This document shows, piece by piece, positions 1 to 64,000 of a stretch of 64,000 bases of DNA; position 1 is the stretch's first letter; every line of letters begins with the position of its first letter. Origin of the DNA: Mustelus asterias (Eukaryota); the NCBI RefSeq assembly GCF_964213995.1, contig NC_135801.1, forward strand, positions 90,334,001-90,398,000, read 5' to 3'. The translations under genes and the position numbers were made by a program. The notes below the pieces were generated by a model. That model made no database searches. It was not told the origin of the DNA and saw nothing but the letters and a program-made list of their open reading frames with translations.

Positions 1-901
1 TTTCCCAAGCTTCAGAGATCCCAACAACGACTGAATCCATAAGATTTACAGCACTGCTTGTGGGCCAGGAAAAACAGGACTACCTCCCCAGCCCAACAGC
101 ATAGCTACTTCCACGATGTTACCCCCATCTTTCTCTTAATCCCGACCTTCCACTAGTTCCATTCTTTCCCATGATGATCTTTCACCCCATCACCACAATA
201 TTTGCCCCTAGCACGATCATTCTCTCTGCCATGTACAATATTTCCCTTTCTCCCCACGCTCCTAAACTGCACCCTTGTGCTGCAGACTTTCCCAGCAGTC
301 AGCCTGTCAGTCAGGTTAGTTGCCGTACAAGAAATCTTCAATTAATATCTGCAGAACGTCCAGGAAACCCACACTTCAGGGTCCTTTACTTCACTCCAAA
401 CGCGCCATTCTGTAAACATTGAGGCCATTAACTCTTGTTTCTCACTCCACGGATGCTGCCCAACCTGCTGACTGTTGCTAGCATTTGCTGTTTTGATTTC
501 AGATTTTCAGCATCCGCAGTATTTTCTTTTAGGTTAAGAAACAGCTTGGTGGCAGCAAGTTTTTAAAAAAAAGTTAAGGCAAAAGTTAAAAATCCAAGAG
601 TTCTGTGCATTAAGGGTTGCACTCATAGATTTCTGCCCAAGAGAGGGCTCACTTTACAGTAAAACGAACCAAACCTGAGAATCATTTTTTTAAAAAGCTT
701 GTCATATTTTTCTAAAGTACCTCTAATAAAGAATTATAAATAACTGGGGGGGGGGGGGGGGAAGACACCCAAAGGTTGAATCCAAAAAATGTAAACATTC
801 GAAGTGAGCTCCAAAGTTTTCGCTGGAGAAATTCGTTCTGCATTTGGTGCCGTTAACTTAAGCAATGGAAAGCTTTAACTCCTCAGAAGGTGGTCACATA
901 C

Positions 902-1460
902 CTCCAGCTCAGCAGAAGTCTAAGGAATGCATTGATTTAAACAGAGTAACACCCTATGCTGATACAATTGACAAGGAGTGTTACTGATGCAGACATTGCC
1001 CTATTTCACACACTGGAAGTTGCAGAGGCTTTGGAACTTTGTGTCGATCGGGGAGCAGCTCGCGAGCGTGAGGAGGAGCAGCTGGTTCCCCTCCCGGTCA
1101 GGCTGCAAACTGGGGGGGAATCTACCAGAGGCAGGCCCGGGGATAAGCCTGGGTGTGGATTTAATCAGCTGACCGTATGTGCTGCACGGCTGACCTCCGC
1201 AAGTTTCACTCAATCCCTGAGCTGACCCTCCCCGCCCTGCGCCAGGCGGAGGCTGCATCATTCAAACTCACACCTTTAGCTGCAGCTCACCGCGAATCGC
1301 TCACCGCCCCCTTTTGTTTTTACCTTTGCTCCTTCTCCCCGGCCGGGCCTTTCCCTCACTGACAGGCTGGGATCGATCACCTGGCGGCCGGAGAGCAGCT
1401 GATTGACAGCACTGCCGGGGGCGCGCCAGAGAGGCAGGGGCATCCAGGGCCAGCGCGCAC
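902..1460 (-). promoter_or_regulatory. CpG-rich island with a probable first exon of a leftward (minus-strand) transcript
   Basis: High CpG density at ~1040-1460 next to a (CA)n/(TA)n tract. Minus-strand donor CTGGAG|GTATGT with the exon ending at 902. Only short uORF-like frames. LDB2 lies on this side in other vertebrates, but no LDB2 coding sequence is visible. Confidence 0.4.
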
Positions 1461-2267
1461 TCAGTGCACACACACACACACACATATATATACACAGATT
1501 AACACACAGATATACACAATACAGATACAGGTTAATGCTCAACATATAAACAAGGTTTACACATCCAACGACCAACTGTCTCCACTTTCAGGACATTGTC
1601 CCTTATTTTAACTATTTGTCCCATGTCCCTCTTTTGTCCCATATTTCGAAGACAGCCTGCGAGGGAATGACCCTCCAGGATGGGTTTCTCTATTTTGACT
1701 GGATTGCAAGTGAGTGAGCAGAACAGAGATTATAACGTTGTGACACAGCAAGATAAGTTACATTTGTAGTTGTCAATGCTATTGTGGTCCCAACTCGCTG
1801 ACTCCAATCCCTTTCATTTTGAACTCCCCTCATCCCACAATCAAAGTGTCCCTTATTTCATAAGAGCAGTTCACCCTGACTGCCCCATCTCTTTCATTGT
1901 CTCTGTGTCTCCCATATCATTCTGTCATGTCTACCTTGTTGTCTTGTCCCTTTATCTTACTAACTGTGTTTTTGCGTCTTTCTGCCTCCCAGTTTGTCCA
2001 TTTTCCTCTGACTTCTGTTTACCTGACTCTCCCTCTTTACCTATTTCTTTAAGGTGTTGGTCTTTGATTGTGTGTCTTCCTCTGCTTTTCACCCAATGCC
2101 TTCCTGTTTGTCTCTTTTTCCCTCTGTCTCTCTGTGACTTTTCTCTGGCTATTTCCCTGATTATTTGTTTCAGTCTCTGTGTCCGACTATTTCATTTCTC
2201 TGCCTTTGTCTCTTACTGTCTACCTGTCTAACTTTATCCTATTATGCTTTCCCTCTATCTGCCTTTA

Positions 2268-2485
2268 GGAAGGCGGTGGTGCATTCATATTGTCGCTGGA
2301 CTAGTAATCCAGAGATCCAGGTTAGTCTGGGGACCTGGGTTTGAATCCCACCACAACAGATGGTGGAATTTAAACTCAATCAAACATCTAGAATTAAAAG
2401 TCAAATGATGACCATGAAACAATTATAAAAACACAACTGGTCCCTTTAAGGAAAGTAACCTGCTGTCCTTAACTGGTCTCACCGG
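2268..2485 (+). mobile_element. tRNA-derived SINE, 5' part
   Basis: A/B-box-like head (GGTGGTGCAT...GGGTTTGAATCCCA) and body GACCATGAAAC...CCTTTAAGGAAAG; same family as 39820-40170. Confidence 0.65.
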
Positions 2486-2559
2486 CAGGACAGATCCAGC
2501 AGAAGTGGTGGCACAATGGTACACAGTTGGGAGGGAGTCTCATGACACCAGGTCAAACA

Positions 2560-4172
2560 TGGGCAAGGAAACCTCCTGCTGATTAGCACATACCTTTCCC
2601 TCTCAGCTGATGAATCAGTACTCCTCCATGTTGAACACTACTTAAAGGAAGTACTAAGGGTGGCAAGGGCACAAAATCTACTCTGGGTGGGACACTTCAA
2701 TGTCCATCACCAAGAGTGACTTGATAATGCCACCACAGACTGAACTGGTCAGGTCCTAAAGGACAGAACTGCTAGACTAGAACTGAGGCAGGTGGTGAGG
2801 GAATCAATAAGGGGGAAAAACATTGTCCAGATATGTCCTGTATTCAAGAAACAAGAGAAATCCAACCTGGCCAATTACCACCCCATCAGTCTCAGTCATC
2901 AGCAAAGTGATGGAAGGTGTCATCAACAGTGCTATCAAACGGCACTTACTCAGCAATAACCTTTTTATGGACTCTCAGTTTGTGTTCCACCTGGGCCAAT
3001 CAGTATCTGACCTTATTGCAGTCTTTGTTCAAACATGAACAAAAGAGCTAAGTGCCAGAGATGATGTGAGAGCAACTGCCCTTGATATCAAGGCAGCATT
3101 TGACCCAGTATGGTAGCAAAACTGGAGTCAAAGGGAATCAAAGGGAAAAATCTCTGCCGGTTGGAGTCATACCTGTCACAAAGGAAAATGGTTGTGGTTG
3201 TTGGAGGTCATTCATCTCAGCTCCAAGACATCACTGCAGGAGTTCCTCAGTGTAATGTCCTAGACCCAACCTTCCTTCCATCTTATGGTCAGAAGTCACG
3301 ACACTTCAGACACTGAAGTGGTTTATGTCCAAATGCAGCATGACCTGGACAATATCCAGGCTTGGGCTGACAAATGGCAAGTAACATTTGCACCACACAA
3401 GTGCCACGCAATGACCATCTCCAACAAGAGAGGATCTAACCTTCACCCCTTGACATTCAGTGACATTACCATTGCTGAGTCCCCCACTATCAATATCCTG
3501 GTGGTTACCATTGGCCAGAAACTGAACTGTACTAGCCATATAAATATTGTGGCTATAAGAGCAGGTCAAAGGCTTGAAATCCTGCAGCAGGTAACTCACT
3601 TCCTGACCACCCCTCCCCACCCCGCAAATCCTGTCCATCATCTGCAAGGCAAAAGTCAGGAGTGTAATGGAATACTCTCCACTTGCCTGGATGAGTGCAG
3701 CTCAACAACACTCAAGAAGCTCAACGCTATCCAGGACAAATCAGTCACTTGATTATTAACTCTTCCACAAACATTCAATCACTTACCAATAAGAAACAGT
3801 GGCAGCCATGTGTGCCATCTACAAAATGCACTGTAGGAACTCCCAAGGTTCCTTAGACAGCACCTTCCAAACCCATGACCACCACCATCTTGAAATACAA
3901 GAGCAGCAGATACCTAGGAACACCATCATCTGAAGGTTCCCCTCTGAGCCACTCACCCATCCTGACTTGGAAATATATCGCTATTCCTTCACTGTCGCTG
4001 GGTCAAAATCCTGGAATTTCCTCCCCATCAGCACTGTGAGTGGATCTATACCTCAAGGACTGCAGCAGTTCAAGAGAACAGCTCACCACCACCTTCTCAA
4101 GTGCAACTAAAGATGGGCAGAAATGCTGGCTTAGCCAGTGGCGCCCATGTCCTGTAAAATGGAACAAAATAA
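2560..4172 (+). mobile_element. Decayed CR1-group LINE (RT remnant plus 3' UTR)
   Basis: ORF fragments ...DITAGVPQ..., QHDLDNIQAWADKWQVTFAPHKC; 3' end CACCACCTTCTCAAG...AAATGCTGG. Confidence 0.8.
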
Positions 4173-5348
4173 ATCCATCCTCTCTCTTCTGTGCTCTTTC
4201 TGCTTTTGTTCTTCTCTACATTCATTCCTACCTAAAGTTCTCAATCTTGTGGAAGCTACCTTTCTGTCCATTTGCCCATTCCTGTGTTTATGTATCTGCC
4301 AGTATCTTCTTGTCTTTGTCTTTCTGTCTGTCTTTGTGTCCATATCTCTGTCACTCTATCTCATACATTCCTGTCTCTTTTACAGACCAGGCTATCTCTG
4401 ACCTTTCCTCTCACATTCCTTTCCTGTGTGGTGCCTCCTCATTTACTAAAACATTGTACTTGGTGATGTGCTTGTCCAGTACACTTGCTGTAACTCCTGG
4501 AGATCTGTTCCCCAGTCAATATTCTTCAATATATATTTAATAAATTGAAAATATGAAAATATGAATTTGTAATTTAAAACATATTTGAAGTGAAGTGTAG
4601 ATATGTATTGATTTTAATTGGTCCCTGACAGGGTAAGGGAATTACTGAACTGAACCAGTATCAGCACATGCATTGCTGCAAATTGCTTGGTGCTCTATTT
4701 CACAAATTATCTCTCATTAACAAGTCATTTATTAATCACCAAAAACAGCAATTTAAAATCAGTTGTTGTTGAATATTTTCACCTCTAGAAGAACATCACA
4801 AACTTCATTACTCTTTTCATCAACAGGATTAAAGTACAGAACTGCAGAAAATGAATTCACAAGGAATGTAGCAATCCAGAAATTGGAAGTGTGTCTCTCT
4901 CTTTAAAGGTCCACGTTTCCAACAGAGTTAAGGTGGACTATACACAAGAAAGAGATAAAGACAATTGAATGCGATGTAGAATCTGCACAGACTTGTTTAA
5001 CGGTAAATACTCTGTAGACAATCTGTGGTTTGAAGGCACAAAGAATCAGGAAGTTTGCAGATTTGCTCCTCTATTTTGGTTTCTGAATCACCTGGACCTC
5101 AGACAGACTGATAATAGCAGCAATATTCCATTTTGAGAAATGAGCTTGGAGAACAAAGCACCTTGTTAAGGAACCAAGATTGGAAAGAAGGCGCAAGTGA
5201 CTAGGAGCTCCAATTTGGCTTCTAAAATCTGATGGTTGTGAACTGTCTGAATGAGGGAGATAGAGTCTTAGAACTTTGAATTTATGGGGTAGAATCAGAG
5301 GAACAAACTGCATTGTCTGGGCGAGCGGGAGATTCATTCAGGGTCTAT

Positions 5349-6440
5349 GGGTGGAATTTTACGAGATTTTTTCTAAGCGTCCAGCTAGTCTGAAAATGGA
5401 AGAATTCCAGATCCATTTTTTGGGTGAGTTTTCACGCCCAATCTTATGCATTCTGTCTCTGAAAAGATGGGCTAGTCAGTTTCTAGCTGGAGAGGCTGTA
5501 GGTGGGCATTAACTCACCAGACAGCCTGCAGAGGAAGGTATTGAACATGTGCAGACCTCTGGTGCTGCACATGCATATTAACAATAGTTGGGATCTGACA
5601 GACATAGAGAGAGTTGTCAGGCCCCTGCTATTGCAGGCACCCTCAACTAGCTACCCTCCCCCTGCAATCGCAGAGGCCCGCGCCCTGAGATGCAGCCCCG
5701 CCACCCCCCTGCTGCCTCCCCACCGCTCCCCCGCCACCTAGACCAATCGCGGATCCCGTTTCCTCTTCCACCGATCACATGTAGAGTGGCACCGGGCCCC
5801 CCGCCCCCCCCACCTCACCCATTGAAGGCATGCAGAATGGCAGCGGGCCCCCCTCCTCCATTGATCCACCCCCATTGGCCCATCTCCTTTGGTCCCACCT
5901 CCTGATCCACCCCATTGGTCCCCCCCGCCTCCCCCCCCCCCCCCCCCCCCCCCCCGGCACTGTCCCCACCAGCCCTGCCCCCGGCACTGCCCGGTGGGCA
6001 TTGCCCAGGTTCCTAGTGGGCATTGCCCAGGTTCCAGGATGGCACTGCCAGTCTGGTAATGCCCAAGGGGCACCCCCATCTTGCACTCGACCTCCCGGGG
6101 GGCCTCAATGGCTTCGAGTTCCACCGGTGAGGCCAACATGACTGTTTCCTGTTCATAGGGAGTAGGTGTTTTCCTCGCTGGAGAGAACCTCTCCTGGCAA
6201 GACCATAAAGGCAAGTGAGCCCAGACGATTGAGCGCCGGGCTCACTAAACACATTGAAATCAATATTTAAATAAATTAATCAGCCTCTCGCCCATTTCCG
6301 GCGAGAGGCTGACTGTGCTGGAAATCTGAGTGTCGTAAAATCCCGTGAAAACCAGCGCCATTAGTGCAAGCCGCTTACACCCAATTTTATGACATTTTCC
6401 TGCCACAAAACAGGCATAAAGAGGTCATAAAATTCCTTCC
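5349..6440. mobile_element. Non-autonomous GC-rich DNA transposon, PIF/Harbinger-like
   Basis: Imperfect TIRs GGGTGGAATTTTACGA...TCATAAAATTCCTTCC flanked by 3-bp TAT at 5346-5348 and 6441-6443; no coding capacity. Confidence 0.65.
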
Positions 6441-6449
6441 TATGTGTCT

Positions 6450-6572
6450 GCTCTGAAGAAGAGTCGGACAGACTCAAAATGTTAACTCTGTTTCTCTCTC
6501 CACAGACCTGCTGAACTTATCCAGTATTTTCTATTTTTATTTCAGATTTCCAGCAGTATTTTGCTTTTATTT
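6450..6572 (+). mobile_element. Short Penelope-type terminal-repeat fragment with a degenerate hammerhead core
   Basis: CTGAAGA-AGAGTC-ggaca-GACTC-AAAA followed by CTCTCCACAGA...TTTCAGATTTCCAGCA; related pieces at ~428-530, ~23035-23167 and ~37140-37325. Confidence 0.55.
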
Positions 6573-7429
6573 TAAGGTTAATAGTGGTCTGATTATTTGA
6601 CATAATTTGGTCCACATCCCCCTCTATTATGTACAACTCCTTCCAATATTGCCTTCCTTTCTCAACCCCACTGTTTGGTAGAGAATTTTCACAACTGGTA
6701 AGATAGCAATGTGTTTACACTTAGCAGACAGATTAGATTGCCTTGTAAAGGAGACAAGCTTCTCACAGCTGATAAATCCTTTCCAAACATTTTGATTCCA
6801 AAAGCATGATTCCCCATTGGTTGTCTATAGGGAGCTGCACCCAAACTCACAGCACATGTGTTCTCCTTTCAGTCTGCTCTCCAGACAATATCTCACTTCA
6901 ATAAAATATCCAGGTTGCCCTCCAGTTGTTTGAATATGGCTCCTCTCTGAATGATTCTTCTGCTTGTCAGCACTGTGTCAATCATGGTTCTGTTCAGGAA
7001 TATCGACCCCTCTGCATCCGGTTAGAGAGAAACCGGTTCATAGTATCCATCCCCACTTTTCTTCATTTTATTGATCACCTTGCTTATCAAAGTGAGAACA
7101 CATTTCAAAGAAAATCAAAAAGAAATCAATGACCAGAAACAAAGGATATTGGAGAAAAGGTTGGTAATAAAATGTGAAATGAAGGTGAACTAATGTTCTT
7201 CACTGGTTAAAATATTTTGTGGGAAAAGTTTTCTCACTGTGCCCCTCTGTTACATTTATATTGCTGATCGATTTTTTCTGAAAAACTTCATTTGAAAGTA
7301 TTTTCTAGTGATACAGCTTTTGGTCAGTATTGAAGTACTGATTGGTAAGCTGCAATATAATCCAGGAGAATTCGATGTGTTAAATAAAAAATATGAAGGG
7401 AAAGACTTGGACAATGTAGCACTTAGCAC

Positions 7430-7810
7430 AACCACCACCAGATGTCTCAAAAGACCTTTACAGCCAATGAAGTACTTTTTGAAGCATAGTCACTGTTGTA
7501 ATGTAAGAAATGCAGCAGCCAAATAGTAATGTGATATTGATCAGAGAATAAATTTTTGTTAGGGATAAAAATTGCCAGGAGACCAGGGGCATTTCTTTGA
7601 AATAGCACCATGTGATCTTTTCTTTTGCATCCACCCAAGTAGGCAGATAGGTTTCATAGATCATCTAAAATACAACACCATTGACAGTGCAGCACTGCAC
7701 TGGGATTGTCAGCTATAACTTTTATGCTCATGTGCCGGAGTGGGACTTGAACCCAGGACTTGGTAACACAGAGGCAAGAGTGATGTGGTAGTAACGCCAC
7801 ACTGCTGATG
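7430..7810 (-). mobile_element. Ancient Deu-domain SINE (AmnSINE1/SacSINE1-like)
   Basis: Minus strand reads tRNA-like GGTTCAAGTCCCACTCC, then CCCAGTGCAGTGCTGCACTGTC...GGTGGATGCAAAAG...GATCACATGGTGCTATTTCAAAG and an L2-type tail. Confidence 0.6.
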
Positions 7811-10800
7811 AATGTAAGACTATAACTGCATGCTAATTGTACTTGTTTGCCTAACAAAGGAAATCCCCTGAAGATCTCTTTCTTTGCAAAACAACTCTGC
7901 TTCACCACCTCTGGGCACCTTGCTCTTACACATTCAAGAATATATTTGTGAATCAGCCACGCAAATCCTTTGCCCTTTTCTGCAGGAGCTACTTTTAACC
8001 CTTGCATCAGGGCTGTCCGTCCACCATCCACAATGTGAGCTGAACGTATAGCAACCTGGAAATAGAGAGGAGTACAGGGTAGATTTTCACTTGTGCCTAT
8101 TGTTGGGTTCCAATGACATGAAAAGAAATACAACACAGTATGTTTTCAAAAACTTTATTCTTAATGATATTTTCAATGGATTTTCTCCTGAACCAAAGAG
8201 AATGGTTGCTACAAGTCACATGACTGCAAGGTTGACCTTTTGTTCTGACTACCACCAGAATTTACAAGAACAAAATAATTCTTCACTCAGCCTGTGGAAT
8301 CTCGTATCTCATTGTACAAACCCCTTGCAATCAATGAAAGCAAAGTAAGTACTCACAAACTGGTGAGCTAAACATGATTATCATGAAGAGAGAGGTCAAA
8401 ACTTATTATACTGGAAGAGATAACCACTTTGTCTTTCTCCTGAGGAGGAAAAATGGAATTCTGGCCAGAAGCACAGAAACTGATTGGCAAGCTGTCATTA
8501 GACCAGTGTCTAATCATGTTCAATTCTGACTTGTACAAGTCCACGAACCTTTCATGATATGCTTAGCTAAATTTTAAAGATGCCTTCTTAATAGGTAATG
8601 ATGTCAATCCCATACGGTACCATTATTAATATTTGTTATCACATATTACTCTTTTGCTCGTGATTAAGGCAACTAAAGTATACTTATTTCCAAAAAGAGG
8701 AAAGAGCACTAAATAATTCCAGTGGGTGCTACAATATGAAGTAATATTGTCTGTTTCAAATTAAGATCAGAGCTGTTTTTAATTAAGGTCTGTGGTGCTC
8801 ATGTATGTATTTTGAGGCTTCTGGGTAAAATGGCTATCTTAGCATGTAACCATTTCTCAATTCTAAAATATAATGTCCTAATTGTATATGAATTCTACTT
8901 AATGGCTATATTTTGCCTAAGAATCTTTGTAAATCTGTCACAATCCCCAGTGTCACATACACATTGAGGCCTGATTGGTATTCATAAAGATGCCAGCAAA
9001 GTGAAGACACCAACAAAGCCTGATGGTTAAAAGGGCTAACTCTGTAACAGGCTAAGGACTATGGGAGTAGCAAAGAACAGGATGGGCAGCTATTGAACAA
9101 GTATGGGAATTGATTGGACAGTGGCTGTTGCTGAGTCTTGAACAGAGAGTGATTGAACGCAAATCCCTGTGTGTTGTGTTCCTGAGAGAATTACAATCTC
9201 TGGCAGAGGCATAATTCCCAATATTTATGACCAAAAAGACAATGATTAATGAGTGTCTTCCCGGTGAGTATGTAACTGGAAGCATGATCAACGCTAACAG
9301 GATCTCTATCAAAAGAAGAGAAAAAGAGACATTGGCAGCAGTAACCCGGAACAAACCACTGTAGGAAAAGTCAGGGATTCAGAGACCTTGGAACCTTGGG
9401 AGGGAATCTGATTAGTTCACCTCACCATGTGTAGTATCTCAAAGTCCAAGTCATTAGTTTGGATATTTTGTGAAGTTTTGATGCCTTTTGAATACTTGTG
9501 CGTATAACGGAATAGGTTAGTTACTTTGTGTGTAAGAAGTAAGTCAGAGTTTAGTTACTTTGTGTACAACAAAGTTTGATGCTGGGTGTAATTTTGTGGT
9601 AACTTGGTACAGTACAATAAAGGAGATTTGTTGTACAATAATTCAAGAGTTTGAGTGTCTTTATTCATTGCATCAGTTGACCTGAGTTCAAGGACAACAA
9701 CATACACACACAAGCATGCAAAAAATACAAGTTACAAAGTAGATGTTAACTTTTGGCCAGGCTCTAGGGAGTTGGGAGGTAAGTTACTCCACATATGAGA
9801 AGCTATACATATGAGGAGAGAATTGAGATCCTAATACTATTTCTAAGACTAAGAGGGTCTTTAATAATGTTTTTACTATTTTGAAGGGTTTTGATAGGTT
9901 GAATAGGAATGGACTATTTTTTCCACTGGGGAATGTCAGTAGTGGCAGTCACCAATTCAAAGTTTGTTACCAGATCAGAACTCTCAGTCCTCAATATTTT
10001 TGATTCCTTGTTCTATTAGGGTATGAACGTAGATCTTATTTGGCCACTGTGGTCAATGCATTACGTTTATCATTTTTTTCACCACTAAAAGTAACTAACC
10101 TATTCCGTTATACGCACAAGTCTATTAGCATTGAAATACTTTTTTAAAAATTCCAATTTTGTTTTACATTTTCTTACATTGCCCTTAGTCTTTTCTCCAA
10201 CAACAACAAGTTCATCTTTCACAGTTTATGACATAATTTGAAATATTCAATGGAATTACAACCTAATAATTCATTTAGTTGGTGAAATTCTTTTTTGAAA
10301 GTAAAATACAATATCATCTGAAATTAATGGCAAACTAAGAAAATCATATTCCCCCAAATCATGTTACAAAGGCATTTATTTCTATGACTGTATTAACAAG
10401 AGGCTAAATTGGGGATTCTTCTGTTCTTTGCTGAAAAATCTTTTAGCTCTTAGAAATAGCTATTATGCTTTATATTGCATACAGTTGTGTACTCAGTCAA
10501 ATACTGACCAATTTACGTATATTCACCAATATACGTAATAGTTGGGAGTTATAGTTGTAAGCATGTAACAAAGTAGCAGTGAATGGTTTGTCTGCCACTA
10601 TATGTTATGTGCATTCTTCCCTAATTTTAACTCCCAGTAAATGTCATACATGTGCAACTGTTGTTGGGAAACTGTTTGGCCACAGCATGAAGCCTGGAAG
10701 CTTCATTAGAGATTTAAGGTAGCAGTTTTAGTGCCTTTCAGAGTATCTCCAGAACAAAGAACTGCTGTGGAGGCACAGGCAGGAGAGCATTGAAAGCTTC

Positions 10801-11211
10801 CTCAGAACAGGCCTTCTCTGTGATGCGAACTATTCCAATGTCATTCCCTGTTCTCCAATGGAGGGTCACTTCTCCCTACCCTGCCATAATTTCCAGTGTC
10901 TTTCGGCAATCCCTCCACTCTGCCTGAGCTTTCTCAGATGCGATTACCCATAGCAAAGTACATCGTGATGAAACCCTCGCCACCCCCCCCCCCCCACCCC
11001 CCCCCCCCACCTTCTAATTGCCACAGTTCTGCCAACCCAGAGTTCCAGAAATTCCTGTATCTGACCACTTTAAACAGTTTAATGGGTTTTGGTAAAACTG
11101 ATTTCCCTACGAAAATTTTAATTCTGTTCCCCATCATTTCTCACATCACAGAGAAGGCCTGTTGTGAGGAAACCTTTAATGCTGGCCAACGATTGGGAGG
11201 CCAGCAGTGTT

Positions 11212-11488
11212 AAAGTTAAAGTTTATTTATTAGTCACAAGTAGGCTTACATTAACATTGCAATGAACTTACTGTGAAAATCCCCTAGTCACCACACTCTG
11301 GCACCTGTTCAGGTACACAGAGGGAGAATTTTGCATGGCCAATGCATCTAACCAGCACATCTTTCGGACTGTGGGAGGAAACCGGAGCACCTGGAGAAAG
11401 CTCACGCAGACATGGGGAGAACGTACACAGACAGTGACTGAAGCTGGGAATCGAACCCAGGTCCCTGGTGCTAACCACTGTGCCGCCC
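11212..11488 (-). mobile_element. HE1/V-SINE-related SINE
   Basis: Minus strand GGCACAGTGGTTAGCAC...GGTTCGATTCCC...GGTTTCCTCCCACAGTCC...AATAAATAAACTTT. Confidence 0.8.
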
Positions 11489-11831
11489 GAGTGGGATGCC
11501 AGCAGTGCAGGGCCACTGCGCATGTGCCGATATCCGTGCTGACAGATCAGAACATGCATAGTGACCCGCTCAGCACTATGCTGCTGGCCTCTCCTGCGGG
11601 AATAGGCCCCGCCCCAGATTTTCAGAGGGAATCCCACACAGAGTGAGGGAGATTCAATTTGAAAATCCCACTGAAAAAACCAACGGGAGTTACTCCCATT
11701 TTCATGCAAATTGGGGGCTTAGAATTTTCTTGGGAGAATCCCGGCCAAAATCTGCATTTATACAGCACCTTTCACAATGTCTCAAAGCACTTGACAGACA
11801 ATTGAATTGTAGTCACTGGCATAAACGTAGG

Positions 11832-12195
11832 CAGGGGACGAGATTAGCCCATTGCACTTGGGGTATGCTGACGTCTGCGATCATGGTTTGCCCTGGCTAG
11901 GCTTGAGTAAAGGGTCAGGATAGACAATGAGATTAAACTGAGGTGTTGCCTGATGCAATTTTTCATAGCCATCTCGGCCTTTGGCTAAGGTGAAGCGTTG
12001 GATCAAGCCCGGGTGCAGGTGAAATGCCTCATCCTGTCAGCTTGGATCTTGTTGGATCGAGCCCAAGATGGGATGCAATGTCACGTTAGCTTGGATCTAG
12101 TTTGTCCCTCACGTGAGGACCATGATTGGACTTCATTTGAATTGGTGTTTTAGATTGGAAATAAAGTACCGAAAGGTACTAATAAAAAAAGTAGT
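11832..12195 (+). mobile_element. snRNA-derived (U1+U2) retroposed element, SINEU-like
   Basis: U1 stem-loop II-like segment 11836-11881 with ATTGCAC loop; U2 5'-like segment 11965-12004; internal hairpins; AATAAAAAAA tail; direct repeat ATAAACGTAGG at 11821-11831 and 12196-12206. Confidence 0.7.
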
Positions 12196-12416
12196 ATAAA
12201 CGTAGGAGATGTTAACAAATGGCAGAACAGGCTCGAGGGGCTTGCTGGTTTATTCCTGCTCCTAATACATATGATTGTTTATCATTCAGAGTGGATGAGA
12301 TGAGCTGGGCTCGATGGCCTTTATCACCCATAATTATCTTGTGAACAGGATCATGGCTGAACTTGTTTTGTTGCTAATGGAAGCTTAGAGAGCAGTTTTC
12401 ATGGGGTGAAATTACC

Positions 12417-13012
12417 AGTAAGAAGTTTAACAACACCAGGTTAAAGTCCTACAGGTTTATTTGGCAGCAAAAGCCACACAAGCTTTCGGAGCTCCAAGCC
12501 CCTTCTTCAGGTGAGTGGGAATTCTGTTCACAAACAGAGCCTATAAAGACACAAACTCAATTTACATGAATAATGGTTGGAATGCAAATACTTACAACTA
12601 ATCAAGTCTTTAAGAAACAAAACAATGTGAGTGGAGAGAGCATCAAGACAGGCTAAAAAGATGTGTATTGTCTCCAGACAAGACAGCCAGTGAAACTCTG
12701 TGGGGGTTACAAATAGTGTGACATGAACCCAATATCCCGGTTGAGGCCGTCCTCGTGTGTGCGGAACTTGGCTATCAGTTTCTGCTCAGCGACTCTGCGC
12801 CGTCGTGTGTCGCTAAGGTGCCTTGGAGAACACTTACCCGAATATCAGAGGCCGAATGCCCGTGAGCAGAATTCCCACTCACCTGAAGAAGGGGCTTGGA
12901 GCTCCGAAAGCTTGTGTGGCTTTTGCTACCAAATAAACCTGTTGGACTTTAACCTGGTGTTGTTAAACATCTTACTGTGTTTACCCCAGTCCAACACCGG
13001 CATCTCCACATT
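12417..13012 (-). mobile_element. Penelope-like element fragment with inverted terminal repeat
   Basis: 12417-12530 is the reverse complement of ~12865-12980; the interior resembles the 3' end of the Penelope at 58250-59130; hammerhead core in both arms. Confidence 0.8.
12878..12918 (+). ncRNA. Minimal type I hammerhead ribozyme motif (Penelope-associated)
   Basis: CAC-CTGAAGA-a-GGGGC-ttgga-GCTCC-GAAA-GCTT-GTG; antisense copy at ~12477-12515. Confidence 0.6.
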
Positions 13013-13320
13013 GTGAAATTACCAGACAGGAGTGCATAATGAGCTCATAGTGAATCAGTAACCTGCTTTACCCTGCACCTGATTCTCAAGGGTCTTTACC
13101 GTTGATTTCAATCTTGTTCTTTCAGGTTCCGGAATTCCCTACCTAAATTTCTCTGTTTCTCTTATGATCCTGAAAGCCTACTGCTTTTGGCATACATTTG
13201 GTCACCTGTCAGAATATCTCCCACTTGGTATCAAATTTTGTTTGACAATGCTCCTGTGAAGCACCTCAGGACATTTTATTACATTAAAGGTTCTATATAA
13301 ATGCAAATTTTGCATTGCAG

Positions 13321-13676
13321 TATGTTGTTCAGTTGCCAGTTCACACGTGGCACCAACAGAAATAAACAGGACTGCAATGGGATCCAGCTGCTCCCTGTTC
13401 TTTGGAATCTCTGGGCGAAAGTGGCAAGAAGTGGCTGTGCTCCTTCAATACTCCACCTGGTGGACTCCCAACCTCAAGCAGTTTCCTGTCGAAAGCAACT
13501 TACCTGTTTCTGCCCCTCACACCTATTTGAGCTTCCTATCCTATAAAACGTACACAAGATAGATTTTCATTACAATAAAATGGCAATTTCCTGATGGGAC
13601 AGTTAATACTCTTGTGCCAATGGTCAGCAGACATGAAACAGCAATGGCAGGGACCTGCAAATAGGTCACCTCCCTG
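13321..13676. repeat. 356-bp direct repeat, copy 1
   Basis: TATGTTGTTCAGTTGCCAG...ATAGGTCACCTCCCTG, repeated 1079 bp downstream. Confidence 0.9.
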
Positions 13677-14399
13677 TCATCTACGTCGGGGATGGTGCTC
13701 TGGGCAAGAAAACTCGAGACGGAAGTGAAAAAGGAGAAAATACTACATAAGGTTTCTCAATTTTAAAGAATGGCAGTAAAGAGCCCAAAAATACACAGCA
13801 AGAGAGTTAAGTCAACAAATGTGGAATTAGAAACAAGAACAGAGAATGCTGCAAATAAATGTCCAATTAGATTGCCTTTCTTTGCATGTACTGTCATCTA
13901 TTAGGAACTGTATATGCAATAAACTATTTTATGAGAAGGAAAATGTTTCACCTCTAATTTTATAGGTTAGGAAGCATGAATAGAGCAGCTAACATTTGAA
14001 GTATCATCTTTCGGACTGGCAGTTCTGCTGAATCAGTGTAATGGTCTCAAACATTCCCCACAAGACCCCAAAAATATCTTCAACGCATTGAAAAGTGAAT
14101 CAACAAGGAAATAGATACTTTTATTTATGGCAGGGCTACAAGGCTCAAATACAAATATCAGTGATCTTAATATCTCCATTTTATACAACACATTGTCAAG
14201 GTGCACATGGCAACAAGGTACATAAAGACATTTGTGTGAAGCAGTATGATGTTTGTATTGGTACTGTCATACATAGAAGCACTCACATACAGTTATACAG
14301 GCAAACAAAACTAGAGTGCTTAAGAATTTTTAAAAAGGAAATGTATCACCATCTGATACATAGAATGGACTGTAAGACCATCAGAGTGAAATTTTTCGC

Positions 14400-14755
14400 T
14401 ATGTTGTTCAGTTGCCAGTTCACATGTGGTACCAACAGAAATAAACAGGACTGCCAATGGGCGTACAGTCTGCTCCCTGTTCTTTGGAATCTCTGGGCGA
14501 AAGTGGCAAGAAGTGACTGTGCTCCTTCAACACTCCACCTGGTGGACTCCCAAGCTCAAGCAGTTTCAAGTTGAAAGCTACTTGCCTCTTTCTGTTCCTC
14601 ACACCTATTTGAGCTTCCTACCCTATAAAACGCACACAAGTTGGATTTTTGTTACAAAATGTTAATTTCCTGGCAGGAGGGTTAATACTATTGTACCAAT
14701 AACAGACAGACAAGGAACAGCAATAGCAGAGACCTGCAAATAGGTCACCTCCCTG
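14400..14755. repeat. 356-bp direct repeat, copy 2
   Basis: Diverged but colinear copy of 13321-13676. Confidence 0.9.
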
Positions 14756-15467
14756 GTTTTATTGGTTATTTTCACACTAGATAACATTTTTGTAAGTTTT
14801 GATAATTTTAAAATTATGTTTCCATGTAATAAGAATGGATTCCCCCAAACAGTTTCCCCACACAAGTTATTTACCTCCACTTGCTGATCTGGGGCATGAA
14901 AAGGGAATGGGATGAATTTCCCCAGAAAGAGGAAACAATTAAAAAATAATTAACAAGAATCTTAACCCAAGTATCTGCCCCAAACATTCTGGTAACTATT
15001 CTAGAATAATTGCATATACCTCGCAGCAAGTTACTTTCTTGTCCACTTAGTTGGAAAACAGGACTGGGGAAATCGATAAATAAAATATACACCTCCTATA
15101 TTTAACTACTATTTTTTTCATTGAAATCATTTACAAATACAAACATGAATCATATTTTGACATTTTAGAAGGTTTTGAAAATTTCTGAATGTTTGGTATA
15201 GCCCTCCATCAATGCTCCCCTTACAATCAGGGTAACACTTCAATGCAATTCTGATTGATTCAACTGAATTGAGCAAATTTATCTTTCTTATGTTATGTCT
15301 CCACTTAAAATAACATGTTGCATTAATTCTTGTCACCAGATTTTCAGTAGAGATTCTCTTCAACCTGCTCATCCTACTTTGAGTTCTGAGATGCTAGAGG
15401 ATTGTTCTTGCACCATTCGTTTAAATTAATTTGTTATTTAAATAGGGCATTTTGATATTGAGCAGTG

Positions 15468-15473
15468 TTTATT
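15468..15473 (-). terminator. Candidate QDPR polyadenylation signal
   Basis: AATAAA on the minus strand ~400 nt after the stop codon; another candidate at ~14120. Confidence 0.4.
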
Positions 15474-15871
15474 ACAGAAAAGCACCCAATGGTGATCGTT
15501 AAACTGTATACCCAACTCACAAGTAAACAAGACATGAGAAAGTTTAGGGCAGTGAAGGTTGACAAACTACTTTCTGATTTCAAGTAACTCTGTGGACACA
15601 TTGTGCAGTGAAAAGAGATAAAGTTAAAGAAAAGAAGAGGAAAAGTAAAGTGGCAAAAGAGAGTCCAAATAATTAAATGGGGAAACTGGCATGAGATGGG
15701 AACCAACCAATAATGTTGCAATCAAGTGTTTGATTCTTCCCTCTTACCCCACCCTGCCACCCACCAAATTGAGACTGGTAAAATTCAACTACTACTGAAC
15801 ACGCTAAATGGCACTTCATGAAACAATTAAACTGATTTCCATGTTAATGCTTTTGCAATAGAAATTCCATC

Positions 15872-15977
15872 TTAAAGTTGAGCAGGAATCAGTTCAGTTT
15901 TGCTTTCAGTTGTAATAAGCTGAATAAGGCTTCCTGAAGTAGGTCTGGTTTCTTTATCCATCCAGTTAAATAAGGTC
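15872..15977 (-). CDS. QDPR: Dihydropteridine reductase exon 7 (last coding exon)
   Basis: AG acceptor 15978-15979; (E)TLFNWMDKETRPTSGSLIQLITTESKTELIPAQL*, homologous to the human C-terminus [24 protein letters not shown]. Confidence 0.95.
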
Positions 15978-16739
15978 CTGGAAAAAATATACAAAAATAC
16001 TCATTAAGCAAAACAGAATAGTTTTTTAAAACACAAAAGAGGGAGATTCACCAAAGCTTCAAAATTAATTTTCTCAACTTTTAAAAAAGGCCTGAGAATG
16101 CCATACTTTTCATTTTCCTTTTTGGATTATCAAACTTCTGAGTAAGATAGTGAGAGAACTATCCCAAAATTGCTCCATAAAATATAAAGGCAGTCAATCA
16201 ATCATATTTGAGATTGGTCCAAGGCTGTTGCTCAGGAGAGTTGGCACCCCAAAACTGATCATCTGGTTGGTCTGCTCTGGCTGGGGAAGTTTGGGCAGTT
16301 CTCAGTTGTACTACTGATTGATCAGAATGTAGTTGTAAAATATCTAATCTCAAGGAGAGGGAAAATGTCCTCCTATAACAAATAACAGCTTTCTTTTAGC
16401 CAAGCAAAACACTGCACTGACTAGAAGAGTCCAATGCACACCTCAGGTTGTCACATGCTCGAAGTGAGAGGGGATGAGGTGTTAGGATGCAGTAACTGAA
16501 GATCAAGACAAGTAGGAAATGGATAATGCAAAAAGCACAAACAATGCCTATTAAAAACACTAAGGGGGAATGAACAGGAACATGGGATTTGAGAGCTCAG
16601 TGGTCAGTGTGCAAAAGCTAACAATGAGCACAGCCAAAATGGCATCCTGATCAACCACAACCTTATTATTCTATGATGCTTGTACTTCCAAGCACAATGG
16701 TTCTGAAAAGTTCTGCAAGGGAAACTTTAAAAGTTATAA

Positions 16740-18955
16740 ACAATTTTTATCATTTACTTAATCTTTTGTGGGATGTGGCTAGGCCAGCATTTATTGCTGT
16801 TAAGAAAGGTGTTCGAAGATTTTGGCCCAGCGACCATGGAGGAACAGCAAAGTAGCTCCAGGTCAGGATGGTATGCGACTTGGAGAGGAACCCGCAGCTG
16901 GTGTGTTCCCATGAATCTGCTGCCTTTGTCCTGCTGGTGGTGGAGGTCATGGGTTTGGAAGGTGCTGTGGAAGCACCCTTAGTGAGTTGCTGCAGTGCAT
17001 CTTGTAGATAGTACACACTGCTTGCCACTGTCCGTCAGTGATGGAGGATGTGAATGTTTAAGATGGTGGATGGGGTGCCAATTATGAGGGCTGCTTTGTC
17101 CTGGATGGTGTAAAGCTTCTTGAGTGTTGTTGGAGTTGCACACATCCAGGCAACTGCAGAGTATTTCATCATATCACTGACTTGATGGTGGACAAGCTTT
17201 GGGGAGTCAGGAAACAACATTTTTCACTGCATACTAATACACGTGACAACAATAAATCAAAATCAAAACAAAAGGAAGTGAGTTACTCGCTGCAGAATTC
17301 CCACCCTCTGACCTGGTTTGTAGCCATAGTACTTATGTGGTTAGTCCAGTTCAATTTCTGGTCAATGGTAACCCCCAGTCTGTTGACAGTGGGGAATTCA
17401 GTGATGGTATTGCCATTGAATGTCAAGGAATCTCAGTTGTTGGAGATGGTCATTGCTGGGACTTATGTGGCATGAATGTTACTTGCTATTTATCAGCCCA
17501 AGCCTGAATGTTGTCCAGGTCTTGCTGCAAATGGACACAGACTGCTTCAGTATCTGATGAGTCATGAATGATGCTGAACATTGTGCGGTCATTAGCGAAC
17601 AGCCCCATTTCTGACCTTATGACGTAGGGAAGGTCATTGATTAAACAGCTGAAAATGGTTGGGCCTTCAAAATTACTTTAAAGAACCCCTGCAGTGATGC
17701 ACATGGACTGAGATGATTGACAGCCTTTACCATCTTCCTTTGTACTGGGTTTGACTTCAAACAGTGGTGAGTTTTCTCTCCGATTCGCATTAATTCAATT
17801 TTGCTTGGACTCCTTGATGCGACACTCAGTGAAATGTTGCCTTGATGTCAAGGCACCTCTGGAGCTCAGGTCTTCTGTCCATGTTTGGATCATGGTTGTA
17901 ATGAAGCCAGGAGCTTAATGGCTTTGGCAATACCCAAATTGAGCGTCAATGAGTGGGTTATTCACAGAATTGCTATGACATTCAGCCCATCATGTCTGCA
18001 CTGGCTTTCCATATGAGCAAATCACATAATACCATTTCCCTGCCATCTCTCTGTAACTCTGCACATTCTTCCTTTACAGATAACAGTCGAAATAGGAAGT
18101 GTTTCCAAAAATATCTATTCTCTGTTGTTCATAGTTTAGATTAGTTAACTACGAACATGCAAAAAAAAGTGCTGCTTGATAACTCTGTCGATAACCCCTT
18201 CCTTCGCTTGGCTGATAACCAAGAGTCGATTGAAGGGGTGCTAATTGGCTAAATTGGATCTATGCTGCTTTTTGTGGACAGGACATCCCTGGGCAATTTC
18301 CCACATTGCCGAGTAGATACCAGTGTTGTAGCTGTACTGGAACAGCTTGGCTAGGGGTGCGGCTCATCCTGGAGCACAAGTCTTCAGTACTACTTTTGGA
18401 AAATTGTCAGGGCCTATGGCCTTTGCAGTTTTCAGTGCCTTCAGCTGTTTATTGATATCATGTGGAGTGAACTGAACTGTCTGAAGACTGACATCTGTGA
18501 TGTTAGGAACCTACAGTGGAGGCAGAAATAGATCATCCATTCGGTAGTTCCAACTTAAATTGCTGCAAATGCTTCAGCCCTGTGCCTTGTGCTGACCTCC
18601 TGGGCTCCCCCATCATTCTCCTCCGCTAGTGAGTTGTTTAACCCCAACATTCACAACTGGGTATGGCTGCATGGCAGAGCTTAAATCTGATTGATTAGTT
18701 ATGGGATCACTTAGTTCTGTTTATTGCATGCTGAATACTCTGTTTGGCAAACAAATAGTCCTGTGTTGTAGCTTCACTGGGTTGACAGCTCATTCTTAGG
18801 TATGTCTGGTGTTGCTTCTGGCAACATCTCCTGTGCTTTTCATTGAAACAGGGTTGATCCTCTGGCTTGATGGTAATGGCAGCATGGGGGAAATGCCAGG
18901 TCACGAGGTTACATATTGTGGTTGTATACAATTCAGCTGCTACAGGTGGCTTACA
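16740..18955 (-). mobile_element. Decayed CR1-group LINE in QDPR intron 6
   Basis: Reverse complement of the family at 2560-4172 (e.g. TTLKKLYTIQDKAA); interrupted by other inserts and resuming at ~19670 and 20200-20940. Confidence 0.75.
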
Positions 18956-18956
18956 G

Positions 18957-19668
18957 TGTGATGAAAGTGTGCAAATATATATACATGTTCAGCTTTTTTT
19001 TTTTACAGGTAGTCAGTATATGTGGAAGAAATACAGCTCAGATCCTGGAAGAGCAGAATAATTACTCATTTCAACCTTGTAAGTGGCTATGTTAAGTAGA
19101 ATTAATGGACTTTTGTTACTTAAGTTCCTCTGGGATTTTAGATTAGAGTGATTGACAGGGTCATGTGATGATGTGGTTTATATACAGTTCTGGATCTGTG
19201 GCAGAAAAAAAACAGGCTTTTGCAGAAAGGAATTAGAGTTTGGCTGTTCTAGGAGAATTTGAGGCTTCTAAAAGCTCTACGTCTCTCTGAAAACTCCAAA
19301 CCTTTTTACACTCATTATAGCAAATATATTTGTGATTGCTAACTATATTAAAAATGGGTTCTAAGTCTGCAAGAAGAACGTTGCTTACTTGGAAATGAAA
19401 TAGTAATGAGTTAGAAATTAGAGTTGTTTCTTTTCATGTTTAAAGATTGTTCAACTGTTAAGAGGTAAGCGGCTTCATTTTATTAGAGTTAGACTTAAAT
19501 TGTGTTATGAATACGGATTGTTTTGATAAAATATTCCTAATTTGTCAGTGGAAATACTCCTGGAGCGAAGCGTCCTATCATCACATTTATACCAAAATAG
19601 AAAAATTGTTGGGGCCTAGTCTGGCTTCATAATGTAATTTGTGATTCTGGTTCAGAACCCTAATGACA
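18957..19668 (+). mobile_element. Probable solo LTR inserted in a LINE
   Basis: TG...CA ends; interrupts the LINE; 3' part resembles 50190-50340. Confidence 0.4.
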
Positions 19669-19703
19669 GAGTCTCATGCATGCCCAGTTTTAAATTTTAA
19701 ATG

Positions 19704-20196
19704 CCTCACAGCACGAGGGATCTGGGTTCAATTCTGGCCTTGGGTGACTGTGTGTGGAGTTTGCACGTTCTTCCTGTGTGGATTTCCTCCACATACCCGG
19801 TTTCCTCCCATAGTCCAAAGATGTGCAGGTTAGATTGATTGGCCATGATAAATTGCCTTTAGTATTAGGGGGATTAGCAAGGTAATTCTGTGGAACTCTT
19901 TGCCGCAGAAGGTTGTGAAGGCCAGGTCATTGAGTGTCTTTAAGACAGAGAGAGATAGGTTCTTGATTATTAAGGGGATCAGGATTTATGGGGAAAAGGC
20001 AGGAGAATGGGGATGAGAAAAATATCAGCCATGATTGAATGGCGGAGCAGACTCGATGGGCCGAGTGGCCTAATTCTGCTCCTATGTCTTATGGTCTAAA
20101 TACGTGGGGTTACAAGGATAGGGCTTGGGTTGGATTGTTGTCGTTACAGGCTCGATGGGCCGAGTGGCCTCCTTCTGCACTGTAGCGATTCTATGA
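19704..20196 (+). mobile_element. HE1 SINE containing a nested CR1 3' end (~19886-20098)
   Basis: V-SINE body, then CTGTGGAACTCTTTGCC...TATGTCTTATGGTCT, then the HE1 tail GCACTGTAGCGATTCTATGAT. Confidence 0.75.
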
Positions 20197-20939
20197 TTTT
20201 ATGTTCAAAATCTATCCCAGTTAGCACGGCCATAGTGTCATGCAACACAATGGAGAGTATCCTCAATGTGAAGACAGGGCTTTGCCTCCACACGGATTGT
20301 GTGATGGTCACTCCTACCAATACGGTCATGGACAGTGCATCTGCAACATGTAGATCAGTAAGCACAAGGTCAAGTGGGTTTTTCCCTGTTGTTGGTTCCC
20401 TCGCTATCTGCTGCAGACCCAATCTTGCAGCTATATCCTTTAGGAATTGGCAAGCACAGTCAGTAGTGGTGCTACGAAGCTATCATTGGTGAAGTACCCC
20501 ATGCAGATTATATTCTGTGTCCTTTCCATTCTCCAAGTAATCTTCAACATGGAGGAGTTTAGATTCATCAGGGTAGTAAGTAGTAAGTGGTAATCAGCAA
20601 AAGGAATCTTTGCCAACGTTTGACCTAATGCCATGATACTACATTGCGTCCAGGGCCAATGTTCAAAGCTCCCAGGGCAACTCCCTCCCGACTGTATATC
20701 ACCCTCTTGCCACCTCTGGTTGGTCTGACCTGCTGGTGAGATGGGACATACTCAGGAATGATGATGGTGGTTTCTGGGACATTATCTGTAAGATATGATT
20801 CTGTGAGAATGACAATGTTGGACTGTTGCTTGACTAGTCTGTGAGACAGCTCTCCCAATCTTGACGGGGCTGGGTTTGCCATTGCCTTTGTAGTGGTTTC
20901 ATAGAACTGAATAGCTTGCTGAACAATTTTAGAGGGCAT

Positions 20940-21182
20940 TTAAGAATCAAGCACATTGTTGTGAGGAGTTACATGTAGGCCAGACCAGATAAGGATGGGA
21001 AGGATATCTCCTGTGGTCACTATTACCGAGACTAGTTTTTTTTTCAAATTCCAGATTTGTTTTCGCTGAATTTAAATGCCTCCAGATGTTGTGGTGAGAT
21101 TCGAACCAGTGTTACCAGAACATTAGCCTGGGCCTCTAGATTACCAGTTTGGCGATATTACCGTTGTGCCATCACCTCCCCC
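20940..21182 (-). mobile_element. tRNA-derived SINE
   Basis: Reverse complement of the 39820-40170 family. Confidence 0.6.
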
Positions 21183-21970
21183 TTGGCAGTACCAGTTTGC
21201 ATTCCACACTACCACAACGCTGCCTTACAGTAAATTCAATGTCCAGTGCAGAACTGAGCTACATAGACCACGAAGATCTTAGACTTCATTCCAGGTCTTT
21301 GCTGAGTTCACTGATCTCAGCTAAGGGCATTACAACTATTGTCTATGTTCTTGGCTAAGATAAAAACTGTGAGCCCTGGTGCAAAGTGCACTCGGTAAAC
21401 ATCGGGCCTGACTTGATACGATGCCTCCCGCGTTCAAATATCCTCCAACTTAGCTATGATGATTCCTGTGGTCAAATATCCTTCTATCACTCTAAACTCA
21501 TGCATGAAGGTGGATGATGCACTGAAGTTGAATTTTTTTTGAATTTACAGGATTTAAATGGAATAGTTCATTTTAATTTTTATTCAAGGAACACAACAAA
21601 AAAAATCTAAGTTATGTTCTAATTAAAACTAAAGAATTGTGGGCATAAGCCGTTGATTTCAACGTGTTTTTAAAAGATGATCTTAACTTATGCAAAAAGA
21701 TGATTTGATTTTCCACTTGCTGTCACTGATGGAAAGGTATTAATTTCCTTCAATCAGTCTGGCATCTGTAAATGAGTCACCAAAGATAAGAAATGTTTGT
21801 CAAAAGGTCAGCTGTCCTTGATAATATTGTGTACAATTTGTAGCGTTTCCTCAGGCTAGACAAATAAAATTCTTAACTGGAGCCTGGACATTGGACAGAC
21901 AAACAAAAGCCAGATAGTAACAAATAGACATGAAATGATTACAGACAATTTGATTTAGCTGGATACTCAC

Positions 21971-22054
21971 TCAGCAACAAATTCTAACTGTGTCCAGGAG
22001 CTGAAATCTGCAGTAGGCATTGATTTCCTGTTCATCGGTGTATCCAAGGTAACA
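21971..22054 (-). CDS. QDPR: QDPR exon 6
   Basis: 84 nt, AG/GT flanks; [27 protein letters not shown](E). Confidence 0.97.
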
Positions 22055-23439
22055 CTACAAAATAAATTAAATTGTGTTGAAAGCCCTTTGTGTCATACGT
22101 ACGTTACGTTACCATGGTGAAGACCTAATAATGCCAGATTGCCCAGAAATTGGCAATGTAAAAGTATACTTGCACATCAGGCTTCCACTGACCCATTTCA
22201 AATTGAAAATGAATTCAATTCTATTTTTCCTGCATTGCAATTTTAGTCTGTGTTGTAAGTCCATTTATCTTATGCCTGCTCCATTTACAGCACTTGGAAA
22301 GCAGGATGAAAGCAGATTGTGATTGGTTACTTCAACAAGGCTACCAGGATATAACAGATTAAAAACATCACTGACCCCAGACAATGACGCTTGCAATATT
22401 GTAAGGATAATTTAGCGAATGTGTCTGTCTCAACAACTAGCCTTTCACAAAAAAGGTACAACACAAATAAATGTAATGGAAATGGACACAGAGCATGGAA
22501 GAAAGGGATTAGATGATGTACCTGAAGACTATGCCAAAGAGATGGGTTTTGAGGAAGTTACTTTAAATGTGAAAAGTAAATGTGAAAAGTTAAGGAGGTG
22601 GGAATGGTTAGGGAAGTAGCTCCAGAGTAGAACTGAGACAGTTAATCTCTGCCTGCCGTTAACAGTGGGGTAGAAAAAAGGCATGTTTGCATTTATATAT
22701 TGCCTTTCACAAACTCAGCATGTCCCAAAGTGTTTTACAGTGAATGAAGTGCAGTCACAGTTGTAATGTAGGAAACACAGCAGCCAATTTGCACATGGAA
22801 AGTTCTTGTAAACAGAAATACGTCAGTAACTAGATAATGGCCGGGATTTTCCATGGCCCACTCGAAGCAGGTGTAAATTCCGTTATGACCACCAACTCTT
22901 GCGAGAGGACCATAACTGGATTTGCACAGGGGAAATCTCAGAATGAAATCTTCCGCAGATCCCGCCAGCGATGTAATCAGGTTCAAGCCCAGTGAGGGTG
23001 AGAAACTAATTACTATCTTTAGCCAATGTTTGAGTCTGAATGACCATTTTGATACAGACTCAAAATGTTGGCTCTATTCGCTCTCCACGGATGCTGTCAG
23101 ACCTGCTGAGATTTTCCAGCATTTTGTTTTTGTTTCAGATTCCAGCATTCGCAGTATTTTGCTTTTACCATCAATTTAAATACGGTTATATATGCCAACG
23201 CTGTATCTTCCAGGGATGACAAATGTTCCCCTGCCGGCATGACATCATGCCAGCTGGAATTACTGCTACTCTGCAGCCAGTCGAGATGACCACTCCAGGG
23301 GCACTGAGTGCAGCCCTGGGTGGTCATGGACTTGGCAGGGCAGTGCCAACCTGGCAGTCCAAACCTGACAGTGCCAAACTAGCAAAGTGGTGGTTCCAGC
23401 ACTGGGCGATACTAGATACCAGACCTCCTTACTGACATC

Positions 23440-24590
23440 TATTAATCTACCCATCACAGATTAGTCTGTCCACAACAGTAGCGATAGAAATAATTAGCAC
23501 GCAGTTGTGGTGGAGACTAAGTTCCCTTTTCACAATGGAGGGCACTGTCACCATGCTAAACAGCATTGATTCAGAACAGATCTACCAGCTTAAAACTGAG
23601 TATTCCTGAAGCACTGTGGGCCATCATCTGCAGCAGAATTATATTCAACCACAATCTGTAACTTCACGGAACTGCATATTCCTCATTCTACCATTACCGT
23701 CAAGCTGGAGGTCAACCCAGGTTCAATGAGGAGCATAAGAGAGAATGCCATGAACAGCAACAAGCACACATAAAATGAGGTGCCAACTTGCTGAAGCTAC
23801 AACACAGTATGATATGCATGCTAGACAGTGAAAGCAGCATGCTATCGACAGAGCTAAACCACCGCACAATCAGATCAAAGCTTTACAGTCCTGCCACATC
23901 CAATTGCAAATGGTGGTGGGCAATTAAACAACTAACGAGAGATGGTGGCTCCACAAACCTCCCCATCCTTGATGATGGGGGAGCCCAGCACTTCGATGCA
24001 AAAGGCAAGACAGAAACATTTGCAATCATCCTCAGCCAGAAGTGAAATGTCGAGTGGATGATCCATCTTGTCCTCCTCCTTTCTCACATCACAGATGTCA
24101 GTCTTCAGATAATTCGATTCATACCATGATATCAAGATGAAACACCACATGATGGAGTACCCTCCACTTACCAAAATTAGTGCAGCTCTAACAACACTCA
24201 AGGATCCACCATCTATAAGGCAGCCTGCTTGATCAGCACCCCATTCATCACCGTAAACATTTACTCCCTTCACCCTTCAATGCATAGTGACAACAGTGTG
24301 CACCAACTACAACTCACCAAGGCTCCTTCGACAGCGCCTTTCAAACTTGCAGCCGCTTCTACCTGGGAAGGACAAGGGCAGCAGATACATGGGACCAAGT
24401 TCCACTCCATCGTAACTTGGAACCATAATGCCACTCTTCATTGCTCTAACAGCACTGTGGGTGTACCTACCACATAGGCTGCAGTGGTCCATGGAAGTGG
24501 CTCACCACCACCTACTCAAGTGCAATTAAAGATGGGAACTAAATGCTAACCTCACCAGCCATGCTCACATCACATGAATTAATAAAAAGA
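23440..24590 (+). mobile_element. Decayed CR1-group LINE
   Basis: WWWAIKQLTRDGGSTNLPILDDGG remnant plus the family 3' UTR. Confidence 0.7.
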
Positions 24591-25662
24591 ATCATGGTAA
24601 TTGCGTTTGCTCTTGTTAACTCATCTTGTGCTATTCAGAATGGTCTTCAGCTTTAACCTCCTCCCTGCAGAAGAACCAATGTTAAGGAGTGGTGGTTAAA
24701 AGCTTGAACAAAGTGGAGAGTTTTAAGGAGGGTCTTAAAAGAGAGAGAGATGGCGAGGCTCAAAACAAATTTCAAAGCTTAGGGCCTAGTCGATTGAAGA
24801 CAGAGCAACCAACTGCGAAGCAGAGGTGGGGGGGGGGGGGGGCGTTCAGAGCTGGAGAAACACAGAGATATTGGAAAGTTGAAAGGCTGAAGCAGGTTAC
24901 AGAAAGAGAGAAAGGCAAGGCCAATGCCACAGCAAGCAAATAACAAATCACATTTATATAGTACTTCTTATATAATTAAATGTTCCAAAATGCTCCACAA
25001 GAACTATGATCAATACAAGGTTCTGACTTTTAATTCTGAGGCACTGGGGGACATTGACTAACCTAGGTCAACAAGCAAAGTCATGATGGGCGAGTTGGAC
25101 TTTGTGTAGGATAGGACACAAGGAGCAGAGTTTTGGATAAGGAATGAATGATCCTATATGTGCTAAGAGGGAAAAACATAAGTGATGGCTTCGGGGCAAG
25201 AACAGCAGCTAAAATGCTTAGAAGAGGCGTTACAGATTAAAGAGACATGTTCTGGTCTTACACAGATGACGAGAAACTAATAAGCAATTAACTCCCAGCA
25301 AATATGTAACAAAAGTAATTAATTTGCTTCAAGCACTTGAGTAAATCCTGAGGGTGCAATAAAACATGAAATAAATACAAGTGTATTCTCTCATTTTTGC
25401 ACACATATACACATAAAACACAGCCTTCTCAGAGAACTGTTGAATAATTAACACACTGAAAAGGTGTTTGAACAGCACTAAAATGTTTTGACTCTTAAGC
25501 ATTTTTGAAGTTTAAAAAAAACATTAATAACACTCTAAATATCAGCTTTCGACCTCTGTCACTTTATGCCAACTGCTATTATGAAAGCCACTAGTAATTT
25601 TCTCCTCTAATGGGAAAGCGAACATTATCGAGTCTTGTAGGACTGTAATTATCGACACTTAC

Positions 25663-25771
25663 GGGAGAATTGCAAGAGCAGAAGATCCAGGGGGCATTCC
25701 ACTTTTTTCTCCAGCTAGACTCCGACAGAGCTGATGAACAGCTGCCTTTGCCATGCCATATCCCACCATCC
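25663..25771 (-). CDS. QDPR: QDPR exon 5
   Basis: 109 nt; [37 protein letters not shown], containing the catalytic YxxxK motif. Confidence 0.98.
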
Positions 25772-26386
25772 CTAAAAGAAAGGAATTTAAAAACTTAAAC
25801 CTGACTGCAGTCAAATATACTACAAATGGTCCGGAAAGATCACTGCGAATCATTGTTCAAACAACAATTAGCGTCCGTTTCTCAAACAGATCTTGTATGA
25901 AATAATCTTTTACGTCAAATAAATGATTCCAACATAAACTGAAAGCTGCATGGTAAATGTTTTTTCTGCTTTGTTTTATTCACTGTTGAAAGGCACTAAA
26001 AAAAACTCTCAGTTTCAAACTTTACAAGCCTACCAATATGCCAGTTTCATGACACTGGCAGCTTTTGGTACTTTACCCATGTTGTTGTTCTCTATATAGG
26101 AAATTGAACAGCAAACATCAATGGCTGATTCAGAATCACAGACAAGCATCACACCATCTTCACCAGTTTTCCACAAATTCCAGCAAGACTCACCAAGTAA
26201 TATCTGGGTTGGATTTTTGTGTGATTAAGCACACTGGAGCTAAAATCAACTCACCATCAGGATCGTGCCACAAGCTATAAATCGTTTTCACATGGAGTTG
26301 TTAGAATTATTAGCTCCCAAAACAAAACAAAAAGTTGGCAGTTTTGAAAACATGTATTAAAATGCTAATCAAAGTTTACATGACGT

Positions 26387-26713
26387 GGGTGGCACAATGG
26401 TTAGCACTGCTGCCTCACAGTGCCAGGGACCGGGATTCGATTCCCGGCTTGGGTCACTGTCTGTGTGGAGTTTGTACATGCTCCCTATGTTTGTGTGGAT
26501 TTCCTCCGGGTGCTCCGGTTTCCTCCCACAGTCCAAAGATGTGCGGGTCAGGTTGATTGGCCATGCTAAATTGCCACTTAGTGTCTGGGAGACTAGCAGG
26601 GTAAATACATGGGGCTATGGACATAGGGACTGGATGGGATTGTGGTCAGTGTAGATTCAATGGGCTGAATGGCCTCCTTCTGCACTGTAGAAATTCTATG
26701 ATTCTATTCTATG
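26387..26713 (+). mobile_element. HE1 SINE (V-SINE), full length
   Basis: GGTGGCACAATGGTTAGCACTGCTGCCTCACAG...GGTTTCCTCCCACAGTCCAAAGATGTGC...CTATGATTCTA tail. Confidence 0.88.
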
Positions 26714-27084
26714 TATAGGCAAAAATGTGAAAAAATATGCTTTTATATGTATTTGCACTTCCAATATTAATTTAAAAATTGCAGAGCAGAACAAAGCAGA
26801 GGGGCAGGAATAGTTGCAGATTGTTCAACCTCTTGTTCCATCATTCAATTAATTCATGATTGATCTAACCATGCAATGAAGGAGTTAGAAAATAAAGCAG
26901 CTGGAAAAGTAGAGGAAAGAGACTTTAAAGGGAAGGATTTATGAAGGTCTGCAGTAAGAAGTTCATCCTAACCTTCCATCCAGTGTATAGAGGAGAGCCA
27001 ATTCAGCAGTGAGATCCCAGTTTTATTGCATTCAATCAAGGGAGGAAAAGTCAATCATGCTGTATTCTTTCTTGCATTTTTCAA

Positions 27085-29376
27085 TACCATCCTGAACATT
27101 GTGGCCGGGGACTTCAATCAGGCCAAGCTCAAGAGTGTACTACCAAGTTATAACCAACACATCTCCTGTTCCACCAGGGACCAAACATCCTAGACCACTA
27201 CTACACAAATATCAAACATGCCTACTGCTCTATCGCCCTCCCACGCAAATCAGACCACAAAGCTGTGCTCCTGCTCCTGGCTTACAAGCAAAAACTGAAG
27301 TGGGAAAATCCATCAAAGAAAGTCGTGCAATGTTGGTCTGAGGAATCGGATAATCTCCTACGGGACTGCTTGGAGTCAGTGGATTGGTCAGTATTTAAAA
27401 ACTCTGCGACCAGCCTGAACGAGTACGCCACTGCAGTAACTGACTTCATTAGTAAGTGTGCAAAAGACTGTGTGCCAAAGAAGCAAATCCGTGTGTTCCC
27501 CAACCGGAAACCATGGATGAACAGGGATATCCGCTGCTTGCTGAAGTCCAGGTCTGAGGTGTTTAAGTCAGGCAACCCTGACCTATACAAGAAAGCCAGA
27601 CACGATCTAAGGAGATCCATCAAAAATGCCAAAAGACAGTACCAGACGAAGCTAGAGTCCCAGGCTAGCCACACAGACCCCGTCGACTATGGCAAGGTCT
27701 GCAAGACATAACAGGTTACAAGATAAAGGCATGTAAAATCACTGGCTCCAATGCACCCCTCCCTGATGAGCTCAATGCATTCTATGCCCGTCAGCGAGGG
27801 CAGCGAGAACATGCCTTCCACCCTGGAAGCCCTGGCTGGACCTGTATCTGGGGTCACCATTGCAGGTGTCAGAGCAGCTTTTTCGAAGGTCAACCCACGG
27901 AAAGCGACTGGCTCAGATGGGGTACCCGGACGAGCACTCAGATCCTGCATGGATCAGCTGGCAGGGTATTGGCAGACATCTTCAACCTCTCTTTACAACA
28001 ATCTGAGGTCCCTATCTGCTTTAAGACGATGACCATCATCCCGGTACCAAAGAAAAACCAAGCAGCGTGCCTTAATGACAATGGCTGGTGGCTCTGACAT
28101 CCATCATTATGAAATGCTTCAAAAGGCTAGTCATGGCACGAATCAATTTCAGCCTCCCAGACTGCCTGGATCCACTAGTTTGCCTATCGCTGCAACAGGT
28201 CCACAGCAGATGCCATCTCCTTGGCCCTGCACTCAACCCTGGAACACCTCGATAACAAAGACACCTATGTCAGACTTCTATTTATTGACTACAGTTCAGC
28301 CTTCAACACCATTATTCCCACGAAACTCATCTCCAAACTCCGTGGCCTGGGTCTTGGCTCCTCCCTCTGCGACTGGATCCTGAACTTCCTAACTCACAGA
28401 CCATAATCAGTAAGGATAGGCAATAACACCTCCTCCACGATCATCCTCAACACCGGTGCCCCACAAGGCTGTGTTCTCAACCCCCTACTATACTCCTTAT
28501 ACACCAAGACTGTGTGGCCAAATTCCTCTCCATTATGATTTTCAAGTTTGCTGATGACACCACCGTAGTGGGGCAGTATAGGAATGAGATAGAGAATGTG
28601 GTGAACTGGTGCGGCAACAATAATCTCTCCCTCAATGTCAACAAAACGAAGGAGATTGTCATTGACTTCAGGAAGCGTAGAGGAAAACATGCCCCTGTCT
28701 ACATCATCGAGGACGAAGTAGAAAGGGTCAAGAGCTTCAAAGTTTTTAGGTGTCCAGATCACCAACAACCTGTCCTGGTCCCCCCATGCCAACATTATAG
28801 TTAAGAAAGCCCACCAATGCCTCTACTTTCTCAGAAGACCAAGGAAATCTAACATGTCAGCTACAACTCTCACCAATTTTTACAGATGCACCACACCATA
28901 GAAAGCATTTTTTCTGGTTGTATCACAGCTTGGTATGGCTCCTTGCTCTGCCCAAGACCGCAAGAAACTACAAAAGGTTGTGAATGAAGCCCAATCAATC
29001 ACGCAAACCAGCCTCCCATCCATTGACTCTGTCTACATTTCCCATTGCCTCGGCAAAGCAGCCAGCATAATTAAGGGCCCCACGCACCCGGACATTCTCT
29101 CTTCCACCTTCTTCCGTCGGGAAAAAGATACAAAAGTCTGAGGTCACATACGAACTGACTCAAGAACAGCTTCTTCCCTGCTGACGTCAGACCTTTGAGT
29201 GGACCTACCTTGCATTAAGCTGATCTTTCTCTACACCCTAGCTATGACTGTAACACTACTTTCTGCGCTCTCTCATTTCCTTCTCTATGAATGGTATGCT
29301 TTGTATAGTGCACAAGAAACAATACTTTTTACTCTATGTTAATACATGTGACAATAATAAATCAAATCAAATCAAA
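27085..29376 (+). mobile_element. Rex1/Babar-type LINE, 5'-truncated and frameshifted
   Basis: ORF pieces [34 protein letters not shown]; tail AATAATAAATCAAATCAAATCAAA. Confidence 0.88.
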
Positions 29377-31109
29377 ACTGAGTTTTCTTTTTGATAGATC
29401 TCTTTCATGAATGTTCCTGAAGTCGAGAGTAAAAATTGAAAATGATCGCAGAATCCAGGAACCAGTATTAACATTTGCTGGTACATAGAAGCTGAATGTT
29501 TATTTTATTCTTGGTTGGCCATCAGGAATGTGTCCAAGACCATCCATGAGGAAACAGATGACCATCCCTATACCCGCTACGCCCAACAGTTTGAACGAGA
29601 CTAGCAACTCATTAGACAGAGAAACACCAAGCATTTTTAATTCTTTTAATAAGTTCACATTATTTTAACCAGTCTCAATAGATTTGTTGTAAAAGATAGG
29701 TTAAAATCCAGCTGTTTATTCACACAATATTATAAATGAAATATGGCGATCACAAACTGGATGCATATTTTAAGTAGTATACAATATTTTGTACATCATA
29801 CTACTTTTCAAAGCTCAGGAAATCTTTTCCAAATAAAAAGAATCTGTCAACCAGAAAGATCATTGCACAATAATGCTTTTATCATCAAAAAGGTCTGAAA
29901 GGTCTGGATACAGATGTTAGTCATTTTATTTATGGCCAACATAGTGGTTTCCACTGACAACAACATTTCCTTTTGAAGGAACTACCCAAAACTCGAAACC
30001 TATAGACTCCTAGACCCACTGTTTTTGAGCTCAATATTTCACAAAGCAAAGCTGCAGAAATTAGTTAATCACTCATTGGTGTGAAAAGCCAATATCTGTC
30101 TCCCATTTTATTGCAATGGCTTTCCATTTCCAAACTGGGTGGACAATTGCGGTTGATCATGTGAATGAAACTGACTTCAGATCATAAATCTGAAGTGTTT
30201 CAGATCACAAACCCACGAACGAGAGAGAAACTAGTCAGTCTGTACTGAACTCCTGCTACAGGACATCAGCAACAAGAAAAAGGCTGTAGGGCCACACTTT
30301 TTTAAACCTGGAGAGTGCTACATCTTAAAAGTTTCCCAGCCTGGTTTCTTTTCAGAGTTTACCAGTACAGAAACTTGACATCCTGTTAAGGAAACTACAT
30401 GTGTCTCACTTGATAACTTGCTGAGGGAATCCTGCAATCATCTTGATATACAACTATCTAGACGATCCTTCAGATCTCAAACAATGATGAGACAGAGTGC
30501 AGGAATGAGATAGAGAATGTGGTGAACTAGTGCGGACGATCCTTCAAACACCTTCAACAGACCTGCAATTAATACTGTTCCGACAAGTGAATTAGGAACT
30601 ATTCTTTTGTTTACAACTAGTAAAAGTGCACTATCCTCTTTACCTAATATTTTTTGCATGTGTGAGTTTGCGAGTGACAAGTGATCTACACAGTGTTAGA
30701 CTTCTGGGGTGAATGTGAGAATAAATAATATTCTTTATTTAAACTCATGAAATCCTGCTGCTGATTCTTCAAATATTGACCACACATTCAAGTTGAAAAA
30801 CACACACATCTTTCCAAATAAAAACACACTGATCATGGAGAGTAAAGAAAGGAAATGTGGAGCTCAGTCTTCTTTCATCCCTGTCTGTACACTCTGAAAG
30901 AACAACCATAATGCCATGCTCTGCTAATGTCAAGTAGACTCAAGAATGTGCTGTATAAATATATTTAGGATGTCAAATATAAGACTGGTTCACAATGTAT
31001 GACTGTTAATTTAAGTCACTGAGTAATGTTCTTCTTGTGTTTACCTTGTTTTACTCTTTTTATTGTATCTTAATTATTTTGCTTCATTAATGATTGTTCA
31101 GAACATGTT

Positions 31110-31508
31110 TGTTCAGGATGTATGTTAGAATGTAACTGCAAGGCATGACAGTTAAGTTTAGCTAAAGATGTATGTAGCAAGTTGACCTGTAAGCTGTTAC
31201 TATCAGATGTGAAATCACAAGCTGCACGTTGCAGGCCTGGGGTAGCTGTATCTGAATTACCTGTTGTACCAGAAAGATCTGTTAAAATGATGTGAGGAAC
31301 GTGCACGCCTGCTTTGTGCTTAGGGATGGACAATGAAGTAATTTAACCCAATCATATTGCTTGCACATAAGTTCTATCTAACTGGGCAACACAAATCCAA
31401 GGGGATTAGTGTTAATTTATCACATTAAATTGAATAAATCTGTTTTGCTTATCTATTCCACACTTGTGTGGTTCTTGATCAGTCAGGAACTAGTGGTTAA
31501 ACTTACAC
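31110..31508 (+). mobile_element. Possible solo LTR
   Basis: TG...CA bounded ~400 bp with CCAAT and AATAAA (~31433); no clear TSD. Confidence 0.3.
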
Positions 31509-33099
31509 TAGCATTGTAAATTTATTTCCTATGTATCTTCTCAGAACTGTAACAAACACGAAAAAAGATTTTTTAAAGACTTTTGACTCACACAAGTTTG
31601 CTCAATGATTTTAAAACTCTGCGCTTTCTCCATCTTGTAATCAGTACAATATTTTTCTACAAAAATATTCTGCTGACTATAATAAATATGGAGTTATTGA
31701 GTTAGATTTTCTTTCAGTTTTGGTGTAGAAATCCTACTGGAGTTTTCAAAGCTTGGCAGTGTAATTCTGACAATTATTAAACTAAATTATTTACCTTGAC
31801 GTACATAGATCTCGATCAATGGACTTTACAATCATGTATCCAAGGGCAGGGTCAGGCCATTCAATTAAAATTAAAACATTTGTGGGTTTTGCTTTAACAT
31901 ACATTTTATTGACAGCTCTATGAATTGAAGAAACAAATATTTAAATTTCTTTGGCTCCATTTTTTTTTAAACTTAAAACAACCATTTCTTAATATGTTTT
32001 GTTAAATTGGCTACTCTATCTGAAGCCATTAGAAATCATAGAAATCATAGAAACCCTACAGTGCGGAAGGAGGCCATTCGGCCCATCGAGTCTGCACCGA
32101 CCACAATCACACCCAGGCCCTATCCCTACATATTTACTTGCTAATCCCTCTAACCTACGCTAATCCCTCTAACCTACGCATTAGAGAGATGGTAAGGTTA
32201 GAGGGAGACTCAAACTTTCACATAATGATTCACGTTCACAACTCTGTATCCAGACCAGTCTGCATTCTGGATTAGTATAGTAGATATTGCTCTTTCATTA
32301 ATTTCTATCTTCCAGAAGGGATAATTCAATCATAAGTCAGAGTAAATCTACAATGTCATTGGAACTAGCTTTTTCCACCAAAGCTTTTTGAAATCTCAAA
32401 CCCGAATTCAACCTGCCTCAAACATACACACTTCTTGACAGAGGTGGGCAACCAGCCCATTCCCAGGAGGCAGCTTAATTTAAACATATTAATGAATCTG
32501 CATGCCTCAGATTTTCTCTTTTTCAGCTCCAACACTGGCCAGCCAGGTTTCTCAGTTTCCAGCACTGCTCCGGGCCAAGATGAGCATGAGTGCTTATTGT
32601 GATCTCTCCAACCTACCCTGTTTCTCATTCCATGCAGTTAGGACCCCCTCCCCTTAACAATCACATTCTCAATACCCTATGATCTCCGGCACCTCTGATT
32701 TCCCTTATCTCTGTTTGACACCCCCTCCTCGCCCATGCCTCCATGATCACCCCGACTCTCATGAACCACACTGTACCCATCCCCTGCTTCACGATTTCCA
32801 TTTGCCTGTCCCTGATTTTGGCCCTTTCTGGAATGTTCCCCACACAACAGGAGCCCAGCCTGTCAACCATACTGGCGTCTGGACCTTGGAACTGGTTTAA
32901 AAAAAACTCCACAGTGATTTGGGAAACCCAGGCTACCAGAATGTTCCATCAGAACTCTCGCCACTCACACTGCTATCCCCAAGCATTTAAATCCCACTCA
33001 GCCCAGGAAACACTGAGGCCAATGTTTCTGCTCTGTTATCTATTTATAAAATGCTTACCCAGCAAAATGCTTATTCCACCATTTACCACAAGAGGCTGA

Positions 33100-33345
33100 A
33101 TTTGTTTTTTTATTCATTCAAGGGGTGTGAGCTTCATTGGTTAGGCTGGCATTTATTGCCCATCCCTAATTGCCCTGGAGAAGGTGATGGCAAGCAGCCT
33201 CCTTGAAACTCTGCAGGCCGTGTGTTGTCGGTACACCCACAGTACTGTTAGGGAGGGAGTTCCAGGATTTTGACCCAGCGACAGTGAAGGAACGGTGATA
33301 AATATCCAAGGCAGGATGGTGTGTGACTGGGAGGGGAACCTGTGT
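33100..33345 (-). mobile_element. CR1-group LINE 3' end
   Basis: Reverse complement of the family 3' UTR (GGCAATAAATGCCAGCC). Confidence 0.75.
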
Positions 33346-33664
33346 GTCAAACAAGTTCAATGCCCTATGACAATTATTTAGAAAATTTAAAAAAATTTAT
33401 AAAGCAGAAAACAAGATTATCATACTTTTGTCCAAATATGAAAATTGGATCTGAGTGATGAATTAATGAGCCTAATTCCACCTTGATGTCCAATGCGTAC
33501 ACAAATGTGAATGTGCACAAGAAACATTTAAATGATAGAAATGCTATACGGGGGTGGCACTTCATGTTACAGAATTTAACAGCCAATTCAATATATTTAA
33601 CAGTCGGTAGCTGCGGGTGCTAACACTGATGATAGGAAGAGTTCAGCTCATAGTGTCTGCTCAC

Positions 33665-33805
33665 CTGCTGTCCCATTCAAAGCAGCACTTGCACCTGTCA
33701 GTGTCAGCAAGCCACCATCTTTGAGATGTTTTGTAGCTAAATGGCTGGAGATTGTTGATGTCCACATGCTCTGTTTCCACATCAAGTCAGCGTTTTTATA
33801 AAGAG
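33665..33805 (-). CDS. QDPR: QDPR exon 4
   Basis: 141 nt; [47 protein letters not shown](G). Confidence 0.98.
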
Positions 33806-34500
33806 CTTTGGGAAATAAACAACATTAGTCCACCAATTGGTTATATGTATTCAGGGGAAATACTGCAGCAAAAAAAAAAAATCAAAGGGAAAGAAATCAT
33901 GTTTTCTGAGGTAGCATAAATTCATTACACAATTATTTTTTACTTAGTACATTACAAGGATACAGTGAAGATAATCCAAATATTTTACAGAAAAGATATT
34001 TTCTTTGACATAAGGCTGTGCAGCCATGGGTTAGGACTGGAACTGTTCAATTCTTCTACACTGTGTAGGACAGGTTGACGTTAATTCTTATTTACATATG
34101 TCTGTAAATGACTATCTAAAATATTTACAAAATATATTTACTATTATTTTCCATGCTAAAGTGTACATTTGATCGCTAAATGGCCGAAATGATTTTGGGT
34201 GTATCATGAACAAACAATGTAAATTTAGGCAGATGTAAATTAGAGGTGAATGAAGACAACAGTACTTGTTTCCATGCACAAGTACAGTATTAAAAATTTG
34301 ACTTAAGATGAATCCATCACTGACTCAAGCCATGTGTGAGAAGGTTTAAGAATCTTAAGATATGATTGATAATAGAACTCACGAACATTTGATGCAATGG
34401 AATTTATGAATACTATGGAAGTTACTTTAAAAAAGTTTCTTTGCTCATAAAGCTTACATTCATATCTTATTGTTTAATAGTATAAAATATAGGCACTTAC

Positions 34501-34597
34501 ATTTTGCCTTTGCACTACCACCTGCCCATCCACCCGCTACACAGATAATGGCATCCACCTTCTGTTCCCCAAGAAGACGGGCGACATCTATGGTAAC
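34501..34597 (-). CDS. QDPR: QDPR exon 3
   Basis: 97 nt; [32 protein letters not shown]. Confidence 0.98.
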
Positions 34598-34664
34598 CTA
34601 TAGAAATGAGAGTTGCGTGTTAAAATTAATAGACATCCACATTATAATCTATAACTAAGATATA

Positions 34665-35517
34665 ATGTATTATCTGCTCTGCCTGGATCTGGCAGTGACA
34701 TTTGTTATAACATTAACGATCTGTTCCTGTACTGTATCTGTTAGTAAGTTACTGTAATATTCATTCCTGCTCCACCTCTAGTGCATCTGTCAACAGGTTG
34801 CTGTAACATTCATTACCTGCTCCACCTGTACTGTATGTCAAGTAAATTATGGTAACATTCATTACTTGCTCTGCCTGTACTGTATCTGTAAGTTACTGTA
34901 ACAGTCATTACCTGCTCTGCCTGTTGTAACATTCATTGCCTGCTCCGCCTGTACTGCATCTATTAGTAAGTTATTCTACCATTCATTACCTGCTCCACCT
35001 GTACTGTATCTGTAAGTTATTGTAACATTCAATACCTGCTCCACCTGTACCATATCTGCAAGTAAGGTACAGTAACATTCATAACCTGCTCTACCTGTAT
35101 TGTATAAGTTACTGTAACACTCGTTACCTGATCTACCTGTATTGTATAAATTACAGTAACATTCATTACCTGCTCTGCCTGTATTGTATAAGTTACAGTA
35201 ACAGTCATTACCTGCTCTGCCTGTATTGTATAAGTTACAGTAACATTCATTACCTGCTCCGCCTGTATTGTATAAGTTAGTCACATTCATTACCTGCTCC
35301 GCCTGTATTCTATAAGTTACAGTAACATTCATTACCCGCTGCCTGTATTGTATAAATTACAGTAATATTCATTACCTGCTGCCTGTATTGTATAAGTTAC
35401 AATAACATTCATTACCTGCTGCCTGTATTGTATAAGTTACAGTAACACTCATTACCTGCTGTGCCTTTATTGTATCTGTCAGTAAGTTGCAATAACATGC
35501 ATTACCTGCTCCGCCTG
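34665..35517. repeat. Minisatellite (~40-50-bp unit, ~18-19 copies) derived from the QDPR exon 2 donor
   Basis: Plus-strand unit ATTCATTACCTGCTCCGCCTGTATTGTATAAGTTACAGTAAC; the copy at ~35500 overlaps the real exon 2 end. Confidence 0.95.
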
Positions 35518-35598
35518 CTCAGTGAAGGACTCGCTCATCTTCACAATTATATTCGCATTCGCTTCTTCATTAGACGCGAGATCAATGGAAGCAACCCA
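35506..35598 (-). CDS. QDPR: QDPR exon 2
   Basis: 93 nt; [31 protein letters not shown]; donor CAG|GTAATG. Confidence 0.96.
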
Positions 35599-35880
35599 CT
35601 GCAACCGAGAAAAGTTATTGGATTCAGACGGGAATGAAACTCCACCACAATCTGAAAGACATGGCCGGTTTGTAACCAAGCTAGAGCTTCACTTGTAACC
35701 AACCGGAATGTTTTCAGTGTGGTGGCAAGTGACACAGTTTAACGTTTAATTCATTGTTAAAAATGGGAAATGACAAGTTGCAATCTGAAACCATATGCAG
35801 CATTATTTTCACTCTCACTAAATTATCCGCGCCCCTCCAGCCTGCCTGGGAGATCCTCGTTCCTTCGATTTGCTACATAC

Positions 35881-35973
35881 CCAGTGTTTGGATTTAAAGA
35901 ACTCGACACACTTGCTTCCCAGAGCTCCCTTTCCTCCATATACGATCACTTTATGAGCTGCTGCCATTGCCAT
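35881..35973 (-). CDS. QDPR: QDPR exon 1 (coding part)
   Basis: MAMAAAHKVIVYGGKGALGSKCVEFFKSKHW with Rossmann-type GGxGxLG; donor TGG|GTATGT. The seven exons sum to 723 nt = 240 aa + stop. Confidence 0.96.
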
Positions 35974-36388
35974 TTCTCTCTCTCTGGCGACAGATATGCA
36001 AACGGCAACTAAAGACTTTTAATAAAAGAAGCAATCCCAGCCCACCCCGCAAGAGGAACCGACTCTATCCTGTCTTAGCACCACCCTCCCTCCGGAGGCC
36101 TCACTACACACTACTATGTGTGTGTGTGTATATATAAAGCTGGTAACAGCACAAAGTCAGAGTCACTGTTCTCTCCACTGAGGCCTTTTCTAAATCAACC
36201 AGTAAGGACAATTGGTGGCCTCAAGTGTCATCAAACGAAACAAAGAGGGCATAATGAAGAATGAACTAAATCAGAAAACAAAGGAAATGTAAACTTAACA
36301 GTATTATTCCTGGTGTTTCACATATGCCTTCCAGTCCCTGGTCATGGGAAGACTTGACCTCCTGACCGTGGACAAGATGGTGGAAGAG

Positions 36389-36668
36389 ATCATAGAATCC
36401 CTACAGTGCAGAAGAGGCCATTTGGCCCTATGAGTCCTTACTGACTCTTTGACAGAGTAATTTACCCAGACCCTTTCCCCGTAACTGCACTCATTACCCA
36501 TGGCTAATCCATCTAAACTACACACCTTGGGACACAAAGGAGCAATTTAACATGGCCAATCTACCCAACCTGCACATCTTTGGATGGGTAGGGCCTGGGT
36601 GGGATTGTGGTCGGTGCAGGCTCGATGGGCCGAATGGCCTCCTTCTGCACTGTAGGGTTGCTATGATT
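36389..36668. mobile_element. Two HE1 SINE 3' halves in inverted orientation
   Basis: ATCATAGAATCCCTACAGTGCAGAAGAGGCC ... GGCCTCCTTCTGCACTGTAGGGTTGCTATGAT. Confidence 0.75.
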
Positions 36669-39541
36669 CTTGCTATGATGGAGGCGGTCAAAGTGACCAC
36701 CCCCACTGGGCATTACTAACATGGATCTATGGATGGCACCTTGATGCTAGTTGAATTATTGTGTGGCCCAGCTTTTTCTGTTTAGGTTTTCAGTACTTTT
36801 GCTTTTCACTACACAATATTTGGTAGCCCCAGTGTCTTCAGTAGCGTGTGATCGACACCTTCAAGAGGGCAAGCCAGCTATCTGTTTTCTCACTGTTTCT
36901 ATCTCTGTTTCTCACTTTCTCAGCTTAACTTTATGCTAAAAATAAATACAAAAGTGTTGTTTCATATTCCAGTTATTTACAGTTAATATCCTGGCAGCAT
37001 TTTCTTTCCTGTTGTTTGGCCTCTATTCCCCATACTTTTAGCAAATCTGTCACATTGCATCAAAAATCGAAAAAGCATCAAATGACAAAGCTTCTAATGG
37101 TAGCCCTTTTTTTACACAAAAATGTTCTTAATTAAAAAAAGAAAACCAGAAAATGCCAGAAAATCTCAGCAGGTCTGATAGCATCTGTGGAGAATAAAGG
37201 TAATGTTTTGAGTCTGGATGACCCTTCTCTGTTCTCTCTCCACAGATGCTGTCAGACCTGTTGAGATTTTCCAGCATTTTCTGTTTTTGTTTCAGACTCC
37301 AGCATCCGCAGTAATTGCTTTTACCTCAATTAAAGAAATATAATTTAACTTGCAAATTAATTGACTTTTTTTTTACAACATCTGGGCATTTTCACTGTAA
37401 CATTTGCACAGCATTTTCCAGTATTTTCTGTTTTTGTTTCTGTAATGGCCAGATTTGTTGAATTCAATTTCACAACTTTCTATGGCACGATTTGAACGCA
37501 TGACCTTGTTGTTAACCCAATTTAACAGTCGCAACACTAGCTTACCCAAAATGTGTGCAATCATTCCATTTTCTGAATATCGATTATATTTAGATTATGT
37601 ATACTTGTTCTAAAAAAATCCCTTACTGGCGAACAGGGAATTCCAGTTCTATTCTTTGTTTGTACCAAGAAATAGGTCTGCCCAGTTCAAACCCAAAAAT
37701 CGATGGCCATTTTGTCTGGAAATCTGGCAAACAACTGAAAATGCTGGAAATATATACAATTTCCATCATAATCTAAAGGATTAGTTAGCATTTTTTGTTA
37801 TGGCCCTTCATTGGAAGAATATGGAGGTAAGCCAACCTTTTTATGGGTTACAGATCAAAACAAAGACACAGGGAGAACAATTGATATGGTTAAGAACACA
37901 GGCAACTGGTGGTGCAGAACCTTCTAACCGTTAATGCAATGGTGAAAAGTGCTGGATGGTGCATAGAGATCATTTCACAAAAATAGCAAGAAGGCAAAAT
38001 AATGACAAAAGTTGAGTAAGACAGCACCAAGGTAGTTGGGAATGTGAATGGGAGAAACCAGGAGGATGCTCTGAAAGTCAATGTTGAAGGTAGAGAATTG
38101 AAAGCCACACAGCAGAAAACTGAGATACTGTTGCTGCTGGATTCCTGCCAAACTTTCCAGTTTGCTATGTCCCGCATCACTGTATTGGATCACACAGAAC
38201 TGCTACATTATCCCTCTGGTATTCATATAAATAATAGAGTTTTTGTATAAGACGCACGCTGGGTTACAATTAATTAAATCTTCTCATAATTAGTTCATAT
38301 CATAGTGACTAAACACAATAGTTCCCTTCCTGAAAGACATGAAAGTCAAAACCAACTTCACTGACCAGCTATATTCTTCAGATGTACAAATCTATAGTGT
38401 GCTTGTGATTTATCAGCTTAATTTACACCAGATTGGTCAAGTGTGTTAGACTGGTTATGTAACTTTAACCTGGTGTTGTTAGACTCCTTACTTTCTTTCG
38501 TTAGACCATTTTTCTAAAATTATGATTTTGAAAATCTGGTTTTCACATAACAGGGATTGAAATTGCAGAATTTGATAGTTATTGTTCTCCTTTAAACAAA
38601 ATAATATGATTATATCACAAAGATAATTTTATTCTGAATTTGACACAGTGCCTATCTTGTTGCAGAAGTTTCATTATTTATATGTCTCTTGATAAGCACA
38701 GGATCGTAAGGCAGTGCAAACTAAGCAGCACAGTAACCTAGGAGATAGTCACGTGTGCTGCTTTAAGACTTCTCTCCTAATGAATCACTTATAGTCAGCT
38801 TACACATTCACTTACAGTGTTCCTTTAATGAGAATTGACTTTTTGAAGAAAAATGCCTTTGGCTACCACAGATCCAGAGTGTTTGATTTCCACTGCACTA
38901 ACATATTTAATGAAGATACTTCAACTAAAATGAAGCTGGACTTTATTCATTGAAAAAGAAAAACAATTCAGAAAGATCAATTTGAACAGAATGGATTTTG
39001 GATTACATAAGCAATGAAAGGTAAATTCTGAAATAAATAAGCATGCTAATTGTTTTATTTTTGAAATAATTATTCCTTAAATTCCCAATGTTTCAATTTA
39101 TTTTAATATCCCCACGGGAGGTGGATTTTGGCATGTGGCCAGAAGAATAGAATGGCCTGAACTGCAAACGATTCCATGATTATAAACAATTCAACTCCCT
39201 AATTGTCTAACAGGAGCTGGGTACAAAGAAAAAAATATGGTGTACTCTTTGTTCAAGGAACTGTAAAACTCTGAGCCAAAATTTATTTTTGAATTTCAGT
39301 GTATTTCAATGTAATATGTATCATCTGTAATTTAGTACATATCAGTAACAAATTGCATATTCATATAGAAAGTGCCATTCTGAATGTGACAGTGTTGTGC
39401 AGCTTAGTTCCATTTTTGCCCTGCTGCTAAAAAACTGATTTAGTAATATGAATTGATGGGGATGGAAAAATCTGTACATTTTTCCTACTTCTTGCGAATC
39501 TTATGCTCATCAAAATTATGCTGATCCTGGGGAATGAAGTA

Positions 39542-39645
39542 GGCCAGAATTCTCCAGCCTCACACACCCCTTCACCGCTAAATCTTTGTTTAATGCAGTG
39601 GGACCATAGAATCCCAGCCATGGGTGAGGTCAGAGAACTCTGGCC
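39542..39645. mobile_element. Short MITE
   Basis: TIRs GGCCAGAATTCTC...GAGAACTCTGGCC. Confidence 0.55.
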
Positions 39646-39819
39646 ATAAACTTTAATTTTGGGCAACAGCATTTTCTGCATCAGGAATAGCAGATTAAAG
39701 TTCTCAACTCCATCTCCCAGTGTGCTAGAACCTCAATTGAAGAAGTGTTCCTTACCCTGAAAACTTAAGTCACTGAATCTTTGATTTTGATATACAATGC
39801 CTGTCAATAAACACATCTG

Positions 39820-40170
39820 AGGGGAGGCAATGGCCTAGTGGTATTATCGCTAGACTATTAATCCTGAAACTCAGCACATGTTCTGGTTCAAATCCTGCCA
39901 TGACAGATGGTGGAATTTGAATTTGATTTTTAAAAATTTGTAATTAAGAATCTATTGAGGACCATGAAACCATTGCCGATCATCGGAAAAACCCATCTGG
40001 TTCACTAATCTCCTTTAGGGAAGGAAATTTGCCATCCTTACCTGGTCTGGCCTACATGTGACTCTAGATCCACAGCAATGTGGTTGACTCTCAACTGCCC
40101 TCTGAACAAGGACAACTAGGGATGGGAATAAATGCTGGTCAGCCAGTGACGTCTCACAAATGAATTTAAA
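39820..40170 (+). mobile_element. tRNA-derived SINE sharing its 3' tail with the CR1-group LINE
   Basis: TGGCCTAGTGG A box, GGTTCAAATCC B box, body AAAACCCATCTGGTTCACTAAT...; tail AGGGATGGGAATAAATGCTGG. Confidence 0.8.
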
Positions 40171-40754
40171 AAACTGAGAAATGCAATTTTGTGAAAGAAA
40201 AAGATTTATATCTTATTTCTATTTTCTTTTTTTTCTTTTACAGTCATACTGATATTCACTCTGTTCTTGCACAGAACATATCCTGGTGTTACTGATGCTT
40301 ACTTAATTGAACTGGAAGCACTGATAGGTTGACAAGTGACCATATCAGACAAGGGATGGTCGGAACTTTCTATATTAATTACTTTATATATTAGCAACAC
40401 TGAGGGGATATGTACATATACAGTAAGAGACACTGCGATGATTATTACATCTTCTATGTTGGCAAGTTGCACTAAATATGAAAAAGAACATTTAGAGGAA
40501 AATATGACTGACAGCTGAAAACAACAAAAATGTGATGAATGGAACACTGGATAAAATATATCTGAGTTGATTTCTTTTCAATTATTATATTATTCCAGCC
40601 ATAAATTTCAAAGCATCAGAATTTGGTTGGAAGCTGGCCGGGAAGTGAAATTGTACAAAAGCAACTTTTCTTCAAGTGCACCTGCAAGGCCTCACTAAGC
40701 CACACATTTACTAAAAGACTCACAGGAACAGGTGTTGAAGTTACATCTGATGTG

Positions 40755-41007
40755 ATGCCCAGTCACCTGAAGAAAGCTCTTTTTTCCATTGCTGCTATTG
40801 TAAGTTTTGTTTCTGTAATCCTGCTGACTGTGGCACTGGGGACAACGCAATGGGTGACTGCTTCTATGCTGTGCAAAACTGGGGCAGATATTGTAAATGC
40901 CACTGATCCAGAGATGGCAAAGTTTATGGGACATCTTTACTATGGACTATTCCGGGGACAAAAAATACGACACTGTGGTCTTGGAGGACGGTGCTCTAAA
41001 ATCACAA
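40755..41007 (+). CDS. CLRN2: Clarin-2 exon 1
   Basis: 253 nt; MPSHLKKALFSIAAIVSFVSVILLTVALGTTQW...CKTGADIVNAT...YYGLFRG...CGLGGR; donor A|GTAATT. Confidence 0.96.
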
Positions 41008-43451
41008 GTAATTATTGCCAGGTTTGCAGATAATAAATAGCTTTGTTGTTTTTGGTTTGCTATTTAGATGGGGCGTCTGACCTGACTGCAGGTTACAAAG
41101 AAGGTACAGAGGGGAACAAACTTCCATCTCTGTAGCTCATGATCGCAGCCCAGAATGATAGGATGAAAGTTTTCTTTATTTCAAAAAGGTTAAAGCCTAA
41201 TGTGAAATGTGTGTCTGAACAGCCTGAACCAATTTCCTAGTGAACATAGTGGCTCACTACACTAAATTTCACAGTATAGCACAAATTGGCATTAAATTGG
41301 CAATCTCACTTAACCAAGTTGCTGGTTGGTATGTTCATAATATAAAACAAGGTGTGCTATAACAGGCCATGCTATTCCTGCATTGTGAATGCTTCATTCT
41401 GACACTGTCATTTCTTACCATAAAGAGCACAATGAAAAACAAAAGAAGGTATTGTGTGTGTTACATCAAAAAATAACTTTCCTCCATAGTTTTTTCTTCT
41501 TTCTGGTTACTGTGCAATGAGAATTATGAAATGTGTCAAGTTTTTATTAACACTCCAGTTTTAAGAAAGCCCAGAATTAAATTAAATTGTCAAAGATTAT
41601 TATCATTCTTCAATGTGTCTATTAGTTAGAACTGCTGGTTAAGATGAAATCAGGTGAAAAATAGTGGAAGCGTTCAGTGTTTAAAATTAGATTAATTTTG
41701 GATTATTCTAATTGTCAAAAGATTGTTGGTGGGGTATCCGAGATGACCAGTACTGCCTAAAGTTCAGACAATACAAGACTCACTGAGCCAGTGTCTCCGT
41801 TTAAAGATGTAACTTTATTTAACCAGCAGCTGCTTGGAGACCATCAAAGGGTCAGGGCAGCTCTGAGATAGAGCAGTCAGACCTCACCGATGAAATCTGA
41901 CATTTACAATTCAAAACAGATCAATTATAGGTTTTCTTATCGATAACTCCTGCCTTTCATTAGCTTAAAATCAACCATCTTCAATATAGACCAATCAACA
42001 ATAATAAATCTTAGCTGACTGCATCTTACCCTCTGACATAATGGCATTTTATTGGTCCATAAAATCCGTAAGTTAACGCCTGTCTTGGCTGAACCCAGTT
42101 CCTGTGTTGCCTAGTAATCTCAGACCCTAATCCAAAATTCAAATGAATGTTCTCATGGGTTCCCATAAAGGTCACTGCCAAACCAGATTAACACATGACT
42201 CCATGTCTGAGCATGCATTCATCTTGCCTGGTCAGTGAATAAACCCCATTCATGAAACGTGATTAAGTGTCCTGGATGTTCTCTCCGTCCGAAACTTTAA
42301 TGATAAATCTTGCATATTCCCAAGGTCTAAACATTCTCTTGGAATATGACTTTGCCATAATGCCTTTTTACCATGATGCTTTGCAGCAAATCGCTGTTGG
42401 CTAAAATGAACAATACCTTAAAACATTCATTAATATATTCAAAATGTCAGAATATGTGTTTTAAAATCATAATCACTTACTGCATTCATATGTGTGTAAA
42501 CTATTCTCTTGTTAACTCATAAGCTTGTTTCAAAAGTAATTTAACTTAATGCTGGTAGGTCTGTCAGTGCTTTAATGTCTAATGGTTTAAAAAGTCTTAT
42601 TAACCTATTGGAGTTAATCGTTTCAACAACGTGAGTAAACCATTTGCCTGGCAAAATTGCACTATCTTTACTGTATGCAAAAAGACATTCATTTACATAG
42701 GAAATTAAGTGGACTTTAAGAGGAACTAGCTTTTGGGCACAACTTGTATCACATTACTTACATCGAGCATCTAAAAACAGTCAAATCTGTAAAGTACTTG
42801 CTACATATTGAAGAGGAAAAGCAATTATTGCACTCCACACATTGTATATTAAAAAATATAATTTATAAACATTTTTTGTACTGTCAAGATCAAAAAAACT
42901 AGTGGAACTGAAAAAAATGCCACAAGGAGTAATCTTTCTGTCCCTGAATGATAATCAGTTGACAACAGGTAAAACCAACACTGCATCAAATTCTCAACTG
43001 CCCCTCTTAGCATGCTGTAGAATCAGCATTCTGTCTGATCTGCTGAGTTCCCTATCCAGAGTGTTAGACCTTCATAAACTCTGGGAAATTCCTTGGAGCT
43101 GTTCCTATCTTGCTACCATTATTTCACAGAAAGTGTGATATAAATGGGTTTCATGGTGCTTTTGGTCAAATAATGCTGGCAGAGTGGGAGGAACTCTGAG
43201 GAACTTCCCAGCGATAGAATTTATTACTATCGAGGAGCCATTCTAATCTATTGTATCTCTGCCAGTGCCAGTGTGTCAACAACAGTCCAATCTTTTCATC
43301 TCAGTGTATTTCATTCTAATCCTATTTCATTGACTTTTCCTCAATATGCCTTCAAATTCTTACAGGAATAAGAAGTGGTGAAATGCATTGCATAATACTA
43401 CAGGAGTCCTCGTGGATAATTTGTTGAGATCAGGGTCTCTGTGTGTGATAG

Positions 43452-45352
43452 CAGAATAGAAACATAGAAGTAAGAAGCAGGAATAGCCATTCGGCCCTTT
43501 GAGCCTGCTCCACCATTCATTTTGATCATGGCTGATGATCGAATACAATATCCTGATCCCCTTCCCCTATATCCCTTGAGCCCCAAGAGCTAAATCTAAT
43601 TTCCTTTTGAAATCAGACAATGTTTTGACCTCAACTACTTTCTGTGGTAGTGAATTCCACACTTCACCACCGTCTGGGTGAAGAAATTTCTCCTCACGTC
43701 AGTTCCAAAAAGTTTAGACCATAAGACCATAAGACATAGGAGCGGAAGTAAGGCCATTCGGCCCATCGAGTCCACTCCACCATTCAATCATGGTTGATTT
43801 CAACTCCATTTACCCGCTCTCTCCCCATAGCCCTTAATTCCTCGAGAAATCAAGAATTTATCAATTTCTGTCTTGAAGACGCTCAACGTCTCGGCCTCCA
43901 CAGCCCTCTGTGGCAATGAGTTCCACAGACCTACCACTCTCTGGCTGAAGAAATTTCTCCTCATCTCTGTTCTAAAGTGACTCCCTTTTATTCTAAGGCT
44001 GTGCCCCCGCGTCCGAGTCTCCCCTGCTAATGGAAACAACTTCCCTACGTCCATCCTATCTAAGCCGTTCATTATCTTGTAAGTTTCTATTAGATCTCCC
44101 CTCAACCTCCTAAACTCCAATGAATACAATCCCACGATCCTCAGACGTTCATCGTATGTCAGGCCTACCATTCCCGGGATCATCCGTGTGAATCTCCGCT
44201 GGACCCGCTCCAGTGCCAGTATGTCCTTCCTGAGGTGTGGGGCCCAAAATTGCTCACAGTACTCCAAATGGGGCCTAACCAGTGCTTTATAAAGCCTCAG
44301 AAGTACATCCCTGCTTTTGTATTCCAAGCCTCTTGAGATAAATGACAACATTACATTTGCTTTCTTAATTACGGACTCAACCTGCAAGTTTACCTTTAGA
44401 GAATCCTGGACTAGGACTCCCAAGTCCCTTTGCACTTTAGCATTATGAATTTTGTCACCGTTTAGAAAATAGTCCATGCCTCTATTCTTTTTTCCAAAGT
44501 GCAAGACCTCGCACTTGCCCACGTTGAATTTATCCCTTATCCTCAAACTATGACGCCTAGTTCTGGACTCCCCCACCATTGGGAACATTCATCCTGAATC
44601 TACCCTGTCTAACTCTGTTAAAATGTTATAAGTTTCTATAAGATTCACTCTTCTAAACTCCAATGAATTTAGTCCTAGCTGATTTAGTCTCTCCTCATAT
44701 GACAGACCTGCCATCCCAGAAATCAGCCTGGTACACCTTTGCTGTACTCCCTCTATAGCAAGGACATCCTTCCTCAGATAAGGACACCAAAACTGCACGC
44801 AATACTCCAGATGTGGCCTCACCAACATCCTACACAATTGTAGCAAAACATCCCTATCCCTCTACTCAAATCCTCTCACTATGAAGACCAACATATCATT
44901 TGCCTTCTTTACTGCCTGCTGTATCTGCGCGCTTACTTTCAGTGACTGATGCACAAGGACATCAAGGTCTTGGCGAGTATCCACCTCTCTCAATTTACAC
45001 TCATTCAAGTAATAATCTGCCTTCCTATTAATGCTACCGAAGTGGATAACCTCACATTTATCTACATTATACTGCACCTGCCATACACATGCCCACACAC
45101 TAAGCCTGTCCGAATCACGCTGAAGCTTCTCTGCATCCTCCTCACAGCTCAGCCTCCCACCCAACTTTGTATCATCTGCAAATTTGGAGATAATACGTTC
45201 AGTTCCCTCTTCCAAATCATTAATATATAATGTGAACAGTTGGGGTCCTAGCACAGACCCCTGCAGAACCCCACTAGTCACTGCCTGCCAATCAGAAAAA
45301 GACCCATTTGTGCCAACTCTTTGCTTCCTATCTGCTAACCAGCTTTCTATCT
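43452..45352 (-). mobile_element. Older CR1 LINE, 3' half, in CLRN2 intron 1
   Basis: SGVLQGSVLGPQLF...KFADDTKLGG...LVRPHLEYC; interrupted by a younger CR1. Confidence 0.9.
43717..44532 (-). mobile_element. Young 5'-truncated CR1 nested in the older CR1
   Basis: Uninterrupted ORF2 C-terminus KFNVGKCEVLHFG...GIKGYGERAGKWS; (TTATGGTC)n-like tail. Confidence 0.9.
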
Positions 45353-46364
45353 TTCTAAAGTGATTAGAAACAGGGAACTATAGAAGGGAAGCAAGAATGC
45401 ATAGTCAGAGGATAGAGCTTAAATCCCACAAAGAATTGTGCAATTATAGAGGGAACTGCTTCAGAATCATCCTGAATGCATTGTATAGTTCTGGTCATTG
45501 TATTCCATTGGAAACATCCTGGTTTTGCAGGTTAGAAAGAGGGTACAGAAGGGAGCAACTCAACTAATAACGAGAATGTGACAGCTGAGCTAAAAGATAA
45601 AAAAAATGAACATTTTCACATTATAAAGAAGATCGAATGAGGTATTATCATAGGATTTGAAAGTTATAATAAAAATAAATATTACAAATTATTGGGCGTA
45701 ACAAGAAACTAAGGAACTGGGAGGTGTGAACTGACACGAATGAGAAAGTAAACAGACCGTTTGAATGTGATTCTTTCGCATGGAGGGAAATGAATGTGTG
45801 GAACAGATTGCCAGGAAATGGAAAATATCAATAAATTAAAAATGAAACTGGATTTTTATGAAAACAATTATCAAGGGTACATGCCTTGAGAATACAAGCT
45901 ATTAGTATTCAGAACTGAAGACATTTATATGTGCCCCGCAGAGAAGGCAAGAAGACAAAAAATCAAAAATAAATTTATTGATCTCCCATTTTCTCATTTA
46001 AATTCTGTTCTTATAGAAAGGACAAATGGCTTTACTGATGAGCTGATAAAATGGCCACAGCTGACCACATGATGGTAGTTCTGGAAGTTTCTGAGCAGTT
46101 TAAAATGGGCAACGGTGAACTCATCAAACTCCTGGAATGTAACACTCCTGCCTTGAATAAGCATTCCAGCCAAGCTAACACAAAGGGCTAGTAGACAAGG
46201 CATCTGCATCAGCCAGCTCGGGATAAAGGCAGAGCTTTTGGGACCCCTCATCTCCAATATCGCCCCCCGCTACTCCCCCAGACAGCAACCCTTATCCCCC
46301 TAACTTGGAACCACTCTCTGAGGCCCTCAAATATGTGAGATTCCTTCCCAAATTTGAAGAGCAT

Positions 46365-47245
46365 GAGTTAGATGCTGTGAAGCTGTTTCCTCTTGTGGGA
46401 GAGTCTAGGACCAGAGGGCATAAGTTTAAAGGAAGGTGTCATGCATTTAAGACAGAGATGAGGAGGAATTTCTTCTCTCAGAGGGTGTTGAATCTGTGGA
46501 ATTCTTTGCCACAAAGAGATGTAGAGCTGGGTCATTAGGTATATTCAAAGCTGAAATAGACAGATTTTTAATCAGTAAGGGAATGAAGGGTTATGCAGGA
46601 AAGTGGAACTGAAGACTATAACAGATCAGTCATGATCTCATTGAATGGTGGAGCAGACTCGATGGGCTGAATGGCCTAGTTCCGCTCCTGCATCTTGTGA
46701 TCTTATTTTTTTACCACCTTTGAGAAAATAGCAGGACAGCTAAAATGGCTCTGAGATGTCTGGACATTTATAATTCAAGGGCAGCTGTCCAGAAGAGTTC
46801 AGGAGGTTTACTGCATGTTGCCTCCCAATGTGTCCCTATGAGGAGAGATTGAATAGACGGGGTTTGTTCTCCCTGGAAAGACGGAGGCTGAGGGGCGACC
46901 TAGAAGTTTATAAAATTATGAGGGGCATAGATAAGGTGAACAGTTGGAAGCTTTTTCCCAGGGCAGAAATGACAATCATAAGGGGGCACAAGTTTAAGGT
47001 AAGGGGGGAAAGGTTCAGTGGAGATGTGTGGGGGAATTTCTTTTACACAGAGGGTGGTGGTGGCCTGGAATGCACTGCCAAGTGAGGTGGTTGAGGCAGA
47101 TACATTAGTGCCATTTAAGACTTATCTGGATAGGCACATGAACAGGTATAGAAAGATACAGGCCATTGGTCTAGATAGGACAACATGATTAGTGCAGGCT
47201 TGGAGGGCCGAAGGGTCTGTTCCTGCACGGTACTGTTCTTTGAAT
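46365..47245 (+). mobile_element. Two tandem CR1 3' fragments
   Basis: FKTEMRRNFFSQRVLNLWNSLP and YEERLNRRGLFSLERRRLRGD remnants. Confidence 0.85.
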
Positions 47246-47385
47246 TATGAATAGACTGAGGCTGCCATCCCAAGTCTCTAGGAGTTAATTCTGGAGGCAT
47301 ACCACCAGCAATTCTGTGGACTAGTACTGCTGGAGGAATATGAAAAATCCCTATGCTCCAACCTGCAAATACACCTAGAGGAGCA

Positions 47386-47540
47386 CAGAATCCTCACAGC
47401 CAGGGATGCAGCCTCCAGAATCCTCACAGCCAGGGATGCAGCCTCCAGAGTCCTCACAGCCAGGGATGCAGCCTCCAGAATCCTCACAGCCAGGGATGCA
47501 GCCTCCAGACTCCTCACAGCCAGGGATGCAGCCTCCAGAG
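47386..47540. repeat. 30-bp tandem repeat, 5 near-perfect copies
   Basis: CAGAATCCTCACAGCCAGGGATGCAGCCTC x5. Confidence 0.97.
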
Positions 47541-47916
47541 CAGACAGCTAAGGTCTCACTCAAAGGCCTGTAAACTCAGGCAAAGCCTTTTCAAATCATA
47601 CCCACGAGCATTAGAAAGATAGGCAGGGCAACCTAGACAAGAAATGCCCTCCATCTAGAAAAGAAAATGCCAAAGAAAGTGCGAGAAGCCCCCGCAGCCT
47701 GAAAGGAGAATTCCCAGAGGACTGTTGTATTCTCCTTGCAACAAAATAGGCCATTCCAGACCTGAATGTTGGAGATGCTGAGGCAAGCCAGTTGACCAAG
47801 CCATATTAGGGCTTCACATGTGTAGCGTCCTGAAGAATACCCCAATGGATAGTGCAGCAGAGCAGGCAGAGTCATTCACTTAAGAAACCTACCCTTCAGA
47901 GGGCATGGCATTCTGT

Positions 47917-48776
47917 GGGGGCAATCTTACCTTCTCGTCCCGGCGGTCGATGGGCGGGTAGAGCCAGTAAGATCGCGAGAGAGGCAGAAAATTGGGTTCT
48001 CGCCCAATTTCTTGTCTCTCATGATCTTACCAGCACCAGATATCTGACAAAATCAGTCTAACGCCCAAAAAGGGCACGAGACTGATCTCAATATTTAAAT
48101 TCAATGGTAAATAGAACTTAAATATTACAACTGAGTCCAGGACGAAATCATCCGGGCTCACTTGCCTCTGTGGCCTCGCAAGTGAAGTTCCTCACCGGCG
48201 AGGATCACGTAGCGCCCCCATCAATGGAGGCCTGGTGCGATGGCCTCACTGGTCAGACCGGAGTCTGTTGTGGTCCCCTGGGAGGTCACGGTCAGGGATA
48301 TGCCTCTTGGGCAGTGCCCACTGGGCACCAAGCAGTGCCAAAGGATGGGGCCAGAGGGGGTGGGGCCTGAGGGGGGCGGGGCCTGAGGGGAGCAAGGCCT
48401 AAGGGGATGCTGCGTACTCTGCAACCGGGATTGTTGGGGGGGAAACGCTGCATACTCAGCAATGGAGATCAGAGGGGGATGACGATTGGTGATATTCATT
48501 GGGGGAGGCAGTGACAGATCTCTCTGTTCCGTACTGTTGCACAGGACAGAAAGATTTGCACATGTGCAACTGCGCCCTCAGCTGTAAGCTGCCAGATTTT
48601 GGATGAGTTTAGGCCCTGCCCCTCCCCTCCCCCTGCCGGCAGGAAACAGATCTTGCTTCATTTTTTGTTCAGAGTGTGGTATGATTGAATTTTTATCTCG
48701 CTTAAAAATCGGTGCAATGCTCTTCCATTTCACGCTCGTTTGCCACTTAGATATTTTTGGTAAGATTGTCCCTCCC
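47917..48776. mobile_element. Non-autonomous GC-rich DNA transposon, Harbinger-like
   Basis: TIRs GGGGGCAATCTTACC...GGTAAGATTGTCCC, TGT on both sides; interior related to 5349-6440 (inverted). Confidence 0.6.
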
Positions 48777-48859
48777 TGTGTATCTGAGCCAAACTAATTC
48801 CCTCAGAGCTTCCAGTGTTTTGTCCTTTCAGTGGCAGTATTCCCACCTCACCTGTGCCA

Positions 48860-50340
48860 AAATGTGAGTAAGTCCGTCATACAGGGGCCACCCATGCTGG
48901 AGGGCAACTAAACCTAAGGCCTGATACCTCCCTTAAGGCCGCAGCACTGATCAATGAAATGACAGGAGGACCTGTGTTTGCACCCCTCCATTGGGTCCAC
49001 CTAGAGTGTGGCCTTGTTTCAGGCCCTGTTACATTAGGATTTGTCCCTAAATTACAAGTAGCAGGAGTTGCTTTTCCTCTTGGGAACAATCTGGCTGCCA
49101 GCAAGGTGCTAGCCAGTGAAAGAAAGGAGGTGAATACAAAGCAGCAGAAAACTGCAAAAAGGCAGAAATCTGGGGACAGTCCTGAGGAGTAGCACCCATA
49201 GACCTCAAGTGAGAGCAACTCCAAGGTAGCAAGGCCGAAGGCCAGGAATGTCTTAGAGCAGGGAAAAATAGTGAGGGAGAGGCACCACCATGCAGAAGTG
49301 CCTAAAAGACTAGACAGGAAGCCTGGAAAGGAAAGACTGATGACATGACTGAAGTATGGCTAACAGAAACCTTCTTTCTGACATTAAATACAGCAGAAAG
49401 GGAGTTCCAAACCAATGAGGAGATAGGGAATAACATGCCTTCCCCCAGTCAAAAAGCCAGAAGGGTGTGTGGCTGGAATTGAGGACAGAAGGGTTCCAAG
49501 GGACATTGAACCAGTTTGGAGGGCTCCTTCTCCCAAGCCAAAGGCCAAGCTAGGAAGCTGTTGATCGACCAGGTGCACCTTTGTGGCAAAGTTAACCATG
49601 GAGCAGCAAAGTTCCCAAATTGGTCCAGAAAAAGTGAACGTGATGCCTTATGTACAGGGTGCAGCAAGAGCTGACAATCCACCAGAGGGCAGAAGTGTCC
49701 CAAAAGACACAATGCTTACCCACAACTGACCAGCAGAGAGACTCCATGCTCACCCACCATAATGCAGAATTGCAAAGTGACTGGACAGAGTTAACCAGCT
49801 TATTTAAAATGATCCATAACGCTGCACCAGAATTTTGGGAAATTCTGCTGTTTAGCCGATAGCTTTCCTGGAGTCGAAAATCTGCTGTTGGTGGCTTGAC
49901 CAGAGAGTCTCGCTGGTCTGGGAAGCTGTTCTGACTTCAAACTGTTCTGAGTCTATCCAAAGAACTGCAGACTTCATCCAAAGGTCTCAAGTCCAGTATC
50001 ACGTCAGCATTAGTCTTTGCTGTATTAAACCTGCAAAAAGGATCTTTTGTCTATGGGATTGGTTTGATTGGAACACATTAGATATGTTTGTTAAGGGTTA
50101 TACATTATAGTGGTTGTTTTGTTTCTTGTTTATAACTGATAAGAGTTCTTGCTAATTTTCTTACTACACGTGTTAACTATATTCTTAAACAAGCTTTGTT
50201 TGATAAAAGCTCCCTGGTGGGTCATTTGAATCATACCTGCAGTGGAACATGTCATGCTTATCCTAGCCAAATTCAAGAGGCAAAACTTCTGATCCAGATG
50301 GGCTCCATAAAACACTTGGAGTTTCTGACCTGAACCATAA
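48860..50340 (+). mobile_element. Gypsy (Gmr1-like) LTR retrotransposon remnant with probable 3' LTR
   Basis: PLHWVHLECGLVSGPVTLGFVPKLQVAGVAFPLGNNLAASKV resembles the protease-region motif (LLGNDLAGxKV) of vertebrate Gypsy elements; LTR-like ~49860-50340. Confidence 0.55.
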
Positions 50341-50370
50341 AAATATTTCAAATAAGCTAACCCTCTTTTT

Positions 50371-50697
50371 TAGAATCATAGGATCCCTACAGTGCAGAAA
50401 GAGGCCATTCAGCCCATCGAGTCTGCACCGACAACAATCACACCCAGATCCTATCCCCATAACCCCACATATTTACGCTGCTAATCCCCCTGACACTAAG
50501 GGGCAATTTAGCATGGCCAATCAACCTAACCCGCACATCTTTGGACTGTGGGAGGAAACCAGAGCACCCGGAGGAAACCCACGCAGACACGGGGAGAATG
50601 TGCAAATTCCGCACAGATAGTGACCCAAGCTGGGAATTGAACCCGGGTTCTTGGCGCTGTGAGGCAGCAATGCTAACCACTGTGAAACCATGCCGCC
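50371..50697 (-). mobile_element. HE1 SINE, full length
   Basis: Reverse complement of the 26387-26713 family. Confidence 0.88.
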
Positions 50698-51940
50698 TCT
50701 TATTTTACCTCACCTGATGTTTGCTGTGGTGTTATTAACAGAGGATTGGATCATGCCAATCCTGAATTGGGGCAAATAAACCAACATTTATAAAGGACAG
50801 CATTAAAAATCAAAACCATCTTTCTGTTACAGATGGACAATGAGAAGAGGAATTAGGGCTGTTTAAATTATAGTCCATAACAACATCACTTTCGTCTATT
50901 GTTATTTTAGAGAGGGATTATTACATTTCAAATAAAGAGTTAATGTGCAAGTTAAATCATCACAGAAGGATGTCATGCAAGCGCATCTATTATCTGCTGT
51001 AGAAATTTCTGGGCTCTGTGACATGCCATTCCTTTGAACTTTGGACTCTGCTGTATGGACCACAATGTCACCACAATGTTCTCACATCCTGTATACTGCT
51101 TTATTTCTAATAAAATGTCTGACTCTGAGAAACCTCAGAGGTGTATATGATGGGACAGTGGCTTTATTCAAATCTGTGTGTTTGAGTTAGTTAGGTAGCT
51201 CTAAATGCACATAAAAACTCATGATGGTCAAACCAATCCATCACCTGTTTCCAGTTACTCTTTCACCACCGAGTGATATTCAATGGATTTTCCTCTATAT
51301 GTTTTAAATACATTTTTACAGGCCGAAAGATAACAACACTAAAGATTTCTCTCCAGCCACCCCGAATGACAATTTGTGGCTGACCATCAGGAGAAACAGC
51401 TTGAAAAGGTTGACCTATTTATTATGTCTCTTTTTCTCTTTTTCCATCTGTAGGCCATCCGGAAACTGATAAAAATACCAGCCCCTATGCAACATTTATT
51501 CAAAAATGTTCTTTAGGATTTGGAATCCTTGCTAGTTTTTCTCATAAACTGTGGGAGTCTAATTTGAAGCTGTCTCGTGCAGCTCTAGTTAATAACATCT
51601 GATAACGATACAGCTGAGACGACAGATCAAACCTCATGCCTTCTTGTTCGAGTTTACTTTCCTAAACTCACTGAGCAGGAGGAACAAAAGGCAGTTTGTG
51701 CAAAATAATGGAAAATAATGAATAGTTCTAATGTCAACCTAGATATGAAAGAAAAAGGCAGTTGTGAAGGAATTTAACTTATAATGCCAAAGGAACTATA
51801 TTTAATTTGAATACAATAACACTGTTACTCACACAACAGGCTCAATTAGCGCATTAATATTAATGTTTTTGTAGGAACGTGCATGCACAAACTACTATCA
51901 TTCCTGTCTTGTTATAACCTTTTTTGTTCTATTTTTTCAG

Positions 51941-52120
51941 TTTTTCCACAGTTGGTGAAAACGCTGAATGCAGCTGTACATGTGTTGGTTATATTTTTTA
52001 TCTGCCTAGCAATTGCATTTGCTTTGGTCAGTTTTGGGTTTTGTATTTACAATGCAGTGAAAATTCCTTACCAAGCCATAAAAGGACCAATGGGTATCTA
52101 CCTCTGGAACTCAATTGCAA
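51941..52120 (+). CDS. CLRN2: CLRN2 exon 2
   Basis: 180 nt; TTTCAG acceptor, GTAAGT donor; (I)FPQLVKTLNAAVHVLVIFF...YNAVKIPYQAIKGPMGIYLWNSIA. Confidence 0.97.
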
Positions 52121-54323
52121 GTAAGTGTATGTAACCGTATATTTTTAATGGCGTTCCTTTCCTATTATATCTTATTTTTAACATGACTAAACATCATTAA
52201 TATTAAGTCTTTCATTTATATTAATTTGAAAACAAACCTTTCAAACAATCTTCGAAATTAAAGGTTGGTGATATATTCCATAAACTGAGGTGCATGAATT
52301 ATGGGGTAATATGAAATATCTTCATAAATCATCCATCCTTGAATTAGTTTTAATATTTCAACATAAAATTGCATATGTCTGAAAGAAACTCTTTCAGAGA
52401 TTGAAATATTCTTCTTATAGTGCAATGGATACATCCTTGCTTTATTAATTCATAATTTAGTGGCTGGGATAAGTTTGTGAACATTTTGAATTATTTTCCA
52501 TTATGGATGCAGTTATTAAGTTGCACACATTTTCAAAAACTATAACTGTTTAATAATGCAGATCTCAATTTAAAAATATAATTTTAATTTTAAAATGATT
52601 CAGCAAATGATGACTGTATTATCTATTCAAGAAATATTTTAGGATTTCTAAATAATACTGAAAATTATTCACATGCAATGTATTCCCAAAGTGGCTGCTA
52701 TTGTGAAGGCAATTCTATCTCATGATAGCTTGTGGAAAAAATTCACGTGCTTTTCAGATTACACTTTGACATGCTTTATTGCAGATTACACAATGCCTGC
52801 CAGTTTATATAGTGAGGGTCCTGTAGTTACAACATTCCATATGGTACTAAATAGGATATCTGTGCAATTATTACACAAGGCTCTGTAAGTAGTTAGGTTG
52901 AATGTCATTATTTGGTTGGGGCTCTGTGGTGACATATTCAATGAAATGATGATTTAAAAGTACTTGTCTGAAATATTTATATATAAAGACATTTTTTTTA
53001 AAGTCAGGAACTGTGCTCCACTCAGCCTTAAATAGTTATATCACTGTTCCCTTATTGATGCTGGGTCAACATGGGACAGCACCTCCAGGGCAAGGACTAC
53101 AGCGCTTCAAAGTTAAGGCCCACTACCACTTTCACAGGGCAACTAGGGGTGAGAAATTAAAGTGAGCTTGTCAGTGTTGCCGGATCTTAAGAACAAAAAA
53201 AAGCATTTTAAAGATTTTTAAATATTCTTTAAGGTTGCATACTAGGTCTCAGGAACAAATGAGAATTCCCTTTGATCACTCCACATTGCTTCACTATAAA
53301 TGGAAGAGGAGGATCAGAAAGATCACTCCAGCGACCCCAGGCTGACTAGGCACTATAGGTAGTCTCATCCCTGCCAGTTGGGACACTTGACTCCCTTTCC
53401 ATGGATCCCCATGGGATGATTTCACTAAGATCTTTTGACAATATTTCAGAAGGCTGTATCTCCCTCTCCCTCCCACATCTATGCTGATTAACAGGTAGTT
53501 ATTGATATAATTTAAACTCATGCCCACATCTGCTTAACACTGTGTATTATACTTAAGTACAACTAGGTAGAAGCAAATGTTTTCAACTCGTAGCATAGTA
53601 AACAGTTGCTGAATCTGCTCACCCTTAACTTAGCAAAGAGAACAACAGTTGATCTTCAATCGCCCTTTCTTTCCTTAAGGCATCAACATACAGTAACTTC
53701 ATTGCAGTGTTAATGTAAGCCTACTTGTGACACAAATAAATAAACTTAAACAACATGCTGGTCTTAGTACCAAAGATGCTGCTCATCCTGTCATATAATT
53801 TCTAATGTGCAAGCCTAGTTAGTAGATTATTCAACTTTGCAGGCAACATAGCCAAGCTGAGTAATCATATACCCCCATGCACACCTCAATAAGGGGTTGC
53901 TAGATAATGGAAAGATGCAAGAGCACCGACTGAATTTATAACCTTCATCCATGATGTGCTGAGACCCTTGCAGCACACCTAACACCTATCCAATTTAAGA
54001 TGATCTAAATCAGCATTTTGAATCTGTGATATGCCTGATCTTATGTCGCTCAGCTATCCATTGACTTTAAGCAGCCCAGCTATTAGCAGAGCCAAACAAA
54101 AGTTTTAAATGAGTACACTGCAAATCATATGATTAGAATAATAGATTAGTGCATTATTAAAGCAGTATCAGCTAAGTATGATTGCAATTTTTAACACTTC
54201 ACTTCAACTAATTTTATTGGATCATTTTCATATTATACATAATTTCCAGAGAGATACAGATATTCTATGTCAGTCAAATCTTTGTGAATTCTATGTTCCA
54301 TTTACACTGGTTTCTCTTTGCAG

Positions 54324-54589
54324 GTCTATGTGGACTATTTGCAATTGTTTGCTTTATTGCTGCTGTGAAGCTTCATGAGCATACAGAACGAATTGCCAAT
54401 TTTCGTGAACGTGTTTTTAAATTCATTATCCTTCAGGAATACTTTGACACCTCCTTCTGGCTGTGTGTGGCAAGTGCTGTTGTACACATAGCAAACATTT
54501 TAGTGGTCGGCATTAGTGGAGTGCGTTTCCCAACATTAAAGACCAAAACAGAGGAAGCTAATGTCACACCTGAAGACCTAATGTATTAG
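54324..54589 (+). CDS. CLRN2: CLRN2 exon 3
   Basis: 266 nt; ...LHEHTERIANFRE...SFWLCV...NVTPEDLMY*. Total 699 nt = 232 aa + stop. Confidence 0.97.
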
Positions 54590-55058
54590 TAAACAAATCT
54601 TATAGTTATAATACAGGAGCACATTGTTGGAAATCTTACCAAGATTAAACAGCTTCTGGGAGTCATATGGATTTTGCTCACTATGGGACAAAGAACTTTT
54701 AAATAATATAAAAATTGTGATATATTTCAAAATTGAAAGCAAGCATTTTGTTACTGAAGTATAGTGTTTTCAACAGGGTTATATATTGCTACTGTATAAG
54801 AGTTTAAAAGTTAAATGCTTATTTTCTTTAAATCACATTCAGTTAGTATTCCAATAATTTATTTGCTAGAATGTATATTTTTAAGTCTTTCTTTTCATAT
54901 GATAGTATTGTGTCCTTACTGAAATATATATAATTGAAGACTATGATGTGGAACTTTTAAGGGTCACAAATGAGACATTTGATGTTCAGAATTTTCTGTT
55001 TATGCTCTTGTTAAGTAAAAGATTAGCACAACAATGTTTCAGAACAAAGTCCTAGTTA

Positions 55059-55064
55059 AATAAA
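55059..55064 (+). terminator. Candidate CLRN2 polyadenylation signal
   Basis: AATAAA ~470 nt after the stop codon, followed by a T-rich tract. Confidence 0.45.
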
Positions 55065-55591
55065 GTCTGTGCCATTATGCATTGTTTATTTTTCATTCTA
55101 ACATATCAACACTACCTGGTGTTAGATCAACTTAGCTCTGGGTCAGTTCTATCATTAAACAATTTACATTTGTATTATGTTATTCACTAAGAAAAACTCA
55201 AATTGAATCAATCAAAATACCCTATTATTTTATAACATCCTCAACACAGCTCCTCACTTAAAATGGACCAGAACAACCTCGGTATTCTGCAGAATGGAGT
55301 TACAGGCCGGAATTTTACCGCCCCACTAGCCACGGAATCGGAGCCGGTGAGGGGCGGACAATGGAAATATCTATTGACTTCGGGGGCGGGATTTTACAGT
55401 TTCGGGACAAGCAAGGCCATAAACCCCCCTCCCCCATAATCTCCATAGAGACTATTAATTTTAAAAATGAAATTCAAACTTTCAGTTGATAACTGAAATT
55501 ATGCACGAGAAGTTTTCACGTTTTAAGGCTTTTACTGCAACAAAAAGACTAAAAACACAATTAACTAAACTGTTGTAGACAACTTATGCTT

Positions 55592-56884
55592 TAAAATTTT
55601 TCAAAGTGGGGGTTGCGACCCTCAGGTGGGTTGCGGAATGTTAAAAATGGGTCACCACATAAATTCTCACTGTCCTATAAATTGATCCTATTCAAAAAAA
55701 AGGGATGTTCCGTCATCCTCTTAAAAAAACATGGCATGTTCTTGATCCTGCTAAACAAAATGCGGGATTTTCTGTGATTCCGTTCAAAAATACATGGGAT
55801 GTTCTGTTTATAGTTGTGTGTGTATTTTGTAGAAGGCGATATGACAATGAAGACCTCTCAGATGATAACATAGCCAGCATGAGGACTTTTGACGTAGAGG
55901 AAAAGCTTAGTATCACCTGATTCATTTCAAGTTATGTGTACTTTATGAAAGGAAAAGGTAAGAATTAGGAATGAGATGTATTTTTAAATGTACAGTAAAC
56001 CTTGTTTAGATTGCGACTGCAGCAACAATACTGCAGCAACAATACTGCAGCTTGCCTGGTCAATGGATTCAGCCTGAGTTTCGAATTTCCTGCCATGAAG
56101 GCAGGCTATAACTTCAGAGTTTGATCATTCTCCCTCAGTGTACCCGAACAGGTGCCAGAGTGTGGCGACTAGGGGATTTTCGCAGTAACATCATTGCAGT
56201 GTTAATGTAAGCCTATTTGTGGTTAATAAATAAACATAACTTACCAACTCATTGTTTTTTCCTTGTGTGCATAAAAATATTTTGCTGTTGAATCAAATTC
56301 AAAATGAGATGATGTCTGAAAAACAGGGAAACCACTGGGATTTTTTTAAAATCATGGCTGTGCGAGAGAAAGGATAATCAACACACTAACCACAGACTTC
56401 ATTGGATGCAGCAAAATGTAGTTTTTGATATGACATATCCCACCTACCAGGGAGTTTTATTGATGGGATGATAATAACAGATAGAGATAATTGGTGACTG
56501 CCTTGTTAAGTTTCCACCGAAAAGCAGTATGTTGATTCGGTCAGCTCTGCATTCTGTAAACGAGAAATCTGTCACAAATAAATGGCAGTCAATTTTCTGT
56601 GGATGGCTGATGAACAGTAAATTAGTGTATTGCCTAATTTTGGACATGTATTTTGAATGTACATGTTGACGAGTTTGCAAAATACTGACACCAATCTTCT
56701 TTGTGCCGGAATATGGCCCAATAAATTGGAAAATGGATCTGAAACTGACCCCGGATGTTTAATATACAATATAATGTTTGTGCAAAGTGAAAAGATGTTT
56801 CATTACACATCCACGTGATGTGGGTTGCAAGGCTTGGCCATCTGGTAAAAATGGGTTGCTGAAAAAAAAGTTTGAAAAACACTG
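55592..56884. mobile_element. hAT (Charlie-like) DNA transposon remnant
   Basis: Right end TTTGAAAAACACTG, degenerate left end TTTTTCAAAGTGGGGGTTGCGACCC, subterminal GGGTTGC repeats. Confidence 0.55.
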
Positions 56885-57721
56885 CTTTGAACTACAGAAA
56901 ATAACTTTCCTCTTCTACTTTTAACACAACTGAAAAACCCACTTCATAAGTATACTTTACACTGTCCCTTAAGTAGTCTGGTCCAAAGTTGTTCTTAGCT
57001 CCGAGTGTTTACATCTCTGTCCCTTTCCTTTCCTTCTAGCACAAGCGAGGTGAATCTTCCGACTGCACTTCAAATCAACATGAACTGGATCTTTTCTATC
57101 CTTTTCTTTTCTATCTATTCTTTTCCTGTGAGGTGAACCATAGAAATGCTTGGCCTCCAGCTGCACTCTCTCTCCCAGATCATGAAACACTGCCTGTGCC
57201 TGTGAGTTTCAGGAAAACTTGTAACCCAGTCCCACAAATTGTCTCTCAAAGGCTTTCCCCCTCACAAGTTCACATGGCATTGAGAATTTATGGGTCTTGT
57301 ACCTAGATAGAAATGCTGATTAGCTATCCTTGAGATCCTAACTCTCATTTATCTTGGAAATCAATGGACAGTTTAAAGCGTAATTGGTTACAATCTGACA
57401 TTCTCAACACCTTCCTGGGACTTCTGAGATGAGCAATCTCATGACAGTAAACACAATCATTGTCTTCAAGTGTGAACACTTTACACATTCTTTTAAGCAA
57501 ACAATCCGGACCTTCCTTTAGTCTTTAATGCCACATCACCTAGCTCTGTTGTCAGGCAGACTTCAGAACAGGTCACATGACTCTCTTCATTTTACCCTAA
57601 ATTAAAGACGCAGTCTTGAAACATATTCTTATAAATCTCATATCTGTAACAATTGTCAGAATGGAAAGTTAGTCTCACTGAGTATCACAGTGTACTAAGC
57701 TGAATTACTGAGGTCTATTAA

Positions 57722-58200
57722 TAGGAACATAAGAATATGAGCAATATGCCATCAGGCTTCTCGGGTCTGTTCCACAATTCAATAAGGGCTGATCTCATCA
57801 CAGCCTCAATTCCACTTTCCTGCCTATCAGCCCCCCCACCGCCCCCATAACTTTTGACTTCCTTTGTAGATCAAAATTTGTCTATATTCAATGTAGCTAT
57901 TCCAGGTAGCTATTCCACTGCTCTATGGTGTAGAGAATTCCAAAAATAAACAACCTTCTGAGAAAATAAGTGCTCCTAATCTCCTTAAATCTCCTTTATT
58001 CTGAAATTGTGCCCCCTAGTTCTAGATTCCCCCATGAATGGAAACATTTGCTCAGGATCTACCCTGTCAAGCCCCCTCATAATCCTTCATGTATCACTAA
58101 GATCAACTCTCATTCTTCTAAATGCCAATGAATATCGATCCATTCTGCTCAACCTTTTCTCAAAAAAGTAATCCCTTCATCCCAGGAATCAACCTAATAG
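57722..58200 (-). mobile_element. CR1 3' fragment
   Basis: Reverse complement of a CR1 ORF2 end and 3' UTR. Confidence 0.7.
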
Positions 58201-58249
58201 GAGATGAATTTCATTCATTGAGTACCTCATGGGGTAGTTCATTGAAAAC

Positions 58250-59130
58250 AAACATCTCGCCAAGGCTATCCCCACACCCCCACATCTTGCCTTCAAACAA
58301 CTGCATAATCTCAAACAGACCATCGTCCGCAGCAAACTACCCAGCCTTCAGGAGAATAGTGACCACGACACCACACAACCCTGCCACAGCAACCTCTGCA
58401 AGACATGCTGGATCATTGACACAGATGCCATTATCTCACATGAGAACACCATCCACCAGGTGCACAGTACATACACTTGCACCTCGGCCAACGTTGTCTA
58501 CCTGATACGCTGCAGGAAAGGATGTCCCGAGGCTTGTTACATTGGGGAGATCATGCAGACGCTACGACAACTGATGAATGAACACTGCTCGACAATCACC
58601 AGGCAAGAGTGTTCTCTTCCTGTTGGGGGCACTTCAGCGGTCACGGGCATTCGGCCTCTGACCTTTGGGTAAGCGTTCTCCAAGGCGGCCTTCACGACAC
58701 ACAACGCAGAGTCCCTGAGCAGAGACTGATAGCCAAGTTCCGCACATGAGGACGGCCTCAACTGGGATCTTGGGTTCATGTCACACTATCTGTAACCCCC
58801 ACAACTTGCCTTGGCTTGCAAAATCTCACTAACTGTCCTGACTGGAGACAATACACATCTCTTTAACCTGTGCTTAACGCTCTCTCCACTCGCATTGTCT
58901 GTACCTTTCAGGCTTGATTACCTGTAAAGACTCGCATTCCAACCATTATTTTGTAAATGGAGTTAGTGTCTTTATATGCCCTGTTTGTGAACAGAACTCC
59001 CACTTACCTGACGAAGGAGCAGCGCTCCGAAAGCTAATGGCTTTTGCTACCAAATAAACCTGTTGGACTTTAACCTGGTGTTGTGAGACTTCTTACTGTG
59101 TTTATAGTCCAACACCGGCATCTCCACATC
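58250..59130 (+). mobile_element. Penelope-like element 3' portion (GIY-YIG endonuclease remnant plus terminal repeat)
   Basis: TCTSANVVYLIRCRKGCPEACYIGE...LRQLMNEH; hammerhead core CTGACGA...GGAGCagcGCTCC-GAAA at ~59008-59036. Confidence 0.88.
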
Positions 59131-59679
59131 GTAGTTCATTGGGGCAGGGTAACTATGGATTTATTAAACACAACTGGCGGTCCAATGTATTTGAGATCAA
59201 AATAATTCATAGAATCCCTACCGTGCAGAAGGAGGCCATTCGGCCCATCAAGTCTGCACTGACTCTCTGACAGAGCATTTTACTCAGGCCCTATTCCCGT
59301 AACCTATGTACTTATCCCGCTAATCCCCCTAACCTACACATCCTAAGACAATTTAGCATAGCCTATCAACCTAACCTGCAAATCTTTAGACAATTGTTGA
59401 GCTTGAGAGGAGGGAAGATATATTTGGGTTTCTGCAGATTCAATATGTCAAGTGAAACTTTTGGAACAATTCATTGGTAGAATTCATTATTTTGTGTAAT
59501 TTTAGAAAGGAATCATTTAAAGAATAATAAACTTATCGAACTTGCTTCAAAGGATCATGTATTGAAGACATTCATTGTTGAAGGGATCTTATTTCCTATG
59601 GTAACAGTTTGGTCATGGAGCTATTTATAATAAAACTGGATTTATCAAAGGAAGCTGTTGGGATTAGTATTCAACAATT

Positions 59680-60410
59680 AAAGTTTAACTGAGCCAGATA
59701 AATGGCAGAACATTCAGTTTGAGGATAAGAAATTTTGGTGTGAAACTAGTGCCTTAAACTTAAATAAAGGTAACTGCAAGGGAGGTGACTTAATTGGAAT
59801 TGGAAAATAGGTTAAAAGATCAGATGGTAAAGATGGTACCATCTGTGGCTAATTTAGGAAGTTGAAAGAAAAAACGGACTATGCTGCAAACATTAGTGGT
59901 AGGCCAGAAGATTTGGAAATTTTAGAAATAAGCAAAGGATGACTAAAATAAAGAGGAAGAATTTGGAATGAGAGAAAACTAGAAAGAAATGTAGAAATAG
60001 TCAGTAAAAGCTTCTCCAGGTATTTGAAAAGGAAGAGTCACAAGAATGATTCCAGGGATGAGGAATTTCATTTATGTAGATAGATTGGAGGAGTTGAGAC
60101 TGTTTTCCTTGGAGAAGAACATTAAGAGATTCGATATAGGTATTTAAAACCATGAAGGTCTGGACAGATAAGATAGGGAAGCACTTGTCCCATTAGTGGA
60201 AGGAATGAGAATCAGAGGCACAGATTTAAGGTAACTGGCAAAAAATGCAACAGCAACATGAGGAGGAAAAGCTTTCTTATGCAGTAGGTAGTTAAATCTG
60301 GAACGCATGGCCTGAGAGCATGTGGTGAAGGTAGCTTCAATTGAGAAATTCAAGTGCTTACTGGATTCTTATCTGAGAAAGAAGAATGTGCAAGGCTATG
60401 GGGAGATGTG
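59680..60410 (+). mobile_element. Old CR1 fragment
   Basis: Degenerate CR1 ORF2 3' sequence. Confidence 0.6.
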
Positions 60411-60419
60411 ATGAGGCGA

Positions 60420-61050
60420 TGCTGGCGTTGGACTGGGGTGGGCACAGTAAGAAGTCTCACAGCACCAGGTTAAAGTCCAACAGGTTTATTTGGTAGCACA
60501 AGCTTTCAGAGCACTGCTCCTTCATCAGGTGAGTGTAGGATTTGGTTCACAAACAGGACATATATAGACATGAACTCAATTACAAGATAATGGTTGGAAT
60601 GCGGGTCTTAACAGGTAATCAAGTCTTTCCAGGTGCAGACAATGTGAGTGGAGAGAGGGATAATCACAGGTTAAAAAGGTGTGAATTGTCTCCAGCCAGG
60701 ACAGTTAGTGAGATTTTTCAAGCCCAGGCAAGTCGTGGGGGTCACCGATAGTGTGACATGTCAGTCACACTATCGGTAACCCCCACGACTAGTGTGACAT
60801 GTCACTTTAACTATCACAGCTCTTGAAACTGTACTTAACCCTCTCTCCACTCACATTGTCTGTACCTGTAAAGACTTGATTACCTGTTAAGACTCGCATT
60901 CCAACCATTATCTTGTAATTGAGTTCATGTCTATATATGTCCTGTTTGTGAACCAAATCCTACACTCACCTGATGAAGGAGCAGTGCTCCGAAAGCTCGT
61001 GCTATCAAATAAACCTGTTAGACTTTAACCTGGTGTTGTGAGATTTCTTG
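60420..61050. mobile_element. Penelope-derived palindrome (inverted terminal repeats)
   Basis: ~60449-60659 inverted against ~60839-61049; inner hairpin 60732-60790. Confidence 0.88.
60966..61002 (+). ncRNA. Minimal hammerhead ribozyme motif
   Basis: CAC-CTGATGA-a-GGAGC-agt-GCTCC-GAAA-GC-TC-GTG: canonical CUGAUGA/GAAA/UH core. Confidence 0.68.
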
Positions 61051-61052
61051 AG

Positions 61053-61255
61053 TTAAGTTTATTTATTCGTTACAAATAAGGTTTACATTAACACTACAAT
61101 GAAGTTACTGTGAAATTCCCCTAGTTGCCACAGCCCGACACCTGTTCGGATCAGCACCTAACCAGCACGTCTTTTAGAATGTGGGAAGAAACTGGAGCAC
61201 CTGGAGGAAACCCACGCAGACACGGGAAGAACGTGCAAACTCCACACAGACAGCT
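61053..61255 (-). mobile_element. HE1-related SINE, 3' part
   Basis: Same family as 11212-11488; another copy at ~62532-62805. Confidence 0.75.
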
Positions 61256-61399
61256 TACTGGGAGATGTGGCAGTGGCACAATATGAATTGCTCCTTCAGA
61301 GAGAGTCACGCGCACACCTCAGGCCGAATACCCCTCCTGAGCTGTAACCATTTCAGACAGGATACCATGTGCACGCTATCCAGTGACCAGGCAACCTTC

Positions 61400-62010
61400 A
61401 GCATTGAAATCAGTTTACCATCAGAGGTGCTGTCCTAAGCACCAGGCGTTGGAGCTTTGCAGACAGCCCGCCATGGGCGGTGCTGTTTCATGAGCCTTCA
61501 GCATTCTGGTCAATTTCCCCCCCGGGTGGAGCTGTCCAGAGTATCAGGAGCTGCAGCATTGCGGACAGCCCGCCAAATGTGGCGCTGTCCTGGGAGTAGG
61601 CAGCGTACAGCATTGCAGACAGCTCGTCATGGGGAGCGCTGTGGCGGGAGTGAGCCGTTTTCAGCACCGCAGGCAGACGGATGGCCATGAGGGGACGCTG
61701 TTGGGGGAGTTTGCCGTTTGGGCTTCCCGGCGGTGGGTCGGAGTCGGTCAGTTGATGTGAGACATGTCGCTCGGTGTTTGCGGCAAGTCGCCGCTTCGAT
61801 CCATCCTGAGGGCGGGTCTGGCCCGGAATCTACTCCGTTTGTCGCCGCTATCCCGGCCCAGCAGCAGCTCCAAGGTCCAGTTTAACATTGACGGTCACAG
61901 ATATGTGGCTCTGATTTATTATTCATATTCACTGTAATTTGGACATTTCTTTAACTAGTTCAGGATTAAAGGAGCGCGGGTGTATTTCCCTCTGCGCCGT
62001 CAATTGGTGG
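61400..62010 (+). promoter_or_regulatory. CpG island / probable LAP3 promoter
   Basis: Sharp rise in CpG content around a candidate first exon. Confidence 0.65.
61764..61874 (+). CDS. LAP3: Probable leucine aminopeptidase 3 exon 1 (mitochondrial targeting peptide)
   Basis: MSLGVCGKSPLRSILRAGLARNLLRLSPLSRPSSSSK|gt: Arg/Ser/Leu-rich, no acidic residues, ends in K at phase 0 like human exon 1; fits QDPR-CLRN2-LAP3 synteny. The donor (GTCCAG) is weak and no catalytic exon is in the window. Confidence 0.55.
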
Positions 62011-62814
62011 CCATTTCATAGAATAATACGGTACTGAAGGTAGTTATTCGGCCCATCGTGTCTGTACGGAACCTAAAGCTAACATTTTAACACCCTGCTC
62101 TTTTCCTATTAATTTCCCCCTCCATTTATCTTTTGAAAGTTGCAACAACATTCGCTTCCACTCAATCAGTCTGGACCATTCTAGATTGCATAACTTGTCC
62201 AGTAAAGTAAACGTTTCCTCACGTTGCCTCTGATTTTATCAATCACTTTAAATCTGTTTCCTTTGGTTACCAAACCTTCTGCCGTTGGAAACAATTTCTC
62301 CTTATCCAAACTGTTTTTGAACACTTCCATCAAGTATTCTCTTAATCCTTACCTTACCAGGACTCCATGTGACTCCAGACCCACAGCCATGTGGTTGACT
62401 CTTAATAGCCTTCTGAAATGGTGTGGTAAGGAAGGCACTCAGTTCAAGGGCAATTAGGGATGGGCAACAAATGCTGTCTTTACCAGTGTCTTTACATCCC
62501 ATGAAATAATTTTTAAAAAGTGAAGGTGGATAAGTTTATTCATTAGTTACAAGTAGGCTTACATTAACATTGCAATGAAGTTACTGTGAAAATCCCCTAG
62601 ACACCACACACCGGCGCCTGTTCGGCTACATTGAGGGAGAATTTAGCATAGCCAATGCACTGACCAGTATGTCTTTCAGACTGTGGGAGGAAACCCACGC
62701 AGACACGTGGAGAACATTCAGACTCCACACAGACAGTAACCGAAGCCGGAAATTGAACCAGAGTGCCTAGGACTGTGAGGCAGCAGTGTTAACCATTGTG
62801 CCACAGTCCCCAAC

Positions 62815-64000
62815 TTCTCCAGTCTGTCTTCAAAAATGAAGTTTGTTGTCCTTGGTACCATTCCTGTAAATATCTCCTGAATCCTTTCTAAGCTCTTGAC
62901 ATTCTAAAGCCAAGAATTGAACACACTACCTCATCTTAGGCCTAACCAGTGTTTTATAGTGCTATGCCATAACTTGCTTTTGTATTTATTCCTCTATCAG
63001 TAAAACTAGTGATTGATATGCCTTCTCACATTGCCCTGTCACTTTCAAAGGTTTGGGTGTGTCCATCCCTTGCTCTTTCTGTTTCTGACTGCCTCCCTTA
63101 TATAATTACACTATTTAATTCATATTGCTGCTTATTTTTCCTGCCAAAGTGTATCATATCACATGCCCCTGTGTCAAATTTTATCTGTATTTCACCAATC
63201 TGTCCATATACTGAAGCCAGTTGCTATCTTCATTGTTTACTACATTTCTGAGTTTCATGGCACCTGTAAACTTTGAAATTATGCATCTGAATCAGATCAT
63301 TAATATCAAAACAAGAGCTATGTTCATAACATTAATCCCTGGAGAACACAAGTATATTTCCCTCCAGCCTGAAGAATAAATGTTCACCATTATTGTGCTT
63401 TCTGTCCCTTGGTCAACCTTGTATCTATGCTGCTACTGATCCATTAATCCTATGTGCGTGAATTTTGTGAGCAAATCTATGGCATTGGTCAAATATACAT
63501 ATGACAGCAGAGAGCCTGACTTGGAAATATATTGCTGTTCCTTCACTGTCACCGGGTCAAAATCCTGGAACTCCTTCCTGAATAGTGCTACATCACATGC
63601 ATTGCAGCGGTTCAAGAAGTTAGCTCACCATCACCTTCTCAAGAGCAATTAGGGATAGGCAATAAATGCTAGCCAGTGATGCCCACATTAATAAAGTTCA
63701 TGTTACTTTCATTTATAAGCCTGTATAGGAACAGGGGTAGGCAACTTAGCCCTTAAAGCCCATTCTATAATCACGGCTGATATGTGACTCAATTCTAAAT
63801 CTCCTTGCTCCATAATCCCTTAAGTACCTTTGATTAACAAAATTCTGTTAGTCTCAGATTTAAAATTAACTGTTGATGTGGAATCAATTGTTGCTTGTGG
63901 AGTTCCAAACTTCTACCACCCTTTGTGTGTAGAAATGTCTCCTAATTTCACTCCTCAAATGTCTGGCTGTAATTTTAAGGCGTTACCTTCTAGGCTCCCC
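62815..64000. mobile_element. Mixed old CR1 and CR1-group LINE fragments
   Basis: CR1-like minus-strand pieces and a plus-strand LINE 3' UTR at ~63510-63695. Confidence 0.6.

Follow-up and report, generated by a model that had tools for sequence, protein, structure and literature searches.

A family of retroposons that is a mosaic of three spliceosomal RNAs, U1, U4 and U2, is represented in the window (the whole 64,000-nucleotide stretch of Mustelus asterias DNA analysed here) by a real, old and decayed, 5'-truncated copy. We denote this family A and its three sisters B, C and D, labels coined in this analysis. Our reading, to which we assign a probability of about 0.7, is that family A arose by addition of a U1 head to a U2-headed precursor, that its RNA was likely copied by a Keno-type LINE of the Tx1 clade, and that it was likely transcribed by RNA polymerase II from an snRNA promoter. 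The initial annotation had described the insert as a chimera of U1 and U2 only and a candidate for a multi-copy, SINEU-like family with an snRNA head and a poly(A) tail; the list of sources has to be extended by U4, and the family was recovered at at least 52 full-length places.

The copy occupies positions 11829..12190 of the forward strand, corresponds to consensus nt 32-383 plus an A-tail, and is 89.5% identical to the consensus, which makes it the most diverged among the family A copies compared. The exact 11-bp direct repeat that had been annotated as bounding the insert is present on the same strand at 11821..11831 and 12196..12206. However, the downstream repeat does not directly follow the A-run: the A-rich tail, read from the sequence, spans 12180..12190 (forward strand), and five bases (GTAGT, 12191-12195), which recur upstream at 11809-11813, separate it from the repeat. 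The last three bases of the upstream repeat overlap and match consensus nt 32-34, so that the 5' junction is one of microhomology. The locus recurs in raw-data contigs of sequencing run X1, which show 0 differences across 11757-12047 and across 12053-12342; this run may be the source sample of the assembly. Among the contig joints listed, there was no empty orthologous site for the insertion. A 620-nt contig of run X13, from an organism coded differently from that of X1, crosses the 3' junction (window 12024-12418) with 30 differences and 15 gaps, suggesting that the insertion is common to more than one species. About 230 nt downstream of the copy, window 12430-12990 holds another, very-high-copy repeat, with an inverted piece at 12864-13000, that is unrelated to family A.

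The sources of the mosaic were assigned by comparison with the genome's own snRNA genes, located with Rfam models; all window features below are on the forward strand. The U1 head (consensus nt 1-84) is host U1 1-95 minus nt 39-49, with 81 of 84 aligned bases identical. The window copy retains stem-loop II (U1 nt 50-95) at 11836..11881, ungapped as annotated and matching the genome's U1 gene at 41 of 46 positions (E 1e-11), with the loop motif ATTGCAC, which we take to be the U1A-binding motif, at 11851..11857. The stem sequence GCCC/GGGT is there as well, but it is not a change in the element, because the host U1 reads the same. Next comes a relocated U1 nt 38-51, the 3' strand of stem-loop I, at 11883..11896 (consensus 86-99), which in full copies is predicted to close a long hairpin, and then a remodelled U2 head (U2 nt 20-40) at 11896..11916 (consensus 99-119; 14/21 in the consensus, p=0.009), of which 11896-11909 supplies the strand that, in full copies, would by prediction base-pair with U1 nt 1-13. 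The second U1 piece previously proposed at 11884-11904 is thus partly U1 (nt 38-51), the rest being this remodelled U2 head.

The third source, U4, contributes nt 23-47 (the 5' stem-loop with the kink-turn motif) at 11920..11944 (consensus 123-147), with 18 of 25 matches in the window copy and 23 of 25 in the consensus. The kink-turn pattern is intact in the consensus, and its core is retained in 13 of 40 decayed copies. It is followed by a U4-like, Sm-site-like stretch at 11955..11967 (consensus 158-170; 12/14 to U4 116-129 in the consensus), which is not significant alone (E 2.8) and reads T5 then C, not G. The U2 5' end that had been placed at 11965-12004 was located as U2 nt 7-34 (stem-loop I) at 11972..11998 (consensus 175-202), where the stem is 2 base pairs longer in the consensus than in U2; the alignment of U2 7-40 in the window copy has 28 of 34 matches with one gap (E 1e-4). 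Two tandem units of reworked U2 (12001-12054 and 12055-12103, together 12001..12103; consensus 205-307) reflect an internal duplication of about 50 nt in family A, and the branch-pairing motif of U2 is not kept in them, as had been noticed. The earlier description missed a second U2 piece, derived from U2 nt 44-102, at 12081..12138 (consensus 285-342, where it is 71% identical); its stem-loop IIb lies at 12104-12120. The 3' part consists of AATAAA followed by a 5-bp hairpin with a GAAA loop (12160..12179), including AATAAAGTA, the only tail sequence common to family A and the Keno-type LINE described below. Within the hexamer (window 12160-12165), family position 365 is A in 25 of 39 copies and T in 13, so that the hexamer mainly reads AATAAA or ATTAAA, the pair of canonical poly(A) signals; families B and C carry neither.

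The U1, U4 and both U2 segments each outscore all 1000 shuffles (p=0.001). U5 was tried as a source, and no family A segment was significant against 1000 shuffles; inverted U2 as the source of A 105-175 scored 14, against 43 for U4. The longest stop-free frame in the 384-nt consensus is 52 aa. The snRNA motifs of family A presumably have the protein-binding roles of their parents, for U1A, U1-70K, 15.5K and Sm proteins.

Family A was delineated by two genome searches, with the window copy and a near-consensus copy as queries, each yielding the best 40 scored full-length matches out of 2,924 and 3,883 first-look candidates, rough figures that may include sister families. Together these gave 52 distinct full-length places; 60 loci were retrieved, 40 of them distinct, and, being top-ranked matches, they are biased to consensus-like copies. 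These 40 copies are on average 92.8% identical to the consensus (range 89.7-95.9%), and 39 of them share the deletion of U1 nt 39-49. This shared deletion at so many places marks a true family derived from master copies, not independent retrocopies. The annotated loss of the U1 splice-site-pairing end does not apply to the family but is the 5' truncation of the window copy: 22 of the 40 copies start at U1 nt 1-4, and in 18 of these 22 the splice-site-pairing 8-mer survives with no more than one mismatch. Poly(A) tails are present on family A copies. Target site duplications (TSDs) of at least 8 nt flank 6/40 A, 10/28 B and 9/23 C copies (cross-paired controls: 2%, 0.7% and 4.7%, respectively), so under this rule 34 of the 40 A copies have none. 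Only five pairs of A copies share flanks, and none has a common junction. Two observations concern U1 itself: the genome contains U1 gene variants with a different loop of stem-loop I (L207, L210), and four copies (L007, L023, L179, L182) carry a further U1 type, with a different stem, seen only as heads.

Comparison with the Rfam models gave a mixed outcome. The window copy had no U1, U2 or U4 match, and none for U1 or U2 even at E<=10; of eight fuller copies, five matched U1 with E-values of at most 0.02, the best being 9e-9 (46 bits), all below the gathering score, and the U2 matches (E 0.37-0.6) were not significant. Copy number can be gauged only over an unusable range: seven matches in 214 kb of flanks, one of them family A, translate into 435-95,716 A copies, a figure inflated by clustering. 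Across 16 sequencing runs from at least four organisms, a fraction of 0.39-0.55 of the words of one family copy was present, and four of these runs show family sequence when compared with the window. Family pieces also occur in contigs of three runs guessed to be RNA, from which starts, strand and level are not readable.

Related elements adjoining U4 and U5 genes led to the three U2-headed sisters, which have the same U4-U2 body. Family B is 98.8% identical to its consensus on average (n=28 distinct top copies; 2,321 first-look candidates), family C 93.9% (n=23), and family D 92.1% (n=30). Family A is best read as a D-like, U2-headed master that would have captured a U1 head, because the D body is 90.7% identical to A over A nt 119-383, with nearly identical tails, and U1 5' pieces with differing junctions occur at 4 of 30 D loci, of which the query is one. 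Further 5' additions of U1 or U2 pieces were found at L027, L120 and L136. The kink-turn motif is lost in family B, the youngest, and is thus dispensable for mobility. In family C, both U4 (p=0.0065) and inverted U2 (p=0.02) fit the U4-like piece, so homology may have guided the capture of U4.

Several other observations bear on the family's genomic surroundings. Family B (L111-L140, e.g., G000:C15:78123891-78124221) is very young and includes copies in tandem with a single repeated TSD between them (L125). On three contigs (L166, L171, L174), a variant U2, 85-90% identical to the gene, forms short tandem units that carry B and Keno insertions. One of these B copies includes 30 nt of the spacer that lies upstream in the unit, pointing to either read-through transcription or recombination. 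At L069:1107-1305 (minus strand), a family relative shows an A-tail and then U5 from loop 1 onward, that is, an insertion in a U5 gene copy. The 3' flanks of L144, L177, L179 and L186 contain a shorter, single-unit family (U2 head, one unit and a part resembling U2 44-102), a candidate ancestral form; the single-unit element of L186 runs into the Sm site of U2.

A candidate helper resides in the same genome. The U2 array holds a two-ORF LINE, with a zinc-knuckle ORF1 and an ORF2 encoding an APE endonuclease, a reverse transcriptase (RT) and a zf-RVT domain. U2 nt 38-191 follows this LINE, its head derives from U2, and its tail runs from AATAAAGTA to poly(A). Its RVT_1 match is partial and below the Pfam cut-off, because the frame is broken in the L104 and L105 copies. 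Seven homologues of its ORF1 were found, and the three that are species-named come from two sharks and one skate, in keeping with a chondrichthyan genome. The copies at L104/L105 have the features of Keno (APE endonuclease, RT and insertion in the U2 gene), and the element fits the available parts of the description of Keno as a U2-targeting LINE of the Tx1 clade, including the APE endonuclease, the U2-gene site and U2 nt 38 onward at its 3' side (PMC4640811, PMC4494074). Keno-type copies in U2 genes (L104, L105, L220; G000:C24 U2 array) were amplified with the array as an 8,035-bp unit, and the ORF2 frame is broken in both copies read. Two further loci combine Keno-like and U1 sequence: L107:3630-3800, a Keno-like remnant with a U1 5' piece ahead of the U2 head that ends just before a U2 gene, and the U1 array of L108 (G000:C8), in which each 2.3-kb unit contains both 0.7 kb from a Keno-like 3' end and a short remnant of U1 111-147.

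The sister families use the same target. Joints of a SINE tail to U2 nt 38 yielded 11 matches, against 0 in a reversed control; six of these have a B body, two a C body, and three are tail remnants only. In L175, a Keno 3' end, a duplication of U2 38-52, a B copy and U2 38-191 follow one another, and two of 23 C copies abut a Keno-like 3' end. A neighbouring snRNA, SINE or Keno sequence lies within 150-170 nt of 11/23 C and 5/28 B copies, against 1/40 A copies. The search for a Tx1 partner that had been proposed with the annotation was thus answered in part: the LINE is resident and families B and C sit at its U2 target, but family A gave 0 matches there with an exact pattern, in a family that is 7% diverged. 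From the kinship of A with B and C, we consider it probable that family A, too, was mobilised by a Tx1 LINE, the Keno-type LINE being the presumed helper and not the element itself.

For transcription, the most direct observation comes from L220, where a B-type copy begins at U2 +1 behind 260 nt of U2 upstream sequence (93%). The corresponding exact-pattern search for family A, again 7% diverged, directly behind U1 upstream sequence gave 0 matches. Kinship, the starts at U1 +1, the poly(A) signal and internal T-runs point to RNA polymerase II, and we lean slightly towards transcription of the A master from an snRNA promoter. Under our overall reading, a U2-headed, D-like precursor family would have gained a U1 head and its old U2 head would have been remodelled into a strand that pairs with U1 nt 1-13; RNA polymerase II would transcribe the master from a host snRNA-gene promoter, and a Keno-type Tx1 LINE would copy the poly(A) RNA into new sites, the window copy being a 5'-truncated, decayed product.

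Three other accounts of the family as a whole were weighed. Transcription by Pol III from a box A/box B promoter newly assembled inside the U2-derived body appears improbable. Judged by the box A and box B consensus patterns, box-B-like motifs exist only at consensus 205 and 259, and inspection by eye suggests a looser box A pattern in the internal U2 piece, but a strict-pattern internal box A is absent from all four consensus sequences; the box-B-like motifs, which come from U2 nt 25-31 and a single duplication, are some 200 nt away from the 5' end and missing in family B. Ahead of the tail there are runs of T4, T5 and T6, with such runs inside all four consensus sequences, and copies begin at snRNA nt 1, so that the combination expected of a classical Pol III SINE, a 5' internal promoter and no internal terminator, is not found in family A. 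Still less probable is an origin of the copies, by retrocopying, from a chimeric non-coding RNA gene with a host function and not from a selfish element. Strong predicted folding of the whole element (z -4.4 for A and -8.0 for B) and a compensatory pair change in U2 stem-loop IIb, which separates A and U2 from B and C, would be compatible with such a gene; against it, no conserved source gene was seen, the best match to the near-consensus copy being 91%, and at least four successive families turn over, as in selfish elements. Finally, a one-off chimeric retrocopy, or the sum of independent template-switch products, might explain why the window copy itself elicits no Rfam match, but is refuted by the 52 full-length places and by the deletion common to nearly all copies compared; the annotation itself had named a single copy as one of the outcomes that would overturn it.

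The most unusual predicted property of the full-length element concerns its head. Consensus nt 1-113 is predicted to fold into one long hairpin with the U1A loop at its tip (z=-5.3, 60 dinucleotide shuffles), in which U1 nt 1-31 pair with nt 82-112; within it, U1 16-31 would pair with the relocated strand and U1 2-13 with nt 99-112. In full copies, the splice-site-pairing end and the U1-70K loop are thereby predicted to be closed and the U1A loop exposed. This contrast is smaller than it appears, since in naked-RNA folding of the real U1 gene nt 1-13 are also partly paired (nt 8-10 at 0.87-0.99). The masking strand occupies the place of the U2 head of D, and five differences from U2 nt 20-33 bring the energy of its pairing with U1 nt 1-13 from -4.2 down to -11.7 kcal/mol, a gain in strength with p=0.004 against random and 0.02 against transition-biased substitutions in a test that was post hoc. 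The strand is within two mismatches in 38 of 40 A copies. In the B and C heads, the branch-pairing segment (U2 26-36) is predicted to pair with an inverted copy, with a probability of about 1.0, and A, B and C all have a lengthened internal U2 stem-loop I. Among A copies, there is no covariation for the fold (non-CpG divergence 0.060 at paired and 0.065 at unpaired sites), and the common variants 85G, 221A and 303T, which are not plain CpG decay, disrupt predicted pairs.

Whether selection favoured the masking strand because it keeps the RNA from behaving as a rogue snRNA is, on this evidence, an even bet. A serious contender, which we rate somewhat short of even, is that the hairpin arose as a neutral side effect and that interference with splicing was not selected on: U2 20-33 was already part-complementary to the U1 5' end, or nt 82-112 are a snap-back copy of U1 1-31 made in reverse transcription. 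The U2-ancestral segment already forms the weaker of the two duplexes, with a head fold of -50.4 versus -58.2, aligning A 78-116 to inverted U1 likewise gives a significant score (23, p=0.0045; 29 for direct U1), and the lack of covariation and the post hoc character of the substitution test fit the same explanation. It is opposed by the assignment of the strand to the old U2 head of D by both position and sequence, and by the independent closure of the branch-pairing segment in B and C along with the extended stem-loop I in all three families. A different role for the strand, acting in trans, seems unlikely: it would bait cellular U1, onto which the reverse transcriptase would jump, renewing the 5' 38 nt at each insertion and making a U1-promoter start of the master unnecessary. 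The predicted duplex between host U1 nt 1-33 and A 81-114 is strong (-38.6 kcal/mol), two of 40 copies (L007, L023) have a different U1-type 14-27 segment, L022 has an undeleted U1 1-95 and L027 an extra U1 piece in front, and the failure to find an A copy behind U1 upstream sequence would also be expected; however, the cis hairpin in full-length RNA would out-compete U1 in trans, and the commonest 14-27 segment (exact in 13/40) matches the relocated 3' strand, most others differing from it by scattered single changes.

In the open literature covered, mostly at the level of abstracts, the only snRNA-headed SINEs are crocodilian, and no shark or U4-containing snRNA SINE appears; Repbase and Dfam lie outside this scope, and a library entry is possible. 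The available text of Kojima 2015 (PMC4494074) describes SINEU-1 and SINEU-2, as well as SINEU-3, from crocodilians, with none found elsewhere, attributes SINEU-1 to capture of a U1 head and leaves the mode of transcription open. As far as that text goes, family A resembles SINEU-1 and SINEU-2 in its U1/U2 heads, poly(A) tail, length below 500 nt, repeated gain of U1/U2 pieces at the 5' end, a TSD on some copies but not on others, oligo-T runs inside the element, lack of a recognisable promoter and, presumptively for A, a Tx1 partner from the Keno-related group; the U1-then-U2 layout is that of SINEU-2. Unlike these elements, it has a chondrichthyan-like host, a U4 piece, a self-folding head and a body that is largely reworked U2, and its sisters B and C use the U2 gene site itself; the crocodilian preference for Mariner-N4-type targets was not seen in the 40 A copies, judged from their flanks. 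SINEU-3 (PMC4494074, same portion) is similar in that its body approximates a U2 gene with internal alterations (the 5' ~32 nt and a piece from the middle of U2) and in tandem insertions split by a TSD, here in family B, but in family A the U2 part has an insertion and a duplication instead of a deletion, with U4 and U1 pieces ahead. The mammalian U6/L1 and other snRNA chimeric retrocopies, in the descriptions available (PMC6789731, PMC11838501), likewise join an snRNA 5' to another RNA in retrotransposition, but are mostly single events, whereas one joint is common to the whole of family A. Compared by description, then, family A would work like crocodilian SINEU and falls in the same structural class, set apart from the named families by host and target; its most distinctive points are the U4 module, the switch from a U2 to a U1 head and the predicted self-masking.

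A broader and rather doubtful idea is that the lineage survives by spliceosome mimicry. It would borrow snRNA promoters and a U2-targeting LINE, keep snRNP-binding modules (the U1A loop, the U4 kink-turn and the Sm-like site) and repeatedly evolve antisense strands that lock the splicing-active ends, with the anti-U1 strand of A possibly capturing cellular U1 to renew the head. This genome contains at least four related families, one of them very young, together with a presumed helper LINE and a sister-family copy behind a genuine U2 promoter, so the questions of transcription and partner are testable in it. If selection for self-masking is true, this is a way for a mobile element to harbour spliceosomal sequence with antisense activity and yet leave splicing unharmed.
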